This document shows, piece after piece, positions 1 through 64,000 of a stretch of 64,000 nucleotides of DNA (positions are counted from its first letter, which is position 1; each line of letters starts with the position of its first letter). The stretch lies in the IMG/VR virus record IMGVR_UViG_3300017722_005389; one strand, given 5' to 3'. The position numbers and the translations under genes are program-made. Under the pieces are notes generated by a model. The model had not been told where the DNA came from. It searched no databases and saw only the letters and a list, made by a program, of their open reading frames with translations. Source of the stretch: a virus. Lineage: Duplodnaviria > Caudoviricetes.

Positions 1-2
1 CA

Positions 3-1355
3 TTTTCAAGCATCGATAATTTTTTGAATTTTAATTTTGGAAATGTTGAATGTACTTCAATTTATTCAGGAGGAACTTTTGGATATTCAGGTGGCAGTGG
101 AGATGGAAATTTCTCTGGAAAATTAGTTCAATTCAGTACTAATGCAAGTGGCGATACAACTATTGAAAATTATTTTGGTTTTGATGATTACCTTTGTATA
201 ACTGGAAATCCAAACGATATTTGTACAAATGCTAATATAAATATAGAATTAGATTACACTTGCGGAACTTATGTAGAATTAGGTGAAACTTTAAATACAG
301 GTTATGCAAGTTTATCAGTAAATGTTTCAGGTGGCGAAGCTCCATATACAATAACAGGAGCAAACGATGGTGATACAGTTGAACATGGACAAACAGTATT
401 AGTAGTAGTTACTGATGCTAACGGATGTAATGCCAAAAAAGATATATATATTAATTGCCCACCTGATTGCGGACCTATAATTACAACTCTAATTTTAACT
501 CAAGATTGTGATACTGAACTTGGAAATAATACTGGATTTGCAACCATAGATTACACTGTAGGTGGAGGATTAGCTCCGTATAATGTCACAGGAACCGTGA
601 ATGGAGTACCATTTGATCCAGATGCTAAGAATACATTTGAACATGGAGATGTTATTATAGTTACAGCTACAGATTCAACACTATGTTCACCTGCTGAGGC
701 TATATTAGTGATAAATTGCCCAACTAATGATTGTAGTACTACAGATATAAATATTTCATTAAGTGCAGAATGTGATACAAATGGATGTGGTCAAACAGTT
801 GGAACTGCTACATTATCTGTTTCTGCATCAGGTGGCGTTGCACCATATACATTCTATGATGCGATATCAAACACTTTTGTAACAAATGGTCAAACAGTTC
901 TTGATGGAAGATATTTATATATCTATGCAATGGATGCAAATGGTTGTATTTCTGATTTATACCCATTAACAGTTTCATGTGATAATTGCAGTTCTTATGC
1001 TGAAGATTTAACGTTAAGAACTAGAATTGTCAATGTATTATTCTCTGGAAATAATGCACAATTTAGATTAGATTATACTATAGGTGGTATATTAGCTTCA
1101 GAACTTAGTTCAATCAATTATACAATAAACGCTGTTCCTGGTAATATAACAACAGGTTCATCAATCAATAGAACATCTTTAACTGGAAATAATATACAGA
1201 TTGCTGTAAATTATAGCCCAGATCCTTCACAGGATACAATATTTACATATACAGCTGTTATAACATTAACTAATGGTTGCACCTTTGAATACACAGGTTT
1301 TTTAAATGTACTATTAGAATCTAACGACCAAGAAACAATAAACTTTATTTGCTAA
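3..1355 (+). CDS. Virion structural protein with SprB-like repeats (5'-truncated by window edge)
   Basis: Frame is open from base 3. Three GG(E/L/V)APY...(DANGC) units resemble Bacteroidetes SprB repeats; Thr/Gly/Cys-rich; directly upstream of a baseplate-like gene. Confidence 0.6.
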   Translation, partial: FSSIDNFLNFNFGNVECTSIYSGGTFGYSGGSGDGNFSGKLVQFSTNASGDTTIENYFGFDDYLCITGNPNDICTNANINIELDYTCGTYVELGETLNTGYASLSVNVSGGEAPYTITGANDGDTVEHGQTVLVVVTDANGCNAKKDIYINCPPDCGPIITTLILTQDCDTELGNNTGFATIDYTVGGGLAPYNVTGTVNGVPFDPDAKNTFEHGDVIIVTATDSTLCSPAEAILVINCPTNDCSTTDINISLSAECDTNGCGQTVGTATLSVSASGGVAPYTFYDAISNTFVTNGQTVLDGRYLYIYAMDANGCISDLYPLTVSCDNCSSYAEDLTLRTRIVNVLFSGNNAQFRLDYTIGGILASELSSINYTINAVPGNITTGSSINRTSLTGNNIQIAVNYSPDPSQDTIFTYTAVITLTNGCTFEYTGFLNVLLESNDQETINFIC

Positions 1356-1356
1356 C

Positions 1357-3441
1357 ATGTCATACATAATCGAGAAAAAAAACCCATTAATCCTAACGAA
1401 GCTAACAGCCAAAGGAAGACAAAAGCTTGCAAAAGGAGCTTTAACTTGGAGTTATTGGTCTTTAGGAGATTCAGAAGTAGATTACAAAAATATTAATTTG
1501 GTTCCAACAGAATTAGGAACATTAAATATTTTGAAACCTAAAGATTTTCAACCGAATACAAAAACTTTTATTGAGAAAGTTGATTGTAGTATTCTTATAC
1601 CAATTGAACCTGCCGAAAGACAAGTTATTGAATGCTGTGTTAAAAACAAAGCTATCGAAAGAGGATTTTTCTCTGGCACTACAGATGAATTAATAACTTC
1701 ATCAAACTACATAAAAACCTATGGAAAAGTAAATCTTTCTCAATTCAATGGAACTGCAACTATTGATATAGGAACAGTTGATTTTAATGATGGTGATTAT
1801 ATTCTATTTAAAATAGCTAAACCTACTACAGGTGATTTATCTTATTCAGAAACTGAAGCAGCTGTACTTTATCTTTGGTATAAAATTGAAAAAACTCCAT
1901 TGTCAACAATTATTACCGTAGATAGATATTTGCCTTATTTTTCATTTTTAACAAATGTACCTGTGAACTTCTATATTTTCCCTGGAGGTGAATCTATTAC
2001 AGAATTTTATGGAAGTGGCTCAACTATACCTTATTGGAATAATGAAACCTTAGAATTCATAAGTAACTGTGATCTTTCTAAAGAAGATGTTAATGTTCTC
2101 AACATGAATAATGTTTGGAATGAAACTATGGCTGGAACTCAATCAGCTTATGAATGGTACAAATATTACGGCTCAATGGATTATATTGGGCAGAAAGAAT
2201 ATTTAGGATATAATATAGATTGCCCAGAAGTTATAGAAGCCCCTACAGATTGCGAAGACAGACTTTTAAGTGTGTATGATGATTATGTAAAAGGTATTGG
2301 AATTATCCATTTTACAAATCTAAATATTTCAAATGATTATGGTGAAAAATTCCATATTGACCATGATTTAGATGAATTTTTAACCATAAAGATGCCAACA
2401 ATTATGTGGCATAGAAGATGGTTTGGAGGTTCCAATGTTGGAAATATCATAGGGATGAATTTTATAAGTTCTGGAGCTTTAAAAGAAGTTCAAAACAGCA
2501 ACATTACATACTACGATTTGATCGAAGACCCTGCTTTTATCAATCCATCAGGAACGACAATGATTGTTGGAAGAGTTTATCCAGACTTAAAGATTGTAAC
2601 TATTCATGATGAAGAATTACTTGCAACAATGTCTTATAAAGCCAGCAGAAATTTTACTTTACCAAGATTAGATGGTAGAATGATATTTCCTTTGAATGGA
2701 TTAGGAACAGGTGTACTTGCAAAAGGTAAAACTATGTATATGACATATGTATTAGAAGCAAATAATGGGCTTCAATACTTTTTACCTCAGCAGAAATATA
2801 CTAAGTTCATTAATAATTCTAAAATCGATAGAGATATTGAATTTTCTATAGAAGATACAGGTCTTCTTCCATATATGAGACAATTAGAGCAAGGAGGTTA
2901 CGATGGATTAGGATTTTATGCCAATAGATTTAAAGTTCTTGTGCAAATTGTAGATAATCCTGATGATAGACCTGAACCTGAAAATTGGGTAGCTTTGAAT
3001 TACACTTCAAACAATATCACTTATGTGAATAACTATACAATTAATCCAATACTTTTTGAAAATCAAAATATACAAGAAACTGGATTTATTCTAAATAAAA
3101 CAAAATATCTCACAGGAACAGTTTATAACCTTAGCAACCTTCAAATCCCACTTTTGAATTGCCCTGAAGACCTTCAATTTGGAGATGAAAGATTTTTCTT
3201 TGGAAATTTAGATACTTTCATTGGAGCTTGCATTTACAGAACAGTATTTAAACTTATTATTGATGTAAATGAATATGTTAAATCAAGTAATCCTACTTGG
3301 ACTGATGGAAATGACTTTTATTTTACAGAAGTTGGTCTTTATGATGAAGACCAAGAACTCGTTGCTATAACAAAAATGAGTAGACCTGTAAAAATGGATC
3401 AAAACACTAAATTTGCATTAGAAATTTCTTTGGATTTTTAA
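1357..3441 (+). CDS. Putative baseplate/tail-collar structural protein
   Basis: 694 aa. N-terminal KLTAKGRQKLAKG and C-terminal FTEVGLYDEDQELVAITKMSRPV resemble phage tail-collar/baseplate motifs. Confidence 0.55.
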   Translation: MSYIIEKKNPLILTKLTAKGRQKLAKGALTWSYWSLGDSEVDYKNINLVPTELGTLNILKPKDFQPNTKTFIEKVDCSILIPIEPAERQVIECCVKNKAIERGFFSGTTDELITSSNYIKTYGKVNLSQFNGTATIDIGTVDFNDGDYILFKIAKPTTGDLSYSETEAAVLYLWYKIEKTPLSTIITVDRYLPYFSFLTNVPVNFYIFPGGESITEFYGSGSTIPYWNNETLEFISNCDLSKEDVNVLNMNNVWNETMAGTQSAYEWYKYYGSMDYIGQKEYLGYNIDCPEVIEAPTDCEDRLLSVYDDYVKGIGIIHFTNLNISNDYGEKFHIDHDLDEFLTIKMPTIMWHRRWFGGSNVGNIIGMNFISSGALKEVQNSNITYYDLIEDPAFINPSGTTMIVGRVYPDLKIVTIHDEELLATMSYKASRNFTLPRLDGRMIFPLNGLGTGVLAKGKTMYMTYVLEANNGLQYFLPQQKYTKFINNSKIDRDIEFSIEDTGLLPYMRQLEQGGYDGLGFYANRFKVLVQIVDNPDDRPEPENWVALNYTSNNITYVNNYTINPILFENQNIQETGFILNKTKYLTGTVYNLSNLQIPLLNCPEDLQFGDERFFFGNLDTFIGACIYRTVFKLIIDVNEYVKSSNPTWTDGNDFYFTEVGLYDEDQELVAITKMSRPVKMDQNTKFALEISLDF

Positions 3442-3472
3442 CTATAAAAGAATATTTATATAAAAATAAAAC

Positions 3473-4225
3473 ATGAAAATTAAATTAAGCGAACTAAGAC
3501 AAATTGTTAAGTCGATTATTAAAGAACAGAGTGGAACTACAACACCTACACCACCAAATATTAATGCGGATTTGACAAAAATGAAAAATGTACCTGTTAG
3601 ATGGTATTTAGATGAGGGAAATACTAAGCCTTTTATGATAATGACAATTAAAAATATTATACCTTCTGGAGATAGAATTAAAATTGAAGGCTTATGGGAA
3701 GGTGCACCAAATACTTCTAATTCAAATATGACTTTAATATGTGCAAATAATTTTGTTTTATATAGAGATCTTAGCAGAGACGAACTTGTTAAACTATATA
3801 ACACAAAATACATTGAAAAATTAAAAGCTCTACTTTGCACAAAAAGTGCAGGAGGGTTAGAAGTTACTAATATCGGTGATTATTCTTCAACAACTTCAAA
3901 AGCTCCAATGAATGTTGCGGAATCCAAAAGAAAACTAACTAATGTTATAAGACAAGTTATTAAGGAACAAAATCTCACTAAAGAAAAACACCTTGTAATG
4001 GGTGGTGCTACAGAACTTTTTGAGAAAAATGGATATACTATAAAAAGATCAAGTGGTTCTCCATCTGAAGGAGGGGTTGTAGAATTATCAAATGGTGAAA
4101 ATACCGTTATTTTAAAAAGCTCAAATATTTCAAATACTATTCAAGTGAATGGTGGCAAAGTTTTTAAATATAGTACTGTAAATGACCAACAATTTAAAAT
4201 TGCAACTATGGCATTAGGTTTATAA
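3473..4225 (+). CDS. Leader-bearing putative internal head protein
   Basis: Starts MKIKLSELRQIVKSIIKEQ, has a second internal leader KRKLTNVIRQVIKEQ, and TATTTATA at 3453-3460. Confidence 0.6.
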   Translation: MKIKLSELRQIVKSIIKEQSGTTTPTPPNINADLTKMKNVPVRWYLDEGNTKPFMIMTIKNIIPSGDRIKIEGLWEGAPNTSNSNMTLICANNFVLYRDLSRDELVKLYNTKYIEKLKALLCTKSAGGLEVTNIGDYSSTTSKAPMNVAESKRKLTNVIRQVIKEQNLTKEKHLVMGGATELFEKNGYTIKRSSGSPSEGGVVELSNGENTVILKSSNISNTIQVNGGKVFKYSTVNDQQFKIATMALGL

Positions 4226-4260
4226 TTTGAAATAATAATTAACAATAAATCAAAAAACAA

Positions 4261-4290
4261 AAAAACCTTTAAATTTAAAGGTTTTTTGTT
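4261..4290. terminator. Intrinsic terminator (perfect 26-bp palindrome)
   Basis: AAAAACCTTTAAATTTAAAGGTTTTT followed by a T-rich tail, downstream of a late gene. Confidence 0.7.
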
Positions 4291-4322
4291 TTTATAAGAA
4301 ACTGTTATATTATAAATAAAAA

Positions 4323-5135
4323 ATGGAACCAAAATATATTCTTTCTTTAGATGTAAGCACTTCTACATTAGGCATCAGCCTTTTCGAAGACATGGGTGAT
4401 CATGGTAGATTGGCAATTTTAACACATTTTGAACCTAAAATAAATCCAGAACCCCCTACGCAACTTGAACGTTTAAAAGAAAAAGCTGACCTTTGTGTTC
4501 AAAAAATTTCACAAGATTTTGCTGAATATAATATCTGTAGCATCATAGTCGAAAAACCGTTGTTAAATTCTATTTCACAGAAGATTGCAAAACTTCTTGA
4601 GATATTTAATGAATACTTCACAAAACAACTTTCAACCAAAATGAATGTCAAAGTTGACTTTATAACTGTTGATGATGCAAGAAGATATGCTTTACCTGAA
4701 TTGTTGGGAAAGAATGGTAAAATGATGTCAGATTTCCCAAAGAAAATTGCAGATCTCGGAAAGAATGAATGGAGTAAATTCCTTATTATGTATTTGGTTA
4801 GCCAAAGATATCCTAAAATCAAGTGGTTGCTAAATTCTACCTTAAAAGTAAATAAAAAGAATTTTGATAGAGCTGATAGTGTTGTAGCTGGACTTGGTTA
4901 TATGATAAAAGAAGGTTATTGGTCTAAAATGGCAGATAAAGCATTTTGGGAAGAGTCTGATTTTTCTTATGAGAAATGTGTAGAAATCATAGAAAAAAAT
5001 GTAGCCTATGAGAAATTTGCTTCAGAGTTTATTGATAAAAACAAAGATTTAGCTCCAGAAGATAAACTAAAAGTCAAAAAGAAATATTTGAGTGAACTTT
5101 TTGAAATACAAAAATATTTGAATGTTGAATTGTAA
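4323..5135 (+). CDS. ruvC: RuvC-like Holliday junction resolvase (RNase H fold)
   Basis: ILSLDVSTSTLGISLF, IIVEKP and DRADSVVAG carry the RuvC acidic tetrad. Confidence 0.75.
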   Translation: MEPKYILSLDVSTSTLGISLFEDMGDHGRLAILTHFEPKINPEPPTQLERLKEKADLCVQKISQDFAEYNICSIIVEKPLLNSISQKIAKLLEIFNEYFTKQLSTKMNVKVDFITVDDARRYALPELLGKNGKMMSDFPKKIADLGKNEWSKFLIMYLVSQRYPKIKWLLNSTLKVNKKNFDRADSVVAGLGYMIKEGYWSKMADKAFWEESDFSYEKCVEIIEKNVAYEKFASEFIDKNKDLAPEDKLKVKKKYLSELFEIQKYLNVEL

Positions 5136-5163
5136 ATTATATTAAATTCATGTATTTATATGT

Positions 5164-5604
5164 ATGAAGGTAGTTATAAATGACAAAAAATTCAAAGTAA
5201 AAGTTCAAAATTCTCCAAGAGAGATAGAAAGGGGGATGATGTATAAAACGTTTGATAATTCTTTCAATGGAATGTTATTCGTTATGAATTCAAAAGAACA
5301 TTCTTTTTGGATGAAAAATTGTATTATTCCTTTGGATATTATTTTTATCAATGGAGATAAAATAACAAAAATCCATCATAACTGCCCACCTTGTGAAGAC
5401 GAACCTTGTAAAGCCTATAATGGTAGAGGTAATTATGCTTTAGAATTAAAAGGTGGCACTTGCAAAAATTTAGGAATAAAAACAGGTGATATTGTTTCAT
5501 TGCCATCACATCTTCATGCCAATAAGAACGATGAAAATTCAAAATTAAAAAATCTTGTAAAAAAGATAGTCAAAGAGGAATTAAAAAATAAAAAGTTATT
5601 CTAA
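5164..5604 (+). CDS. DUF192-family protein
   Basis: RGMMY...GMLFV...SFWMKNCIIPLDIIFI...YALELKGG; TATTTATA at 5153-5160. Confidence 0.8.
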   Translation: MKVVINDKKFKVKVQNSPREIERGMMYKTFDNSFNGMLFVMNSKEHSFWMKNCIIPLDIIFINGDKITKIHHNCPPCEDEPCKAYNGRGNYALELKGGTCKNLGIKTGDIVSLPSHLHANKNDENSKLKNLVKKIVKEELKNKKLF

Positions 5605-5627
5605 AAGATATTTATATTAAAAATAAT

Positions 5628-5969
5628 ATGAAAATTAGATTAAGCGAATTAAGACAAATTATTAAATCTGTTATTAAAGAACAAAGTACCACAGGAGAAA
5701 ACATTTGTTCTAAATTTATATTAATTAGTAAAGACCAATTTATGAAAGAAGCATCAAAACTTTCATTAAATACTGGTAGTGATACTGATGAAGCTAAAGT
5801 TACTGTTATGAATAGCAAAAAAATTTATAAGTTTAATGGTACTAAAGATGAAGCAAATAAAAATTTATCATGTATCGGTATGAAAATGGGTGTAAGTAAT
5901 TATGATTATTACGAGCCAGGTTTATATTCAAAACAAAAACCAGGATATTTTTATATAGGCGTTTACTAA
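5628..5969 (+). CDS. Leader-bearing putative internal head protein
   Basis: MKIRLSELRQIIKSVIKEQ; TATTTATA at 5609-5616. Confidence 0.6.
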   Translation: MKIRLSELRQIIKSVIKEQSTTGENICSKFILISKDQFMKEASKLSLNTGSDTDEAKVTVMNSKKIYKFNGTKDEANKNLSCIGMKMGVSNYDYYEPGLYSKQKPGYFYIGVY

Positions 5970-5987
5970 ATAATAAAATTTTTAAAT

Positions 5988-6022
5988 AAAACCTCTTTGG
6001 AACTTTCTAAAGAGGTTTTTTG
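5988..6022 (+). terminator. Intrinsic terminator
   Basis: AAAACCTCTTTGGAA-CT-TTCTAAAGAGGTTTT plus T tail. Confidence 0.7.
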
Positions 6023-6048
6023 TTTCCAAAGAAACAAAATAGTTTTTG

Positions 6049-6963
6049 ATGGAAGATCTTTTCAATATCATCATAAGAACTTTTGGTGGCTACAGAAACA
6101 AAAATCATGATTCTGGGCAGATAAGTGTTGACTGCCCAAATTGTGATGATGGAAATCACAAAGGAAATCTTGAAATCAACATCTTTAACGATGTATATTC
6201 ATGCTGGGCGTGTAGAGAACTTCCTGATGGAGTTAAGGGAAGAGATATTAGATGGCTTATAAGAAAATATGGTACATCTGATGATTTTCAATATTATAAT
6301 GAATTAAGACCTAAATCCCCAAAGCTATATGAAAGACCTCAGAAGGATGTTATACTTCCTTATGAGTATAAAACTTTTACAAAGATTAATGAAAAATCTT
6401 CAGGTTATAAAATAGCCTTAAAATATTTATCCGATAGAGGCATATCTAAAGAAATTATAGATAAGTTCAATATCGGATTTTGCGATTCTGGTTATTACGA
6501 AGGAAGAATAATTATACCATCATTTAATCGAAATGGTTTTTTAGACTATTTTGTTTCCAGAGATTATACTGGAACTTCTAAAGAAAAATATCTTAATCAT
6601 ACTAATGATAAATCCAATATCATTTTTAATGAATACTTTATTGAATGGGATATGTCAATTATTCTTGTTGAGGGGGTCTTTGACCATATTGTAACTATCA
6701 ATTCAATTGCATTGCTTGGCAAAGCAGTTTCCCCCAAACTATCATCAATTCTTCAAAAAAACCTCAATGGTAATTTGTATATTCTTTTTGATGAGGATGC
6801 AATTGATAATGCCGAAGAACTTAAAAAGCAATTAAATTTCGGAGCTTTAAGAAATCGTGTGTATATCATAAAACTGCCTAAAGGAGAAGATCCTTCTTCA
6901 TTATTCCAAAAATTAGGTAAAAAAGAGTATTATAAAGCACTTTCTAATTACATTATGAGATAA
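6049..6963 (+). CDS. dnaG: DNA primase (Zn-ribbon + TOPRIM)
   Basis: CPNCD...CWAC zinc ribbon, GRIIIP, VEGVFD, LFDED and DPS motifs. Confidence 0.85.
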   Translation: MEDLFNIIIRTFGGYRNKNHDSGQISVDCPNCDDGNHKGNLEINIFNDVYSCWACRELPDGVKGRDIRWLIRKYGTSDDFQYYNELRPKSPKLYERPQKDVILPYEYKTFTKINEKSSGYKIALKYLSDRGISKEIIDKFNIGFCDSGYYEGRIIIPSFNRNGFLDYFVSRDYTGTSKEKYLNHTNDKSNIIFNEYFIEWDMSIILVEGVFDHIVTINSIALLGKAVSPKLSSILQKNLNGNLYILFDEDAIDNAEELKKQLNFGALRNRVYIIKLPKGEDPSSLFQKLGKKEYYKALSNYIMR

Positions 6964-7016
6964 TTCTCAAAAATAATTTTGAACTTGTTTAAGATTATAA
7001 ACGTTATAAATAAATT

Positions 7017-7844
7017 ATGATTAAAAAAATTATACATACTGCTGATTGGCATTTAGAGCCATATAAAAATCATCAAAGATTTCAAGAAGTAATAGATTCA
7101 TTTGAAAGTTCAATTATTTCAGAAGTTGGAAATATGCCTTCTGAAGAGGTAAGAATTGTTATAGTGGGAGATTTGTTTGATAATAGAACAAAAGAACCTT
7201 CTAATGAAGCTTTTGTTATAATGATGAATACTTTAAAACGTCTTTTGGATCGATTTAAACTTATCATAACAATTGGTAATCATGATTATGATGCGCATAA
7301 TAAGCAAAAGATGGATTGCATTACACCTGTTGTAGAAGCTTTAAAATTATACAACTCAGACAACATTGTTTTTCTTAAAGAAACCTGTATTTATGTTGAT
7401 GATAATATTACCTTTTGCAACTATTCAAATTTCAATGGGAACAGTAGACCCGAAATTGAACAAAGTTTGAAGAGTAACCCAAATAAGACACATATAGGAC
7501 TATTTCACGATGTACTTCAAGGTGCTATAAATTTCAAACAATATGATTTCACAGTTCATCAAGATCATACTGAAAAAGTTGATATTTTTGAGGGCTGTGA
7601 TTTTGTTATGATGGGTGACATTCATAAACATCAAACGCTAAAATATAAAGTCCCTGTAGTTTATTGTGGAAGTTTATACCAGCTTAACTATGGTGAAAGT
7701 ATTGAAGGGCATGGATATGTTCTTTGGGATATTGAAAAACGTTCTTTTGAGTTCAAAGAGATTTCAAACAATTATGGTCTTTATAAAGTAACATTTGATT
7801 CTTTTGAAGATGCAATCATTGGCAATTTTAAATTTACAAATTAA
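7017..7844 (+). CDS. sbcD: Mre11/SbcD/T4 gp47-like metallophosphoesterase nuclease
   Basis: ADWH, GDLFD, GNHD, GDIHKHQ and YCGSLYQLNYGE motifs; near the SbcC-like gene. Confidence 0.88.
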   Translation: MIKKIIHTADWHLEPYKNHQRFQEVIDSFESSIISEVGNMPSEEVRIVIVGDLFDNRTKEPSNEAFVIMMNTLKRLLDRFKLIITIGNHDYDAHNKQKMDCITPVVEALKLYNSDNIVFLKETCIYVDDNITFCNYSNFNGNSRPEIEQSLKSNPNKTHIGLFHDVLQGAINFKQYDFTVHQDHTEKVDIFEGCDFVMMGDIHKHQTLKYKVPVVYCGSLYQLNYGESIEGHGYVLWDIEKRSFEFKEISNNYGLYKVTFDSFEDAIIGNFKFTN

Positions 7845-7856
7845 AAAAATTGAATT

Positions 7857-8714
7857 ATGAGTGAAGAGAAAAAAACCTTAGACTTAAAATCCTTTCATTA
7901 TTTAGAAAATGGAAGAGTTTTGTATTCAAATTTAAACACCATAAAATGTACAAAAATATTAGATCCTGGTGTGTATAATCTAAAAAACTCTGGATATCCA
8001 AAGTATGAAAATGAATTAACTTTGGCGGAAATGGTTGAATCGATCAAAATCCATGAGTTTCCAGATAAAGAAAGGATTGATACACTTTTAACAAAATTTA
8101 TTGATCCTGAAATAAAAGAAAAAGTGAAATCTGCAGGATTTTTGCATAAGACAGGGGTTTTACTTTACGGTAAAGAAGGAACAGGTAAATCTACAATTTT
8201 AAAATATTTCTTTTCAAAATATGTTGCTCAAAATAATGCTTTAGCAATTTACATTAATGAGCATGAACAGATTGGAAAAGTTTGGGATTTTGTTATAGCA
8301 TTAAGACAAACCCATAACAATCCAATATTCATAATTTTTGAAGAAATAGATTCATTATTTAAAGAAAAACATCATGAATCAACATTAAAATCTATATTAG
8401 ATGGAAACCTTTCAATAGATAATTGCATTTTCTTTGCTACTACTAATTACATCAATGATATTCCATCTGCACTAAAAGATAGACCATCCAGATTTAAATA
8501 TAATTTTGAAATTGAAGGCATCCAAGAAAAACAAGATGTTATAAGAATTATAAAAAATATTCTAAAGGAAGATTATTCTCAAGAGGAAATTGAAGAATTT
8601 TCTAATGGGCTTACAGGTTCGACCATTGATACAATAAAACAATTCTGTTTAGATAAAATTATGAATGTAAAATCAATTTCTAAAAATAAAAAAAATATTG
8701 GCTTTGGAAAATAA
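7857..8714 (+). CDS. AAA+ ATPase
   Basis: Walker A GKEGTGKST, Walker B IIFEEID, sensor ATTN and arginine finger RPSRF. Confidence 0.85.
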   Translation: MSEEKKTLDLKSFHYLENGRVLYSNLNTIKCTKILDPGVYNLKNSGYPKYENELTLAEMVESIKIHEFPDKERIDTLLTKFIDPEIKEKVKSAGFLHKTGVLLYGKEGTGKSTILKYFFSKYVAQNNALAIYINEHEQIGKVWDFVIALRQTHNNPIFIIFEEIDSLFKEKHHESTLKSILDGNLSIDNCIFFATTNYINDIPSALKDRPSRFKYNFEIEGIQEKQDVIRIIKNILKEDYSQEEIEEFSNGLTGSTIDTIKQFCLDKIMNVKSISKNKKNIGFGK

Positions 8715-11343
8715 TATTTTAAAACCTAATACAAAGGTAAAGATAGAATGGCGTGGCTATTATCATGAAATTACCAAAACAAAGGAAAATGATATAAAAG
8801 AAACTTTCTCAAAAAAGTATAATATCCCAAAGAACCTCATTGAAATTGAGAAAGTGTATTTGAAAAAGTCTGAAAATGAGGAGCGAGTTTCAACAGCTAT
8901 TTTAGATTCTCTTTTGAATAAAGATAAGCTTCAAAAAGCCTACAAAGATTTTTTCACTGAGAAATACCCAAATGAAAGCTTTGATAATTTTCTGAAGATC
9001 GATGAAGAGGTTTCCTCACAATTAGAAGGCTTAGATAAGAATCATGAGTTTACTGAGAGAAAATATAAGTTTCTTTGGATAAAAGCTAAAAACATATTTT
9101 CATTTTCAGATTTCTTCAGAGATTACACAAATGATACAGGTGTAACAACGATCTATTCTTATCCAGGAAATCAAGGAGGTAAAACTTCTCTTTCAAGAAT
9201 GCCATCTTTCCTGCTCTTTGGAAATAAAATAAAATACGGAAGGAAAACGAGTATCACATTCCCAGATGTTTTTAACCATTACACCGAAGATAATGAGGCA
9301 TACATTCAAGGTGAAATTCAAATCCAAAATGATGTGTTCTTTCTTAGAAGAAATTTAACAAAATCTAAAAAGGGTGCCATATCCCACTCATTCCACATTT
9401 ATAAATATGATGAAGAAGGTGAGTATGTAGATTTCTTAGGGAGGAAAGCAATAAACTTAAGTATTCAACAAGGGCAAGTAACAAGAAAAAAGTTTGAAGA
9501 TGTTATAGGTTCATATGAGGATTATATTTTCTCAAGTTACTATGAATCTCAAAACGTAGAAAAATGGCTTGAAACAACAGAAACTGAACGTTACAGACTG
9601 TTTTGTGAATATTTGGGATTAGGTATACTTGAGCAGAAATATCAGTTAGTTTCAAAGATATTGTTAAATCATTCTAAAACAAGTTTGACTTCAAAATTTA
9701 GTTTAGAACAATTAAAAAATCAAATAACTTCAGACGAATCTGAAATTTTAAATATTGAAAATGAAATAAGTTTTTCTCAAAAGAAGATTTCTAAAAATCA
9801 AAAAAATGTAACAAATTTTCAGAATAAAATAATAAAATTAACTTCAAAGTTAAGTCCACTAAATTCAAAAATAGTATCTTTAACAAAAGAGGATATTGAA
9901 TCGGATATAGAAGATAAGAAGATTGCTTTTGAAAACGTAAAATCTGAAATAGGTTATATTGAAACAAAGATTAACCAATTGAATGAACAGTTATTTAACA
10001 CCTCTGAAACTAAAATTTTGATCAACGAGAAGTTGAATTCTGCGATGACTTCTTTGTCTGATATTGACAAACAAGTTCCAAAAGAATTAAATCAAAAATT
10101 GAATGATTCAAAGTATAAGTTATTGGAAGTTAAAGAAACTTCCAAAATGATTGAAACTAAAAATAAAGCTTCGGATGAATACCAAAACCTTCAAGTGGAA
10201 TACAAGACTGTTAATAGTGAAATACAGAATCTTACCCAAGAGATTTTAGAACTTCCAGAGAAAACTGTTTGTTCTAAATGCGGACATGAAGAATCTGCAG
10301 ATCAGAAAAAATTCGCCATAGAAGCAAAGATTTCTCTCAAGAAACAAAGACTTCAAGAAATAAAAAATCTTGGCGTACAGGCTAAAATTGAGCTTGATAG
10401 AATCATATCTGAACATAAAGACATTCTTTCTAAAGAAAGCAGCAAGGTTTCTGAAGAGATACGTTCTATTGAGCAAGAAATAAATCTTTATAAGCAGAAT
10501 ATAAGAAATAACATTAACAAAGAAAGCCTTGAATATAAAAGGTTGTTATCATTGTATAACGATTTAGAGAAAGCTGAATCTAAACTTGAATTGAAAAATG
10601 AAACTTTAAAATTTTCAAAAGTAAAATATGAAAGTTCTTTAGAAACATTGAAGATTTATAATGAAAGTTTGAACGACATAAAGAATAACGGTAAAATTTA
10701 TTCAGAAATAAAGAATGTTCAAGAGGAAGTTGATGTGATTAATAAAGAAATCAAAGATATTTCTTATGAGATAAATCAAAACAATATCAAAATCGGTGTA
10801 TTGACAAATTCCATAATAAATAATCGTAATATGATTAGTGATATGGAAGCAGATTACTTCAGAGAAAGAATTTTAAAAACTTATTTACAAGTTCATGGGG
10901 ATGAAGGATTAAGCCAACATATAATTTTATCAATTCTTCCTCAAATAAATGCGGATTTAGCCAAAGTTTTAGATGAAATTACCGATTTCAATTTGTTAGT
11001 AGATTTTGATAAGAAAGGCATAAGATTCTTTTATGAAAGAGATGGTGTGAGATTCAATTTATATCAAGGGTCTGGATTTGAAAAGACTGTATCTTGCCTG
11101 GCTTTACATTATGTGAATATGAGAATGACAACTCTTCCGATATCAAATAATTTGATATTAGATGAAGTTTTTGGAGGAGTGCATAAAGATAATATTGAAG
11201 CCATAAGAAAACTTCTAAAGAAGTTATGTAATGTTTTTGATAATATAGATGTTATCACCCATACCTTAACTGATGAAGTCAAAGGTATCGCAGATAATTC
11301 TATAAAAATTTTCAAAGAAAATAATTTTTCAAAAATCGTATAA
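8698..11343 (+). CDS. sbcC: Rad50/SbcC/T4 gp46-like recombination ATPase
   Basis: Walker A GNQGGKTS, long coiled coil with CSKC Zn hook, signature GSGFEK, Walker B LILDEVFG, H-loop VITH. Confidence 0.88.
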   Translation: MALENNILKPNTKVKIEWRGYYHEITKTKENDIKETFSKKYNIPKNLIEIEKVYLKKSENEERVSTAILDSLLNKDKLQKAYKDFFTEKYPNESFDNFLKIDEEVSSQLEGLDKNHEFTERKYKFLWIKAKNIFSFSDFFRDYTNDTGVTTIYSYPGNQGGKTSLSRMPSFLLFGNKIKYGRKTSITFPDVFNHYTEDNEAYIQGEIQIQNDVFFLRRNLTKSKKGAISHSFHIYKYDEEGEYVDFLGRKAINLSIQQGQVTRKKFEDVIGSYEDYIFSSYYESQNVEKWLETTETERYRLFCEYLGLGILEQKYQLVSKILLNHSKTSLTSKFSLEQLKNQITSDESEILNIENEISFSQKKISKNQKNVTNFQNKIIKLTSKLSPLNSKIVSLTKEDIESDIEDKKIAFENVKSEIGYIETKINQLNEQLFNTSETKILINEKLNSAMTSLSDIDKQVPKELNQKLNDSKYKLLEVKETSKMIETKNKASDEYQNLQVEYKTVNSEIQNLTQEILELPEKTVCSKCGHEESADQKKFAIEAKISLKKQRLQEIKNLGVQAKIELDRIISEHKDILSKESSKVSEEIRSIEQEINLYKQNIRNNINKESLEYKRLLSLYNDLEKAESKLELKNETLKFSKVKYESSLETLKIYNESLNDIKNNGKIYSEIKNVQEEVDVINKEIKDISYEINQNNIKIGVLTNSIINNRNMISDMEADYFRERILKTYLQVHGDEGLSQHIILSILPQINADLAKVLDEITDFNLLVDFDKKGIRFFYERDGVRFNLYQGSGFEKTVSCLALHYVNMRMTTLPISNNLILDEVFGGVHKDNIEAIRKLLKKLCNVFDNIDVITHTLTDEVKGIADNSIKIFKENNFSKIV

Positions 11344-11378
11344 TTTTGGAACCATATAATATTTTATATGTTTTATAG

Positions 11379-11407
11379 GGGAAGTGTAACAACTTCCCTT
11401 TTCTTTT
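11379..11407 (+). terminator. Intrinsic terminator
   Basis: GGGAAGT-GTAACA-ACTTCCC followed by TTTTCTTTT. Confidence 0.7.
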
Positions 11408-11436
11408 GAAAAGACACTTATTTTTAAAATTTAATT

Positions 11437-12798
11437 ATGTTTATTGATATTGAAAAAACATATTTACCCCAAATTGATAATATTATAAAAAGATATTTTC
11501 CGAAATACTTCGAAAGAATTAAAAATTTACCTCAATCTAAAAAAAAGAAAATCCCAATACTTTCTCAAGAGGAATTAGTCGAATTGTATTTTAAATATAA
11601 AGAAGGCGATATACATTCAAGAGATTTAATGATTTACTCTCAATTGAAATTAGTCTATCTTTACGCTAAAAAATTTCATATTACTCAAAATGGCACAAAC
11701 ATTTCTGAAGAAGACTTAGTCGGATTTGCCAATTTAATTTTGATGGAGATAATTGATGATTATGTTCCGTTTACAGAGGGTAAAAATGAATTGAACAGCT
11801 TTTCATCTTTTATAAGAACCTGGCTGGAATTTAATCTTCACACTGAACTTAAAAAATATGGTCTGGCAATTAAGTTACCCCCAAATAAAATAACTGAAAT
11901 ATCTTTACAGAAAAAGCTTATCAGTAAGTATGAACAAGTAAATGGTGAATCACCAAGACATGGGGATTATATTGATTACTGTGAAAGAGGAATAAATAAA
12001 AGAGCTTTTTTTGATGTATTAAACGAAAAAATAGAAATTTATGAAAAGCAGGGTAATGAATTAATCTTGATTAAAAGTTCAAAGTTTGATACTTTAGAAG
12101 TCTTTGAAATAAAATCAGGGAATGAAATTATAAATAAAGATTCAGAAGAAGTCCACTTGGAAGTTTTCGATGGAATAAAAAGCGATCCACTTATCACTTT
12201 GAATTTCAACGATGACATTATGAAAAAGTCTATTGAAAAAGTATTGGATGACTTAACACAAAGAGAAAGAGAGTTTATAGATTTATACTATTTTAGATCT
12301 GAAGCGATAAAAAGGATTCCATCATTATTAACCCCAGATAAGAATAATGAAGGTGAAATGAGAACTTTCAATAAGACTTCTCGCAACACCATAACAGTCA
12401 AAGGAACGAAAAAAAATTCAGAAGAAGTATTTATAGTATATGAAGTATTTGCAAATGCACATGATATTCCTGCAGAAAAACATGCTGTACATACAGATGG
12501 TATAACCGCAATCACTCATAAGAACACAGATATTATTACAAATGAAGTGAATGACACATATGAATTCTTACTTTCTAATGAAATAGATTTAAATACTATT
12601 GAAGTTAAGCATAGATATTGTAAAAATGAAGAGAATGTTAAGTATAGTTTAAATTCAACGGAAGATGGATATGTTTTAAATTTCAATATTAATTATAGTT
12701 ATGGAATGATTTATACACCTCAGACATTTTTGAATAATAATGAAACACTTTTGAAAAAATTAAGAACAAAACTTATAAACTTAAAAAAATATATTTAA
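11437..12798 (+). CDS. Phage sigma70-like RNA polymerase sigma factor
   Basis: Region 1.2/2-like GDIHSRDLMIYSQLKLVYLYAKKF...EDLVGFA...FSSFIRTW...IKLP; region-4-like LDDLTQREREFIDLYY and LLKKLR separated by an insertion. Confidence 0.75.
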   Translation: MFIDIEKTYLPQIDNIIKRYFPKYFERIKNLPQSKKKKIPILSQEELVELYFKYKEGDIHSRDLMIYSQLKLVYLYAKKFHITQNGTNISEEDLVGFANLILMEIIDDYVPFTEGKNELNSFSSFIRTWLEFNLHTELKKYGLAIKLPPNKITEISLQKKLISKYEQVNGESPRHGDYIDYCERGINKRAFFDVLNEKIEIYEKQGNELILIKSSKFDTLEVFEIKSGNEIINKDSEEVHLEVFDGIKSDPLITLNFNDDIMKKSIEKVLDDLTQREREFIDLYYFRSEAIKRIPSLLTPDKNNEGEMRTFNKTSRNTITVKGTKKNSEEVFIVYEVFANAHDIPAEKHAVHTDGITAITHKNTDIITNEVNDTYEFLLSNEIDLNTIEVKHRYCKNEENVKYSLNSTEDGYVLNFNINYSYGMIYTPQTFLNNNETLLKKLRTKLINLKKYI

Positions 12799-12800
12799 TT

Positions 12801-13082
12801 ATGAAAAACATTTCAATCGAAAAAATTTTACTTGCACTAATTTTATTGCTTACACTTGCCAACGGATGTAACTCATGCAAAGGAAACAGAGAACATCGTA
12901 CTGAATTAAAATCAATGAAAAAGCGTGTAGATTCTTTAGAAAATACAATTAAACTTTCTAATGAAACAACTTATAAGAATATTTCAAAAGAAATCGAAAT
13001 GCTTTTGATTATCGAAAACGAAATCGATGGTAAAAATAAAAAATCAACTGAAATAAAAGAAATTATCAAAAACTATAAATAA
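12801..13082 (+). CDS. Membrane-anchored coiled-coil/lipoprotein (spanin-like?)
   Basis: Hydrophobic N-terminus ending LANGC (lipobox-like), then a coiled coil; adjacent to a membrane protein and an amidase. Confidence 0.4.
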   Translation: MKNISIEKILLALILLLTLANGCNSCKGNREHRTELKSMKKRVDSLENTIKLSNETTYKNISKEIEMLLIIENEIDGKNKKSTEIKEIIKNYK

Positions 13083-13753
13083 TGAACCCTCTTAAGAAAG
13101 TTAATTATTTCAATATAACAAATTCATTTTTCATATTAGCGATACTTATCTTCTCGATAACATCGCTTTTTCACGTTACAGTATTCTGGCTTATAACCAA
13201 TTCATTATTTCTTTCAATAATAATGTCTGTTGCAACTGGAGTTGGCATAATAAGTTCTCTTTTATCAACAAAATACACTAAGCTTACCTATATAAGTTTT
13301 GCATTAATTATTTTGATAGAACTCTTTGGAAATATTTATGGATCATTCATTCATATAGATATTAACAGTGAATATTTCAAAGGATGGAAAGAGCTTATGG
13401 AGCCTGTATTTAGTTTATTTTATACAGTAGAAGAAGGGGAAGTTATTCCAGATTCTATTTACAAGAGATGGGCAGCTATTATTCAAGGATCATTTATTCC
13501 ACTTCTGCTTTCAATAACATTCCACATGTGGATGGTTGTTAGAGATAAATATAAAAAATTAAATTCTAAAAACTTTAACCATCATGAAAAGATTAAAGTT
13601 GTTGAAGAAGTGGTAAAACCTGAAGACATGGTAAAACCTGAAGAAGCAGCAGTTCCAAAAGAGCGTAAGAAAAATTCAAGTGGCAGGAAAAGTATGAGTG
13701 TTTCATTCCCTTTTGAAAATATTAAAAAAAAAATTCAGAACCTGAAATTTTAA
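13082..13753 (+). CDS. Multi-pass membrane protein (holin-like?) with probable frameshift extension to 14100
   Basis: About four hydrophobic segments; an A10 tract at 13724-13733 leads into a start-less frame 13726-14100. Confidence 0.6.
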   Translation: MNPLKKVNYFNITNSFFILAILIFSITSLFHVTVFWLITNSLFLSIIMSVATGVGIISSLLSTKYTKLTYISFALIILIELFGNIYGSFIHIDINSEYFKGWKELMEPVFSLFYTVEEGEVIPDSIYKRWAAIIQGSFIPLLLSITFHMWMVVRDKYKKLNSKNFNHHEKIKVVEEVVKPEDMVKPEEAAVPKERKKNSSGRKSMSVSFPFENIKKKIQNLKF

Positions 13754-13788
13754 TTGAGAAAGATGAATTAATTTCTGAAGTAATTATT

Positions 13789-14016
13789 GAAGAAATTAAA
13801 GAAGAAATTGTAGAGGAAGCTAAAGAAGAAATTAAAGAAGAAATTAAAGAGGAAATTAAAGAGGAAATTAAAGAAGAAATTAAAGAAGAAATTGTAGAGG
13901 AAGCTAAAGAAGAAATTAAAGAAGAAATTAAAGAGGAAATTAAAGAGGAAATTAAAGAAGAAATTAAAGAAGAAATTAAAGAAGAAATTAAAGAAGAAAT
14001 TAAAGAAGAAATTAAA
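13789..14016 (+). repeat. 12-bp tandem repeat x19 (GA[A/G]GAAATTAAA = EEIK) with an exact higher-order 84-bp duplication
   Basis: Units counted directly; 13801-13884 is identical to 13885-13968. Confidence 0.95.
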
Positions 14017-14086
14017 AAGAAACCAAAGCCGAGGGTTATTAATGTAAAAAGTGATGACATTGGAACAATTTATTTAAAACCAGAAA

Positions 14087-14683
14087 ATGGACATAAATAA
14101 CGAGCATAAGTTAAAGACTGCGAATTATATAAGAGTTATTTCAGACAAGAGACAGATTTTATTAGGTAATACGCACCATTATAATTTAAACCATATCAAA
14201 TATTCTATAAATAGGAATAATGGGACATATGATAAATTACCTCATTTTACAATAACCAAAGATGGAAAGATTCATCAGCATTTTGATATAAAATTTTATT
14301 CGAATTATCTTGGGGGTGAGTATACAAAAGATATAATATCAATAGCTTTAGAAAATATCGGACAAATTTTTGAAGAAAAAGGAGTGTATTATGATATTTA
14401 TAATAACACATATGAACATACCCCTTTTGAAAAAAATTGGAAGAATTGTTCAATGTGGGATTCTTATACAGAAGCTCAATTTGAAGCGTGTATATATCTT
14501 TGTAATAAACTTATTAAAGATGGCGTTATAAGCCGAGCGGTTATGCCAACTAATGTTTTTAAACAAGATATAGCTAACTTCAAAGGAATCTGTTATAAAA
14601 GTAATTATGATAGTAAGTATTATGATTTAAATCCAAATTGGGATTTCGAAAAATTTAAAGAAAAAATAGAAAAAAATGAATGA
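14087..14683 (+). CDS. N-acetylmuramoyl-L-alanine amidase (Amidase_2-like), putative endolysin
   Basis: PHFTITKDGKIHQHF, ISIALEN and YTEAQFEA are typical amidase_2 motifs. Confidence 0.7.
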   Translation: MDINNEHKLKTANYIRVISDKRQILLGNTHHYNLNHIKYSINRNNGTYDKLPHFTITKDGKIHQHFDIKFYSNYLGGEYTKDIISIALENIGQIFEEKGVYYDIYNNTYEHTPFEKNWKNCSMWDSYTEAQFEACIYLCNKLIKDGVISRAVMPTNVFKQDIANFKGICYKSNYDSKYYDLNPNWDFEKFKEKIEKNE

Positions 14684-15128
14684 TATAATCAATAAAATGT
14701 GCTCTCAATTAAGAGAAGATTATTATGTAAACGATAAAAATCTTTTGAGAGAACAAGATGAAGAAACATCTGAACAGGGTGAGGACCAAGAAATAAAAAC
14801 CTTTGATAATAAGAGTGAACAAGCAAAAAATTTTATAAATAATATAAAAAATTATTTAAATAACGGAGCCGTTTCATTTGATTCTATAGTTTTTGATCCT
14901 AAAGATAACAGATTTACTTGGGAAGGTGAAATTGCAACACAAGTAAAATGGGAATTTGTTTTTGAAGATGGAAAAAATCCACAAGTGTTTTTTAAAATAG
15001 AAGAACCGCAAGATTTGGATAAAGAAACTACATTATCTATGCATAAATTGAATACATATTTTAGAGAAAAGATTAGTGCAGAAATTTCAACGGCTATTCA
15101 AAATAAACAATTTGAAAATATTGCATAA
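14676..15128 (+). CDS. Hypothetical phage protein
   Basis: 150-aa ORF overlapping the previous stop. Confidence 0.6.
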   Translation: MNDIINKMCSQLREDYYVNDKNLLREQDEETSEQGEDQEIKTFDNKSEQAKNFINNIKNYLNNGAVSFDSIVFDPKDNRFTWEGEIATQVKWEFVFEDGKNPQVFFKIEEPQDLDKETTLSMHKLNTYFREKISAEISTAIQNKQFENIA

Positions 15129-15164
15129 AATAATACTGTATAGGTATATTTATAATAAAAATAT

Positions 15165-16220
15165 ATGTATTTAAATGAAACAGATTCGAGTTCTTCAGGA
15201 AGTTTTGAAGCTTCATTTGGAGGAAAAATGATAAAAAGAAGTTTCCACCCTTTTTATCCTTTAGAACAAAAAACACAAAAACGTAAAAAAAAGAAAAAAA
15301 TGAAAAATATCACAATTTCTGAAATTGAAAACATCGCTTTAAAAGCACTTATTTTCGAAGAGGTATATAGCGAAAAACCAGTTGAACCAAAAGGAAAAGA
15401 AATTTCTACAAGAAATATGAAACAAGAAATTTCAAGTTCTAAACCTTCAAAGGCTACTGAAAAAATCAAAAGTAAATCTGGAAAAGAGCATTCTTCAGAT
15501 ATTAAGAGTAGAACTGGTAAAGTAAAAGCTTCAATCAAAAATAATTTGAAAGGTGCCGAAGTTGAAGATGTTAACAAAGATAAAAAAGTTGATGATGATT
15601 ATGAAGTAGAAGCATATCAGAATGGTATGGAAGATATTGCATATGAAAGAATCTCAGATAAACAAAAGCAAAAAATTAAAGACCAGATTAGCGCAAAAGG
15701 TTCGAAAAAAGATCCTAACGCAGAAAAAAGCGGAAAGGTGGCAAAGAAAATGATTGATGGTGTTAAAAAACGTGATAGCTCAAAAGCAAATAATCCTTTC
15801 AATCGCTTAACACAATCAGGTTCTGACATAGAATATACTCAAAAAAGGAATCAGTCTGATTACCGACCAACTAAAAAGACTGCAATACAGGAAAATACAA
15901 TCAAAAGACTTTCTTTCAAAAGAGAGTTTGAAAGTACAAAGGACATGCTTGAAAGAATTCCTTCAAATTATAAAAGTCATGAGAAGATTTTTGAAATGTT
16001 TGATGGTAATAACAAATACAAAGTTCGTTGGGAAGGAAACTCAATTAATGGTACAGGTGTTATATTAGAGCAGCACAGTGAAGCTAAGGAGAATAGAATG
16101 TATGATATGTTCGACAAACTCGTAAATAATGGATTAAACGAAGGTTATAATTCATCTGAATTGAATGAGAATAATATTTTTAAGAGCTTTTTAAATTTTT
16201 CAAGAGAATTAAATGGATAA
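15165..16220 (+). CDS. Late, highly charged putative head/scaffold-associated protein
   Basis: TATTTATA at 15147-15154; several L/I-x-E sites (LNE, IFEE, IQE). Confidence 0.5.
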   Translation: MYLNETDSSSSGSFEASFGGKMIKRSFHPFYPLEQKTQKRKKKKKMKNITISEIENIALKALIFEEVYSEKPVEPKGKEISTRNMKQEISSSKPSKATEKIKSKSGKEHSSDIKSRTGKVKASIKNNLKGAEVEDVNKDKKVDDDYEVEAYQNGMEDIAYERISDKQKQKIKDQISAKGSKKDPNAEKSGKVAKKMIDGVKKRDSSKANNPFNRLTQSGSDIEYTQKRNQSDYRPTKKTAIQENTIKRLSFKREFESTKDMLERIPSNYKSHEKIFEMFDGNNKYKVRWEGNSINGTGVILEQHSEAKENRMYDMFDKLVNNGLNEGYNSSELNENNIFKSFLNFSRELNG

Positions 16221-16629
16221 AACAAACGTAAAAACATTTTACGAAAAGAAAGTCTTTTATGTTCAAAACGAATTCATAAAGGACTTTCTTTTTTTTCTTT
16301 TATACAAGATTGAAAAAACCTATCTTGGCGATGAAATAATGAATATGGAAAATAAACGTGATCATTTTGAATGGTCTGTAAATGAAACAGTTTTAAATTT
16401 CAAGAAGGAAGAAATTCATGTAAACGTTAGTAAAGACTTTATAAGTAAACTGTTCGATACCTTTAGCACGTATTATTATTCTTTGAAAAAAAATCGTAAT
16501 ACTGTTGAAGATTTAAAAATTAGATTTACTAACATCTTTAATTCTTCAATCAGCAAAACTCCAACACAGATTGAAGAGACTGTATTTTATGTAAGACTAT
16601 TCACAAGCCATATGGGAAATAGTTTTTAA
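16213..16629 (+). CDS. Hypothetical phage protein
   Basis: 138-aa ORF, translationally coupled. Confidence 0.6.
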   Translation: MDKTNVKTFYEKKVFYVQNEFIKDFLFFLLYKIEKTYLGDEIMNMENKRDHFEWSVNETVLNFKKEEIHVNVSKDFISKLFDTFSTYYYSLKKNRNTVEDLKIRFTNIFNSSISKTPTQIEETVFYVRLFTSHMGNSF

Positions 16630-16656
16630 AAAAATTTCATATATTAATAATAAAAT

Positions 16657-16983
16657 ATGGAAGAATTAGAAAGTATTCGATTAAGAATTTTAACTCTTAT
16701 AAGTGCAGATAAGATTATTTTGAAATCTGACAGTTACTTCTTGGAAGATATTGAAGAGGAAACTGAAGAGTCTAAGAAAAAACGAGTCAAAACAGGATTA
16801 AAACCTCACAAGTATAAAAAAGGAGACTGGAAGAAAGCTATGTCTTTGAAAGAAGGTAGACATGCAAGAATAAGATTAAGGCTACTTTTGAAAAGACTTG
16901 AGAAGGCATTAAAGGATGCAAAAGATTTAATTCAAAAGCAAAATAAATTAGTAAGAGTGATGAAAGAAAGAGGTGAATTATAA
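16657..16983 (+). CDS. Basic hypothetical protein (possible nucleic-acid binder)
   Basis: K/R-rich C-terminal helix RHARIRLRLLLKRLEK. Confidence 0.55.
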   Translation: MEELESIRLRILTLISADKIILKSDSYFLEDIEEETEESKKKRVKTGLKPHKYKKGDWKKAMSLKEGRHARIRLRLLLKRLEKALKDAKDLIQKQNKLVRVMKERGEL

Positions 16984-16990
16984 TTCAATA

Positions 16991-17437
16991 CTAATCTTTT
17001 AAAACTTTTTTATTTTTGTTCATAAGTTCTTGACCTTTCATTTGGCAATAAATATCTGAAGTTTCAAAATAAGATTCTGCTTTTTCTGTAAGATCCAAAA
17101 TATTATGAATTATCCAGCATACTCCACTTATAATTGCACCATCAAATACTTTATACATTCCGATATTCAAATAAAAAAGAATTGAAGAAATTATGGTTCC
17201 ATTTGAACTTGTAAATGTAGAAAATGTGTTATATGAAATAGAACCTAAATAGAAGCTAAGAAATACTCCAACCCAAAATCCAAGACATCTTGGGCACCTG
17301 ATAAGCATTCCAAAGAAATTTTCATAAATTTCATCAGAACCATTATCAATTCTGTTTCTTACTCCTTCGAATATGGTTGATTTTGATACGATGGTTGTTA
17401 CACCAAACCCTATAAGTAAAAACAATAGTACATTCAT
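16991..17437 (-). CDS. DUF1360-like membrane protein
   Basis: Hydrophobic segments with LIRCPRCLGFWVG motif. Confidence 0.65.
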   Translation of the reverse strand: MNVLLFLLIGFGVTTIVSKSTIFEGVRNRIDNGSDEIYENFFGMLIRCPRCLGFWVGVFLSFYLGSISYNTFSTFTSSNGTIISSILFYLNIGMYKVFDGAIISGVCWIIHNILDLTEKAESYFETSDIYCQMKGQELMNKNKKVLKD

Positions 17438-17478
17438 ATTTTTTATTGTTAATATATTTATTTTAAACCGAAAATAAA

Positions 17479-17718
17479 ATGAGTTGGACTGATACAGATT
17501 TTAAAGATTTTGACCAGGATAAAACCCAGTCAAAAAAAGAATTAGATTTTAATAAAAAAAGAATCGCTTCAATGTTGAAAAAAGATCGTAAAACGATAAA
17601 AGAAATAAAGGGTAATTATACCTTCAAGAAAAGATTTTTTCTCTTTAGATGGTATGATATTCTAAAGAGAAAAAGCTATTTCTATAGGAATTATATTTTG
17701 TATAAAATTTTTGGTTAA
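17479..17718 (+). CDS. Hypothetical phage protein
   Basis: 79-aa ORF with A-rich leader. Confidence 0.55.
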   Translation: MSWTDTDFKDFDQDKTQSKKELDFNKKRIASMLKKDRKTIKEIKGNYTFKKRFFLFRWYDILKRKSYFYRNYILYKIFG

Positions 17719-18440
17719 GGTTCAGTCGTGTATCTTTTCATCCAAGACATGGAAACACCTAAATGTTTAATAGCCTCATCCATAAGTTCTTTTTTCTTAT
17801 CCGTTGCAGCTATACCTCTGAACATGAATAGCACCATATTTTTAGAAGTCAAAAATTCAAGGAAGAAATTATAAAGTCTTTTAGCATCATCAACATTATG
17901 GCACAGTATCATATTGAAATCATCCATACTATCAGTGATAACAATTTTATTATTTACAATATAAACCTCATATGATTTAGCCTTTCTAAGACGATCTAAA
18001 AATATATTTGATAAAATTTCTAGCGAATTCAATCTTCTTTTGTAACCATAAACTTTAAAGCATTCCTCACTTTTCAAAGTAAATTTTTGTATGATTTCCC
18101 AATCACCATTCACTTTTTCTTCAATAATACCCATTCCTGTATAAATTTTTCTAAATTCAGAACCATCCTTTTTCTTACGAACAAAAAGTATTTCAAGGGT
18201 ATTTTTATAAATACTTTCATCCCCCTTAGTAGTTCTATATTTACTTGGGAAAACTGTAGTGTTATTTTCACGCATTGCATTGAAAAGTTTCTCAGCTAAA
18301 TAAAATTTTCCATAATTTTGAACTATTCTGTGAATCTTCTTGTTTTTCACTAAAAGGATAGCATATTCTAAAGTTTCAGGGCTGACAGGCTTTCTATTTT
18401 TCAAAAAAACATTTAAAAAGGTATAATGATTATTTAACAT
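17715..18440 (-). CDS. Hypothetical phage protein
   Basis: ~241-aa ORF; ATG at 18438-18440 on the minus strand. Confidence 0.6.
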   Translation of the reverse strand: MLNNHYTFLNVFLKNRKPVSPETLEYAILLVKNKKIHRIVQNYGKFYLAEKLFNAMRENNTTVFPSKYRTTKGDESIYKNTLEILFVRKKKDGSEFRKIYTGMGIIEEKVNGDWEIIQKFTLKSEECFKVYGYKRRLNSLEILSNIFLDRLRKAKSYEVYIVNNKIVITDSMDDFNMILCHNVDDAKRLYNFFLEFLTSKNMVLFMFRGIAATDKKKELMDEAIKHLGVSMSWMKRYTTEP

Positions 18441-18807
18441 GCGCAATAAAAATATAAATTATGTTGTTATAGGTATAATTGTAAAATCTTCTAAAGATAT
18501 AATGATCACTTCATTAGTTCAAGACGAAAATAAAGAATTCTATATAATGGATTTAATTCATGGTACAAATTTTAAAGAATATTATTTTTATAAAATTTCA
18601 GTATCAAATATTTCAAAATTCTTAACAGAAAAAAATAAACTAGCACTTTTCCCAGAAAGTAAAATTATATATCGTATTCACACATTTGACAATAGAATAA
18701 TTGGTATCGAAAATGTTAATAACACAACATTGTTCGCAAACGAATTAGACACAGAGTGGGAATGTGAAGATTACGATAACATCTATTCATATATAAATAA
18801 TCTATAA
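18439..18807 (+). CDS. Hypothetical phage protein
   Basis: 122-aa ORF; true start uncertain. Confidence 0.5.
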   Translation: MRNKNINYVVIGIIVKSSKDIMITSLVQDENKEFYIMDLIHGTNFKEYYFYKISVSNISKFLTEKNKLALFPESKIIYRIHTFDNRIIGIENVNNTTLFANELDTEWECEDYDNIYSYINNL

Positions 18808-18819
18808 AATTTTTTAAAA

Positions 18820-19263
18820 ATGGCAAAAATTACTAAAGCTTCAGAAGAAACTATTGAAATCTTCAAAGAAAGAGCATCTCATTTGAATTTTAGCGAAGTC
18901 AAATGGACAGTTCACAATCAAGAAGATCTCAAAATGTCTAAAGACCACATGTGTGGAAAAGTTATTGTTAACAATCCTCATGCAGCAATGCATGGCTACG
19001 ATGTCATCTTCGTATTGAATGAAGATATTTTTGATAACCTCATCGATGAATATCAAAAAATGGTAGTAGATAAACTTTTTGCACAAGTTAATGTAGACCT
19101 CGAAAAAGAAAAAATTTCAAAAGCAACCCCAGATATTCAAGAATTCTCAGGGCTTCTTTTGAAATATGGAAACGAGCTACTTTCACTAAGAAGTGAAATC
19201 GAAAGATTGTATAATAAAGCAAAGGAAGATGAAACTAAAAATGATGGGACATCTGTAGATTAG
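18820..19263 (+). CDS. Putative phage metallopeptidase-like protein (degenerate)
   Basis: DVIFVLNEDIFD...PDIQEFSGLLLKYG resembles that family, but no HE motif is visible. Confidence 0.45.
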   Translation: MAKITKASEETIEIFKERASHLNFSEVKWTVHNQEDLKMSKDHMCGKVIVNNPHAAMHGYDVIFVLNEDIFDNLIDEYQKMVVDKLFAQVNVDLEKEKISKATPDIQEFSGLLLKYGNELLSLRSEIERLYNKAKEDETKNDGTSVD

Positions 19264-19415
19264 CTAATACCTTCTCTCATTCTTTTTAACAACTCTTCTC
19301 TAATTTGTGCTTTCGTTTTTTCTTTCTTACTGAAAGAGGCAGTTAAATTTAATTGTTTCGCACTATAAGAGTAAACAATAGTTTTACTTTTATTTTTATT
19401 ACATCCGCAAGCCAT
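19260..19415 (-). CDS. Small late protein MACGCNK... (51 aa, missed by the ORF track)
   Basis: Hand-translated MACGCNKNKSKTIVYSYSAKQLNLTASFSKKEKTKAQIREELLKRMREGIS; late motif at 19431-19438 (TATTTATA on the minus strand). Confidence 0.7.
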   Translation of the reverse strand: MACGCNKNKSKTIVYSYSAKQLNLTASFSKKEKTKAQIREELLKRMREGIS

Positions 19416-19455
19416 AATATTTCTTTTTTATATAAATATCTAATAACTATAAATT

Positions 19456-20211
19456 ATGAAATCTATTAATTCAATAATTTCTTACATTATTATTATAATA
19501 ATCGCTTTAATGCTTTTAAAATTCTTTTCTTCAAAAGAAGATGTTAATCTTTCTAATGAATCTAAAAATTCTAATTATAAATATATAAAAGAAAAAAGGG
19601 TTTTGAGTTCTATTAATGAAGTGAAATATGTTGCCGAAGAACATATTAATGAACTTAAAAAAGTTTACGAGAAAAAAAATATTTCTAAAAAAGAAAAGGA
19701 TTTTATTTTAGGGCTTATTAGAGTTTCATTGGAAGAAGAATATAAATTTGGAATACCTGCAAATATAAAGATAGCACAATCTATTGTCGAATCTGGATGG
19801 GGTCGGGATGGGATAGCTAAAAATTATAATAACTACTATGGTATAAAACATAAAAGCTATTATACAAAAGAAGAAAAACCTCTTGTAAGCAAACCTGTTT
19901 CATTAAGAACTCACGAGTATACTAAAGAAGGTAAGAAGTATTATATTGATGATAAATTTATCTCTTATGAAAGTAGATGGGCTTCTATAAGACATCATTC
20001 AATATTCCTTAAAACCCAAATGGAAATTTCAAGTAGAAATGGATATAAAAATTTAAATGATATCCCTACGAATGATTACAGGGGCTGGGCTCATAATTTA
20101 CAAAAAGCAGGATACGCTACTTCCCCACATTATGCCACAAATTTAATTAAAATAATTGAATACTATGGCTTAGAAAATATAAATTTAAGTCAAAAAGGCA
20201 TTTCATCCTAA
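19456..20211 (+). CDS. Glucosaminidase/FlgJ-like (GH73) peptidoglycan hydrolase with N-terminal TM anchor
   Basis: GIPANIKIAQSIVESGWG, NNYYGIK, GYATSPHYATNLIKII. Confidence 0.85.
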   Translation: MKSINSIISYIIIIIIALMLLKFFSSKEDVNLSNESKNSNYKYIKEKRVLSSINEVKYVAEEHINELKKVYEKKNISKKEKDFILGLIRVSLEEEYKFGIPANIKIAQSIVESGWGRDGIAKNYNNYYGIKHKSYYTKEEKPLVSKPVSLRTHEYTKEGKKYYIDDKFISYESRWASIRHHSIFLKTQMEISSRNGYKNLNDIPTNDYRGWAHNLQKAGYATSPHYATNLIKIIEYYGLENINLSQKGISS

Positions 20212-20279
20212 ATAAAATATGCCATTATGGCATTGGCATACAGTTTGAAAAAAAAAATCATACAAAAACAATTATAACT

Positions 20280-20591
20280 ATGGATATTTTTAATTTTTTA
20301 GAAAACTTTTTTGAGAAATCAAAAAACCCTCTTGAAAGCATGAAGGCTAAACACGGAGGAAAAATCGAAACAACTTACCAGAAGCTTACGAGAGTAAAAA
20401 AAGTTTGGACTTCTGAAGATGGTACAATGTCACAAGAGTATGTGTCTTATATTGAAGGAGATCCTGATGAAAAAGAAATTAAGCTTCAAAGCCTTTTTGA
20501 GGAGAAAAATGAAGCTCTCAAAAAAGAAGACTATGAAAGATGTGCTGAAATCAAAAAAGAGATTGAGGCTTTAAAAAAAACACAAAAATAA
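20280..20591 (+). CDS. UVR (UvrB/UvrC) domain protein
   Basis: C-terminal EALKKEDYERCAEIKKEI. Confidence 0.65.
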   Translation: MDIFNFLENFFEKSKNPLESMKAKHGGKIETTYQKLTRVKKVWTSEDGTMSQEYVSYIEGDPDEKEIKLQSLFEEKNEALKKEDYERCAEIKKEIEALKKTQK

Positions 20592-20598
20592 AAATTTG

Positions 20599-20628
20599 GG
20601 TGGGAGCATCTCCCACCTTTATTTTTTT
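20599..20628 (+). terminator. Intrinsic terminator
   Basis: GGTGGGAG-CAT-CTCCCACC followed by TTTATTTTTTT. Confidence 0.75.
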
Positions 20629-20658
20629 ATACTTTTTTCTATATTAAAAATAAAAAAA

Positions 20659-21003
20659 ATGGAGATAAAAACTTTTCCCGAAGAACCGTTTAATGATTTA
20701 TTTTTAGCAATGGATATTACTTCATCTCATGATAGAGAAGAATTTTTTACAGCAATTTCATTTTTTACTAATGAATGCGAAAAAATAGCTAAAGATCAAA
20801 ACTTAGAAGAAGGCAATGAAATAAGTGCATACTTTAATTGGCGAGCAATTGAGTCTGACAGGTATTTTAAAGTTTTCTTTACGTATTACCATTCAGAAGA
20901 ACTTTATGTTGGAGTTGACAGTTTTGAAGAAATTTCTAAAGAAGAATATATCGAAACTTATAATAACATTCCAAACGAAGATTGTGGTTGCAATGGAGAA
21001 TAA
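20659..21003 (+). CDS. Hypothetical phage protein
   Basis: ATG at 20659 after an A-rich leader; the track's TTG start lies in the terminator. Confidence 0.6.
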   Translation: MEIKTFPEEPFNDLFLAMDITSSHDREEFFTAISFFTNECEKIAKDQNLEEGNEISAYFNWRAIESDRYFKVFFTYYHSEELYVGVDSFEEISKEEYIETYNNIPNEDCGCNGE

Positions 21004-21436
21004 CAAAATAAAAGAATTGTTAGATATATCTGCAAACATAGACATGTTAAATGCGGAAATTAGTGCTCTAATCGATATGAGTAAAATACCGTACCGCATA
21101 GTTTATGTTCCAGATGAACATTTTGTTCTTGATGAGAATATGAAATATTCTGCACATGAACCCGAAGAATATCTAATGTTAGATGGAAATCCTGAATCTA
21201 AACAATCAAAAATGCCAACAAATGGATTTTCAATAACAACTATACTCAGAGGAAGAAAGGAGCAAACTACCCAATATCTAAACATTATAGGTCAAATTGG
21301 GACAAAAATTTTATTTATAAGACCTTTTATTGAAGGTAATAATTTAAAAGTTTTTAATCCAAGCCCTAGTGGTGGATGGCATATAAGAGTAGCCTTATTA
21401 AAAGAAACGGATTATAAAAGAATTGGGATGATTTAA
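20993..21436 (+). CDS. Hypothetical phage protein
   Basis: MENNKIKELL start overlaps the previous stop. Confidence 0.6.
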   Translation: MENNKIKELLDISANIDMLNAEISALIDMSKIPYRIVYVPDEHFVLDENMKYSAHEPEEYLMLDGNPESKQSKMPTNGFSITTILRGRKEQTTQYLNIIGQIGTKILFIRPFIEGNNLKVFNPSPSGGWHIRVALLKETDYKRIGMI

Positions 21437-21828
21437 CGTCTTAGGAAATATGTATAAAAAAGATGGAACCCTAATAGATTTATAAAGGTGAATAAACTCA
21501 ATAAAATATATAGCGTTTCTAAAGAATATTTTGTTCCAAGCAACATTCCCCCTGCTATTGATAAATAAATGCCTGTATGGCGAATTAAATTACCTGTATG
21601 CCATATATCTGTCGTAAAAACAAATATAGTGCTTAAGAGGTAGTTTTTTATTGGATTAGAATGGTATTTTCGAATATAAGTGTATTCTTTAGAACCAAAA
21701 AATGATTCTTTGGGGAATTTATTAAAAATAGATTTCCCCCAAACAGTTTCATTATCGGTAATATCCGAAACGGCTTTCCCAAAAAAAACAAAAAAGCACC
21801 CGATGAAAAAAATGAACATGCCTACCAT
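21433..21828 (-). CDS. Membrane protein
   Basis: Hydrophobic segments; FTTDIWH motif. Confidence 0.55.
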   Translation of the reverse strand: MVGMFIFFIGCFFVFFGKAVSDITDNETVWGKSIFNKFPKESFFGSKEYTYIRKYHSNPIKNYLLSTIFVFTTDIWHTGNLIRHTGIYLSIAGGMLLGTKYSLETLYILLSLFTFINLLGFHLFYTYFLRR

Positions 21829-22031
21829 AATCTTAAATATTTACCATAAGCATAAACACCTAACCCTGAGATAGGTAAAACAATAACTAAAACAGCCCAA
21901 AGAGGTAACATTTGAAGATGGTATAGATTAAATGCAACGCCTGACATAAAGCCTAGCATAAGTAAAATTGGAAGCACTTGAACTAAAATGCGATAACCTC
22001 CAGATAAAATAATAAATAATAAATCTTTCAT
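21822..22031 (-). CDS. Small two-TM membrane protein
   Basis: 69 aa, almost wholly hydrophobic. Confidence 0.5.
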   Translation of the reverse strand: MKDLLFIILSGGYRILVQVLPILLMLGFMSGVAFNLYHLQMLPLWAVLVIVLPISGLGVYAYGKYLRLW

Positions 22032-22034
22032 TTT

Positions 22035-22568
22035 ATGATAAATATTCAGATAAGTACAGAAATTCCAAAATTTTTCAGAGATTTACATATGAAATCTGAA
22101 AAAGTTTCTTTTGAATCATATGTTCTTGATAAAATAAAAAATATTGAAACACCTTTAGACTCTAATATTTTCAATAATTTAATTGAAAATTTTAAACTTT
22201 ATAATGAGATTCAAATAAGAATTCCTATTTATGGAAATTCTATATTTTTTTTTGGTAATTGTTTGGTTTTTGAAGAAAAAAATAATATTTTTGTACCATC
22301 AGATTATTTTCCTGGTACTGGAGCTTCTGAATTAAATTTGATTGATGGATATATATATTCAGAACATGTTAAAGTATCACAAGTTCCAGATACAAAAATA
22401 CGAAGTCATATTATAAAAAATTTTAATCTTTCAGAAACTATCAATTTATTTTCAAACAAACAATTTCTTTCAGAGTACATTGAATTAATTGATAAAGTTA
22501 ATTTAACAGCTGAAATGAAATTATATGAAGATTGGATATTATTTAATTTAAATATTATTAAAAAATGA
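22035..22568 (+). CDS. Hypothetical phage protein
   Basis: 177 aa; ATGA overlap with the next gene. Confidence 0.6.
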   Translation: MINIQISTEIPKFFRDLHMKSEKVSFESYVLDKIKNIETPLDSNIFNNLIENFKLYNEIQIRIPIYGNSIFFFGNCLVFEEKNNIFVPSDYFPGTGASELNLIDGYIYSEHVKVSQVPDTKIRSHIIKNFNLSETINLFSNKQFLSEYIELIDKVNLTAEMKLYEDWILFNLNIIKK

Positions 22569-23146
22569 TTACATTTGCATTATCTTTAGCAGTAACAGTT
22601 TTGTTTTTACTTTTATGTTTATTCACTGTTGTATATCGTCAGGAATTTAAAAAAAATATAGAACTGTCTAATAATATTAAAAAAATAGGTTCTTATTTAG
22701 AAGTAGCAAAAACTCTTACTAATGATTCGAGAGGTTATTATAAATACAAATACTTAGATACAGTATTTAATCTTGAGAACACTATAAATATTCCTTTTGA
22801 AATTGAAAGATTTTCTTTAAAGCACGATAAAGTATTGATCAGGTTTTTATTTAAAGAATTTCTCAATGAAAATCAAAGCAAAGGTATAAATATAGTTTTT
22901 GATGAGAATACTATCAAATTTCTTAAAATGATTGAATCTCAATGGTATGACGTAGATTCTGAAAATATTGTATGGGAAGATATAACTAGTTATTCAAAAG
23001 AACCTTTATTTAATGAATTTGAAGAAAAAGAAGTTTTAGAAATAGAATTAACTTTTCATGAAAAGCAAGATATAAATGGTTTTTTAAAATTCTCAACAAT
23101 TTCTGAAGAAACCAAAATAAATATCAAAAAAATTCTTAATCTATGA
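22565..23146 (+). CDS. Membrane-anchored hypothetical protein
   Basis: N-terminal TM helix; ATGA overlaps at both ends. Confidence 0.6.
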   Translation: MITFALSLAVTVLFLLLCLFTVVYRQEFKKNIELSNNIKKIGSYLEVAKTLTNDSRGYYKYKYLDTVFNLENTINIPFEIERFSLKHDKVLIRFLFKEFLNENQSKGINIVFDENTIKFLKMIESQWYDVDSENIVWEDITSYSKEPLFNEFEEKEVLEIELTFHEKQDINGFLKFSTISEETKINIKKILNL

Positions 23147-23673
23147 ATTATGATATAGAAGTGATGCGAAGATATGATACTAAGGAATTAGTTAATATAA
23201 AAACCTTTTATCAGGAAGTTATCGCTTCTAAAGAAAATTTTGATGTTTACATAGGAACCGATTCACAGTTCATTGCAGGCAAAATTAATTATACCACAGT
23301 AATAGCATTCAGATTTGGAAATAAAGGCGTGAGAGGGCTATATAGGACCTTAACTGAAATACAAAATACTTTTCATTTGTACGAAAAAAAAGGTAAAAAG
23401 AAACATAGACCTGTAGACAGAAAAAAAACCTTCAATAGTGAAATTTATGAGCGTCTTAGGAAAGAAACACTGCTTTCTATAGAAACTGCAAATTTCGTAA
23501 AAAAATTTTTGAAAGTGAAACAAATTGATTTAGACTATAGCACTAAAGCTATCAACATAAGTAATAATATTGTAGCAGAATGTCAGGCATTATGTTCATA
23601 TAACGAATTCAAGGTTTCTTTAAAAGGTGATGAACAAGTTGCTACACCATTTGCTGATAAAATTTGTAAATAA
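23143..23673 (+). CDS. RNase H-like YkuK/DUF458 family protein
   Basis: VYIGTDSQ...YTTVIAFR...RLRKETLLSIETA...IDLD. Confidence 0.75.
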   Translation: MNYDIEVMRRYDTKELVNIKTFYQEVIASKENFDVYIGTDSQFIAGKINYTTVIAFRFGNKGVRGLYRTLTEIQNTFHLYEKKGKKKHRPVDRKKTFNSEIYERLRKETLLSIETANFVKKFLKVKQIDLDYSTKAINISNNIVAECQALCSYNEFKVSLKGDEQVATPFADKICK

Positions 23674-24089
23674 TGAATCAAGAAAACCCAGTACTCTTCA
23701 GATATCTTTTTAATGTTAACAACCCAAGTGATTGTGAAAAATCATTTATGGATAAAATTAATAATAATTCTGAAACTTTAGAACTTTTAAAAGATTTTGA
23801 TAAATTTCTAAGGGTATATCATCGTTATAGCCAATCAAAAATTGAAGAAATATTTAGGTTTATTTGTATGAACATAAGATTCCTTTCTCTAAAAACTATG
23901 ATAGATTCTGCAGTTGATAATACTTCTGATGAAGAATTGGTAGAGATCTTTGGAGATAGTATTTATGAGTATATGTATAATTATTGCATTGAATTGGAGT
24001 ATACTGATTTTAGAGCTGAAAAATATGCCCAACTTTATAAAAATTCATATAAATCAAATATAAAATTTTTTCTAAATGATAATCATTAA
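23673..24089 (+). CDS. Hypothetical phage protein
   Basis: 138 aa, coupled. Confidence 0.6.
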   Translation: MNQENPVLFRYLFNVNNPSDCEKSFMDKINNNSETLELLKDFDKFLRVYHRYSQSKIEEIFRFICMNIRFLSLKTMIDSAVDNTSDEELVEIFGDSIYEYMYNYCIELEYTDFRAEKYAQLYKNSYKSNIKFFLNDNH

Positions 24090-24660
24090 TTTCTATAAAC
24101 AAATTGAAACTTCTTGGGAAGAATTGAAAGTTAAAGCTATTCAAGAAGTTGAAAATTATGAAAAACATTTAATCGCTAACCCTATTCCAGTCGTGTTGGC
24201 ATTAGAAGAATGTTCAGATTATAAAAAAGCAGCCTCTTTAGGATTAAGAACTTTTATTCTTCAGGTGATAAATGATTGGAGTGCAAATGAAGACCCAATT
24301 CAATATTTGAATGACACATTTTTCCAAAGATTTGATATTATCGAATTGGATGGATTCTTAACTCCAAAATTAAAAATTGAAAAAATTAATTCCACTAAAG
24401 AATTATTTGATTTATTAAAGAAATCCAATATAAAAGTTTCTTTAGAAATTTTTGAAAAAATTCATTCGCTATATGAATTGAATCCAAATATATTCTGTGA
24501 TATCATTGAAGTACAATATGCGTTTATTGAAACTGAAGAGTTTTCTGAATATGAAGGCAAAACATTAGATAAATACCATGATGGTATTCCAGATGATGAA
24601 GATGATGAAGATGATGAAGATGAAGATGATGATGAAGATGATTTCGAACTCCCTTATTAA
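24076..24660 (+). CDS. Hypothetical protein with acidic tail
   Basis: C-terminal D/E tract. Confidence 0.6.
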   Translation: MIIINFYKQIETSWEELKVKAIQEVENYEKHLIANPIPVVLALEECSDYKKAASLGLRTFILQVINDWSANEDPIQYLNDTFFQRFDIIELDGFLTPKLKIEKINSTKELFDLLKKSNIKVSLEIFEKIHSLYELNPNIFCDIIEVQYAFIETEEFSEYEGKTLDKYHDGIPDDEDDEDDEDEDDDEDDFELPY

Positions 24661-24688
24661 TTAGAATTATAACAAGTAAATAGTAATT

Positions 24689-25123
24689 ATGCAAAAACCA
24701 ACTTACAAAGATCCTGAATTTGGATTACTTACGGCTGAAGAAGTTATAAAAACTTTAGAATTTGATCCAGATTCTGGAGAAATTATAGGTACTTCTGAAG
24801 ATGAAATATATAAGCTTCCTAATGGAGAATTTTGTATCATAATGAACAAAATTTTCAAAGATGCTCAAAATAATCCAATATCCAGCAGACACTTTGTTTT
24901 GAGAGATTGGTTGAAAAAAATTAATTCAGAAGATTTTACTACATACAAAACTCCCATAACACACGGTGATGAACAAGAAGGTAATAAATATGTAAATATT
25001 TCTAAAACAGAGATTGGAGACTATTTTGTGAATGTTATGGAAGTACATTTTGGTTATGATAATCCGCATGAATCAAAATGGTATATTAAAAAAGATTGGA
25101 TAGAAATTTTATCTAAATATTAA
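24689..25123 (+). CDS. Hypothetical phage protein
   Basis: 144-aa ORF. Confidence 0.6.
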   Translation: MQKPTYKDPEFGLLTAEEVIKTLEFDPDSGEIIGTSEDEIYKLPNGEFCIIMNKIFKDAQNNPISSRHFVLRDWLKKINSEDFTTYKTPITHGDEQEGNKYVNISKTEIGDYFVNVMEVHFGYDNPHESKWYIKKDWIEILSKY

Positions 25124-25153
25124 TTTTATTAATTAACCAACTATTTAAAAACA

Positions 25154-25486
25154 ATGATAATTTCAAAAGAAGATCAATCGTTCCTTGATAACCATAAATT
25201 TGTTCTCTACTACGTAGGAATAGAAAATCAAAATGCTTATTCATTTGCAAATTCAGGGTTTCAATATGAGTTAGTCTGCCATCCACAGAATGGCTGGGCT
25301 TATCATGTAGAAAGACATAAAAGAATGATATTTGACAGCAGAATAGCACCTAAATATTATAAAACAGCTGAAGAAGCATTCAGTATTGCATCAGGCAGTG
25401 TTAAAGATTATGAGATAAATGGTTACAAGGTAAACAATAAAATTAATCACGAAAATAGAAATATACGAGGTAAAAACTACAATTAA
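25154..25486 (+). CDS. Hypothetical phage protein
   Basis: 110-aa ORF. Confidence 0.55.
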   Translation: MIISKEDQSFLDNHKFVLYYVGIENQNAYSFANSGFQYELVCHPQNGWAYHVERHKRMIFDSRIAPKYYKTAEEAFSIASGSVKDYEINGYKVNNKINHENRNIRGKNYN

Positions 25487-25499
25487 ATATAAATCAAAC

Positions 25500-26360
25500 A
25501 TGAATCAGAACAGACATTTTTTAACAGACTCATTTTACCCTCAAATCCCATTTGAAAAATTTACAAAACTCACAAAGAAGCTTCGTGAATTCTTCCTTGA
25601 TAAAAAAGGATTTATGGAGGTTCACCCTCAAAACAGGCTAGCAATCCTTTCTGCTTGCGAAAATCCCCATTCAATTGTGAAGTTTCAATACGAAAATTTA
25701 GACTATCCTCTTCCGCAAACAGGTCAGATGACTCTTGAAGATTATCTTCTTCTTCATCCAGAGCAAAAAGGTTTCTTTTGCATCACAACTTCCTATAGAA
25801 ATGAAAAAACCCCTGAAGTAGGAAGACATGCAAAAATTTTTCCAATGGCAGAATTTGAACTTCCTGGAGGTTTTTCTGAACTTCTTCAGATGGAAATTGA
25901 GCTTCTTCAGTTTTTAGGTTTCGAAGGAGAATATCCAACAAATCAATATGAAACTGTCGCATCAGAATATGGTGTTAAAGAAATTGATTCTCCAACTGAA
26001 TTGAAAATTGCTGAGAAATATGGTGAAGTTTTTATGTTAACACACTTCCCAGAACATACAAATCCATTCTGGAATATGAAAAGAAATGAAAATGGAACAG
26101 CAAATAAATGTGATGTTTTGATTCATGGAATGGAAACTATCGGTTCTGCAGAACGTTCTTGTGATGTTGAACAAATGAGAGATATTTTCTTTGCTATTGA
26201 AGATGGTAAATATGTTGAGAAACTTTTTGAACTCTTCGGATATGACAGGGTTATTAAAGAACTGAATGAATTTCTTTCGCATAATTTTATCCAAAGATCT
26301 GGCGGTGGAATTGGTCTTACAAGACTTGCAAGAGGAATGGAATTATCTGGTCTTTTGTAA
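25500..26360 (+). CDS. Stand-alone class IIb aminoacyl-tRNA synthetase-like catalytic domain (AsnRS/AspRS paralogue)
   Basis: Motif 1 GFMEVHP, motif 2 TTSYRNE...RH..IFPMAEFE, ETIGSAER, motif 3 RSGGGIGLTRL; no N-terminal OB anticodon-binding domain. Confidence 0.8.
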   Translation: MNQNRHFLTDSFYPQIPFEKFTKLTKKLREFFLDKKGFMEVHPQNRLAILSACENPHSIVKFQYENLDYPLPQTGQMTLEDYLLLHPEQKGFFCITTSYRNEKTPEVGRHAKIFPMAEFELPGGFSELLQMEIELLQFLGFEGEYPTNQYETVASEYGVKEIDSPTELKIAEKYGEVFMLTHFPEHTNPFWNMKRNENGTANKCDVLIHGMETIGSAERSCDVEQMRDIFFAIEDGKYVEKLFELFGYDRVIKELNEFLSHNFIQRSGGGIGLTRLARGMELSGLL

Positions 26361-26363
26361 TAC

Positions 26364-26407
26364 AAAAAAAAAACTCTTAAGAAAAAATATTAAGAGTTTT
26401 TTTTTTC
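26364..26407. terminator. Bidirectional terminator between convergent genes
   Basis: A10-CTCTTAA...TTAAGAG-T10. Confidence 0.8.
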
Positions 26408-26411
26408 AGAT

Positions 26412-26633
26412 CTATTCTTCCCCAAATAATGGTGGTACAGGTTTTGCCACATACTCAATCAAAGGCAAATCTTTTACCCATTGAAATTCAGGTGTAACAC
26501 ATTGTTCCATTTCTTCCAAACTGATAATCCAATTGTCTGAATTATCCAAAATGGGATTGAAAAAACTGTCAGGAGCATACATTTGTCCCACCAAACTGTC
26601 TTTTTCAATTCCTGTTAAAAGTCCTACTTCCAT
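26412..26633 (-). CDS. Small tail-fibre-associated protein
   Basis: Last gene of the minus-strand fibre operon. Confidence 0.5.
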   Translation of the reverse strand: MEVGLLTGIEKDSLVGQMYAPDSFFNPILDNSDNWIISLEEMEQCVTPEFQWVKDLPLIEYVAKPVPPLFGEE

Positions 26634-26646
26634 ATTTTTAATTATT

Positions 26647-28218
26647 TTATACTTGTCTCCCTAAAGTTGTGTTAAATGCCTGCACGGCTGTATAAAAATT
26701 ACTTGCATCAGTATCTGTTAAGCCATCACCGATGGAAGCAAAAGCATATTGTTTGTTTGAATAAAGACCTGAATTCGGTGTGCCCGAATTATTTGAATTT
26801 GCTAAAAATAAACTAAAAGTAGGTCTACCATTTGCAGCATTAGTAAATGAACCTAAAGTAGTATTATTTTTAAAAACTTTAACGGCTGTCCCAATTCTAT
26901 TAGCTATATAATTACCAACTGAATTAGCATCAGCAGGATTAACAGGTGCTAAATTATTAGAATAAAATTCAGTTGCATTTGTAAAATAAACTCTTAATTG
27001 CAACGCTCTTGTTCCATCAAAAGTACCTAATTCAACATCATTTTGTGTTTGATTTAATCTTGAGTAAACTGATATATGATGATTATTATCTACTGCATAT
27101 TGCGCACTTGGAACTAAAAAAGTATCGGCATAACCATTTGTACCATTTGCTTGAACACCATTTGCCGTATGTGTCCAACCTCCAAAAAACACTAATCTAA
27201 AAGCCGCATTTGTATCTAACGGATTTTTTAGGTTAAACTTGTGAGTAGTAGCAGTACCACCAACAAAAGGATATATAGCTTTCATCTTAGTCCAAATACC
27301 ATAGCCTTTCATATCTAAAACTAAGGTATTGATAGCTTGCGCTTGGACTTGGTCTTGAATGTCAGCAGCAGTAACAAATGCTTGAGCATCAGGATCACTA
27401 ACTGTCTGTGGTCCTACTGACCTACCTAAAGTTGTGTTAAATGCCTGCACGGCTGTGTATAAATTACTTGCATCTGTATCTGTTAAGCCGTCATGGATAG
27501 ATGCAAAAGCGCATTCTCGATTTGAATAATTAAAAGTATTACCATTAACTGCTCCTAAATAAATTGAATTTGTTGAATTCCCTGTACTTAATTCACTATT
27601 AGTTGCACTTGAAATACCATTCTTAAAAATTTTTGTTAAATTATTTGCAGTTCTTGTTATAGTGTATAAGCCTAATGCATTAGCGTCTACAAATTGTGCA
27701 AATGTGCCAGCATTTGAACTTTGTAATATACCATAAGTTCTTGTTGAAGACAAATAGCTTCTTATGGCTAATATTGTATATTGTAAACCTGCCCCAACCC
27801 AAGACCCCATATTTATTGAATTATTTGCAGGTGTTGTATTTGTTCTTGAATAATAGGATAAGCCAATTGAGTTTAATGTAATAGTTGTGCTTGGTACTAA
27901 AAAACTATTAGCAAAAGCATTCGTGCCATTTGGAGTAGCACCTGTACTGCTATGAGTCCAACCCCCACTAAAAACTAACCTAAATGCTGCGTTAGTATCT
28001 AACGGATTTTTTAAATTCCATTTATGACTTGAAGCTGTACCTCCAACCATTGGGTATACAGCCTTCATCTTGCTCCATATTCCTGCAGCTTTCAAATTTA
28101 CCACCAATTGATTGATAGCGTTCTTTTGAGTGTTATCAGTTATAGCTGCAGCCGTAATAAACGCTTGAGCATCCGCATCTGATACACTTGAACCAAATAT
28201 ATAAGAATTTATTATCAT
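26647..28218 (-). CDS. Putative receptor-binding/virion protein made of two tandem ~255-aa domains
   Basis: SD(A/P)DAQAF..AA ... NLKNPLDTNAAFRLVF ... AVQAFNTTLGR occurs twice; exact 32-nt repeat at 26660-26691 and 27425-27456. Confidence 0.65.
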   Translation of the reverse strand: MIINSYIFGSSVSDADAQAFITAAAITDNTQKNAINQLVVNLKAAGIWSKMKAVYPMVGGTASSHKWNLKNPLDTNAAFRLVFSGGWTHSSTGATPNGTNAFANSFLVPSTTITLNSIGLSYYSRTNTTPANNSINMGSWVGAGLQYTILAIRSYLSSTRTYGILQSSNAGTFAQFVDANALGLYTITRTANNLTKIFKNGISSATNSELSTGNSTNSIYLGAVNGNTFNYSNRECAFASIHDGLTDTDASNLYTAVQAFNTTLGRSVGPQTVSDPDAQAFVTAADIQDQVQAQAINTLVLDMKGYGIWTKMKAIYPFVGGTATTHKFNLKNPLDTNAAFRLVFFGGWTHTANGVQANGTNGYADTFLVPSAQYAVDNNHHISVYSRLNQTQNDVELGTFDGTRALQLRVYFTNATEFYSNNLAPVNPADANSVGNYIANRIGTAVKVFKNNTTLGSFTNAANGRPTFSLFLANSNNSGTPNSGLYSNKQYAFASIGDGLTDTDASNFYTAVQAFNTTLGRQV

Positions 28219-29456
28219 ACTCTTGTTCCGATTATTGTCACCTTTAATCCTGCAGCAGTTCCGTTCCCGATTTGGTCTACATCTACCGTGATTTCCGCAT
28301 CATCAGCCAATGCTGTATCAGATATAACAGGAGCTGTAGCAGCAGTTGTACTTGTTTTTTCAGTATTATCTATTGTTAGTTTAGTACTTAAAATAGATGC
28401 TCCACCTTCATTTATATCCACAGTGAATATACTTCCTGAAGCCTGTGCAGTTGTTAATGAAGCCCTAACAGATGTGACTGTCATCGCATGAGGCATCCTA
28501 AATGTTACCTTATTTGTTCCTGCAGTGATAGCAGTTGTTTCATCTGAACATGCAACTTGTATTTCTACAGGTAAAGGTGCTAACTTACTAATAGCAATAG
28601 CAGCACTTGCAGAAACATCCGCATTTACGATTGTACTTGCAGGACTTTCAAATACTCCATTTACAACTTTTGCAATTCCTGAACCTGCAACTGAAGGTAA
28701 TGTTGTATGCACATGAGAAGGATGCAATGAATCAAAGTAAAATCTTATTTGTCTTGATTGATTAACATTTTTTTGTGCCCACAACTCAATATAAATTCTA
28801 TCGGTAGAAAGAATTGTCGTTTGTGGCATTGTAACATTAGCAATATATTGCGCTATAGTTACAGGGTCATAAACATAAACATCATCTGAACTTGCTAATA
28901 ATGTTGGTGCTGTAGAACCATCATATTTATAAACTCTAATCTGAAATTGTGTTTGATTTGCATTACCTGCGCCACCTAAAATATCAACCCAAATGTTAAA
29001 ATCCCACAAACCTGCAGGAATATTTGTAACAGAAGGATTTCCTGCAATAGTAACAAACCCACATACTAAACTATAAGAACCTTCTATTAAATTGGCAGAT
29101 GTAATAGAACCTGAACCAACGCTATAAGTTATTCCAAGTTGTGATGGGGCAACAGGTGAAGTTGGCAGTCCTGTTGTCGGAGATATGTTTGTTGTATTTT
29201 GATAATTGAAATAATAAAATATACCACCTCCGCCTGAACCCCCTGTGGGAACTGCCCCAGGAGTCCACGCACTACCGTTCCATTGTAATGTCTGACCATT
29301 TATTGGAGCTACATTGCTCACTGCATAGCCTTGTAGCCCATCCACCGTTGGATTTGGATATGTTCCCGATAAATCACCGCCTGCAGTTCCTGAAACTGTA
29401 CTACCTGATTCATAGTAATCAAAATTATTAGTAAATGGGTTTAATTTATATGACAT
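28215..29456 (-). CDS. Tail fibre/adaptor protein
   Basis: AGGDLSGTYPNPTV and PINGQTLQWNG fibre motifs; beta-rich C-terminal domain; late motif at 29509-29516. Confidence 0.65.
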   Translation of the reverse strand: MSYKLNPFTNNFDYYESGSTVSGTAGGDLSGTYPNPTVDGLQGYAVSNVAPINGQTLQWNGSAWTPGAVPTGGSGGGGIFYYFNYQNTTNISPTTGLPTSPVAPSQLGITYSVGSGSITSANLIEGSYSLVCGFVTIAGNPSVTNIPAGLWDFNIWVDILGGAGNANQTQFQIRVYKYDGSTAPTLLASSDDVYVYDPVTIAQYIANVTMPQTTILSTDRIYIELWAQKNVNQSRQIRFYFDSLHPSHVHTTLPSVAGSGIAKVVNGVFESPASTIVNADVSASAAIAISKLAPLPVEIQVACSDETTAITAGTNKVTFRMPHAMTVTSVRASLTTAQASGSIFTVDINEGGASILSTKLTIDNTEKTSTTAATAPVISDTALADDAEITVDVDQIGNGTAAGLKVTIIGTRV

Positions 29457-29595
29457 AATATATTAAAATTATGGAACTTGTACTTTATTGTAGTTGTTAT
29501 AATCTTATTATAAATACACTCATATAATTATAAAATCTCATTAGAAACTATTTAAATTAGCATTAGAACAATTATTTTTTAAAAATATATAAAAA

Positions 29596-29928
29596 GTGAA
29601 AATTTATTTAGACAATTTAAGAACTCCTTTAGACAATTCTTGGTTTCTTATAAGAAGCCATCATGATTTCATTCATAAAATTTCAACATCTTTTAATCAG
29701 ATTGAATGTATTTCTTTTGATGATGATTTAGGTGGAGAAAAAACTGGATTTGATTGTGCAAAATATTTGATAGAATATTGTATGAAGAATAATCTAACCC
29801 TTCCACAGACTTATGTACATTCAGCAAATTCTGTTGAAAGCGAAGATATTATTTTAAGTATAAATGGTTATTTAAATTTTATTGAAGAAACTCCAAATTG
29901 TAAATGGATTTCTATAGAACATTTTTAA
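29596..29928 (+). CDS. Cyclic-phosphate-processing receiver-like domain protein
   Basis: IYLDNLRTP...CISFDDDLG..TGFDCAKYL...VHSAN. Confidence 0.6.
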   Translation: MKIYLDNLRTPLDNSWFLIRSHHDFIHKISTSFNQIECISFDDDLGGEKTGFDCAKYLIEYCMKNNLTLPQTYVHSANSVESEDIILSINGYLNFIEETPNCKWISIEHF

Positions 29929-29937
29929 AACTTTCTT

Positions 29938-30306
29938 ATGAAAAAACTTTTATTCTTTTTATTACTTTCATTTAGCCTTTCAGCGCAAAATGTGAGTTTT
30001 AGTGTTGGTGAAATTCTTATAACGGATTCTAATAGAAATATGGAATCACATATCTTTTTAAAAGAAGGTGTGTTAAAGGTTAATTTGAAATCAAAATATC
30101 TCACATATCAAGCAGATCGTAAAAAAACAAAATTAAGAATCCTTGCATATACAAAATCTGATTATAATTCGATTGTCATTCAAACAAAAAGAGGCTATTC
30201 TTTTATAGTTTTTGAAGATTTTTTTGTAATGAGAAAGTTATTTACGTTTGAAAACTATTATATTTTTGTAGAACAACGATTATATACAATTATTAAAAAT
30301 ATATAA
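29938..30306 (+). CDS. Secreted hypothetical protein
   Basis: Signal peptide MKKLLFFLLLSFSLSAQ. Confidence 0.6.
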   Translation: MKKLLFFLLLSFSLSAQNVSFSVGEILITDSNRNMESHIFLKEGVLKVNLKSKYLTYQADRKKTKLRILAYTKSDYNSIVIQTKRGYSFIVFEDFFVMRKLFTFENYYIFVEQRLYTIIKNI

Positions 30307-30318
30307 AACATTTAAATT

Positions 30319-30693
30319 ATGCTTAAACATCAATACCAAGAAGCACTTTTGGTTTTCGCAATTCTTCTAATTTTTTCAATAGGTACATCATTTTCAGAAA
30401 TTTCCTTTTTAGGATCAATTGTAATCGGAATGATATTTATTGCTTGCCTACATTTTTATACAGATTTTTTGAAACGATCTTATGACGGTTTAAAAATTAA
30501 ACCTGGTGACAAAGTTTTAATTGAATTCTTTGGAAATCGTTATGAAGCTGAAGTTATCAAAATTTCATCAGAAAGTAGAGAAATTCCTGAAGAGGGTTCA
30601 GAACCTTCTTTTGAAAATGTAATTGTTTATGATTGCAAGGTTTCTTGGAGAAGCACTCATATAAGAACCTCAAAAATCTATAAAAAATTATAA
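30319..30693 (+). CDS. Membrane protein with SH3/KOW-like C-terminus
   Basis: Two TM helices then IKPGDKVLIEF. Confidence 0.5.
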   Translation: MLKHQYQEALLVFAILLIFSIGTSFSEISFLGSIVIGMIFIACLHFYTDFLKRSYDGLKIKPGDKVLIEFFGNRYEAEVIKISSESREIPEEGSEPSFENVIVYDCKVSWRSTHIRTSKIYKKL

Positions 30694-30696
30694 TTT

Positions 30697-31545
30697 ATGA
30701 ATAAACTTATCGAATTAAGAAGTGAAATAAACAATTATTTAGAAAAAAAACGAGAAGAATTTGCATTAACATTTGATGAATCAAACCACGTTTATTCAAT
30801 GTTAGATGTTAATGGAAATCTTAAAAGTGATTGGAAATCAGTTTCAAGAATAATCAAAAACTATTACGATGAATTCCCAGCAGAAGAAATCTCACTTAAA
30901 AAAGCAAATGGAGATATTTTAGAACAAGAGCGACTGCTTAAAGAATGGGCTGATGCTGGTTCATATGCTACTAATTTAGGAAGTAGGACACATTTTTTAT
31001 TGGAGAAAAAGTCTTTAGAAATGTTTAACATCAAAAAGGAAGTTAGACAGCCCATATTTGAATGCGATGCGGATCAATTACTAACAAGTGATAAGATGAT
31101 TAATGCTGGAGTCTCATTTTTAAATTTAATGAAGCAGAGAAATGCCTTATTATTTGATACTGAAACTGTTTTAGGTCATCCAGGATTGATGTTTACAGGT
31201 CAGCCTGATAAATTATGGTTAATTGAAAATAAAGAAAAAAATAAAATAGGGTTTTTAATCACAGACTATAAAACTAATAAGCCAAAGAATTTTGAAACTC
31301 AACATTATACGAAACCAATGAAAGCTCCATTTCAGCATTTACCTAATAATGCCTTTGGACATTATAATTTACAGTTACCATTATATGGCAAACTTTTAAC
31401 TGAAATGTTAAAGGGGAGTAAGTATGAAAATATTGGTATTTTTGGGGCAATAATAGTTCTCTTGAAAGAGAATGAAACATTTGAAGAATTCAGAATTCCG
31501 AATCAACTTATTAATCAAGTAATTAATTTAAAGATTACTATATAA
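30697..31545 (+). CDS. PD-(D/E)XK (Cas4/RecB-like) exonuclease
   Basis: GSRTHFLLE, GQPDKLWL, TDYKTNK, HYNLQLPLY. Confidence 0.75.
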   Translation: MNKLIELRSEINNYLEKKREEFALTFDESNHVYSMLDVNGNLKSDWKSVSRIIKNYYDEFPAEEISLKKANGDILEQERLLKEWADAGSYATNLGSRTHFLLEKKSLEMFNIKKEVRQPIFECDADQLLTSDKMINAGVSFLNLMKQRNALLFDTETVLGHPGLMFTGQPDKLWLIENKEKNKIGFLITDYKTNKPKNFETQHYTKPMKAPFQHLPNNAFGHYNLQLPLYGKLLTEMLKGSKYENIGIFGAIIVLLKENETFEEFRIPNQLINQVINLKITI

Positions 31546-31576
31546 AATAAGGTTGGAAATCCCAACCTTATTTTTT
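31545..31576. terminator. Bidirectional terminator
   Basis: AAAATAAGGTTGG-AAATC-CCAACCTTATTTT between convergent genes. Confidence 0.75.
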
Positions 31577-31879
31577 AATATCTTTGTTTACCAATTGTTT
31601 TGCTTCTTTTTCTGTTACTTTTTCTTTTGGTTTACCAAAAAATTTAGCAACTTCATCGATAGCTTTTAATAACTTTTGATAAAATGATTTTTCTTCTTTA
31701 TTTGCTCCATCTTCTGGAATGTAAGATTCAACAAATTTCGGATAACCTGTAGGTAATTGTTTATTACCCCTTGTATCTGAAAATGGTGTATTCATTTCAT
31801 TTTCCATCATTTTCTTTTTCTTAGATAACTCCTCTTTCACAAGAGTTTTAATCAACCTTTTGAATTCTATTTTATTCAT
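31568..31879 (-). CDS. Leader-bearing putative internal head protein
   Basis: MNKIEFKRLIKTLVKEE; late motif at 31892-31899. Confidence 0.55.
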   Translation of the reverse strand: MNKIEFKRLIKTLVKEELSKKKKMMENEMNTPFSDTRGNKQLPTGYPKFVESYIPEDGANKEEKSFYQKLLKAIDEVAKFFGKPKEKVTEKEAKQLVNKDIKK

Positions 31880-31943
31880 ATCTTTTTTATTTATAAATAT
31901 TCAGTATAAATAAAAATGGAAACAAAATATTTATTAATAAATA

Positions 31944-33572
31944 TTGATGAGTTCTAAGTGGAATAATTTTATAAATTCATTTGCAGATAGGAGTTCCTTT
32001 AGTAAATTAAATGAGCTTTCTACAGGAGTTTTATATGGTGGAACTATAACAAGTGATTACACTATCAATAAAGTTGATATTGAGGCAGGTGTAGGACAAT
32101 TACTAATAAAAGAAGATAACTGTGAATATTTAAGACAATTTTCATGGGAAACTATTATTAATTATGAAATAACTGATGTAGGTTCTTATGAATATACAGT
32201 TATTTATGTAGATAGATTTGGAACAATTCGTCAAAGGAAGACTATGCTTACCGATGAAGAATTAGAAACTAATATTGTTTTAGCTATTGTATTTCATATA
32301 GACAATATAAAGGTCAATCAAATCATTAATCAAAAGACAGTTCCATTAGATACACCAGGAAGAGTTATAACTTTCTTAAGAAAGCTTGGTTTAATGAGAA
32401 TAAATGGTCTTTCTGTCGAACCAAATATAGCAAGTTTGAAATTAAATCGTTCTGAAGGAACAATATTTGGGCTTGGAGTTAATTATTTTAGCGGTTCTAC
32501 AAATGTAGATGAATTATATCTTTCTGGTGAAACTTTTTGTAATATTCTTTATGTTTATAAGAATGGTACAGGTGGATTTGTTTATGATAACAATGGAGGA
32601 TTGTTTTATTCTGATTTAGATCCTAATTTTTATGATGATGGAACTGGAATTTTGCAGGCTTTGGGTGTTGATGAATGGACAGTGCAAAGATGTTTTTTAT
32701 TCCCAGAGAATCCTTCAGAACTTGTAATTTACTATGGGCAGTATAAATATGTTTCTTATGATGAAGCTAGAGCCTCTTTGGAATATGAAGTTTTTGATGA
32801 AGATGAAATTTCCAAAAGAAATGCAGTGTTCCTTGGATATATTATTGTAAAAAATGGAACAACTGATTCATCAGATTTGAATGATTGCAAAATATTACAA
32901 TCAGGGTTCATAAGAAATTTACCTATTGGTGGTGGAGGAAGTGGATCTACAGGAAGTACTATTTCACAAGATTTAGATTCTGTTTTAACTATTGGAAATA
33001 ATGCAGGTTCTAATGATATAGATTTGAACAATAATGATTTGTTGAATGTTGATAATATAAATTTAAATACTATTAATGGTGCTGCTTATCCTCCAACAGG
33101 AAGTACAATTGTAGATGCATCAGGGGTTACTTATGATAATGTTTCTTCTGGATTAAGTTCTACAGATGTTCAAGGGGCTATTGATGAATTAAATTTTCTT
33201 ATAGGTGGTATTACTGTAACCTCTGATAAAGGTTCATTTGGAGCGAGTGCAGATGCATCTACTCTTGGATTATTAGGGTATATTACTATACCTTATAATG
33301 GAACTATTACAGGATGGCAAGTTATTGGGGATGCAGTAGGGAGCTGTGTATTTGATATATGGAAAACTGCATCAGGAATTATCCCAACGGTAGCAAATAC
33401 AATTGCAGGGAGTGAGAAACCTACATTAACATCTCAGCTAATTAATTCTGATTTAAGTTTAAGTACATGGACTACAACTATTACTGCAGGAGATATAATT
33501 GGTATCAGTTTAGATTCGGCATCTTCATTGACAAGCATATGGCTTACAGTATTTACAACTAAATTACCTTAA
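31944..33572 (+). CDS. Tail fibre/adaptor structural protein
   Basis: QDLDSVLTIGN and DVQGAIDEL fibre motifs; beta-sandwich-like C-terminus; TATTTATT upstream. Confidence 0.6.
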   Translation: MMSSKWNNFINSFADRSSFSKLNELSTGVLYGGTITSDYTINKVDIEAGVGQLLIKEDNCEYLRQFSWETIINYEITDVGSYEYTVIYVDRFGTIRQRKTMLTDEELETNIVLAIVFHIDNIKVNQIINQKTVPLDTPGRVITFLRKLGLMRINGLSVEPNIASLKLNRSEGTIFGLGVNYFSGSTNVDELYLSGETFCNILYVYKNGTGGFVYDNNGGLFYSDLDPNFYDDGTGILQALGVDEWTVQRCFLFPENPSELVIYYGQYKYVSYDEARASLEYEVFDEDEISKRNAVFLGYIIVKNGTTDSSDLNDCKILQSGFIRNLPIGGGGSGSTGSTISQDLDSVLTIGNNAGSNDIDLNNNDLLNVDNINLNTINGAAYPPTGSTIVDASGVTYDNVSSGLSSTDVQGAIDELNFLIGGITVTSDKGSFGASADASTLGLLGYITIPYNGTITGWQVIGDAVGSCVFDIWKTASGIIPTVANTIAGSEKPTLTSQLINSDLSLSTWTTTITAGDIIGISLDSASSLTSIWLTVFTTKLP

Positions 33573-33574
33573 TT

Positions 33575-33838
33575 ATGAATTGGAAATTATTAAATAGGAG
33601 AGAAGTTCCTCAACAGCAAACATATTTTCAGTATGATGAAGAGGGTAATCCTATAGAGGGGGCTGAGACTACATTTGATTATGTGATGGTATATACTCTT
33701 GTGGAATATAATTTTCCTGAGAATAGTCAAACGGTACAAGTGGAAATCACTCATTTTAATCCTCAATCGGAGGAAGAGATTGAAATAGGGATACGTAATA
33801 GAGGAATTACTGAACAGCGTAAACTTTCTAATGGATAA
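33575..33838 (+). CDS. Small tail-fibre-associated protein
   Basis: Lies between the adaptor and the large beta-helix gene. Confidence 0.5.
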   Translation: MNWKLLNRREVPQQQTYFQYDEEGNPIEGAETTFDYVMVYTLVEYNFPENSQTVQVEITHFNPQSEEEIEIGIRNRGITEQRKLSNG

Positions 33839-33840
33839 AT

Positions 33841-36045
33841 ATGGCAAATAGATTTTGGGTAGGTGGTGGAACAGGAAATTATAATTCCACAACAAATTGG
33901 TCTGCATCATCAGGTGGGGCATCGGGTGCTTCTGTGCCAACAAATACAGATGATGTATTTTTCAATGCGAGTAGTGGAAGTGGAACTGCAACTATAAATG
34001 TTGCATCCAATTGTTTGAGTTTAAATCTAACAGGATTTGCAGGTACTATAAATTTTGCAAATACTTTATCTTTAAATGGTACTTCTATAAATTTTGGTAC
34101 AGGGGGATATACTGTTTCAGGTGCAAGTAATTTAAGATTATTAACTGCAATGACTATTACAAGTAATGGAACTATCTACACAGGAAATGTTGATTTTGCA
34201 GGGAATGTTATATATACGCTTGCAGATAATATGTCTGTATCAGGTACGGTTATTTTTTCAACTTCAGGTAATGCAACTTTAAATGGGAATACTTTTAATA
34301 TTAGAGGTAATTTAACTCATTCGGGTAATGGAACTGTATTAGGAACAACTTCATTTATTTTAGGTGGAACAGGAACTTGGAATCATACTGCTTCGGGTGC
34401 TATAAGAAATAATTTAACTGTAAATACTATAGGGACTATCACATTAGGAACAAATGTAAGATATAATACAGGCACTTTGACGTATACTACAGGAACTGTT
34501 GTAACTACAGGTTCTACTTTAAATATTGCTACAGCAACAACTTTAACTACAAATGGTATTACTTGGAATAATATTTCATCAAGTGGTTCAGTTGTTATAA
34601 CATTAGGAAGCAATTTAACTTTAACAGGAACATTAACTGTGACTTCAGCATTAAGTTTTACTTTAGGTGGAAACAGTTTAATAAGTACAAATGCTAATTT
34701 ATTTTTGGATAATGGGTCATTTACTTTACCTGCAAACCAAACATTTAAATCTTTACTTACAGGAAATCTTACAGCAGCAATAAATAGTAATACTTTAACT
34801 TTAACAGAAAATATTACATTGGCAGCACCTACTACAGGTACTTCATCAATTGTATATGGAGGAACAGGAACTTGGACTGCATCAACTTCTGCACATATTA
34901 TAAACAATAATTTCACAATAAATACAGCAGGAACATTAACCATATCGGGTATAGTGTATAAAGGGACAAATACTTTTACCTATACTGCTGGTACAATCGT
35001 AGATACGGGGGCTACCGTTGTAGTGGGTAGTAGTGCAGGTGGAACTACTTGTAATGTCGCAGGAAAAACTTGGGAAAAATTGTTGATAAGTGGAGGAGTA
35101 ATCACTCTCACAAGTAATATAAATGCGGTTACATTAGGAACAACCGCTAATACTGCAATTTCTTTTACTCTTGGAGGGAATACATTAAATTTCACTCATT
35201 TGGAATTAGGTAGTCTTAATACCACTACATTACCTTCTGCGTGGGTTTGTCAAAATATCAATTATACACTTGCTTCATCAGGGACAATAAATGGATTCAG
35301 TATAACAATAAATGGAAATATTGTACAATCGGGTAATGGTGTTTTAAATGGAACAACTACGTTTACTTATGGAGGAACAGGCACTTGGTCAAGAACAGGT
35401 ACTACTTATTTTACAAACAGTTTTACAATTAATACTGCAGGCACTTTAACATTTTCAGGTGGAAGTATTGGTGGAGGCATTTTTACATATACTGCAGGGA
35501 CTGTTAATGTACAAACAGGTTCTATATTATATATAAGACAAGCTAGTACTACTATGAATCATGGTAATATTGTTTGGTATGATGTTATATTGGGTACCGC
35601 ATTAGGTGCAGGGGGTATTCCAAGTTTAGTTTTAAATAATAAACTAACTTGTAGTAATTCTTTAATATTGGGAACATCTTCTACAGTTTTTTCAGGTACT
35701 GATGGTACATTTGATACTTATGATTTATATTTTGGTTCGCCTTTATCTTCAAGTCAAACAACAAGACTTGTTGCTACAAAAACATATACTGTAAGAAGAT
35801 TGGTACAATGTACGCAAGCTCCATCTACATTTCCATTAATTTTAAATAGTACAGTAGCAGGTACAAGAGCAATATTTACAGTTCTTAAAGGTTCAACTAT
35901 AGATATAGGGTTTTTAAATGTAACAGATATAAATTCTTCTTTAGGAAAAAAATTATATTCCTATAGAGGGGTGATATCAAATTCTTTAAATTGGGCACAA
36001 TTGCCAACAGATGTAAAACCTGCGACTTCTATATTTGTAAATTAA
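33841..36045 (+). CDS. Large beta-helical/adhesin-like receptor-binding protein
   Basis: 734 aa, T/G/N/S-rich; repeated GGTGTW..T...NNFTINTAGTLT...YTAGT units; N-terminal RFWVGGGTGN..NWS...VPTNTDDVFF. Confidence 0.65.
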   Translation: MANRFWVGGGTGNYNSTTNWSASSGGASGASVPTNTDDVFFNASSGSGTATINVASNCLSLNLTGFAGTINFANTLSLNGTSINFGTGGYTVSGASNLRLLTAMTITSNGTIYTGNVDFAGNVIYTLADNMSVSGTVIFSTSGNATLNGNTFNIRGNLTHSGNGTVLGTTSFILGGTGTWNHTASGAIRNNLTVNTIGTITLGTNVRYNTGTLTYTTGTVVTTGSTLNIATATTLTTNGITWNNISSSGSVVITLGSNLTLTGTLTVTSALSFTLGGNSLISTNANLFLDNGSFTLPANQTFKSLLTGNLTAAINSNTLTLTENITLAAPTTGTSSIVYGGTGTWTASTSAHIINNNFTINTAGTLTISGIVYKGTNTFTYTAGTIVDTGATVVVGSSAGGTTCNVAGKTWEKLLISGGVITLTSNINAVTLGTTANTAISFTLGGNTLNFTHLELGSLNTTTLPSAWVCQNINYTLASSGTINGFSITINGNIVQSGNGVLNGTTTFTYGGTGTWSRTGTTYFTNSFTINTAGTLTFSGGSIGGGIFTYTAGTVNVQTGSILYIRQASTTMNHGNIVWYDVILGTALGAGGIPSLVLNNKLTCSNSLILGTSSTVFSGTDGTFDTYDLYFGSPLSSSQTTRLVATKTYTVRRLVQCTQAPSTFPLILNSTVAGTRAIFTVLKGSTIDIGFLNVTDINSSLGKKLYSYRGVISNSLNWAQLPTDVKPATSIFVN

Positions 36046-36059
36046 AAACATTATAACAC

Positions 36060-36524
36060 ATGGCAAAATATTGGACTGATGATGAAGGTCTTGAAAACAT
36101 GAAAAAATATTGTGTTGAACAAGATAGATGTCAATCGGAAGTTAGAAGCAAACTTATAGATCACCAAATATACGGTGAAAGAACGGAAGGTATCATAGCG
36201 GATTTGATTTCCGAAGGATACATAGATGAGCAAAGGTTTGCAAATTCATATACCAGGGGGAAGTTCAGAATGAATCATTGGGGCAAAACAAAAATCAAAC
36301 AAGGATTAAAGCTGAAGCAGATATCGGAGTATTGCATCAAAAGAGCTTTTAAAGAGATTGATGATGAAGTTTATTTAGAAACCTTATCAAATCTTCTAAA
36401 GAAAAAAGTATCTTCAATATCTGGAAATACTTATCAAAAGAAACAAAAACTAATTCAATACGCTCTTTCAAAAGGCTTCGAAAATTATGCTATTGAAATA
36501 GCTTTAGAAAATGTTAGCTTCTAA
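36060..36524 (+). CDS. recX: RecX regulatory protein (Bacteroidetes-type)
   Basis: KYCVEQDRCQSEVRSKL...EGYIDEQRFANSYTRGKFRMNHWGKTKIKQGLK...ALSKGFE. Confidence 0.85.
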   Translation: MAKYWTDDEGLENMKKYCVEQDRCQSEVRSKLIDHQIYGERTEGIIADLISEGYIDEQRFANSYTRGKFRMNHWGKTKIKQGLKLKQISEYCIKRAFKEIDDEVYLETLSNLLKKKVSSISGNTYQKKQKLIQYALSKGFENYAIEIALENVSF

Positions 36525-36561
36525 TGAAAGTTTGAAAATTACTTTACTATTTATATCAAAA

Positions 36562-37341
36562 ATGATTTTACTTACAGAATCACAATTAAAACTATTAGTA
36601 GAACGTCAAGGTGATTTGGATTTTATTAAAACTTCAAATGAAATTTTTAATATTCTTTTTAAATTTACAAATTCTTTAGATGAAATTAAAAAAGATGGAT
36701 TACTCAGAAACGCTTTGGCAAACTTCCAAAGTAAGTTTCCTGAAATTTCTTTAGAAACCAAAAGAAGAAATCAAAAAATTGCGGATGTAATTTTGAAATA
36801 TACCATAAACTCAGAAGATTATTTTACTGAATTTGAAAATAAAGAACTTTCTTTTGAGATTTATTTTATTACCAATAAATTCAGATCTTATGGAGTTTAT
36901 GATGAACAGGGAATTATAAAAATTTATTGTGAAATGAATTCTTTAAAAGAATCATTTTCAGAAGCGTTTTTGAAACGTAAAGGTGAATTATCGCATGAGC
37001 TGAAACATTTTTATGACGATCAAAAAACAAAATTTAAAGCAAGTTCTAATTACCAGTATGCACCATCAAGATTGGTAAAAGGAAAAGAGAAAGATTTGAT
37101 GACAAAAAAATATTATAATCAGGCTTTTGAAAAAAATGCCTTCTTCACTACAATTTTACAAAAAGCAATTGAAATTTATGATTCATTGAAAGATGAATAT
37201 GGCACAAAAAATGAAGCGATCAAAGCTACATATAATGAATTAGAAGATTATATGGAAAGTCTTTATGATGATGGTTATTTTTCTGCAGACATAAAAAGAT
37301 ATATGCTTTCGAGGCTTTATACTTCTTTGGAAAAATTATGA
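36562..37341 (+). CDS. Leader-bearing protein with HExxH (zincin-like) motif
   Basis: MILLTESQLKLLVE leader, TATTTATA at 36548-36555, LSHELKHFYD. Confidence 0.55.
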   Translation: MILLTESQLKLLVERQGDLDFIKTSNEIFNILFKFTNSLDEIKKDGLLRNALANFQSKFPEISLETKRRNQKIADVILKYTINSEDYFTEFENKELSFEIYFITNKFRSYGVYDEQGIIKIYCEMNSLKESFSEAFLKRKGELSHELKHFYDDQKTKFKASSNYQYAPSRLVKGKEKDLMTKKYYNQAFEKNAFFTTILQKAIEIYDSLKDEYGTKNEAIKATYNELEDYMESLYDDGYFSADIKRYMLSRLYTSLEKL

Positions 37342-37363
37342 TATTTATAATAAAATTATTCTA

Positions 37364-37852
37364 ATGAAAAAAATTTTGATTCTTGAGGAGACTTATAAAC
37401 TTCTTTTTGAAAACATCAATGATTATTCGAAATGGAAAAGAAAAAATGTTACATTGAGAGGAATGAAATCACTTGGTGTTGATAATGGAGTTTGGGGTTC
37501 CTTTGGAAGAGGATTATATACTGAGCCTTTAAGTAATAAAGCAATGGCAAAACAGTATGGTGATGTTTATTTTGTAGTAAATGCTGTTCCAAAAAATCCT
37601 AAAATTGTAAATGGAATGAATAATGCAGAACTATGGAGACAAGATTTGGTTGAAAAATTCTGTAAAGCACATGGGGTTGATTATAGTGTAGGATTTTTTG
37701 AAGAGCACACTTCAATAGAAGAAGAAATGTTGAAATTAGGTTATGATGGCTTTATGATCAAAGGACGAGAAATGGTAAATTACAAACCTGAAAATATTAA
37801 ATATTTTAGAAATGAAGATGAATTAAAACGTTATTTTGAATCTATTAATTAG
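37364..37852 (+). CDS. Leader-bearing putative ADP-ribosyltransferase-fold protein
   Basis: MKKILILEETYKLLFE leader, TATTTATA at 37342-37349; TLRG...GRGLYT...AKQYG...PKNP...GYDG...REMV pattern. Confidence 0.45.
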   Translation: MKKILILEETYKLLFENINDYSKWKRKNVTLRGMKSLGVDNGVWGSFGRGLYTEPLSNKAMAKQYGDVYFVVNAVPKNPKIVNGMNNAELWRQDLVEKFCKAHGVDYSVGFFEEHTSIEEEMLKLGYDGFMIKGREMVNYKPENIKYFRNEDELKRYFESIN

Positions 37853-37895
37853 AAGAAATATAAAAAAAAGTTAAATACTAGAAAATAAATAATTA

Positions 37896-37927
37896 AAAAA
37901 AGGTGCTAAAAATTTTAGCACCTTTTT
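37896..37927. terminator. Bidirectional terminator
   Basis: AAAAAGGTGCTAAAA/TTTTAGCACCTTTTT inverted repeat between convergent genes. Confidence 0.75.
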
Positions 37928-37930
37928 GTT

Positions 37931-38335
37931 TTAATGTTTCAATGTCAGAAGATATTTTGTTTTTGCGGTTAAAGCCATAACTTCATCAAGAAGATTTTTT
38001 ATAAAGCTTTCTTCAATCTGCTCATAATACCCCATAATTTTTTTGCAGAAGCCTTCCATGTATTTCATGGAACAACCTTCACTGTAAGGTTTGAATCTCA
38101 ATCCAAACTCACCATTGGTACGTTGGTGAGCCCCCATATAAACTTCAACGAGATTGTCGCTTAAATCTGAGATACCTTCATAAAATGCTCCCAAAGCCAT
38201 ATGCTCTGAATAGAAAGTTGTTTGTTGATGCCAGAATTTGATTTGAATAGTGGCATGTTCAAGACATTGAAAAAGGTCTAAAGAATTCAATTCTTCCATT
38301 GAATCTCCAAATCCCATTGAATTTTTATACTCCAT
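37931..38335 (-). CDS. Ferritin/Dps-like four-helix protein (DUF5856-like)
   Basis: FWHQQT..YSEHMALGAFYEGISDLSDNLVEVYMG; late motif at 38350-38357. Confidence 0.6.
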   Translation of the reverse strand: MEYKNSMGFGDSMEELNSLDLFQCLEHATIQIKFWHQQTTFYSEHMALGAFYEGISDLSDNLVEVYMGAHQRTNGEFGLRFKPYSEGCSMKYMEGFCKKIMGYYEQIEESFIKNLLDEVMALTAKTKYLLTLKH

Positions 38336-38401
38336 ATTGAAACTTTTATTATAAATACTCTGTTAAGGATAAAATAAACAAGTATTAAATAAAAAAAGAT
38401 T

Positions 38402-38719
38402 ATGAAAGAATTAACAGAACGTACACTAAAGGAAGCATTGAAGGAAAATAAATTGGTTTTTAGTTACTATGGAGCCAAATGGTGTTCGCCATGTAATGCA
38501 ATACATCCAATTGTTGAAGAACTCTCAAAAGAAAATGATAATATTTTCATTGGAAAAGTAGATGTGGAAACAAATCCAGAACTTTGTGATGAATATGGCA
38601 TAAGAAGTATTCCAGCTCTCATATTTTATAAGAATGGAGAACCTGTTGAAAGATTACTTGGATTTCATAGTAAAGCTGATCTTCAAGCAGTTATAGATAA
38701 ACTTTCTAAGGAAAACTAA
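38402..38719 (+). CDS. trxA: Thioredoxin
   Basis: GAKWCSPC active site, KVDVE, YGIRSIPALIFYKNG. Confidence 0.92.
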   Translation: MKELTERTLKEALKENKLVFSYYGAKWCSPCNAIHPIVEELSKENDNIFIGKVDVETNPELCDEYGIRSIPALIFYKNGEPVERLLGFHSKADLQAVIDKLSKEN

Positions 38720-38810
38720 AATTATATTCCGCCAAAAGTCAATATTTTTATCACTTTTGGCGGAATATGAACTTTTTAATAGAATATTGAGTTGTTATAT
38801 TTAAACCATT

Positions 38811-39647
38811 ATGATTAATAAAGCAGATTTATACTTCAAAAGAAACCTCAACCTAATTCTTGATGAAGGTTGTTGGGATGAAAACCCAAGACCTAAATAT
38901 AAAGATGGAACCCCAGCACATACCAAATTCATCACTCAGGTTTATGAGGAATATAATATTTCTAAGGGAGAATTCCCTATAACAACATTAAGACCGACTG
39001 CTATCAAAACAGGCATCAAAGAGATTCTTTGAATATATCAAAAGCAAACAGCTTCACTTCAAGTTGCTCGTGAAATGGGCATAAATTGGTGGGATGAATG
39101 GAATATAGGTGACGATACTATAGGATTAAGATACGGTGCGACTGTTAAGAAGTGGGATATTATGAATAAAGTTTTAGATTCAGTAAAAAATAATCCATTT
39201 TCAAGAAGACATATCATAAACCTTTATCAAGAATCAGATTTAGCTGAAAGTGCTGGATTACACCCTTGTGCATTTTTAGCTGAATTCCATGTAAGAAAAG
39301 TTAATGGTAATTATATTTTAGATTTGACCTTATATCAAAGAAGTTCAGACTATATTATGGCAAATATTATAAACAAGTGCCAGTATTTAGCTTTGCAAAT
39401 GATGGTTGCTGGACATTGTGGATATAGCGTAGGAAAGTTTTGCCATTTCGTTGGGAATTTACATATTTACGATCGACATATGCCTGCAGTAGAAGAACTA
39501 TTGAAAAAAGAACCATTAGAAAATAATCATCCGTATATAGAATTGAATACTCAAAAGAACTTTTACGAATATTCTTTGGAAGATTTTAAAATTCACAATA
39601 CAAAATTTGTAACCAATATCGTAAACAAATTAGAAATCGCAATATGA
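38811..39647 (+). CDS. thyA: Thymidylate synthase interrupted by one in-frame TGA at codon 74 (conserved Trp)
   Basis: FPITTLR...KEIL-TGA-IYQKQ; SRRHII, catalytic LHPCA, YQRSSD and LHIYDRH all in one frame. Confidence 0.85.
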
Positions 39648-39886
39648 AAAATTCTGTAGCAATATTAGATATTCTTGAGTATGCTAAAAACATTATGGAA
39701 TATAAGCATCGTGAAGCCAGGTTAATGATAACCAAAGAACTTATGGGAATTTGTAATCCTTATTTATTCAAAAGTGCTATTATTTATGATGTGATATATA
39801 ATAAAGTTAATGAGACTGTAATCCTAAAGGAATTTACAGATTTTGTTGGAGTTAAAGAAGATTTTCAAGTTATAATAATAATATAG
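39644..39886 (+). CDS. Hypothetical phage protein
   Basis: ATGA overlap with thyA. Confidence 0.55.
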   Translation: MKNSVAILDILEYAKNIMEYKHREARLMITKELMGICNPYLFKSAIIYDVIYNKVNETVILKEFTDFVGVKEDFQVIIII

Positions 39887-39889
39887 TTT

Positions 39890-40072
39890 ATGAATGAAAT
39901 GAAATTTTTTGCCACAGGATTGCTTGGGATTACTTTAACAATAGCTATATATACTATATATGAAAACTTAAAAGCGCACTATTTTTATGCTAATGGATTC
40001 ATAATTTTAATAATTTTTATTATTTGGATCCTAATATTTTATATAATTTACAACACTTTTAAAAAATCTTAA
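39890..40072 (+). CDS. Small membrane protein
   Basis: Two hydrophobic segments. Confidence 0.5.
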   Translation: MNEMKFFATGLLGITLTIAIYTIYENLKAHYFYANGFIILIIFIIWILIFYIIYNTFKKS

Positions 40073-40091
40073 ACATTATAATACCAAACTA

Positions 40092-40502
40092 ATGAAAAAA
40101 CCTAATCCTTTATCAGACTTTGAACAAACTTTACTTTGGATGGCAATAAGATATGCTATGAATAGACAATCCATTGCCTCAGCAACTTTACCTACAGATA
40201 TTATATCAAATTGGTATCATAGGTTATCAAAAAATGATATGGAACGAACTGTTATAGATCTCCAAAGAAATTTGCAAGATTTCGAAGAAAGAGCATTTGG
40301 TGATCCAGGAATTGATAAACCTATTTGGATAAAATTTATGAATGCTTTAGATGAAAATTGTCATATAAAGGTTAAACTTATTAATGATACAGAAGAAATT
40401 GTTTTTCCCTTTGAAGGTGAATATATTCCGTTAGCAAGCTATATTTCAACCCCATATAGACACATCTTCATTCCTAAAGAAAATATAAAAGAGTTCTTAT
40501 GA
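40092..40502 (+). CDS. Hypothetical phage protein
   Basis: 136 aa; LLWMAIRYAMNR motif. Confidence 0.6.
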   Translation: MKKPNPLSDFEQTLLWMAIRYAMNRQSIASATLPTDIISNWYHRLSKNDMERTVIDLQRNLQDFEERAFGDPGIDKPIWIKFMNALDENCHIKVKLINDTEEIVFPFEGEYIPLASYISTPYRHIFIPKENIKEFL

Positions 40503-40570
40503 TGAATGCATATTTTATTATGCAAAACCCCCCATTTTAACTAAAAATGTATAATATAATATTCAAATTT

Positions 40571-40966
40571 ATGAAAAATGTAAGTACAGTTATTTTAGAT
40601 AGAGATGATCTTAAAGAAAGTTATATTCAATTTGATGAAATTACATTAGAAAGTTTTAAAAATTTTCTTAATGAAGATGTATTTCAAACTTTGAATGAAA
40701 GCCTTGTAATATTTACAGATTATGACCTTAGAACGAAGATTATTAATAATCCATATGGTAACAAGACTTTTTCTAAAAATGAGCTTATAAAGGTTTCTTT
40801 TGAGGATTATGAGTATACTTGTTCAGATGGATGTTGTCATGATTATGGTACTATTGTAACCGTAAATGGAACTGAATTGCCAAATCATAATTATCAGGAT
40901 CCAGGAAATACCGTTGAGCAGGTTTTAAATTATTTAGGTTACAATGTTGAAATCGATTATATATGA
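40571..40966 (+). CDS. Hypothetical phage protein
   Basis: YTCSDGCCHDYG Cys motif. Confidence 0.6.
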   Translation: MKNVSTVILDRDDLKESYIQFDEITLESFKNFLNEDVFQTLNESLVIFTDYDLRTKIINNPYGNKTFSKNELIKVSFEDYEYTCSDGCCHDYGTIVTVNGTELPNHNYQDPGNTVEQVLNYLGYNVEIDYI

Positions 40967-41004
40967 TATAAAAAATGATAATTAATAGATATTTATAATA
41001 AAAA

Positions 41005-41436
41005 ATGAAGTCTATTAAGATTACTGAAGAGGTTTATAATAAATTACTTTCGGAGAAAAAAAAGAAGCGAGATAGATGTCTCAGAATTGCCGATAGAGTG
41101 TATGATAAACCTTCTTCATATAAATCAGGTGCTGCTGAAAGATGTAGACAAGGTAAAATTTGGAAGGGATTAAGTGAAGATTATATTAAAAATTTGATTA
41201 ATGAAATTATTTCTGAAGATGAATCTCTTCACAAATGGTTTTCAAGAAAGGGGGCTCCAGGAAAATCTGGTGGATGGGTAGATTGTAATACATGTAGAAA
41301 CGTTGATGGAAAAACAAAATGCAAAAGTTGTGGAAGGGAAAAAGGAGAAACAAGAAGTAAGTATCCATCTTGCAGACCTACACCTGGAAAATGTAAAGAT
41401 ACTGGAAAGGGAAAAACTTGGGGAAAAACAAAATAA
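41005..41436 (+). CDS. Leader-bearing Cys/basic late protein (DUF5872-like modules)
   Basis: Two leader-like segments (KLLSE, NEIISEDE); LHKWF...GGWVDC...KYPSCRP; TATTTATA at 40990-40997. Confidence 0.55.
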   Translation: MKSIKITEEVYNKLLSEKKKKRDRCLRIADRVYDKPSSYKSGAAERCRQGKIWKGLSEDYIKNLINEIISEDESLHKWFSRKGAPGKSGGWVDCNTCRNVDGKTKCKSCGREKGETRSKYPSCRPTPGKCKDTGKGKTWGKTK

Positions 41437-41455
41437 TTTTTAAACATCTTTCAAA

Positions 41456-41926
41456 ATGATAAAAGCATTTGCTTCAGTAGAAAGGGAATTTGTGGAAGAT
41501 TATAAATTTAATGCTGACGAATATTGCTTTTTTGATAACCCTGAGTCTGCAAGAGAAGATTTAGAACCCTTTAAAGAAGATGAAGATTTGGCATATGTGA
41601 TCGAAGTTGAAATTTACGCCAAAATGTTTAATATTTATGACAGAATTCATAGAAGTAAATTGTATACATCTTTACCCCAAAAAACCAATGTAGGAAGGTT
41701 TGTAATAAATAAAGATAGCCTCATTTGTTTTCTTATGGGAGATTTAAATAGAGATTCAGAAAATTTAGAGGTAAGTGATAGCACAGATAAGTTATTTTCT
41801 TTATCAATAAAAAATGCAATACAAGAATTAGGATATGAAGGTTATGTTTCGATGTTTGAATCTTTATCGAAATACACTGTATTCAATCCAGATAAACATG
41901 TAGACGTTATAAAAGTTTTTATATAA
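41456..41926 (+). CDS. Hypothetical phage protein
   Basis: 156-aa ORF. Confidence 0.55.
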   Translation: MIKAFASVEREFVEDYKFNADEYCFFDNPESAREDLEPFKEDEDLAYVIEVEIYAKMFNIYDRIHRSKLYTSLPQKTNVGRFVINKDSLICFLMGDLNRDSENLEVSDSTDKLFSLSIKNAIQELGYEGYVSMFESLSKYTVFNPDKHVDVIKVFI

Positions 41927-41928
41927 CT

Positions 41929-42171
41929 ATGGAAAGGTTTAACAAAAGAATATTTGGCAATTTTTCAAATAATATGGCAATTATAAAGAAAATTGTAAAT
42001 CAACCAAAGAAAATTTTAAATTCTGAGGAACCTTCTTTAAAGGAGGAAATTGTTATTGAAGAATCTATTATTGAAAATGTCACTCCCATTGAAGAAATAG
42101 TAGAAGAAAATGAAAAAATTATCACTTCTGAAGAAAAGCCTAAAAAAGGTCGTAAAAAAAAATCTGAATAA
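41929..42171 (+). CDS. Hypothetical low-complexity protein
   Basis: E-rich with a KKGRKKK tail. Confidence 0.55.
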   Translation: MERFNKRIFGNFSNNMAIIKKIVNQPKKILNSEEPSLKEEIVIEESIIENVTPIEEIVEENEKIITSEEKPKKGRKKKSE

Positions 42172-42236
42172 TTTTTCTACAAATTTAAAAAAGTTTAAAA
42201 AATATTTCATACCTTTGTTGAAAATAAATTTAAACT

Positions 42237-42626
42237 ATGAAAAATTTAACTTCATCATCAAACAGAGGAACTCATAAGTTTTCTGAAGGAGATTTTATTT
42301 GGAATGCTTCAGAAAAAAAGAAAGGTGTCTTTCACAAAGATATCGATGGAAATTCATTTATTTCTTATGGTAAAAACTATATATCGTTTAATGTAGATTA
42401 TTCTATAATTGAAAGATATATGCATCAAGATAACTTTCAAATGTTTTCATTAAAATCTAAAGTAGTACATTCTTCTAATGAGATTGTTATGACTACTGGA
42501 AACGCAAAACATAATTCTTTTGAAGGCATCAATCTTTTAACTGGAGAAACAAAATATTTTTCTCTGGAGCGTAATTGGACTGATATAACAAATGATTATC
42601 ACATGACCTTAACAAAATACTTTTAA
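42237..42626 (+). CDS. Early hypothetical protein
   Basis: Preceded by TACCTTTG at 42210-42217. Confidence 0.6.
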   Translation: MKNLTSSSNRGTHKFSEGDFIWNASEKKKGVFHKDIDGNSFISYGKNYISFNVDYSIIERYMHQDNFQMFSLKSKVVHSSNEIVMTTGNAKHNSFEGINLLTGETKYFSLERNWTDITNDYHMTLTKYF

Positions 42627-42637
42627 ACAATTTTACT

Positions 42638-42934
42638 ATGATTACAACAATTTTAATTACCATCGCAATTACCGCAACTGTTATAGCCATATTCGGGTGG
42701 CTAACTTATATTTCATTCACCATGAAAAATAAAGTAAACTTATACTTTTTCAACGAAGCAGAAAGACATCTTTATGAAAGAATTCGTGAATTGGAAGATG
42801 AATTAAGTAGTAAAGCTGGTCTGCAATACACTCGTGATCAACTTGAAGATTTTCAAGATAGAATTTACCATCTTGAAAGGTCTTTAGAAGACTGCAGAAA
42901 TTCTAAATGTGGAAGTACATCCTGTAAACCTTAA
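42638..42934 (+). CDS. TM-anchored coiled-coil protein
   Basis: N-terminal TM helix. Confidence 0.55.
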   Translation: MITTILITIAITATVIAIFGWLTYISFTMKNKVNLYFFNEAERHLYERIRELEDELSSKAGLQYTRDQLEDFQDRIYHLERSLEDCRNSKCGSTSCKP

Positions 42935-42945
42935 AAAATACTATT

Positions 42946-43329
42946 ATGAAAATGTTATTTATTTTTTTATTTATTTCTTCTGTTGCTTTTTCTCAACAAT
43001 ATACTATCTCAGAAGCATATTATATGGAGACAGGTGAAAATATTGAATTTTCTTCCACTACTGTTGAATTTAAATTTGAGAAATTATATTTGAATGATGA
43101 AGAATACGTTTTTTCTGAAAAACAAATTTTAGACAATGGTGATTTAGTTTTGAACTATTCAGACAAATATTCAAAAGTTGCCATATATGTAAGAGGAAAT
43201 GAAATTTTGGATATAATTGAACATCCTATGATCGGAGAAGTAATTGTTTATGAACTTCCAAAAGAAAACAAAATGTTGCCTTCAGAGAGTATAATAGCCT
43301 TGGATTCAAGATTGAAAAAATGGAAATAG
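42946..43329 (+). CDS. Secreted hypothetical protein
   Basis: Signal peptide ...SSVAFSQ. Confidence 0.55.
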   Translation: MKMLFIFLFISSVAFSQQYTISEAYYMETGENIEFSSTTVEFKFEKLYLNDEEYVFSEKQILDNGDLVLNYSDKYSKVAIYVRGNEILDIIEHPMIGEVIVYELPKENKMLPSESIIALDSRLKKWK

Positions 43330-43344
43330 TTTTCTAAAGATAAA

Positions 43345-43382
43345 AAAAAATCCCCATCTTTTTAAAGGTGGGGATTTTTTTA
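43345..43382. terminator. Bidirectional terminator
   Basis: AAAAAATCCCCATCTTT/AAAGGTGGGGATTTTTT. Confidence 0.8.
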
Positions 43383-43388
43383 GTTATT

Positions 43389-43856
43389 TTATTTCGTTTT
43401 TGATAATATACAAGTGAATAAATTAGTAAGTTCGGTAAAATCAATTCCTTTAGACATAACTTCTGTAAGAGCATCGCCTATTTCAACCATACCAGGAGAC
43501 TTTTTACTTGAAATTGTCTGCAATATTAATTTTGTAGTTTCTGGATATTTTTTCATGCCTTCTAGTGTGGCTCCAATTCCAGCTTCTATTAAACATGGCT
43601 CAATTTTTTTAAGCATATCTGGAGGTAATGAAGAAGAACCACCAGCATTTTTAAACGCATCATCAGCACCTTTGCCAACAGTATATGTGCCACCAGCATA
43701 ACCAGGTATAGATATTTGTTCTTTAACAACTTGTCTTATAACATTAGTTAACTTTCTTTTGGATTCTACAACATTCATTGGAGCTTTTGAAGTTTCACCC
43801 TGTTCTTTAATAATTGACTTAACAATTTGTCTTAATTCACTTAATTTAATTTTCAT
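43389..43856 (-). CDS. Double-leader putative internal head protein
   Basis: MKIKLSELRQIVKSIIKEQ then SKAPMNVVESKRKLTNVIRQVVKEQ; late motif at 43884-43891. Confidence 0.6.
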   Translation of the reverse strand: MKIKLSELRQIVKSIIKEQGETSKAPMNVVESKRKLTNVIRQVVKEQISIPGYAGGTYTVGKGADDAFKNAGGSSSLPPDMLKKIEPCLIEAGIGATLEGMKKYPETTKLILQTISSKKSPGMVEIGDALTEVMSKGIDFTELTNLFTCILSKTK

Positions 43857-43993
43857 AATTTTTTAGGTTTATTATAATTTATATATAAATAGTTTATATC
43901 CCAAAGAAAACAAAATTATTTTCTTTAAAATTAATACATGATATTTCTATACTGACCATCACCACCTGTTGTTTTTTTATAGACATAATCTTT

Positions 43994-44080
43994 TTAACTT
44001 CCGATTGACAAAGGCTTATTCATTTCTTCTTTAATAATAAATTTGACAAGCTTTCTGAATTCGCTTAATTTAATTTTCAT
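43994..44080 (-). CDS. Leader-only mini-ORF (28 aa) or truncated relic
   Basis: Hand-translated MKIKLSEFRKLVKFIIKEEMNKPLSIGS*. Confidence 0.45.
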   Translation of the reverse strand: MKIKLSEFRKLVKFIIKEEMNKPLSIGS

Positions 44081-44116
44081 ATATTTTATAATAAAAATTA
44101 AGTTTCAAGATAAAAT

Positions 44117-44148
44117 TTTGGTTTCTTCAAAAGAAATATATATCTTTG
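44117..44148 (+). promoter_or_regulatory. Bacteroidetes housekeeping-sigma promoter
   Basis: TTTG (44117-20) - 20 nt - TATCTTTG (44141-48) matches -33/-7 consensus TTTG/TAnnTTTG. Confidence 0.7.
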
Positions 44149-44176
44149 TGCTTTATAAATATTTAATTTATTTCTT

Positions 44177-45010
44177 ATGAAATTCATTTATTCTATCTTT
44201 AGAAAATATAAGTTCTCATTATTACTTATATATTTTTACATGTTAGTTGCACAATTATTATTTTTGGCTGAACCATTCATACTTGGGAAGGCTATTGATG
44301 GATTGTTAACAAAAAATTATATTTGGTTAATAGTATTTTTAGCTGTTGAACTTTTACACAATGTTTTTATGTATCGAAGAATGGTGTTTGATACTAAAGT
44401 ATATGTTAAAATTTATAATGACATAATCTTTAATTTCTTAAGAAACAACAAAGAGGTTGACATTTCAGCTAAGATCGCAAGAACAGATATGTCACGTAGT
44501 ATAATAGGTTTTTTAGAAGGAGATATTCATTTTTTTATAATGGCAATTGTTACTGTCATCGGAAGTCTTTTTTTTATATTTATGCAGCATGCTTTAACTG
44601 GAGTTATTGTAGTTTGTTCGATACTGCCTATTACAATAACTGCAATAGTATTCTATAAAAAAATTGCCCAGTCTACTAAAGTTGGAAACACTCATTACGA
44701 ACAAAAGGCTAGTATTATGCATTCTGAGGATGAATCTCAAATTGATACTTATTTCAAAAGAAGAGCCAGGATCATTGTGATGCAATCCACATTACAAGGA
44801 AGAAATTGGGTTTCATTGAATGTTGCAAAGACAATTTTTCTTGTCTTATCATTATTTATTTTCACAAGTAAAAATATAGATATGACTCAAGGAGAAGCTA
44901 TTGCAATGTACGCCTACCTCAATCAGTTTATAATAGCTTTAATGTCTATTCCAATTGCAATGGAAACTATAACAAGAATTAAAGATGTTATAGGTAGAAT
45001 TAAATCGTAA
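44177..45010 (+). CDS. ABC-transporter transmembrane-domain-only protein
   Basis: LAEPFILGKAIDGLL and about six TM segments; no Walker motifs and no adjacent NBD gene. Confidence 0.7.
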   Translation: MKFIYSIFRKYKFSLLLIYFYMLVAQLLFLAEPFILGKAIDGLLTKNYIWLIVFLAVELLHNVFMYRRMVFDTKVYVKIYNDIIFNFLRNNKEVDISAKIARTDMSRSIIGFLEGDIHFFIMAIVTVIGSLFFIFMQHALTGVIVVCSILPITITAIVFYKKIAQSTKVGNTHYEQKASIMHSEDESQIDTYFKRRARIIVMQSTLQGRNWVSLNVAKTIFLVLSLFIFTSKNIDMTQGEAIAMYAYLNQFIIALMSIPIAMETITRIKDVIGRIKS

Positions 45011-45065
45011 ACAATTGAACTTCTTTAGAAAAAATAATGTTTCTATTTAAAATAAACTCTGTTCA

Positions 45066-45194
45066 ATGTTCACAATAGTAAAAAGGTTAGAAAATGGATA
45101 TATAATCATGGCACCTGATGGTGAAACCGCATATATCACTGAATCACAATATCAAAATTTAAAATTAAAAAATAAGATGTATGAAAAAGTTTGA
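45066..45194 (+). CDS. Small hypothetical protein (42 aa, missed by track)
   Basis: MFTIVKRLENGYIIMAPDGETAYITESQYQNLKLKNKMYEKV*, overlaps the next start. Confidence 0.45.
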   Translation: MFTIVKRLENGYIIMAPDGETAYITESQYQNLKLKNKMYEKV

Positions 45195-45459
45195 AATTGA
45201 AAGTTTAGATTCCGACTATCTTGATCCTATGCAAGTTATGTATCATGCCTGTTTTCAATGCCTCATAAATTTTGTTGAAAAAGAATCTGGATTAAGACAT
45301 TGCACATACAAAGATGATGATCAAAAAAAACATATTGATATAGCTTGTGAACTTTATGTTTGGTGGATAAAAAACCGAGAAGATCTGGATACAGATACAG
45401 ATGAATCTCAAGAAAAATTAGAACAACTTGTCAAAATAAGAAATTTTCTTTGGACTTAA
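45181..45459 (+). CDS. Hypothetical phage protein
   Basis: ELYVWW...IRNFLWT. Confidence 0.6.
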   Translation: MKKFEIESLDSDYLDPMQVMYHACFQCLINFVEKESGLRHCTYKDDDQKKHIDIACELYVWWIKNREDLDTDTDESQEKLEQLVKIRNFLWT

Positions 45460-45471
45460 AATAAATGAATT

Positions 45472-45774
45472 ATGAAAAAAATTGAAGACAAAATTAAATT
45501 TGTAGAGAAGTCAATTCTCGAAATCAAATCAATGATGGAAAAATCTAATGCTTTATATAAATTAGGTGTGGATATATTAGAAGTTGATATGGGTATTGAA
45601 TTAGTTATTGAATCATTTAAGTATATTTTCAATGAAAGTATATGTGAAACGATCTCATGGTGGATATTCGAAGATGTTGAAAAAACCATAGATGTAAATG
45701 GTAAAACATACAATCTTGAAAAATTAGAAGATTTATTAAAATTTATTAATGACGATTATAAAGGTGTATTATAA
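45472..45774 (+). CDS. Hypothetical phage protein
   Basis: ETISWWIFE motif. Confidence 0.6.
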   Translation: MKKIEDKIKFVEKSILEIKSMMEKSNALYKLGVDILEVDMGIELVIESFKYIFNESICETISWWIFEDVEKTIDVNGKTYNLEKLEDLLKFINDDYKGVL

Positions 45775-45873
45775 TTTCTTAGGAGCAATCATTGTTCTTT
45801 TGAAAGGATTTTTTAGTACAAATTTTAGATATAAAACAAATAAAACTAAATGAGACAAATACCTTGTTAGGCT

Positions 45874-46140
45874 ATGTTTAAAATATTCAAGAGTTACATT
45901 AAATGGAAACTTATCTCTATAATAAAGGATAAGCTGATACACTATTTATCGGAGAAACACAATTATTCACAAAGACAAAATGAATGGAAGTGCAAGGTTT
46001 ATGATGGTAAATGCTTAACAAAGGAACGATTTGAAAAAGAGCAAGAGGAGCAGATACGATGGTCGAATGAGCAATGGAAAGTTAATCATCATAAATATGA
46101 AGCGGTTTTGGAGATACTTAGAATAGTGGAGGGTCTGTAA
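45874..46140 (+). CDS. Cassette-borne hypothetical protein
   Basis: ATG lies 2 nt after GTTAGGC; the stop is followed by GTCTATAAC. Confidence 0.6.
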   Translation: MFKIFKSYIKWKLISIIKDKLIHYLSEKHNYSQRQNEWKCKVYDGKCLTKERFEKEQEEQIRWSNEQWKVNHHKYEAVLEILRIVEGL

Positions 46141-46147
46141 ATATTGT

Positions 46148-46361
46148 CTATAACGGTTCTCGGCTATACGTCAGGTTTTTTGCGAATTTGAAACACTAAA
46201 ATTAAAATATATGATGCGAGTAATTGAAATGACACACTCTGAAAAAGTAGAGATGTATCAAATGATTGAAAAAGACAGATTGATAGAAATGCTGATAGAG
46301 GCAAATAATGTTATTAACCGACTAACGGAAGTAAAAAACTTGCGTATAGCCGATGTTAGTG
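46148..46361 (+). repeat. Complete attC-like imperfect palindrome (214 nt)
   Basis: TAAC-GGTTC-TCGGCTATACG-T-CAGG-TTTTTT pairs with AAAAAA-CTTG-CGTATAGCCGA-T-GTTA; asymmetric spacer and one extrahelical T. Confidence 0.75.
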
Positions 46362-46450
46362 GTTCGTTGCCATGCCATCATAACTATATACAAAAAGACA
46401 CTTATTGGAAAAGTTGCACTCATTGTGGAATGATAGCCCCATTAGGGTAA
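46211..46450 (+). CDS. Chimeric ORF crossing an attC-like junction (Cys/His-rich tail)
   Basis: Residues 1-48 lie inside the palindrome; GTT AGT (V49-S50) is the R' box; tail CHH...CTHC. Confidence 0.6.
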   Translation: MMRVIEMTHSEKVEMYQMIEKDRLIEMLIEANNVINRLTEVKNLRIADVSGSLPCHHNYIQKDTYWKSCTHCGMIAPLG

Positions 46451-46508
46451 TGACCACTAACTAAAATATATATACACCTCAAAACAACTCACTTCAAAAA
46501 ATAAAATT

Positions 46509-46886
46509 ATGGAAATTAAAAAATTTGAAATGTACCTAGATGGTGGTACAATTGAACTAACGACAGATAAAGGAATTTTCTGTTTTGACAAAAGAATTAG
46601 AAGTAGTACAAAGGGTAGATTATACGATGGTTATCCTAAAGATGATAATTCTAACCTAATAGAAAATTCAGTTGATTTGGAACAAGAACTAATTGAACAA
46701 TTAAAATTGTTTAAGAGTGACTTCTATCAAAGTTCAATTGATTACTTTATTAACTCAAACAAAAATAATATTAGTGTTAACGAAGTGGAGTTTTGTAATT
46801 GTGGTAATCCAAGTGGTGGACATCATTGCTATGTAGATGAAAATATAATTGAATGTGCTGATTGTGGGAAACAATTACAAAATTAA
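46509..46886 (+). CDS. Chimeric ORF with Zn-finger-like cassette tail
   Basis: ATT AGT GTT AAC junction at codon 88; tail CNC...HHC...CADC. Confidence 0.6.
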   Translation: MEIKKFEMYLDGGTIELTTDKGIFCFDKRIRSSTKGRLYDGYPKDDNSNLIENSVDLEQELIEQLKLFKSDFYQSSIDYFINSNKNNISVNEVEFCNCGNPSGGHHCYVDENIIECADCGKQLQN

Positions 46887-47597
46887 CACTAACTAATCGC
46901 TAACCGCAATACTCTTATATTATTAATATGAATGTAAAAGAATATTTGAAATGATAATATTTATATATAAAAGAAAAGATGAATGATTTGAGAAAGTTTA
47001 TTAAAAATATTATAAAAGAATTTTTAAATGAACAACAAATGTTAAACAGTGATGGTATATGGTATCACGGTAGTGATTTTAAAAAACCAAATTTTGATTC
47101 TGATTTTAAACCTATTTTTTTTACTAAAAGTAAAGAGTATGCTGAAGGTTATGGTAAGTTTGTTAATTCATATAAATTAAACATAAAAAATCCATTAGAT
47201 ACAAGAATAGAAAAAGATTTAATATTTTATAATGAAAAATTCATACCTTGGACTAAAGAGTATAAATACACTGAAAAAGATGGTAGATATAATACATTAG
47301 ATAAAGGATTGGCTGTTCCTATGATAACAGCAAATTTATTGTATCTGTTTTTACGAAAATCAAAAAGAGAAGGATTAAATCATAATTATGATGGTGTTAT
47401 TGTTGATGAATCGGGATTTGAATTTGATAACGAGTTGGCAAAATATTCTTTATTTCCTTTGTCATTCACACAAATTTTAAATATATGAAAAAAGTAGAAA
47501 TGGTAAAAACAATTGAGTTCAAAGAACTAATTGAACAATTAAAATTGTTTAAGAGTGACTTCTATCAAAGTTCAATTGATTACTTTATTAACTCAAA
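46684..47597 (+). repeat. Exact 76-bp direct repeat (46684-46759 and 47522-47597)
   Basis: Both copies encode ELIEQLKLFKSDFYQSSIDYFINS in the same frame of two different ORFs. Confidence 0.95.
46979..47488 (+). CDS. Leader-bearing ADP-ribosyltransferase-like (ART-PolyVal-type) protein
   Basis: MNDLRKFIKNIIKEFLNEQ leader, TATTTATA at 46958-46965; WYHGS...PIFFT..KEYAEGYG...LNIKNPLD...YDGVI. Confidence 0.6.
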   Translation: MNDLRKFIKNIIKEFLNEQQMLNSDGIWYHGSDFKKPNFDSDFKPIFFTKSKEYAEGYGKFVNSYKLNIKNPLDTRIEKDLIFYNEKFIPWTKEYKYTEKDGRYNTLDKGLAVPMITANLLYLFLRKSKREGLNHNYDGVIVDESGFEFDNELAKYSLFPLSFTQILNI

Positions 47598-48027
47598 AAA
47601 AATAAATATGGAAAACTTAAAAGTAAAATACTTAGGCGTTGTTATTGGATATACTTATGATGGGAAAAAAATAGAATTTTTAGATAATGAACATTCTAAA
47701 GAAATTCAAAAAACACTATCAGAAGGTCACACAATAGGTCTATCATCAAGACGAATGGGGACTGTTGGCGAAAATGGTTATGTTAATTATGAAAAAATAA
47801 CTGAGTACAATGTTATCAATCGTCTTGATGAAATAATTAACTCAAAACAAAAAATACAAATGATAACCGAAGAAGAATACTTAAAAGCAAAGCAGATAGT
47901 TCAAGAATATGAAAAACAATTGGATATATCTAATGTTAGTTGTAGTTATATTGATAAATTAGGTAATGATGAACTAAAACAACGTGAAATAGATAGAAAA
48001 TGGGCTAAGGATAGAAATATATTATAA
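47485..48027 (+). CDS. Multi-module chimeric ORF ending in a cassette tail
   Basis: Contains the 76-bp repeat, internal A-rich ATG leaders (MENLK, MITEEEY) and a GTT AGT junction at codon 151. Confidence 0.55.
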   Translation: MKKVEMVKTIEFKELIEQLKLFKSDFYQSSIDYFINSKKINMENLKVKYLGVVIGYTYDGKKIEFLDNEHSKEIQKTLSEGHTIGLSSRRMGTVGENGYVNYEKITEYNVINRLDEIINSKQKIQMITEEEYLKAKQIVQEYEKQLDISNVSCSYIDKLGNDELKQREIDRKWAKDRNIL

Positions 48028-48104
48028 TTACAACTAACTATCGCTAACCGCAATGCTCTTATATTACTAATATTGCTGTATAAGCCTAATAATTTCAATT
48101 AAAT

Positions 48105-48977
48105 ATGATAATATCTATCTCTGGAAAAAAACAGTCTGGTAAAGACACGATTGCTGACATTATAAAGTCACTCATATATTGCCATATTGATGGCACTGAA
48201 CTTACAGAAGAAAATTTTGAATCTATAAGACATTGTAGGATTCATAATTACAAAGTCAAAAAATTCGCAGGAAAGCTTAAAGAAGTTGCAGCAATAATGC
48301 TTGGATGTAATCCTAAAGATTTTGAATCAGAAGAATTTAAAAATAGCATCCTTGGAGAAGAATGGTGGTACTATCAAGATAATGTGAACAATAAGTTTTT
48401 AGCCCCTTATTTGACTAAGTTTAGGTCTGAATCAGAAAATAAATTGTTACTTGAAAACAATTATGCTCTTTTGATGAGAACGACTCCAAGAACATTCCTT
48501 CAGAGATTGGCAACAGATGCTGTCAGAGAAAATTTACATTCTTGTTCTTGGATAAATTCCACCTTAGCAGATTATAACCCCAAAGAATTTTGGGTTATAA
48601 CAGATACAAGATTTGAGAATGAATTAAATGCTATAAAATACAAGGAACCTAAATTTTTTAATATTAGAGTTGAAAGATTACAATCTTTTGAAGATTGGTG
48701 TAACCAATATAAAGATTATGTAACTTTTATCAAAAATTTTGAACACATGGATGATAAGATATCTTCTAATGGTTTTTGGAGTTTATTGCATACCTCTAAA
48801 GGATATTTTAAACCTAATGAAGAAACCTTTACAACTCTAATTAATAATCTCAGTCATGAAAGTGAAACTCAATTAGATCATTATAATAACCTGGATTTTT
48901 TTATTGAAAATAAAGGTTCTATTGGAGATTTAATAGATAGAGTTAAATGGTTTATGATCGAAAATAAATTACTTTAA
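48105..48977 (+). CDS. Deoxynucleoside monophosphate kinase (T4 gp1-like)
   Basis: IISISGKKQSGKDT P-loop, FAGKLKE, PRTFLQRLATD, TDTRFENE, HESE. Confidence 0.8.
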   Translation: MIISISGKKQSGKDTIADIIKSLIYCHIDGTELTEENFESIRHCRIHNYKVKKFAGKLKEVAAIMLGCNPKDFESEEFKNSILGEEWWYYQDNVNNKFLAPYLTKFRSESENKLLLENNYALLMRTTPRTFLQRLATDAVRENLHSCSWINSTLADYNPKEFWVITDTRFENELNAIKYKEPKFFNIRVERLQSFEDWCNQYKDYVTFIKNFEHMDDKISSNGFWSLLHTSKGYFKPNEETFTTLINNLSHESETQLDHYNNLDFFIENKGSIGDLIDRVKWFMIENKLL

Positions 48978-49006
48978 TTTGAAACTGTAAATAACTGTTA
49001 AGTAAT

Positions 49007-49037
49007 TTTGTTTTTTCAGATGTATTTTCTACCTTTG
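49007..49037 (+). promoter_or_regulatory. Bacteroidetes housekeeping-sigma promoter
   Basis: TTTG (49007-10) - 19 nt - TACCTTTG (49030-37). Confidence 0.7.
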
Positions 49038-49075
49038 TAGAACTATTTTATCACAAAGTAAAAATTTAATTTCTC

Positions 49076-49267
49076 ATGGAAAAAAATGTAATTGAAATCG
49101 AACTAAACAAATGGCTTTACAAAGGATGCTTTATTGAAAAATTTGAAAACTCTGCGTTCTTTGAGAATTATCAAGTTTATAAAAATAATGAAAAACAACA
49201 CATGGTCGGCATGTGCATGACTTTTGCTGAAGCCAGAAAGTTATGCGAAAAAAATGAGTGTTTTTAA
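49076..49267 (+). CDS. Early hypothetical protein
   Basis: First gene after the host-type promoter. Confidence 0.55.
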   Translation: MEKNVIEIELNKWLYKGCFIEKFENSAFFENYQVYKNNEKQHMVGMCMTFAEARKLCEKNECF

Positions 49268-49297
49268 AACTATTTAAAACTTAAAACAACTGTTTAA

Positions 49298-49525
49298 ATG
49301 CAAAATAAATTCGAAAGATATAAGCAAAATTTAGAAAAAAGAATTGAGCTTTCTAAAGAAATTTTAGAAATTACTAATTCTATAATTTTTGACTTGAAAA
49401 ATACAGAAACTGTAAACACAATAGATGTTGCAATTCAGGAATTAAAGATTGAAATCGAAAATATGCAAAACCTTTTGAATGAATTAAGAACCTTTATAAA
49501 TTATGTCGAATCAAATGAACAATGA
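49298..49525 (+). CDS. Coiled-coil hypothetical protein
   Basis: 75-aa ORF. Confidence 0.55.
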   Translation: MQNKFERYKQNLEKRIELSKEILEITNSIIFDLKNTETVNTIDVAIQELKIEIENMQNLLNELRTFINYVESNEQ

Positions 49526-49682
49526 AACAAAAACAGCTGTTGAACATCTTTTTGAAGTTTATATGGATAAAAAGCTGAAACTTACTTTAGAAGATTTTAA
49601 AATAGCTTTGGAAATTGAAAATCAACAATTTAAAAATGCTTTTCAATCAAGTTTACTTCATGAAAAGAGTAATAATGACTAA
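49515..49682 (+). CDS. TAVE-family small protein (55 aa, missed by track)
   Basis: MNNETKTAVEHLFEVYMDKK...; paralogous to the ORFs at 52554, 55546 and 55849. Confidence 0.6.
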   Translation: MNNETKTAVEHLFEVYMDKKLKLTLEDFKIALEIENQQFKNAFQSSLLHEKSNND

Positions 49683-49696
49683 AAAATGACAATTCT

Positions 49697-50080
49697 ATGA
49701 CAAAACAAGAAATTGATAATTATCTCCAATCTATTGGAGGATTAAAAAATGGCTTCAGATTGGAATCTAAGCCAATAGTAGATTCTGATTTCTTCGCAGT
49801 TAGAGAAGGATGGTTTCAGCTTATTAAAGATTTGATTGCAGATTTGATTGAACTTGGTTGGAATAAAGAAGTTTGCCAAGTAAAAGAAAAATTCGGTGGA
49901 CTCAGATTCTATATTAATGATGGAAATGATGAAATGCACGATAGAGTCCATAAAGCTGAAACAGAAAGCTGCACAATTTGTGAAATAACTGGTAAACCAG
50001 GAAAGCTTAGAACTGATATTTCATGGTATAGAACGTTATGCGATGAACAATATGAATATTTCAAGAGTAATCGGAACTAA
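49697..50080 (+). CDS. Conserved phage protein (QVKEKFGGLRFY family)
   Basis: GWFQLI...QVKEKFGGLRFY...CEITGKPG...WYRTLC. Confidence 0.65.
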   Translation: MTKQEIDNYLQSIGGLKNGFRLESKPIVDSDFFAVREGWFQLIKDLIADLIELGWNKEVCQVKEKFGGLRFYINDGNDEMHDRVHKAETESCTICEITGKPGKLRTDISWYRTLCDEQYEYFKSNRN

Positions 50081-50132
50081 TTCTTAATTATCTTTGTTCT
50101 TAAATCATTAGAACAATTTAAAATCTTCAAAG

Positions 50133-50852
50133 ATGCTAGAACATTTAAATCTCACCAATGTAATGGTGTTTGATATTGAAACGGCTTCCTCACATAAAAG
50201 TTATTCTCATATGAGCGAAACTTTTCAAAAACTTTGGGAAAGTACTATTCATAAAAGGGAAGCTAAAGACGATGAATCACCCGAAACAACTTATTTTGAA
50301 AACGCTGGATTACATGCAGAATTCTCAAAGATAGTTACAATTTCTGCAGGATTTTTTGAAAGGGTTTCTGAAGATGTTTATAATCTTCGAATGAAGTCTT
50401 TTTATTCTCATGATGAAAAAGAAATTCTTTCTAAGTTCAGTGAAATTTTGAACACCAGAACGCCTAACAAGCACTTTTTGCTTGCACATAACGGAAAACA
50501 TTTTGATGTTCCTTATCTTTGCAAAAGATTGTCAATTCATCAGATGCCAATTCCATCATTCATAGATACATATGATTTGAAACCTTGGGAATCTAAATGG
50601 ATCCTCGATTCAAAAATAATGTGGGGATTTGGAAGTGAAGCCAAAATTTCATTAAAAACTCTTTGTGGAATATTTGATATTCCAACACCCAAAGATGATA
50701 TTGAAGGTAAGGATGTAACCAGGGTTTATTGGAATGAAGAAGATGGTATCGAAAGAATTCAAACCTATTGTAAAAAAGATGTTCTTGCAACTGCGAGAGT
50801 TTTCTGTAAAATTATCCAAAGAAATATAACTATTAATCCATTAGAATTATGA
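50133..50852 (+). CDS. PolB-like DnaQ/DEDD 3'-5' exonuclease
   Basis: VFDIET (ExoI), AHNGKHFDVPYL (ExoII), YCKKDV (ExoIII). Confidence 0.85.
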   Translation: MLEHLNLTNVMVFDIETASSHKSYSHMSETFQKLWESTIHKREAKDDESPETTYFENAGLHAEFSKIVTISAGFFERVSEDVYNLRMKSFYSHDEKEILSKFSEILNTRTPNKHFLLAHNGKHFDVPYLCKRLSIHQMPIPSFIDTYDLKPWESKWILDSKIMWGFGSEAKISLKTLCGIFDIPTPKDDIEGKDVTRVYWNEEDGIERIQTYCKKDVLATARVFCKIIQRNITINPLEL

Positions 50853-51142
50853 ATCCAAATAAAGTAGATAAAATCCTTCATGAGCTTTATCGTAAAGCAT
50901 TCAAAGCCAGTACACCTTCAGGTGATTGGGATGAATTGTATGCAAATGCACCTTTAAATGAATTTAATCAAAAAGTTATTCCTTTTATGGATTATGAATG
51001 CGAACAAGAAGTTATGGAAGAAATACTTGAAACCACTTTGAAAGAATATAAAGTTCCAAAGTGGAGAAAACGTTCTTTTGAAATAACTTTCTGGCTTGGC
51101 TGTTCACCTAAAAGTAAAAAACTTAAAACTGTAGAACAATGA
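50849..51142 (+). CDS. Hypothetical phage protein
   Basis: YRKAFKASTPSGDWDEL...LGCSP. Confidence 0.6.
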   Translation: MNPNKVDKILHELYRKAFKASTPSGDWDELYANAPLNEFNQKVIPFMDYECEQEVMEEILETTLKEYKVPKWRKRSFEITFWLGCSPKSKKLKTVEQ

Positions 51143-51321
51143 ATAAAGCAATAGAAAAAATAGATGACATTCTTGTTGCAAATATTGACAACAATGAAGA
51201 TATTTTAATCATTCGTAATTTCATTAATAAGAAAAACGAGATTATTTTGAATCGTCAAGAGGCAGCTATTTTGCTTGTCGAACTTTTCAATTTCTTAAGC
51301 AAAACAAAAAACAAACCATAA
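51139..51321 (+). CDS. Hypothetical phage protein
   Basis: 60 aa, ATGA overlap. Confidence 0.5.
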   Translation: MNKAIEKIDDILVANIDNNEDILIIRNFINKKNEIILNRQEAAILLVELFNFLSKTKNKP

Positions 51322-51328
51322 TCAACTC

Positions 51329-51847
51329 ATGAGTTTTATTGTAGTAGATGTCGAAGCTGATGGAACTATACCTGGAAAGTATTCAATGGTAAATTTTGGT
51401 GCAATCATTGTTGACCCAAGTTTATCAAAAACTTTCTACGGAGAAACAAAACCTATTTCTGAAGAGTATAATCCTGAATCTTTAGCTATCTCAGGTAAAT
51501 CCAGAGAAGAACATTTATCTTTTGAAGACCCTTCAATAGTAATGCAAAAATTCTCCCTTTGGATAAAAGAAAATTCCAAAGGGAGACCTATTTTTATTTC
51601 AGATAATTTAGCTTTCGATTGGCAATATATAAACTACTATTTTCACTTCTTTACTGGAGAAAATCCTTTTGGATACTCAGGAAGAAGAATAGGTGATTTA
51701 TATTGCGGATTAGTCAAAGATACTTATGCAACATGGAAACACCTTAGAGATACCGCACACGATCATAACCCTGTTAATGATGCCAAGGCAAACGCTGAGG
51801 TTCTTTTGAAAATGAAAGAAATGGGGCTAAAAATTAATTTGAAATAA
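51329..51847 (+). CDS. DEDDh 3'-5' exo(ribo)nuclease
   Basis: VVDVEADG, NLAFDW, HDHNPVNDA. Confidence 0.8.
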   Translation: MSFIVVDVEADGTIPGKYSMVNFGAIIVDPSLSKTFYGETKPISEEYNPESLAISGKSREEHLSFEDPSIVMQKFSLWIKENSKGRPIFISDNLAFDWQYINYYFHFFTGENPFGYSGRRIGDLYCGLVKDTYATWKHLRDTAHDHNPVNDAKANAEVLLKMKEMGLKINLK

Positions 51848-51848
51848 T

Positions 51849-52088
51849 TTACTTTTTAGGAGAACCACCTATGTATGCAGCTTTACCTAACATAGAATCT
51901 ATTTCTTGAGAAATAACAACAGGATTATACCCTTTCTTGTTTATGATTGATTGTTGTGCAATTTTAGGAACCTTGCTCCACGCATCAATTAAATTATTTA
52001 ATGCCTGAATAGAAGCTTGATCTACTTCTTCTTTGATAATTTTTCTGATTAAGTTAGTGAACCCTTTTTGTGAAACTTTGTTATACAT
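51849..52088 (-). CDS. Leader-bearing small late protein
   Basis: FTNLIRKIIKEE; late motif at 52105-52112. Confidence 0.55.
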   Translation of the reverse strand: MYNKVSQKGFTNLIRKIIKEEVDQASIQALNNLIDAWSKVPKIAQQSIINKKGYNPVVISQEIDSMLGKAAYIGGSPKK

Positions 52089-52157
52089 GATATTAGATTT
52101 TTATTATAAATATCATCAAATACTATAATTATTTAACCTATTTAAAAAAATAAAACT

Positions 52158-52523
52158 ATGGAAGATCGTATTTTAATCAATAATGTTTGGTATGTAAGAG
52201 AAGACTTAATTGAGGATGTAATTGAAGACATTCATACAACGGATTTTCTTGGAAGTATTTATGAAACCGAAAATTATTCTTGGGAAGCCACAAGACTTTT
52301 TAAGGATGATTTAGAAAATTTTTATGATGATTTTCATATTGAATTTATTAATAAGTCATTAAAAAAACAAGAGCCTGAAATTTGGGATTCAATGACATGG
52401 ATAGAAGGTGTTTATAATAATGATCCTGGTAGTATGACTTATGTAAAAGAAGTTATGAATGAAAATGGATTGTTACATTTCAAAGCATTCTTGAAAGAAT
52501 TGAAAAAAAGAGGATGGTTCTAA
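52158..52523 (+). CDS. Hypothetical phage protein
   Basis: 121-aa ORF. Confidence 0.6.
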   Translation: MEDRILINNVWYVREDLIEDVIEDIHTTDFLGSIYETENYSWEATRLFKDDLENFYDDFHIEFINKSLKKQEPEIWDSMTWIEGVYNNDPGSMTYVKEVMNENGLLHFKAFLKELKKRGWF

Positions 52524-52553
52524 AACATTATTTATAAATAAAAATAACTTCCT

Positions 52554-52778
52554 ATGGAAAATGAACAGACTGCTTTGGAGTGGTTACAAGAAATATTATA
52601 TCAGCATCTCTCACATGAACAAATGAGTCAATTTGAGGGATTGTTTATTCAAGCTTTAGCAATAGAACGATTTCAAATTGAAAAAGCTGCCATTTGGATG
52701 CCAGATCATTTTGGAACAGAATTTATTCCAGAATTAGGAAGACAATATTATGAAAAAAAATATAGAAAAAATAATTAA
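52554..52778 (+). CDS. TAVE-family small protein
   Basis: MENEQTALEWL...QALAIERFQIEKA. Confidence 0.6.
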   Translation: MENEQTALEWLQEILYQHLSHEQMSQFEGLFIQALAIERFQIEKAAIWMPDHFGTEFIPELGRQYYEKKYRKNN

Positions 52779-52786
52779 AAATAGTT

Positions 52787-52889
52787 TCTCATGTGGCGGA
52801 AAGGTGTAGACGCAAGATCGTAGGTAGCATCGTTCACAGCCAGCCTTAAACGTGGTGAACATAACAAGTTCGAATCTTGTTCTTGAGAT
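52787..52889 (+). tRNA. tRNA-like RNA with canonical D- and T-arms but non-canonical core (identity unassignable)
   Basis: TCTCATG/CTTGAGA acceptor (one mismatch), TG, GCG-GAAAGGTGTAGA-CGC D-arm, AACAAG-TTCGAAT-CTTGTT T-arm; followed by a terminator; no encoded CCA. Confidence 0.5.
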
Positions 52890-52892
52890 AAC

Positions 52893-52927
52893 AAAAAAAT
52901 CCACATTTAAAAGTGTGGATTTTTTTT
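52893..52927 (+). terminator. Intrinsic terminator after the tRNA-like gene
   Basis: AAAAAAATCCACAT-TTAAAA-GTGTGGATTTTTTT. Confidence 0.8.
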
Positions 52928-52997
52928 ATTTATAAATAGTAAGAAACAACTTAAAGTAAAAAACTTCTAACTTCTTACACTATTTATACATAAAAAG

Positions 52998-54359
52998 ATG
53001 CAAAAAATAATTCTCACAGAAAATCAATATAATTTTCTTTTGAATGAATCTGAAGCATATCCTTTCAGTGTTTATAAAGAAGGTGAAAGCTATATTTACT
53101 CATTTACTATCAGTGACGATAAGTTAGGAGATATTGAATATCTTTGCTCAATATATCCAAATCCTTGGCAAAAATATTATTACGATTTTGCATTCATCAC
53201 TAAGAAAGGTCAATCTACAAAAGAAAGAGTAGGTGGAGATTTAGAATTCATGAATAGTGTTCTAAAAACTATTGCTGAATGTATTATAGATTTCATTAGA
53301 AGAAAAGATATCGTAAAAATAATAGCATTTGAAGGGGATAGAATCAGGGAAAAAGCCTATTCAAGATTCTTCAAAAGACATCCATATTTTTCACAGTTTG
53401 AAATCGATGATACTTACACTAAAAGTGGTTTTGTTGAAATTCATGTAAACAAAGGAATAGAAACTATCGAAGAAAAATGGAGTCAGAAATATAAGAATTC
53501 TATTGACTGTAATAATCCAAAAGGATTTTCTCAAAAAGCCCATTGTCAAGGAAAGAAAAATAAATTCCTCAACGAAACTTATAAATTAACTTTTCAAGAT
53601 AAACAAGATATTGAAAAAGATATTCGTGATGAATATAATGGGTATTTAAAAGATATAACCAACAGAAATAAAGAAACAAAAATGTGGAGGACCATAATTG
53701 ATAATGTAAAAGGAAAATTTAGTGAAGATGACTATAATACTTTTTTGGATAGTTTTGGTCTTATTGCAAGACGAGAAATAGAATCTCCAATGAGATATAA
53801 TGAATTTTATTCAAAAAATAAAAAATCTATGACTGAAAAATTCATAAATAGAAAGAAGAGAGATGCTCCAACAACCTTTAATTATCCAATGAAAGCTGTT
53901 ATTGAGGATATTGATGAATACTATCAAAATATTTCTAAAGAAGAATTAAGTTCAATAAAGAAGTTTTTAAGAATTGTTGCTATAAGAATTGCAAGTGGAG
54001 CAGGTGAATCTATTGATAGAAAATTGGTTAGGAATGCTTTTTTCAACACTCCAACATCATTCCAAAAAATGTTTTCAGAAAAACCAAATAGTTATCTCTG
54101 GAGAGGAGATTATTCGCATCCTTCAGATGAGGATTATGATAAAGAAGACAAAGACTATTTATCTATGCAAAGCTTTAGCATTTACAAAAATATAGCTCAA
54201 AGTTTTGGTAGCCATTTTTCGGCTTCAAATATAAAATCATATGGTGGTTCATTCTCAGTACCAAAATTTTTAGAGTATGGTAATTCACCTATAATAGGAA
54301 GTACTGCCCTTGCAGATGATGAAGGTGAGGTGATGTTTTTTGATGTAGAATATAAATAA
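52998..54359 (+). CDS. Leader-bearing multi-module protein with C-terminal R-S-E ADP-ribosyltransferase-like domain
   Basis: MQKIILTENQYNFLLNE leader, TATTTATA at 52981-52988; EKWSQKYKNSIDCNNPKGFSQKAHCQG module; YLWRG...MQSFS...DEGEV. Confidence 0.55.
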   Translation: MQKIILTENQYNFLLNESEAYPFSVYKEGESYIYSFTISDDKLGDIEYLCSIYPNPWQKYYYDFAFITKKGQSTKERVGGDLEFMNSVLKTIAECIIDFIRRKDIVKIIAFEGDRIREKAYSRFFKRHPYFSQFEIDDTYTKSGFVEIHVNKGIETIEEKWSQKYKNSIDCNNPKGFSQKAHCQGKKNKFLNETYKLTFQDKQDIEKDIRDEYNGYLKDITNRNKETKMWRTIIDNVKGKFSEDDYNTFLDSFGLIARREIESPMRYNEFYSKNKKSMTEKFINRKKRDAPTTFNYPMKAVIEDIDEYYQNISKEELSSIKKFLRIVAIRIASGAGESIDRKLVRNAFFNTPTSFQKMFSEKPNSYLWRGDYSHPSDEDYDKEDKDYLSMQSFSIYKNIAQSFGSHFSASNIKSYGGSFSVPKFLEYGNSPIIGSTALADDEGEVMFFDVEYK

Positions 54360-54406
54360 AATGGATGCTGTAAACTGAATAGATTAAGTTGGCAAATAAA
54401 TATTTT

Positions 54407-54450
54407 AAAAAAATCCTTAGAAAATAATATATTTCTAAGGATTTTTTTTT
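54407..54450 (+). terminator. Intrinsic terminator
   Basis: AAAAAAATCCTTAGAAA/TTTCTAAGGATTTTTTT, abutting a TATCTTTG promoter box at 54451-54458. Confidence 0.75.
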
Positions 54451-54487
54451 TATCTTTGTTGAAATTTATCTTTTTAACCAAAATTTT

Positions 54488-54814
54488 ATGGACTTACTAT
54501 CAATAACAAAAATTTTAGCAAAGAACAATATTCCAACATCTATTCACTATAATTTTGAAAAGGATCAATTCTATATCGATTTAGATACAAGAGCAAAAAG
54601 TGAGCTTCATTTGTATGAAGATGGCGTACTTAGAGGCAGATATTCTTATGAAACCAATCTTAATTTTGAAGATGAAGTTAGTGATTTAATTAGAACTTTA
54701 TGTGTAGAATTCTCCAGAGCGTTATATGGAAGAGATTACTATAACCAAGCCTGGGCTGATTTATGTGAAAAAAATGATGTTCCTTTGAATATTTCTGAGT
54801 ATTATAGACAATAA
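54488..54814 (+). CDS. Early hypothetical protein
   Basis: Follows the TATCTTTG box. Confidence 0.6.
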   Translation: MDLLSITKILAKNNIPTSIHYNFEKDQFYIDLDTRAKSELHLYEDGVLRGRYSYETNLNFEDEVSDLIRTLCVEFSRALYGRDYYNQAWADLCEKNDVPLNISEYYRQ

Positions 54815-54815
54815 A

Positions 54816-55244
54816 TTATTCTTCAGGTATTAAATTATCAAATTTGTCATATAGTGCCTCTATTTTTCCATATTGGGTTTCAAGTTCAGCATATTCTTTT
54901 TCTAATCTTTGAGAAACAAGTTTAAGAGGATAATATTTATTAAATTCGTTTAATGAGAAAATAACAGTTTCAGAATTAGCTTTTATAATATATTTAAACT
55001 GATCACCGTTTGCATTCATTTGAAGTTGACCATAATTTAGTAATTTATAGCTTATAACGAATTGTCTTAAGTTCTCTGGTAATTTGGATAAAGTTTCTTT
55101 TGTTACATTAACATAATAATCATTTAATTTTTTTTGTGGGTTATTTTCTTCATATCCAAAAGGTACAGCCGATTGTTGTTCAGAAATAATTTTTCTAACC
55201 AATTTGGTTAAATCCCTTTCATTAAGTCTTACGATTTTCTTCAT
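54816..55244 (-). CDS. Leader-bearing putative internal head protein
   Basis: MKKIVRLNERDLTKLVRKIISEQ; late motif at 55255-55262. Confidence 0.6.
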   Translation of the reverse strand: MKKIVRLNERDLTKLVRKIISEQQSAVPFGYEENNPQKKLNDYYVNVTKETLSKLPENLRQFVISYKLLNYGQLQMNANGDQFKYIIKANSETVIFSLNEFNKYYPLKLVSQRLEKEYAELETQYGKIEALYDKFDNLIPEE

Positions 55245-55304
55245 TTTTTTTTAATATAAATAGAATACTTTTAAAAATTTTTAAACAATTTAAAAAGAAA
55301 TAAT

Positions 55305-55544
55305 ATGACAGCAGATAGAATTAAAGAAATACAAATGGCATCTGCCTACCCTAACAGTCAAAGTGTTCAACAAGCACTATTACAAGTATGGAATGAATGT
55401 ATACAAGAAAGAATGTATAGTGAGGAAGATTTAAAAAAAGCAATAGATTTAGCAAGAGTATTCAGTAAAATTACTGAAAATGATGGGTATGACGAGTTCG
55501 AGTATACTCCTATTGAAATTATTCAACAATTTAAAAACAAATAA
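55305..55544 (+). CDS. Modular small protein (MTA.../YSEED family)
   Basis: MTADRIKEIQ...ALLQVWNEC-QERMYSEEDLKKA...IIQQFKNK. Confidence 0.6.
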   Translation: MTADRIKEIQMASAYPNSQSVQQALLQVWNECIQERMYSEEDLKKAIDLARVFSKITENDGYDEFEYTPIEIIQQFKNK

Positions 55545-55545
55545 T

Positions 55546-55839
55546 ATGACAGCAGTAGAATTTTTAAAACAGAATCTTCCATCACTTTTTTTAGAAGATT
55601 CTGGGCATTATGCGAAATTATTTAAACAGGCTTTTGAACTTGAAAATCAGCAATTGGATCAAGCTGAACAGGATGGTTATAGACAGGCTTTAATTACCAT
55701 AGTCAATAAAATAGCTAATTTAGATGGAGAAGAGTTTCTTCAGAGTAAGGATATTTGGAATCATCCTGTTATAGAAAATCGGGTGGGAGAAGTCTTTGAT
55801 GTTGCAGAATTATTAAATCAATTTGTTAAACAACTATAA
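55546..55839 (+). CDS. TAVE-family small protein
   Basis: MTAVEFLKQ...FKQAFELENQQ. Confidence 0.6.
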   Translation: MTAVEFLKQNLPSLFLEDSGHYAKLFKQAFELENQQLDQAEQDGYRQALITIVNKIANLDGEEFLQSKDIWNHPVIENRVGEVFDVAELLNQFVKQL

Positions 55840-55848
55840 AATATTATT

Positions 55849-56070
55849 ATGACAGCAGTAGAATGGTTAGTAAATGAATTAAAAGATAATGGAATACCAT
55901 ATCTTGATTTAGCTTATGAAATAATTGAACAAGCCCTCGAAATGGAAAAGCAGCAAGCTGAAAGAAGTTACAGCAAAGAAGAAGTTGATGACTTGTTAGA
56001 TAGATTACTTGAAGGTAATATGTGTTCTGTTGTAGGAGAGGAATTAATCGAAAAATTTCAAAAGAAATAA
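55849..56070 (+). CDS. TAVE-family small protein
   Basis: MTAVEWLVNE...IIEQALEMEKQQAERSYSKEEV...IEKFQKK. Confidence 0.6.
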   Translation: MTAVEWLVNELKDNGIPYLDLAYEIIEQALEMEKQQAERSYSKEEVDDLLDRLLEGNMCSVVGEELIEKFQKK

Positions 56071-56100
56071 TACTTCCTCAAAAGAAAATATTAATTTTTC

Positions 56101-56132
56101 TTTGGAAATGTCATTTTTGTTTCTTATATTTG
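56101..56132 (+). promoter_or_regulatory. Bacteroidetes housekeeping-sigma promoter
   Basis: TTTG (56101-04) - 20 nt - TATATTTG (56125-32). Confidence 0.65.
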
Positions 56133-56167
56133 TGGTACAATTAAAAATAATTAAAAATTGTGAACTT

Positions 56168-56419
56168 ATGGGTAAATATGAAACAATGAAACTAAATGAA
56201 TTTGGTAAAAAAGTTTGGAAGCATAAAACCAACAAAAGATTATTCTTAGAACAATCATATTCTTGGAAAGAACGATTGGTTTTGATAGAGGAATATGAGG
56301 ATAAAAGAAATGTTGTAATGGCATTTGAACTTAATAGTTTTGACTTTTCAGCATGGACACCAATGTCTAAAGAAGAATATGATTCAGTCAAATCTTCTTA
56401 CAAAGAAATTTATAATTAA
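56168..56419 (+). CDS. Early hypothetical protein
   Basis: ATG downstream of the promoter; the track's start lies inside the promoter. Confidence 0.55.
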   Translation: MGKYETMKLNEFGKKVWKHKTNKRLFLEQSYSWKERLVLIEEYEDKRNVVMAFELNSFDFSAWTPMSKEEYDSVKSSYKEIYN

Positions 56420-56438
56420 AATAACAATTATCACTATT

Positions 56439-56678
56439 ATGAAATTTAGAATAATCAAGAAAAGGTTTTATAGAGTAGAAGGAAGCTTTGAAGCATATTA
56501 CATTCAAGTTGAAAAGAAGCGATTTTTGCGCAAACCAAAATTTGTGTATCCTAACATAGAGGGTATAAATGATGGGCAAATAAGGACAATTGAGCAACTA
56601 AAGAACGCTTTAATGTATTTGATTGTAGATAGTGAAACAATAGAAGATAGAATTATTGATGACATAAATGACCTATAA
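56439..56678 (+). CDS. Hypothetical phage protein
   Basis: MKFRIIKKR...YYIQVEKK. Confidence 0.55.
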   Translation: MKFRIIKKRFYRVEGSFEAYYIQVEKKRFLRKPKFVYPNIEGINDGQIRTIEQLKNALMYLIVDSETIEDRIIDDINDL

Positions 56679-56865
56679 TATGACAGTGCAAGAAATGATT
56701 AGATTATTGTCAGAGTTTCCTCTTGATGCAAATGTTGAAATAACATTGCACACCGAAGACGATTCAGAAATATTTGGTTTTAGAGATGAACACTTAGAGA
56801 TTGATGGGTTAAATGATTGGTTTGATGATGAAAATACTGTACGTTTTGATGTTTGGAAAAAATAA
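56668..56865 (+). CDS. Hypothetical phage protein
   Basis: MTVQEMIRLLSEFPLDANV. Confidence 0.55.
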   Translation: MTYNMTVQEMIRLLSEFPLDANVEITLHTEDDSEIFGFRDEHLEIDGLNDWFDDENTVRFDVWKK

Positions 56866-56895
56866 AATATTATTAAAATAAAATATTATTAAAAT

Positions 56896-57090
56896 ATGGC
56901 ACGTAAAAAAATTTCAAAAAAGAATTTCAAGGAAGTAATGTCCTCTATCATAGAGATGTTTGAAAGCGGTTCTAAAGAAGAGCAAAGTATATGGGTTAGC
57001 TGTATGAATAATTTGCTTGACGATATGAGAGATGATGATTTCTTTGGTACTGAAGGACAAACAGACCCAAGAGGGGATAATAGAGATTAA
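56896..57090 (+). CDS. Hypothetical phage protein
   Basis: LLDDMRDDDFFGTEGQTDPRGD. Confidence 0.6.
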   Translation: MARKKISKKNFKEVMSSIIEMFESGSKEEQSIWVSCMNNLLDDMRDDDFFGTEGQTDPRGDNRD

Positions 57091-57171
57091 GGTAAAAAGT
57101 CCTGTAGGCAAATTTTAAAAGAAAAAGAAGGGCGGTTTTTTTTAATTTGAATATTTATATATAAAAAAACA

Positions 57172-57735
57172 ATGAAAGATTTGAAACAATTTATTAAAAC
57201 AACTATACGAGAGTTTTTGAATGAGCAAAGCTATAATCAAAAATATTATAGAGCAATACCTAATTATGAGGGTGTTGATGTTGTTTTTAAACCTAAAGGA
57301 TATTATGAAGCATTTGATGATGATGGAAACCCTATTTTCCACACTGGAGATCTTATGTTAAAAAGTGATAAACCAGAAATATCAGCATCAAAAAATGTAG
57401 GTGGTGCTGTTTTGGGTGCGTGGAGTATGTTTAGAACCAAAGGGACAAAAGAAAAGGTTGTTTATATTTATGAAATTCAAGATAAGCCGTATAAAGACCT
57501 GTCTAATGTTAGAATTGATGATTTTGAATATCTTAAAGAAGTTAGATATAATGTTTCAGTGAAAGGTATATATGTTGGTAAATTCATATACGATAAAAAT
57601 TTTAATGATAGTGCCGAAAATTTTTATAATAGATTTAGTGATGACTATTTAGACGTTGAAAATGTTGATATTGATAAATGGGATGAGTTTGTTAATTATA
57701 TTCTAACAATGAATGACACTCAACTAAAAAAATAA
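57172..57735 (+). CDS. Leader-bearing putative ART-fold protein
   Basis: MKDLKQFIKTTIREFLNEQ leader, TATTTATA at 57152-57159; YYRA...ISAS...YIYEI...KEVRY. Confidence 0.45.
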   Translation: MKDLKQFIKTTIREFLNEQSYNQKYYRAIPNYEGVDVVFKPKGYYEAFDDDGNPIFHTGDLMLKSDKPEISASKNVGGAVLGAWSMFRTKGTKEKVVYIYEIQDKPYKDLSNVRIDDFEYLKEVRYNVSVKGIYVGKFIYDKNFNDSAENFYNRFSDDYLDVENVDIDKWDEFVNYILTMNDTQLKK

Positions 57736-57953
57736 GTGCGGGGATTTTTCTTACAATTCTCTAACGAAAAAATTAAATCGTTCAATAGAAGACGATGAAA
57801 TTCATATAGACTGTTATAATATTCAAGCGGAAATGGATGAAATAAAAATGGCTATTGTTACATTAGCATTTTGTTCTTTAGAAGGTTCATTTTCTTCACT
57901 TGATGATGAAACTCATTTTGAAACTTTTAATTATTCTGAAGAAGATTAAACCT

Positions 57954-58502
57954 ATGACATATAAAATAATTTCAACAGAAAATTATCTGCTTATTGTAGA
58001 TGATTCAGAGATTAAAATAGGAGATATTGTATTAGAACAATATGTTGATGGTACAATAGGATTAGAACAGATTGATACTTTGAATGACATTCATTCTTTA
58101 TTGCATAAAAAAGTAATAGCTCATTTACCTTTAAATGGAGCTTCCATTCTCGATGGTGTAGATTTATTGCCTACTCTTGAAGATGAGGCAGAAGTGATGG
58201 CTGAAGAGTATTCTAAAAACTATTATTATGATAATGCACAAGATGATGTTTATCATGGATTTTTCCAAGGCTATAACAAAGCCAAAGAGCAATTCCGTTA
58301 TACAGAGGAAGATATGAAAGAAGCCTTTAAAGCAGGGCAATTAGATAAAGGTAATAATTGGTATGGAGGAGATTTTAATGAATTTATCCAATCCCACCAA
58401 CAACTAAAGATGCCTATTGGATTTGAGTTTGAAGTTAAAGATACATACATCAAAAACGGAATTTTAGTTAAAACTCAATGGGTAGGAAAATATATTTACT
58501 AA
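57954..58502 (+). CDS. Modular hypothetical protein
   Basis: MTYKIISTENYLLIVDDSEIK...KVIAHLPL...RYTEEDMKEAF module shared with the ORFs at 55305 and 55849. Confidence 0.6.
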   Translation: MTYKIISTENYLLIVDDSEIKIGDIVLEQYVDGTIGLEQIDTLNDIHSLLHKKVIAHLPLNGASILDGVDLLPTLEDEAEVMAEEYSKNYYYDNAQDDVYHGFFQGYNKAKEQFRYTEEDMKEAFKAGQLDKGNNWYGGDFNEFIQSHQQLKMPIGFEFEVKDTYIKNGILVKTQWVGKYIY

Positions 58503-58520
58503 TTTTTAAAAAAATCAATT

Positions 58521-58709
58521 ATGACAATTCAAGAAACGTTAAAAAAGCTGATAACAGCAGAAAATTATGCAGAAGTAAGAGTGACTATTTCTGATGATTT
58601 TATTTCTTTTGTGAAAGATATGCTTCCTAGTGATTATGATTATATTTCTGAAAAAGAAGAAGGCTATCAACTACTATTACAATTTTTAAAAGATGTAAAA
58701 ACATTTTAA
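58521..58709 (+). CDS. Hypothetical phage protein
   Basis: 62-aa ORF. Confidence 0.5.
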   Translation: MTIQETLKKLITAENYAEVRVTISDDFISFVKDMLPSDYDYISEKEEGYQLLLQFLKDVKTF

Positions 58710-58710
58710 A

Positions 58711-58926
58711 ATGGTAAAAACTATTATTGGTTTTATTTTATTGATTGCAGTAATGTTTTTCATTGCAAAATCTTGTGAACCATCAGACCCTTATGAACAA
58801 GGAATGCATTGGGATTATAGCATAGAATGTGAAAATGGCTTTGTTTACAAAGTAAAAAACAGGGCTGCCATGCAAATATTTAACAGCGATGGAACACCTT
58901 TAAGATGTGGGCATAAAATTTATTAA
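58711..58926 (+). CDS. Small membrane/lipoprotein
   Basis: TM/lipobox-like IAKSC; CENGFVYK...PLRC. Confidence 0.55.
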   Translation: MVKTIIGFILLIAVMFFIAKSCEPSDPYEQGMHWDYSIECENGFVYKVKNRAAMQIFNSDGTPLRCGHKIY

Positions 58927-59004
58927 TTTCAAAATACACTGTGATGAAAATCCTAGCAAATATCTCAACGCATGAGAACAGATAAAAAATAAATAAACAA
59001 ATCA

Positions 59005-59262
59005 ATGTTAAAAAATAAACAAGATTTTAAAAAAATCAAATATTGTTTAATGGTAACAAAACCAACAGAAAAGGAACAAAATCAAAAAATTTTATATCTG
59101 GTAGGATATGTTCATAAACCTACAATAGAAGATATTTCAATTCTTAAGGAGGAATTTATGATGGATGAAGCATATGGATTCTGTGATATTTTAGATCAAT
59201 TACAAATAACTCTGGCACCAAAAAATATTGTCGAGAAATTTATAAACCACATGCAAAAATAA
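59005..59262 (+). CDS. Hypothetical phage protein
   Basis: 85-aa ORF. Confidence 0.55.
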   Translation: MLKNKQDFKKIKYCLMVTKPTEKEQNQKILYLVGYVHKPTIEDISILKEEFMMDEAYGFCDILDQLQITLAPKNIVEKFINHMQK

Positions 59263-59273
59263 TAAATAGTATA

Positions 59274-59705
59274 ATGGAACTAATAACAACTTATATTTGT
59301 AAATTATCTGATACTGGTGTTCACGATAATATATTTGGCGGAACAATACTCGGATTGATAGATCAAAGTGCTGGAGCTTATGCTGCTCAGATATGTGATA
59401 CACCAAGAATGGTAACAGTCAAAATTGATGAATTGGTTTTTAAGAATCCTGTTAAAGCTGGAACCATCATCAAAATATACGGCAAAGTTTTAGAATTTGG
59501 AAATACATCAGTAACACTTTATATCGAAGTTAGAAAACATAATGTTTATACAGGTAAACAAGAGGTTGTGGTTTCAACTAATATCAAGTTTGTAAGGATT
59601 GATGAAGAAGGCTATTCAATTCCTATATCTGAACGAGTAAAAACCAGGTATAGTGAAAGAATCGAAAAATATGGTAAAGGATTATTAAACCCTGATGAAA
59701 GATAA
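59274..59705 (+). CDS. Acyl-CoA thioesterase (hotdog fold)
   Basis: HDNIFGGTILGLIDQSAG...VTVKIDELVFKNPV...GNTSVT...FVRIDEEG. Confidence 0.85.
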   Translation: MELITTYICKLSDTGVHDNIFGGTILGLIDQSAGAYAAQICDTPRMVTVKIDELVFKNPVKAGTIIKIYGKVLEFGNTSVTLYIEVRKHNVYTGKQEVVVSTNIKFVRIDEEGYSIPISERVKTRYSERIEKYGKGLLNPDER

Positions 59706-59711
59706 ATTAAT

Positions 59712-60206
59712 ATGGAAGATTTTAATTCATTAAATGAGAAACAATTGGAATCCCTCGAAAGGGGACTCTCCGATTTAAAAAATAATAGAGTTATGACAAA
59801 TGATGAATTTTGGAAGGAATTGTTATCAAAAAAAGAACAACAAGAATTATTGGATGAGGTTTATGAGAATTATAAAAAAGAAATTCTTCGCCAAAGACAA
59901 CTGCAAAAAGAAGGAGTTAATAGGTTAAGAAGTCAAGGTAAACGATTAAAGGTTTCTTTGATTGAGTTATTAACAAAAGAAGAGTTCCTCCATAAATGTC
60001 AAACCGATAAAGACTTCTCTGAAAAGTGGGGACTAACCATTGAAGAACGAGAGTTGAGCTTGGAAGAGAGAGCAACAATTTGGAATAATACACATAATCC
60101 AGCAGGTAACATCTTCACACATAACCAATATGACGAGAATAATATACCTAAACGAGCAATCTCATTAAGATACAACCATAAAACAATAACGAGTTATGAA
60201 TATTAA
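59712..60206 (+). CDS. Modular hypothetical protein
   Basis: Antitoxin-like N-terminal segment (LERGLSDLKNNRV) fused to a DFSEKWGLTIEERELSLEER module. Confidence 0.55.
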   Translation: MEDFNSLNEKQLESLERGLSDLKNNRVMTNDEFWKELLSKKEQQELLDEVYENYKKEILRQRQLQKEGVNRLRSQGKRLKVSLIELLTKEEFLHKCQTDKDFSEKWGLTIEERELSLEERATIWNNTHNPAGNIFTHNQYDENNIPKRAISLRYNHKTITSYEY

Positions 60207-60402
60207 CATTGATGAAAATGATTTACTCAAACACTTAACATTTTGGCATAATAAAACCGATGATGAGTGCATTGAGTTGGCAACCAATGAATTTGGATTA
60301 GATGCTGAAGAAGCATTAATGAATATGCTTGAGAGGGATTTCTGTACCGAAGTAAACAATAATATCATTGAAGATTTAAAAAAATTGATTAACGATTATT
60401 AA
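60196..60402 (+). CDS. Hypothetical phage protein
   Basis: 68 aa, overlapping start. Confidence 0.5.
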   Translation: MNINIDENDLLKHLTFWHNKTDDECIELATNEFGLDAEEALMNMLERDFCTEVNNNIIEDLKKLINDY

Positions 60403-60424
60403 TAAAAGAGATATTATAGAATCA

Positions 60425-60601
60425 ATGTTGAATATGGAAGACCCAATTACCAAACAACATTGGATGAGTTGGGATAAAGGTGATTGCTCAGAAATAGGAT
60501 TGTGTGAGATATTATTAGCACAACTTATTAGAGAACATAAAGAAGCAAATGGACTATATTATGATACAGACTACGATAAAATAACATTAAGATATGAATA
60601 A
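60425..60601 (+). CDS. Small hypothetical protein (58 aa, missed by track)
   Basis: MLNMEDPITKQHWMSWDKGDCSEIGLCEILLAQLIREHKEANGLYYDTDYDKITLRYE*. Confidence 0.45.
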   Translation: MLNMEDPITKQHWMSWDKGDCSEIGLCEILLAQLIREHKEANGLYYDTDYDKITLRYE

Positions 60602-60661
60602 AGAATTATAAAGAATTAAATACAAAAAATGAACCATGAATAAAAAACAACAAAATAATAT

Positions 60662-61207
60662 TTGTTAAAACTGATGATAAAGAAACATAAATTTGTTGTA
60701 AAAAAAATTCCTTTAGAAAACTTATCAGAATATCAGATTGAACAGTGCAAACTTTTTTCTGAATATAGTTTTTCAACTTCCATCACAAAATATTCCGAAA
60801 GAAATCAAAGTGATATCGAAAAAATAAAAAGTGATATCTTTCTTGGGAAAACTGCAGAGTTCATGGTTTATAACTATCTGAACAAAAATGATAAAAATCC
60901 TACAAGCCCAGACCTGAATATATATTCAGCCAAAAAAAAATCATTTGATGCGGATATATTTGTAAAAAATACAAAAATCCACGTAAAAAGTCATAAGATC
61001 AATAAATACTTCCCAGTATCCTGGATTTTTCAAAAGTCAGACCCTCTAATAATTCATAAAGATTCAAATAATTATTTAGCTTTAGTAGTACTGGATGATA
61101 TAAATTACATGTATATCTTAAATATAATGGATGCCATTTTCGAAGAACCTTTAAAGGAATCTCTAAAGAATAATAAGATTTGTATTTATGAAAAAAACTT
61201 AACCTAA
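60662..61207 (+). CDS. Putative PD-(D/E)XK-fold nuclease
   Basis: GKTAEFMV...PDL...FDADI...IHVKS pattern. Confidence 0.5.
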   Translation: MLKLMIKKHKFVVKKIPLENLSEYQIEQCKLFSEYSFSTSITKYSERNQSDIEKIKSDIFLGKTAEFMVYNYLNKNDKNPTSPDLNIYSAKKKSFDADIFVKNTKIHVKSHKINKYFPVSWIFQKSDPLIIHKDSNNYLALVVLDDINYMYILNIMDAIFEEPLKESLKNNKICIYEKNLT

Positions 61208-61247
61208 AGAAACCAAATCATCCTTCTTTTGATATTTATAATAAAAA

Positions 61248-62216
61248 ATGCTAACACTTTTTGAAACATATAAGTTAATTTTAGAATCTAAACTTCTTTC
61301 GGAAGAGGTAAATTACTTCAAAGATAAGACAAATGTACACGATTATGACAAAGTTTTCAACAAGCAAAACGATCAACTTCCAAAGGAATACAAAAACTGG
61401 GAAGCAGAAATCGATTATATGACAATGGAAGAATATTTTCAAGAATGTGCAGAATTTCAAAATTCAACATTTGAACAACAAATAAACCTTCTATGGCAAC
61501 CAAAAGTGGATAATATTGCAACAAAAATGAAAGAAGGAGTGAAATATGATATGCCTTATCTTGATTATGTTAACGATAGACAAGAAGGCAGACATCGTGT
61601 AGCAGCTGCAACAGAATTAGGTCAAAAAAAAATACCTGTGTTAATACTTTATAAATCCCAAAAAACAATCAGACAAGAATCAACAGATTTAATAAATATG
61701 TTAGGCAAATGGGATGACTTGGTAACAAAGCATGGAAGCTATTATTGCGTTTTTCAGGGAACCGATTGGGAAGCACGTATCGAATTACTCAGACATGCTG
61801 TAGAATATTTAGACGGCTATTATTTAGATCATCTACTCGATATCAAAATTGGAACTTATAATTATAAAAGCATAGAAGAATATTTAAAATACGAAAAAAA
61901 TTATGATTATGGATACATTAATCATCGTGGTAGATACAAAAATTTTAATGAATTCTTAAAAGCCTTTGCTATTATGAAAAATAATCAAGATATGATTGAT
62001 GATGTAGTTATAGTAGAAAGTGATAGGCTTCTTTTGAAAATTTTAGATGATATTAACACAGATTTTACATCCTATTCAAGCTGTAAAGAAATGTTGAAAG
62101 GTGTTCGTAATAAGAAATACTATGTAAAAGCATACTCGCTCCAAGATGAATACACAGATCCAGAAATGTATTCAAAATACACCAAAGAAGCCCGAAAACT
62201 GTTCAATGAAGCATAA
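61248..62216 (+). CDS. Leader-bearing protein with ParB/Srx-like domain
   Basis: TATTTATA at 61233-61240; KLILE/KLLSEE leader; MPYLDY...QEGRHRVAAATELGQKKIPV. Confidence 0.55.
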   Translation: MLTLFETYKLILESKLLSEEVNYFKDKTNVHDYDKVFNKQNDQLPKEYKNWEAEIDYMTMEEYFQECAEFQNSTFEQQINLLWQPKVDNIATKMKEGVKYDMPYLDYVNDRQEGRHRVAAATELGQKKIPVLILYKSQKTIRQESTDLINMLGKWDDLVTKHGSYYCVFQGTDWEARIELLRHAVEYLDGYYLDHLLDIKIGTYNYKSIEEYLKYEKNYDYGYINHRGRYKNFNEFLKAFAIMKNNQDMIDDVVIVESDRLLLKILDDINTDFTSYSSCKEMLKGVRNKKYYVKAYSLQDEYTDPEMYSKYTKEARKLFNEA

Positions 62217-62268
62217 AATGAAACTAATCCCCCAAAGGAAGCTATCGTTTCATTTTTAATAAATTATA

Positions 62269-62853
62269 ATGAGAAAGAAAAAAGTAATAGAAAACAAAGA
62301 AGCATTGAAAGCAATGTTTTATTCTGATGATACTACACAGGAACTTGCGGTGATTCTTTTGAAGCAGTATACTGATAAGGAGACTTACAGTTTTCTTAAG
62401 GAGATGTTATCTGAGGTTTCTATGGAAAAACCTGTAAGTTGGATCTGGTTAGGAATGATGTATGAATTTCCAAACAGGTTCAAGGTGAGGTTCAATTTAA
62501 GTAAAGGAAAGAACTACAAGAAGTGGAAGATTGAAGAGTTGGATGGAACTGTTGAATATGTTGACCCAAAGAAATATGCTTTTTTTCTTTCGGGTTGCAA
62601 GGTCAGAAATCAAAAGAAAACTGCTGAAAGAATTTATTCGGGTGAACCAAAATCTGTATGTGCCTGGATTGAAGCCACTGGAATGTATAAAATTGAAATT
62701 TCAGATAATCCATATTTTTCTCTAGAAAACACAAAGGAGATCCATTATAATCCCAAAAAGACACCTCATTGGGTTTTGGATGATAAAAATGTAGATGGTG
62801 AGTATTTCAGCAATTTGGTATTACATCAAGAGAAAGTTTATAAACTTCTTTAG
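62269..62853 (+). CDS. Conserved hypothetical phage protein
   Basis: KVRFNLSKGKNYKKWKI...KSVCAWIE...YNPKKTPHW. Confidence 0.6.
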   Translation: MRKKKVIENKEALKAMFYSDDTTQELAVILLKQYTDKETYSFLKEMLSEVSMEKPVSWIWLGMMYEFPNRFKVRFNLSKGKNYKKWKIEELDGTVEYVDPKKYAFFLSGCKVRNQKKTAERIYSGEPKSVCAWIEATGMYKIEISDNPYFSLENTKEIHYNPKKTPHWVLDDKNVDGEYFSNLVLHQEKVYKLL

Positions 62854-62914
62854 AAGGGATAAATAAAAATACTGCCATACAAAACTAATAAATGTTAATT
62901 CATTTGAAATTTAT

Positions 62915-62946
62915 AAGACTTCTAAAGAAATTTAGAGGTCTTTTTC
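62915..62946 (+). terminator. Intrinsic terminator
   Basis: AAGACTTCTAAA-GAAA-TTTAGAGGTCTT plus T tail. Confidence 0.7.
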
Positions 62947-62971
62947 ATTTGATAATATTTATTATAAAAAC

Positions 62972-64000
62972 ATGAAAAAGTATTTACTAGTATTATTAAT
63001 CATTACATCAAACATTCTTTATTCTCAAAGTACCTGTGACAGTTTATTAGTCTATGATAGAGTTGAAAACTGGACTTGGTTTGGATTATGGAATAATATA
63101 ACCCTTCCAAATCCTACAGGATATTACACAAACGTATTCGTATCTTCAAACGCAAGTGCTGCTATAATTGGAACAGGAACTGGTACTTCTTTAATTGAAC
63201 AGGGTACATATGTATTGCCAAATGTTGTAGTAAATCCTAGTTTTGAACATCGCTTTAGATTCAGATTAGGCTCTTACAGAATCACATCTACAGGTGCTGC
63301 AAGTGGTGTAGATGGTCCAGACAATGTAGAAGTTAGACTAAGCACTAATAACGGTACATCTTATATCCCTGAAATGAGAATCACAGGATTTAGTAATGCC
63401 TATTGGAATTATAATACCAACGCAACAGCTTCAAAAATTGCAAATGGAACTCTGCAAACATTCAGCCCTATCGCAGGCGGAGATAGAACTAATACAGGTG
63501 ATGGTTATTCAATAGTAGAATTAAGAATTCCTGCAGGAACATCTAATATTGCAATCAATCTATTATGCAGAGTCAATGCAACAGGTGAAGAATGGTGGAT
63601 CGATGATATGGAACTATTTCAAATTGTAGATTGCTTGTTCCCCTTAGAACTTATAGATTTCTATGGAAAAGAATACAATAATACTGTCGAACTTTTCTGG
63701 GAAACTGCAAATGAAGTAAATACAGATTATTTTGTAATTGAAAAATCTTATGACGCTATAGAATGGGAACAAATCGGAACCACACCAGCTGCTGGAAATT
63801 ATCAATATAACTTAGCTTATAATTTTACTGATGAATCCCCTAAAAATGGTAATAACTACTATAGATTAAAACAGTATGATGCCGATGGAAGCTATGAAAC
63901 TTATCATATCATCAATGTAAATGTCAAAAATTCTGATAATCCAATTATTCATCACTCAAATGGAATACTATCCCTAAATGGAATTCAAAGCTATCATAAA
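62972..64000 (+). CDS. Secreted T9SS-cargo-like protein (3'-truncated; absent from ORF track)
   Basis: Hand-translated, open for 343 codons: signal peptide MKKYLLVLLIITSNILYSQ; FPLELIDF...LFWETANEVNTDYFVIEKS...YNFTDESP..GNNYYRLKQYDADG Ig-like domain typical of Bacteroidetes T9SS substrates. Confidence 0.75.
   Translation, partial: MKKYLLVLLIITSNILYSQSTCDSLLVYDRVENWTWFGLWNNITLPNPTGYYTNVFVSSNASAAIIGTGTGTSLIEQGTYVLPNVVVNPSFEHRFRFRLGSYRITSTGAASGVDGPDNVEVRLSTNNGTSYIPEMRITGFSNAYWNYNTNATASKIANGTLQTFSPIAGGDRTNTGDGYSIVELRIPAGTSNIAINLLCRVNATGEEWWIDDMELFQIVDCLFPLELIDFYGKEYNNTVELFWETANEVNTDYFVIEKSYDAIEWEQIGTTPAAGNYQYNLAYNFTDESPKNGNNYYRLKQYDADGSYETYHIINVNVKNSDNPIIHHSNGILSLNGIQSYHK

Follow-up and report, generated by a model that had tools for sequence, protein, structure and literature searches.

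Integrons are the textbook device for the capture and reshuffling of genes. Crossover in these systems takes place at G|TT, with the consequence that a cassette opens with bases complementary to its own inverse core, and each classical cassette keeps its own attC site. This site folds into an R box, roughly symmetric unpaired spacers, an L box with extrahelical bases and a variable loop, 57 to 141 nt in all; it is the bottom strand that recombines, and cassette ORFs point away from intI. A different kind of cassette, the PeSL regulatory cassettes reportedly described by Arbiol and co-workers in 2010, is said to occupy hyperplastic regions of T4-type phages, where near-identical direct repeats serve homologous recombination. 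Classical integrons and CALINs have been described in terms of IntI, attI and attC cassettes (Cury et al. 2016, PMC4889954), and the presence of integron components in virulent phages, a Polaribacter phage among them, has already been published (Qi et al. 2023, PMC9892861). An insertion specific to IntI is held essential for attC recombination (PMC8138268).

The locus described here lies in a ~271-kb freshwater jumbo phage, in which a 2-kb stretch of the 64,000 nt analysed (the window) is composed of swappable modules whose ends pair as those of integron cassettes do (Table 1). Judging from sequence comparison, we consider it rather probable that positions 46146-48038 hold an orphan, partly degenerate integron-like cassette array, which would be mobilised by an Xer/IntI-like recombinase acting on folded sites at G|TT. 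The cassettes are members of a system common to freshwater Bacteroidota phages and Bacteroidota chromosomes, and the new elements are the jumbo-phage setting and cassettes that consist of start-less, in-frame protein tails. The three self-complementary cassette ends proposed in the initial annotation were all recovered, at 9/9, 10/10 and 14 Watson-Crick pairs plus one G.T. In this short array a single cassette of the three (47935-48038) has the canonical helix, the cassettes at 46355 and 46770 having 9-10 bp only.

In the array, cargo modules and hairpin modules are chained together at a 4-nt core. A cargo module reads GTTA-x...x'-TAAC, with its own ends pairing with each other, and a hairpin module, which stands between cassettes, runs from TAAC through a 5-nt spacer, a stem-loop and a 1-nt spacer to GTTA. 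The pairing partner of a GTTA box is the next TAAC box, on the far side of the cargo, and not the TAAC of its own hairpin. Outside a core of 4-6 nt the modules are unrelated to one another; their combinations vary from genome to genome with limits that fall at cores, and on both sides the two kinds of module assort independently of each other. The 49-aa ORF cassette of a 97% relative (L005), for example, has another module after it in L035. In all three ORFs of the window the core is read in frame as GTT AGT (Val-Ser).

Table 1. Features of the module array and its flanks, in positions of the 64,000-nt window.
Feature	Positions	Strand	Remarks
35-nt remnant of a 285-aa gene	45772..45806	+	100% identical; gene intact in L001
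GTTAGGC, fourth box of the initial annotation	45866..45872	+	no complementary partner beyond the 4-nt core
Hairpin site between modules	46146..46363	+	box GTCTATAAC, arms, loop, box GTTAGTGGT; z -3.9
ORF, 79 aa, split over two modules	46211..46450	+	N-terminal 48 codons in hairpin loop and 3' arm; C-terminal 31 codons in tail cassette
Tail cassette 1	46355..46461	+	arms 46355-63 / 46453-61 (9 bp); compensatory pair vs L034, L038
Linker after TAAC box (TAAAATATATAT...)	46462..46508	+	in L005 too
ORF, 125 aa	46509..46886	+	member of 86-aa family, usual stop read through, joined to tail cassette 2
Tail cassette 2	46770..46893	+	arms 46771-80 / 46883-92; inner helix 46791-802 / 46871-82; first base A, not G
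Repeated intergenic element, copy 1 (ACTAACTAATCGCTAACCGCAAT...TATATTA...)	46889..46930	+	starts within TAAC box
ORF, 180 aa, mosaic	47485..48027	+	copy of last 29 codons of the 86-aa gene (47522-47609), middle part, tail cassette 3
Tail cassette 3	47935..48038	+	canonical end helix, 16 pairs (47935-50 / 48023-38)
Repeated intergenic element, copy 2	48034..48075	+	upstream of dNMP kinase gene (48105-48977)

All three cassettes of the window are start-less and encode a protein tail only; most cassettes in the related arrays are whole genes with their own starts. Tail cassette 1 encodes VSGSLPCHH...CTHC..., a zinc-ribbon-like tail, and its exact GTTAG...CTAAC limits are kept in three contexts. 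The ends of this cassette read GTTAGTGGT/ACCACTAAC in the window and GTTAGCGGT/ACCGCTAAC in both of the 95%-related L034 and L038; the change of T to C at 46360 is thus matched by A to G at 46456, the one falling in a synonymous Ser codon and the other in non-coding DNA. Eleven synonymous codon changes and one non-synonymous change separate tail 1 from its counterpart in L038, which argues that the tail is a real, selected coding sequence. Protein searches placed it on at least 8 unrelated N-termini and, reciprocally, placed at least 8 different tails behind the head of the 46211 ORF, after ...ADVS. The joints of tails always lie at GTT-AGY (Val-Ser).

Tail cassette 2, which encodes (I/V)SVNEVEFCNCG...CADCG..., has arms that pair over 10/10 positions and an inner helix of 12 bp. 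All but two of its 124 nt (122/124) recur in L058, where neither flank is related. The identical stretch opens with TTAG and closes with CTAAC, the preceding base being A in one and G in the other, so the left junction can be placed at G|TT; the initial annotation's view that the start at 46771 fits this crossover point is thereby strengthened. In protein searches tail 2 was present on at least 5 other N-termini. The ORF to which it is joined belongs to a family whose members are mostly 86 aa long and end in ...INSKQK, and in L039 the entire gene of this family is a single cassette with a 14-bp end helix. An 88-nt direct repeat connects this gene (46684-46771) to the third ORF, in which the copy occupies 47522-47609. 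A protein with the same ...DISNVS junction as the third ORF (P0186) continues into a different tail.

Tail cassette 3 comes closest to the form seen in relatives. Its pairing of 47935-49 with 48024-38 extends to 16 pairs, and 47935-50 / 48023-38 fits exactly a 15-bp end helix that is canonical among 29 distinct cassettes: GTTA, six covarying pairs, G.T at position 11 (here 47945 with 48028) and four further pairs. At positions 5-10 all four bases are used across the 29 cassettes and pairing is kept. GTTA is present in 28/29 and TTA in 29/29, and position 11 is G.T in 20/29, always with G in the 5' arm and T in the 3' arm and never in the flipped A/C form.

The initial annotation had allowed that shuffled AT-rich DNA might give equally long end-to-end complementarity at this density. 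For the window alone this caution was apt, inverted repeats being barely above chance: 227 perfect inverted repeats of at least 9 nt were counted vs 222 in shuffles, and 10 GTTA-started repeats of at least 8 nt vs 14.5 expected. TTAGT-started repeats numbered 4 vs 0.43 expected, with at most 2 in 300 shuffles, an excess that is suggestive for a motif picked post hoc. Against this, 11 related loci contain 19 helices of at least 13 bp vs 0.17 expected in shuffles. The reality of the repeats is settled by the relatives, through compensatory changes, exact module limits and these 19 long helices. A further TTAGT pair at 16426/16533 lies wholly inside a stop-less ORF and may be a chance match. In more distant phages (L025, L027, L028, L030, L032) the counterparts of the 91-aa L001 cargo gene have no GTTA/TAAC repeats, and from these five contexts it follows that the arms do not travel with this gene over long distances.

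The site between modules also stands out by its fold. The initial annotation had described this junction as an imperfect palindrome with an asymmetric spacer, and refolding of 46146-46361 gave the same picture, none of 200 shuffles being equally stable. TAAC (46151-54) is followed by the 5-nt spacer GGTTC, a 5' arm (46160-80), a loop of 152 nt, a 3' arm (46333-53) and the 1-nt spacer T before GTTA; the arms pair perfectly over 11 bp, in a stem that can be extended to 21 bp. This is the sole such site in the 64-kb window. It measures 216 nt, and its loop carries the start of a gene. Its arms are kept in L034, L035, L036 and L061, with differing modules on the flanks. Compact hairpins of 48-100 nt are found in L001, L005, L034 and L039 (z -6.2 to -7.4), and the hairpin stems of L047 have single mismatches or bulges. 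A fixed mismatch recurs in the asymmetric hairpins of independent loci. The folds of single cargo modules reach z of only -2.1 to -2.4. Hairpin folding is much better on the + strand than on the - strand (-34.6 vs -24.6 kcal/mol in L005, -20.5 vs -14.4 in L001). The motif TAACGGTT...CGGCTATA was considered as a general promoter of the genome and ruled out, occurring a single time in 64 kb.

No tyrosine recombinase was found among window ORFs of at least 187 aa, for which reason the term orphan, or CALIN-like, fits; none was found in the complete relatives G002 and G003 either. Elsewhere, arrays of the same sites are followed by an Xer/IntI-like tyrosine recombinase of 266-292 aa in 8/8 homologue loci (L043-L047 and L050-L052, from other phages and Bacteroidota MAGs). 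In each of these eight homologues (39-100% identity) a canonical 3' arm and a similar linker precede the recombinase gene. The arrays stop ~50 nt before this gene and lie only upstream of it, with five cassettes in L047, the order M-H-M-H-M in L052 and M-H-M in L050 and L043. Its domains are PF00589 (7e-40) and PF13495, and its best PDB matches are XerA and IntI4. The alignment to IntI4 falls into two pieces, ~43 residues being absent where IntI4 has its specific insertion, and the score against the NCBIfam integron integrase model TIGR02249 is 173.8 bits with a cut-off of 265. The earlier proposal of a CALIN-like array with an IntI-like recombinase thus holds for the orphan status and for the enzyme group that ends such arrays elsewhere, but the enzyme is one without the IntI insertion. 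The linkage of recombinase and array could also come merely from the shared ancestry of one phage lineage.

Several properties of these arrays are those of integrons. Cassettes are promoter-poor and set in one orientation, sites are defined by fold and not by sequence, G|TT is the inferred junction, one end of the array is occupied by an Xer/IntI-group recombinase, and orphan arrays exist. The initial annotation's appeal to integron cassette layout is upheld by the core letters, YTAAC...GTTAK, and by the pairing of the first bases with the cassette's own inverse core, GTTA pairing across its cargo, both of which were checked on the genuine integron of Vibrio phage MK672802. Complementarity of cassette ends spans 9-16 nt in the window, 13-24 nt in relatives and 8-11 nt in the integron control. 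The integron 7-mers RYYYAAC / GTTRRRY are matched in part, by CTATAAC and GTTAGTG in the window, with TAAC and GTTA as the invariant portions. To our knowledge Rfam holds no attC family, and Rfam 15 gave no relevant match to the region.

Other properties set the arrays apart from integrons. The recombinase lies downstream of the array and in the same orientation, so that ORFs point towards it, and wobble pairs, all G.U on the sense strand, favour this strand, which they make the better folder, in place of the bottom strand. A fixed G.T is built into the end helix of 15 bp. A two-helix fold is present, yet its spacers are 5 nt vs 1 nt, as opposed to 6-7 nt on either side in the Vibrio sites. 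Cargo modules are reassorted separately from hairpin modules, unlike a cassette and its attC; some cassettes are in-frame tails only, and some gene heads lie within hairpin loops. With the same parser, no array of the present type was detected in Polaribacter phage P12002L, which carries a published CALIN. The initial description of integron-type arrays in such phages as poorly described is fair for the present site type only, integron components in virulent phages being already in print.

The flanks show how the region has changed between relatives. The remnant at its left edge marks the left side of a replaced region, with a breakpoint away from any GTTA box, and L005 holds other modules between the same flanks. 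It had been expected that breakpoints against relatives would lie at G^TT; the left limit of cassette 2 does, but the breakpoints against close relatives at 45806, 45845 and 46930 lie away from GTTA boxes. The fourth, imperfect pair of the initial annotation (45866 / 46146-54) did not hold up, sharing only GTTA/TAAC and ~1 base, and GTTAGGC at 45866-45872 probably does not belong to the system. Every contig found to code for exactly the flanking proteins (L006-L023) matches the window at 100% identity, with no variation, and many of these contigs terminate inside the two direct repeats. Nothing similar to 45400-48600 was found in GenBank phages. The intergenic element of 46889-46930 also precedes the dNMP kinase gene in L001 and L005; exact DNA probes of both intergenic elements returned no relatives beyond the two already in the set. 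The linker at 46462-46508 resembles, by eye only, the linker of 50-70 nt that relatives have after their last cassette, ahead of the recombinase gene. As in PeSL regions, small early genes lie in a hypervariable region and repeated intergenic elements (46889-46930, 48034-48075 and the linker 46462-46508) mark module limits; the module ends here are inverted, module-specific and covarying, unlike those of PeSL cassettes.

The helices might instead act in RNA, with GUUA.../...UAAC closing each cistron of a polycistronic early mRNA and the hairpins serving in processing, stability or translational control; modules would then be moved by ordinary or microhomology recombination, with breakpoints at the cores since homology ends there. 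Such a role would agree with the sense-strand wobble pairs, the better + strand folds, hairpins that look like terminators with U-rich 3' sides, arms placed around start and stop codons, and the existence of arrays in phages without any recombinase. This explanation nevertheless seems unlikely to us. A 5-nt core is too short for homologous exchange, yet the limits of cassette 2 were base-exact when it moved; real integron sites have the same cores; in 8/8 loci the arrays end at an IntI/Xer-type recombinase, with no sites downstream of it; and helices of 9-15 bp closing loops of 100-700 nt would be weak RNA elements (z ~-2).

Cargo modules bounded by inverted repeats, some of them inside genes, also recall the segments of shufflons and invertons (Rci/sfx, or hsdS switches with Xer-like recombinases), in which a tyrosine recombinase acts on repeats within coding sequence to exchange C-termini in frame, and here would flip segments to switch tails on or off. 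The neighbouring recombinase has weak matches to tyrosine-type DNA invertases, and partner repeats that must match would also explain the covariation. We regard this as very unlikely, however, for in those systems inversion takes place between repeats of one shared sequence, and here none was seen: no cargo occurs in both orientations among the cassettes compared, all of it running in the orientation of the recombinase, and the G/T asymmetry at position 11 is constant with respect to cargo ORF and recombinase. Moreover, cassette 1 read in the inverted direction meets a stop after 13 codons, and most cassettes hold whole genes with their own starts. The remaining explanation, chance matches in the AT-rich DNA of an ordinary hypervariable, mosaic region, draws on the window-wide repeat counts, on the breakpoints away from boxes and on the two of three pairs that have only 9-10 bp; the compensatory substitutions, the exact limits in other genomes and the long helices of the relatives make it highly improbable. 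Also dropped were eukaryote-like splice signals (GTTAGT...ACTAAC; no AG acceptor, and a phage context), bulge-helix-bulge introns (unfit geometry), dif-like double-stranded sites (half-sites not inverted copies of each other) and a MITE or palindromic element such as the Rickettsia RPE (modules unrelated apart from the 4-6-nt core). Ends of the IS200/IS605 type were considered and dropped as well.

If the array is integron-like, as we favour, its recombinase would be supplied by a co-infecting phage, by the host or by an unsampled part of the phage genome. The enzyme would recognise a single-stranded folded site made of end helix and hairpin, as in attC, and strand exchange at G|TT would allow cassettes to be excised, inserted and reassorted, after which ordinary recombination inside shared modules would add further mixing. 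Because the core GTT AGY is read as Val-Ser throughout, a cassette inserted after a gene head with the same core at its end would give an in-frame protein of two parts. With the head lying in the hairpin loop, the system would shuffle the heads and tails of small phage proteins combinatorially. More tentatively, and as a possibility that we would not yet favour outright, the core may double as codons in a phase-compatible "exon shuffling" at the level of DNA, in which a site-specific recombinase would join heads, stored in the loops of recombination hairpins, to start-less tails, giving libraries of two-part proteins, many of them zinc-ribbon-tailed.

Integrons are thought to require a specialised insertion in their integrase. 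The region points to a second lineage that combines the cassette logic of integrons with a plain Xer-like enzyme and is spread over Bacteroidota and their phages, one of these a jumbo phage. If this is confirmed, the requirement for the IntI insertion would not be general, and phages would have a gene-exchange currency of their own. The tail cassettes point to the in-frame swapping of protein ends, of which we found no description for integrons; they would offer a natural scaffold for protein-fusion libraries, and such swapping would account for how heavily mosaic small phage proteins are.

The three perfect inverted repeats proposed by the initial annotation were each recovered at the positions listed in the table, as was its fold across a cassette junction, while a fourth proposed pair (45866 / 46146) was rejected because the two segments share only the 4-nt core. 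At all three boxes GTT AGT lies in frame and encodes Val-Ser, and the stop codons of the three ORFs are adjoined or overlapped by the 3' arms. None of the three cassettes has a start codon, and each encodes only the C-terminal part of a gene (the tail), to which another segment supplies the N-terminal part (the head).

Features of the window (positions on the + strand)
Feature	Positions	Sequence	Detail
Inverted repeat 1	46355-63 / 46453-61	GTTAGTGGT / ACCACTAAC	
Inverted repeat 2	46771-80 / 46883-92	TTAGTGTTAA / TTAACACTAA	inner 12-bp helix, 46791-802 / 46871-82
Inverted repeat 3	47935-49 / 48024-38		extends to 16 pairs, one G.T
Junction fold	46146-46361		TAAC/GTTA; spacers 5 nt and 1 nt; stem of 11 perfect pairs, extendable to 21; z-score -3.9
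ORFs with Val-Ser box	46211-46450, 46509-46886, 47485-48027		
88-nt direct repeat	46684-46771, 47522-47609		end is the start of the second box
42-nt element	46889-46930, 48034-48075		begins within the TAAC box
GTTAGT...ACTAAC pair	16426-16533	GTTAGTAAA / TTTACTAAC	9 bp, 90-nt loop
Tandem array	13777-14022	GAAGAAATTAAA	20.6 copies of a 12-nt unit, 88% matches; between ORFs 13082-13753 and 14087-14683

Protein searches found heads and tails in many combinations. At least 8 different tails follow the head MMQVIEM...NLRIADVS; tail 1 (VSGSLPCHH...CTHCG...) is carried by at least 8 unrelated heads, and tail 2, at 95-97% identity, by at least 5. Members of the 46509 gene family are usually tail-less proteins of 86 aa, and the ...DISNVS junction seen in the third ORF leads into another tail in protein P0186. 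In every case the join falls at the core Val-Ser codons. Tail 1 differs from its copy at the related locus L038 by 11 synonymous codons and 1 non-synonymous codon, and so is a genuine coding sequence under selection. The heads sit within the loops of hairpin modules (TAAC-stem-loop-GTTA), where the 3' arm encodes the last residues preceding Val-Ser; L038 has another head, with its own different stem.

Cassette 1 keeps its exact limits, GTTAG...CTAAC, in three contexts with unrelated outside DNA. Cassette 2 is identical to a copy at L058 at 122 of 124 positions, with both flanks unrelated. Of the two mismatches, one falls on the base immediately 5' of TTAG (A in the window, G in L058) and so sets the left junction at G|TT, the crossover point first suggested. 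The arms also covary: GTTAGTGGT/ACCACTAAC of the window become GTTAGCGGT/ACCGCTAAC in L034 and L038, through a synonymous change in a Ser codon of one arm that is matched by a non-coding change in the other.

In the close relative L005, whose flanks are 97% identical, window positions 45846-48014 are replaced by a different 937 nt that shares only CTATAACGGTT and a linker of about 60 nt after the first TAAC box. L001 and L002 (dNMP kinase 82% identical in amino acids) carry a third, different content, and the window retains a 35-nt remnant of a gene intact there. Some of the breakpoints against these relatives (45806, 45845 and 46930) lie away from GTTA boxes. A cassette of L005 with a 49-aa ORF has a different next module in L035. 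At about 1270-1300 of L035, compared with 712-815 of L005, the 5' hairpin arm joins this ORF directly, with a brief direct repeat (TATGAGTAG / TATGAACAG) at the join; the sequence suggests that slippage removed the loop and 3' arm. Arms of the 91-aa cargo gene of L001 were not found in more distant phages (five contexts examined).

Using a simple parser on close relatives and on further loci fetched via small proteins, we found the same grammar throughout: x'TAAC, a 5-nt spacer (GGTTC-like), a stem-loop, 1-2 nt, and GTTAy...cargo...y'TAAC, repeating. Each GTTA box that follows a hairpin is complementary to that hairpin's TAAC box at the core alone; its longer pairing, over 9-16 nt, spans the cargo to the TAAC box that comes next, the signature expected if strands are exchanged at G|TT. 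A genuine integron in Vibrio phage MK672802 showed the same cassette-end pairing (8-11 nt), and its cores read YTAAC...GTTAK, as in these arrays. Across 29 distinct cassettes the end helix consists of GTTA at positions 1-4, Watson-Crick pairs using all four bases at 5-10, a G.T at position 11 (20/29), pairs at 12-15 and an unpaired position 16. Cassette 3 fits this form, and cassettes 1 and 2 have only 9-10 pairs. At L034, a compact 57-nt site (1748-1806) has two fully complementary boxes (ACCGCTAAC/GTTAGCGGT), beyond which lies a short VSGS... tail remnant that appears to be silent, and the 13-nt GTTAGCGGTTCGT is directly repeated either side of the tail cassette and hairpin.

The window alone hardly exceeds chance. 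It holds 227 perfect inverted repeats of at least 9 nt against 222 in dinucleotide shuffles and 10 GTTA-started repeats of at least 8 nt against 14.5 expected, and its single-module folds have z-scores near -2. Only TTAGT-started repeats stand out (4 against 0.43), for a motif picked after the fact. The relatives carry the case and exclude pure chance; in them, helices of at least 13 bp number 19 across 11 loci against 0.17 in shuffles.

No tyrosine recombinase was found among window ORFs of at least 187 aa or in two complete relatives. The complete 52-kb phage to which L038 belongs encodes a 280-aa tyrosine recombinase, whose gene begins 52 nt past the tail-1 cassette. By reading of its sequence it has the catalytic R-H-R-H-Y motifs; it contains PF00589 and PF13495, falls below cut-off for the XerA/integron-integrase and integron-integrase models alike, and matches XerA and IntI4 in the PDB about equally. 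It lacks about 43 residues at the site of the specific insertion of IntI4, an insertion called essential for integron function (PMC8138268). Homologues, fetched blind to context, are encoded on five additional viral contigs and in MAGs (Saprospiraceae, Flavobacterium and one more); in all 8, a canonical 3' arm together with a similar linker (TA.TATATGT) lies some 50-70 nt ahead of the start codon. Arrays lie upstream, not downstream, of the recombinase, with five cassettes in L047 and alternating cargo (M) and hairpin (H) modules in L052 (M-H-M-H-M) and L050 (M-H-M). The hairpin family GTGTATGAG.AGTGGC is common to these recombinase-linked arrays and the jumbo-phage relative L005.

The window probably represents an orphan, partly degenerate array belonging to an integron-like system of site-specific recombination whose recombinase lineage and site geometry are its own. 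The CALIN-like array of the initial annotation fits, but the recombinase at related arrays is Xer-like and without the IntI insertion. Cargo and hairpin modules assort independently, which would require exchange at TAAC as well, unless it arises by homologous exchange inside shared modules. The compact hairpins fold strongly (z -6.2 to -7.4), and their G.T pairs give the sense strand the better fold. These sense-strand wobble pairs favour the main rival, that the helices act in mRNA; we consider it rather unlikely given the base-exact transfer of cassettes, the integron-type core and the position of the recombinase. Inversion of segments is less credible still, since the G/T asymmetry is constant.

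The initial reading as a jumbo phage is fair, given a metagenome contig of 271,154 nt (6 kb at 100% identity to window 44000-50000), the gene content (primase, AAA ATPase, PolB-type exonuclease, thymidylate synthase, dNMP kinase and lysins) and relatives in IMG/VR. From relatives labelled Flavobacterium and Saprospiraceae we infer a Bacteroidota host. Many public metagenome contigs of this phage stop within the 88-nt repeat or the 42-nt element, so the locus is systematically fragmented in assemblies, and its variant forms may be under-sampled. Lying between the two 42-nt intergenic elements, ORF 46979-47488 (169 aa) weakly matches an ADP-ribosyltransferase of polyvalent proteins (PF18760, E 1.3e-4, below cut-off). 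The pair at 16426-16533 has an in-frame Val-Ser, lies entirely within ORF 16213-16629 with no stop at its 3' arm, and may be a fossil cassette or chance. Elsewhere, ORF 25500-26360 is class II aminoacyl-tRNA-synthetase-like (PF00152, E 1.3e-12). The thymidylate synthase ORF (39075-39647, 190 aa) matches only Pfam profile positions 76-260. Its N-terminal part must therefore lie elsewhere, and a split or interrupted gene is possible; in L030 another gene lies between two thymidylate-synthase pieces.

Published work shows that virulent phages, among them a Polaribacter phage, carry integron parts that function with IntI1 (PMC9892861). The same parser found no array of the window type in that Polaribacter phage, and our literature search found no paper that describes such arrays in Bacteroidota together with an Xer-like recombinase lacking the insertion. 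Particular to the window are its setting in a jumbo-phage genome, its start-less, in-frame tail cassettes and the placement of gene heads inside hairpin loops.

Follow-up and report, generated by a model that had tools for sequence, protein, structure and literature searches.

A probable decayed integron-like cassette array holding three small genes in an uncultured jumbo phage

Introduction

Integrons are understood as movers of complete, mostly promoter-less genes, and their recombination point lies outside the coding sequence. Site-specific recombination within a coding sequence is known from the R64 shufflon (Rci, pilV) and from the invertible G and C segments of Mu and P1, in which one N-terminal part is combined with alternative C-terminal parts. 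These systems work by reversible inversion in one genome, between silent alternatives. Stem-loops have also been linked to gene exchange in T4-type phages: Arbiol and colleagues reportedly described, in 2010, promoter-early stem-loop (PeSL) modules, whose exchange is thought to be homologous and to occur outside the coding sequence.

Two other lines of work come closer to the elements considered here. Clusters of attC sites without integrase (CALINs) occur on phages (Qi et al. 2023, PMC9892861); IntI1 produced verified recombinants at five phage attC sites but none at P12002L_attC1, from Polaribacter phage P12002L (PMC9892861). In class 1 integrons, the attI1 site carries a short ORF, ORF-11/ORF-18, that has a start for translation of its own (review PMC8876359, citing Hanau-Bercot et al. 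2002). This short ORF runs across the crossover point and serves cassettes devoid of translation signals (PMC8876359).

The region described here belongs to an uncultured jumbo phage and is probably a decayed integron-like cassette array holding three small genes. It lies within a stretch of 64,000 nucleotides, the whole of which is referred to below as the window. The sites of this array and of its relatives would depart from those of integrons in several respects: the leader, the start codon and the initial residues of the protein are included in the recombination hairpin, one of the two exchange points is located inside the ORF in a fixed codon phase, and the system has its own Xer-like recombinase and an apparent confinement to phages. 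No description of a hairpin layout carrying a start codon was found in the literature searched, the nearest being the predicted attC site of P12002L and attI1 ORF-11.

A family of hairpin sites

The sites of the family are organized as ATT-N5-TAAC, 5 nt, an 11-13 bp stem, a loop, the matching stem, 2 nt and GTTA-N5-AGT. With the GTTA core, 360 sites are found, versus 19-57 for nine control cores, and the same comparison for loops of 30-150 nt gives 128 sites versus 2-7. The stem (9-13 bp over the sites compared) is kept in structure and not in sequence, more than 25 different arm sequences being found, each with its matching partner. The outer triplets AGT and ATT pair as a conserved G:T. Most mismatches within the stems are G:T when read on the gene-sense strand (123 versus 23, counting internal mismatches only, in related sites whose counts are not independent), a bias that also fits an RNA structure.

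Two types of sites are encountered. The compact ones loop over 11 nt (TCGTTTTAATG) and are followed, 30-50 nt downstream, by a gene with a start of its own; P12002L_attC1 has the same loop and is the only published member of this compact family. In the expanded ones, the loop holds an A/T-rich leader and an ATG that opens a short N-terminal peptide (the head); the last residues of this peptide are specified by the right stem arm together with the GTTA core. The stop of the cargo ORF that follows (the body, or tail) falls within the next TAAC box, in which a TAA is present, or immediately ahead of it. Motifs resembling (T)AnnTTTG were considered as promoters but occur in just 11 of 59 loops, and therefore no promoter is claimed.

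The hairpins are present on at least 120 IMG/VR contigs versus 11 prokaryote contigs, the latter mostly Bacteroidota MAGs. The family appears to be confined to phages, and the site is common in phages of Bacteroidota.

The ends of the cassettes are related to each other. Complementarity between the 6 nt that follow GTTA and the 6 nt that precede the next TAAC extends over 4 further nt or more in 56% of 164 consecutive pairs, and is full (6/6) in 34% of them, versus 3% within one site and 5% in random pairs. All three bodies of the window show this complementarity.

A Xer-like tyrosine recombinase gene adjoins the hairpins in 18 of about 120 loci (in L010, at 5187-6026) and always comes immediately after the array, on the same strand. 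These homologues are 265-285 aa long. With the TIGR02249 model, a linked recombinase of 280 aa reaches 173.8 bits where the cut-off is 265, and with the XerA model 199.7 (cut-off 220); its alignment to VchIntIA (2a3v) falls into two separate stretches, and the IntI-specific insertion is absent. By score, the linked protein would be an Xer/IntI-like recombinase rather than an IntI with its specific extra domain. We infer both that the recombinase acts on the hairpin sites and which strand folds. In several loci, a conserved box, TAAC then TA.ATTATATA..ACACC, separates the last cassette from the ATG of the recombinase gene, and may be a candidate for an integrase-proximal attI-like site. The same box is present in the window (46458-46482), where ORF 46509 sits behind it, at the place that the recombinase occupies in other phages. 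A search for a recombinase in the 64-kb window found none.

Organization of the three small genes

The original prediction had proposed that a (G/A)TT-AGT crossover lies, always in the same phase, inside ORFs 46211, 46509 and 47485. The observation is confirmed: GTT AGT at 46355 corresponds to codons 49-50 of ORF 46211 (79 aa), ATT AGT at 46770 to codons 88-89 of ORF 46509 (125 aa) and GTT AGT at 47935 to codons 151-152 of ORF 47485 (180 aa). The accompanying claims also hold. The tails are short (30, 37 and 29 aa) and none has an in-frame ATG near its start, the stop codons are located 0-6 nt before the closing TAAC box or inside it, and the ATG, the leader and the first 48 codons of ORF 46211 are included in a complete hairpin site with a 172-nt loop. 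Furthermore, each tail is bracketed by its own perfect 9-10 bp inverted repeat (GTTAGnnn / nnnCTAAC), whose variable triplets covary (GGT, GTT and TGT in the three bodies). The features of the region are listed in Table 1.

Table 1. Features of the cassette array in the window
Feature	Position	Strand	Remark
Outer box ATTGTCTATAAC of site 1	46143..46154	+	TAAC side (TAAC 46151)
Left stem arm TCGGCTATACG of site 1	46160..46170	+	
Loop of site 1 (172 nt)	46171..46342	+	A/T-rich leader, ATG 46211, head codons 1-44
Right stem arm CGTATAGCCGA and core of site 1	46343..46358	+	Arm 46343-46353, then T, then GTTA core (46355)
ORF 46211 (79 aa)	46211..46450	+	49-aa head and 30-aa body (tail A)
Body A with its inverted boxes	46355..46461	+	GTTAGTGGT 46355 / ACCACTAAC 46453-46461
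Box TAAAATATATATACACC... after body A	46462..46482	+	Elsewhere between last TAAC and recombinase ATG
ORF 46509	46509..46886	+	Codons 1-85 match the complete gene of L003 and L004
Body 2 (Cys/His-rich) with its inverted boxes	46771..46892	+	TTAGTGTTAA 46771 / TTAACACTAA 46883-46892
Orphan left arm	46889..46912	+	CTAAC, 5 nt, GCTAACCGCAAT; before ART-like gene at 46979
ORF 47485	47485..48027	+	Three-module read-through
Module A of ORF 47485	47485-47607		Includes 88-nt, 97% copy of 46684-46771
Module B of ORF 47485	47608-47859		Standalone gene in L001
Module C of ORF 47485	47860-48027		Standalone gene in L002
Right stem arm of module C head	47921..47938	+	TGGATATATCTA, then AT, then GTTA
Body 3 with its inverted boxes	47935..48038	+	GTTAGTTGTA 47935 / TACAACTAAC 48029-48038
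Second orphan left arm	48034..48056	+	87% copy of 46896-46940; before dNMP-kinase-like gene at 48105

Statistics from the window alone are only moderate: four TTAGTnnn...nnnACTAA pairs are found versus 0.58 expected, at least three such pairs are reached in 8 of 300 Markov simulations of the window, and only two of the three phases are open in any case, since xGT-TAG, the reading of GTTAG in the remaining one, contains a stop. The decisive support comes from the related loci and not from the window alone. A chance origin of the inverted-box pairs, only moderately unlikely from the window pairs by themselves, is nevertheless rejected because of compensatory changes in relatives (GTTAGT/ACTAAC versus GTTAGC/GCTAAC) and of the family-wide statistics. 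A mini-transposon with terminal inverted repeats is also rejected, because the repeats differ between the bodies and the interiors are unrelated. Database searches did not relate the region to known families: no significant match was obtained with Pfam for the three ORFs, none with cultured phages for the DNA of the region or, by tblastn, for a 28-aa head, and none with Rfam families at E <=1 in 45000-49000; no tRNA was found in the region. A search with an exact 42-mer gave no match in IMG/VR or in JGI metagenomes.

The only complete hairpin in the window is site 1 (46151-46358), whose outer box is the left limit of the similarity to three other loci (L006, L007 and L008). ORF 46211 is an intact head-body unit of the hairpin family, in which the right arm and the GTTA core are translated as ...R-I-A-D-V. 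Its head is predicted to form a helix and tail A, which displays the motif CHH...CxHC, three short strands. Tail A is found behind two unrelated heads, one shared by the window and L006 and the other carried by L010; in L006 and L010, it is flanked by the compensated box pair GTTAGCGGT / ACCGCTAAC. In both the window and L006, the N1 hairpin is joined to tail A, between neighbours that differ on each side. Comparisons of tail A with its relatives give 7:0 and 11:1 synonymous to non-synonymous codon differences.

The two other cases are decay products and not working sites. The counterpart of ORF 46509 in L003 and L004 ends at a TAA (..NSKQK*); in the window, an A-tract is one base shorter and the ORF reads on into body 2, through an ATTAGT junction that has no stem partner. 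The hairpin and head proper to body 2 are missing from the window, and a deletion of this hairpin together with the 1-nt change of the A-tract would have attached body 2 to the preceding gene. In other phages, body 2 (95-97% identical) follows two ordinary 32-aa heads (..LNLFGV and ..LLSLFGV; P0001 and P0002), so that three N-termini are known for this tail in all, and its codon differences are 7:1 synonymous to non-synonymous. ORF 47485 is a read-through of three genes, the relevant one of which begins at ATG 47860 (module C). The left arm and TAAC box of this gene, present in L002, are lost in the window, where the right arm alone would have been kept. Right-arm partners were looked for, and none found, for both orphan left arms of the region.

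Codon phase and reassortment of heads and bodies

As had been predicted, the in-ORF box does act as an exchange point, and it keeps a fixed codon phase throughout the family. Among the 65 loop-ATG sites with loops of 30-150 nt, 62 are in phase 0, i.e. their loop ATG reads through GTTA with GTT as a codon (Val), three are in phase 2 and none is in phase 1. Genes that start after compact hairpins, used as an internal control, show no preference (54, 36 and 61 for phases 0, 1 and 2). This fixed phase could be plain inheritance from one ancestral site. The bodies have a median length of 53 aa (maximum 354) and 54 of 70 lack any Met in their first 10 codons; as judged from their codon differences, they are under purifying selection. 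The heads, with a median of 22 aa, are generic peptides whose sequence is largely dictated by the hairpin stem, and they are probably translated.

A proposed test of the original prediction was whether homologues diverge abruptly after ...V while the same tails occur with different N-termini, and relatives display both features. Globally, 24 head clusters combine with 57 body clusters, each of six head clusters carries 2-19 unrelated bodies and four bodies are found behind a single 26-aa head. Two loci, L015 and L023, are ~99% identical over the stretch that runs from TAAC to the end of GTTAGTGATAGT, and on either side of it they are unrelated. In 31 pairs, head-type hairpins with an identity of 92% or more precede different bodies; such near-identical hairpins before unrelated genes could also result from concerted evolution or gene conversion rather than from exchange at GTTA. 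Among pairs of near-identical hairpins, 22 share the gene downstream and 2 the gene upstream. Informative same-body pairs are few.

The interpretation originally given to these junctions is therefore only partly supported. The in-ORF box is not the main exchange point, the TAAC box located after the stop being the more frequent one according to the 22 versus 2 pairs. Nor does domain shuffling, opposed at first to whole-gene capture, describe the family: the tails are the whole cargo and the heads short generic peptides, and the traffic is therefore one of whole-gene cassettes, to which the site donates a start codon.

Comparison with known systems

The hairpins resemble integron attC sites by their inverse-core (TAAC) and core (GTTA) boxes, set off by spacers of constant length (5 and 2 nt), and by a second covarying stem. 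As in integrons, the arrays consist of small accessory genes, the start of each cassette is complementary to its own far-end box and not to the box across the same site, and the recombinase is a tyrosine recombinase related to Xer and IntI. However, this enzyme (265-285 aa) scores below the IntI model cut-offs, lacks the IntI-specific insertion and has its gene at the array's downstream end, on the strand of the genes. The phage hairpin travels mainly with the gene behind it, whereas a bacterial gene lies upstream of its own attC; the genes are therefore inverted relative to bacterial cassettes. Unlike attC loops, those of the phage sites may include a start codon and the N-terminal peptide that it opens, and the family is nearly absent from prokaryote genomes.

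The attI1 ORF-11 also has a translation start inside a recombination site and is read across the crossover. However, ORF-11 is stopped by the TAG of GTTAG and helps by translational coupling only, whereas the phage site reads GTT as a codon, so that the peptide becomes the N-terminus of the cargo, and every expanded site does so, not just the one adjacent to an integrase. With the shufflon and the Mu and P1 segments, the phage sites share recombination within a coding sequence and in-frame joining of N- and C-terminal parts, but the locus has no alternative copies, exchange is seen between phages only and the C-terminal parts are unrelated whole proteins. Like PeSL modules, the hairpins are conserved stem-loop modules that mark the swap points of small accessory genes between related phages; they differ by their linked tyrosine recombinase, the complementarity of cassette ends and the in-frame junction.

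Proposed mechanism and alternative explanations

The region is probably best explained as a decayed integron-like array in which hairpin sites carrying a start codon are read in a fixed phase into start-less cargo and are exchanged at both ends. The hairpin joint would fold as the recombination site of an Xer-like recombinase, encoded at the end of the array in other phages, and both ends of the hairpin module would serve as exchange points, the TAAC side more often. An expanded site would supply a leader, a start codon and an N-terminal peptide to a cargo that usually lacks its own start; as the GTTA end falls within the ORF and keeps one phase, every combination of head and body stays in frame. 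In the window, ORF 46509 would have taken the position of the recombinase behind body A. If this mechanism holds, it explains how very small start-less accessory genes are traded among phages of Bacteroidota and provides a natural plug-in expression module. A bolder proposal, that the fixed GTT phase is a selected design and that the recombinase or a second-strand pathway regularly swaps cargo at the in-ORF box, is held only tentatively. If true, any start-less cargo could be plugged in frame behind any promoter-leader-head module, and the system would be a phage-specific variant of integrons in which the site acts as a universal translation start for combinatorial head-body pairs.

The elements could also be inverted integron cassettes with a single crossover at TAAC, GTTA being a non-cleaved inner box, the chimeras arising from sporadic homologous recombination or gene conversion within conserved head and stem sequences and the phase being inherited. 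The preferential co-inheritance with the downstream flank, the recombinase and conserved box adjoining the TAAC-only end and the conserved association of the N1 hairpin with tail A in the window and L006 all agree with such cassettes. They are nonetheless rather unlikely to be the whole explanation, as the two heads joined to tail A in the window/L006 and in L010 share almost no sequence, and homologous exchange is therefore improbable there; the two heads found with body 2 at 95-97% body identity, the 31 pairs of similar head-type hairpins with different bodies and the breakpoint exactly behind the 12-nt box in L015/L023 also argue against a single crossover. It is still less probable that the hairpins act chiefly at the RNA level (as terminators, as sites of processing or stability, or by masking the start region), the repeats around bodies forming an mRNA panhandle and the modules being swapped by ordinary homologous recombination within these conserved sequences, a route proposed for the promoter-stem-loop modules of T4-type phages. 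The G:T bias of mismatches on the sense strand, the position of sites directly behind stop codons and the conserved G:T pairing of the outer triplets would suit such elements, but these would account neither for the tyrosine recombinase linked to arrays in 18 loci nor for the complementarity of cassette-end flanks and not of same-site flanks, which is the classical signature of a circular cassette intermediate. Furthermore, the 4-9 nt conserved at breakpoints are too short for homologous exchange, and the Rfam search gave no family.

By comparison with the favoured array of start-carrying sites, the strongest reading of the original prediction, an active switching of protein C-termini by the phage in its own genome in the manner of the R64 shufflon or the Mu G segment, is very improbable. 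All that speaks for it is the fixed phase, together with the inverted boxes that flank the tails. Ongoing switching in the window is made unlikely by the lack, in the 64 kb, of a recombinase and of second copies or silent alternative tails. In addition, two of the three sites are half-sites, and tail A, when inverted, would run into a stop after ~13 codons according to a manual reading.

Three head-body ORFs of the window

With 28.8% GC, the window is AT-rich; it is phage-like in character, and nearly all its genes lie on the + strand. Its three ORFs (46211, 46509 and 47485) and the (G/A)TT-AGT codons within them match the original prediction exactly, as checked on the window sequence, and each stop codon does lie in the closing box or just before it. 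The tails, i.e. the C-terminal parts following this codon (tail A, tail 2 and body 3, respectively), are each bracketed by a perfect inverted repeat of 9–10 bp with the common core TTAG/CTAA; its inner triplet varies from tail to tail and covaries between both arms. The window holds four TTAG/CTAA-type box pairs for 0.58 expected, and at least three occurred in 8 of 300 simulated sequences, a count that, from the window alone, is suggestive but not conclusive. The common codon phase was likewise seen in all three ORFs but is weak evidence at n=3, because GTTAG read as xGT-TAG gives a stop.

ORF 46211 is an intact unit made of a hairpin, a head (the N-terminal peptide up to the GTT codon) and a body. 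For ORF 46509, the counterpart in two related IMG/VR loci (L003 and L004) is a complete gene stopping at TAA (..NSKQK*), and the box ATTACTTATAAC comes after this type of gene in L004 and L011. In the window, ...AATAATATTA runs into GTGTTAAC...; the hairpin and head usual before body 2 (tail 2) have thus been deleted between two TTA triplets. Body 2 is brought in frame by an A-tract one base shorter. Downstream of bodies 2 and 3, only orphan left arms are found.

Features of the window and of related IMG/VR loci (L numbers), with positions
Source	Position	Feature	Remark
Window	16426-16533	GTTAGTAAA / TTTACTAAC pair, AT-rich	Within ORF 16213-16629, away from its stop; probably a chance match
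Window	44177-45010	277-aa protein with a match to PF13748, an ABC transporter transmembrane family (E 3.7e-18)	Unusual phage cargo
Window	45866-45876	Another GTTAGGC box, preceded by TT; ATG of ORF 45874 8 nt later	Probably the start of the cassette preceding site 1 (hairpin of ORF 46211); flank without complementarity to the next TAAC box
Window	46462-46482	Pre-recombinase box (region 46458-46508, TAAAATATATATACACC...)	After the TAAC of tail A
Window	46684-46771; 47522-47609	88-nt direct repeat, 97%; 3' end of the ORF 46509 gene = start of ORF 47485	Right end = A|TTAGT junction
Window	46750-46770; 47595-47610	A-rich runs whose length creates both read-through fusions; TAA right after, in frame in L003, L004, L001	Could be true 1-nt changes or homopolymer sequencing errors
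Window	46896-46940; 48040-48084	45-nt repeat, 87% identical: orphan left hairpin arm and loop start	Followed in one copy by an ART-PolyVal-like gene (below cut-off: PF18760, E 1.3e-4) and in the second by a dNMP-kinase-like gene (PF21448, E 8e-9)
ORF 47485, module A		Partial duplicate of the end of ORF 46509	88 nt, 97%
ORF 47485, module B		Standalone gene in L001, ending SKQ*	
ORF 47485, module C		Only the right stem arm kept	
L001	5507-5614	Xer-like recombinase fragment (36 aa, 56% identity), opposite strand, adjoining the module B homologue	Suggests a decayed recombinase gene
L006	3714-3800	Compact hairpin, then GTTAGCGGTTCGT	Same sequence as nt 1-13 of tail A
L006	4440-4461	ATGACCGCTAAC (end of tail A), ending a 217-aa gene with its own start, a putative DNA methyltransferase	Framed like tail A; therefore one box pair is common to two unrelated cargos
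L009	1968-2180	Head of ORF 46211 (N1) with another right arm (...NLQRPPV, not ...NLRIADV) and another Cys-rich body	Therefore mosaicism also inside a head

A family of hairpin sites

The sites comprise a TAAC box, a stem arm, a loop, the matching arm and a GTTA box; the loop is short (11 nt) in compact sites and carries a leader, an ATG and the head in expanded ones. The compact pattern occurs in at least 120 IMG/VR contigs, and a search of 185,579 prokaryotic species genomes retrieved it from 11 contigs only, mostly short Bacteroidota MAG contigs. About 130 loci (1.14 Mb) were scanned for paired stem arms that are flanked, each across a spacer, by TAAC on the left and GTTA on the right. This gave 360 sites with the GTTA core versus 19–57 for nine control cores, and 128 versus 2–7 when loops of 30–150 nt were considered. 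The true box length is 12 nt (ATT-N5-TAAC and GTTA-N5-AGT), including a conserved G:T pair. Stem mismatches show a G:T bias on the gene-sense strand, which fits folding of this strand as DNA but also fits RNA. The 6 nt past GTTA and the last 6 nt ahead of the following TAAC share at least four contiguous complementary nt in 56% of cases, against 3% across the same site and 5% for random pairs; such complementarity is the classical mark of cassettes with a circular intermediate.

P12002L_attC1, a predicted attC listed by Qi et al. (2023; PMC9892861), belongs to this compact family; it was the sole site that IntI1 failed to recombine. ORF-11 of attI1 (PMC8876359) spans the crossover, like the head ORFs described here, but unlike them it is ended by the TAG in GTTAG and works via translational coupling. 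In the literature searched, no sites that both carry a start codon and keep a fixed phase were found described.

Reading phase and coding capacity

At 62 of 128 mid-loop sites, the loop contains an ATG whose ORF reads through GTTA, GTT being one of its codons; phase 2 was found three times and phase 1 never. The genes located behind compact hairpins provide an internal control: they start 30–50 nt further on, and all phases occur (54/36/61 for phases 0/1/2), which shows that only sites donating the start obey the phase rule. The heads have a median length of 22 aa and the bodies of 53 aa (range 10–354); 54 of 70 bodies lack a Met in their first 10 codons, and 12 bodies stop at the TAA of TAAC.

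The bodies are genuinely protein-coding: synonymous codon differences prevail over non-synonymous ones in tail A (7:0 and 11:1) and tail 2 (7:1). Constraint is weaker on the N1 head (4:1 to 5:9). AlphaFold predicts for ORF 46211 a long helix (residues 9–50, pLDDT about 90), and three short strands (pLDDT 61–77) in its Cys/His tail, compatible with a small zinc-ribbon-like fold with putative metal binding.

Reassortment of heads and bodies

IMG/VR matches to the three proteins stop or start at module borders. Indeed, L007 carries the ORF 46211 head, 98% identical up to codon 51, then an unrelated tail, whereas L010 carries tail A behind an unrelated head, with boxes GTTAGCGGT / ACCGCTAAC, a compensatory change relative to those of the window. 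In a five-way DNA alignment, head-side similarity spans TAAC to GTTAG and tail-side similarity GTTAG to CTAAC; the L006 joint has the compact form (TAAC, 5 nt, 11-bp stem, loop TCGTTTTAATG, matching stem, TT, GTTA).

More globally, clustering of the 62 distinct head-body pairs gives 24 groups of heads and 57 of bodies, and six of the head groups are each associated with 2–19 unrelated bodies. The module C head of the window (MITEEEYLKAKQIVQEYEKQL.IS.V) is found with four different bodies, tail A behind two unrelated heads, and tail 2, at 95–97% identity, behind two heads of the ordinary kind, both 32 aa long (P0001 and P0002). L015 and L023 share about 99% identity over the segment that runs from TAAC to the end of GTTAGTGATAGT, and their flanks are unrelated on either side. 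The recurrence of tails with different N-termini and the abrupt divergence after (D/N)VS, both expected from the proposed exchange of in-frame tails, are thus observed.

Recombinase and exchange point

A 280-aa tyrosine recombinase gene lies directly behind tail A in L010. Homologues (about 40% identity) are found at 18 loci; they invariably share the strand of the array and directly follow its last TAAC box. Profile scores are Xer/IntI-like, under every curated cut-off; the protein matches archaeal XerA and VchIntIA equally, with a split IntI alignment. A conserved box separates the last TAAC from the recombinase gene, with the ATG after it in L025, L085 and L054. No homologue was found within the 64-kb window; as the same box is kept there and followed by ORF 46509, the recombinase has apparently been lost from, or replaced at, the tail A position.

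Complementarity between cassette ends is blind to the crossover box, since both flanks fall between consecutive crossovers under either polarity. The crossover box was judged by co-inheritance, comparing the flanks of near-identical compact hairpins from separate contigs. In 22 pairs the downstream flank is common and the upstream one differs, the reverse being found in 2. The hairpin thus moves mostly together with its downstream gene, and exchange is more active at the TAAC box that directly follows the preceding stop codon, in agreement with the recombinase adjoining the TAAC-only end. The majority of near-identical hairpins have neither flank in common, and one body can be found with different heads; the in-ORF GTTA box is thus a breakpoint too, through a minority pathway or conversion.
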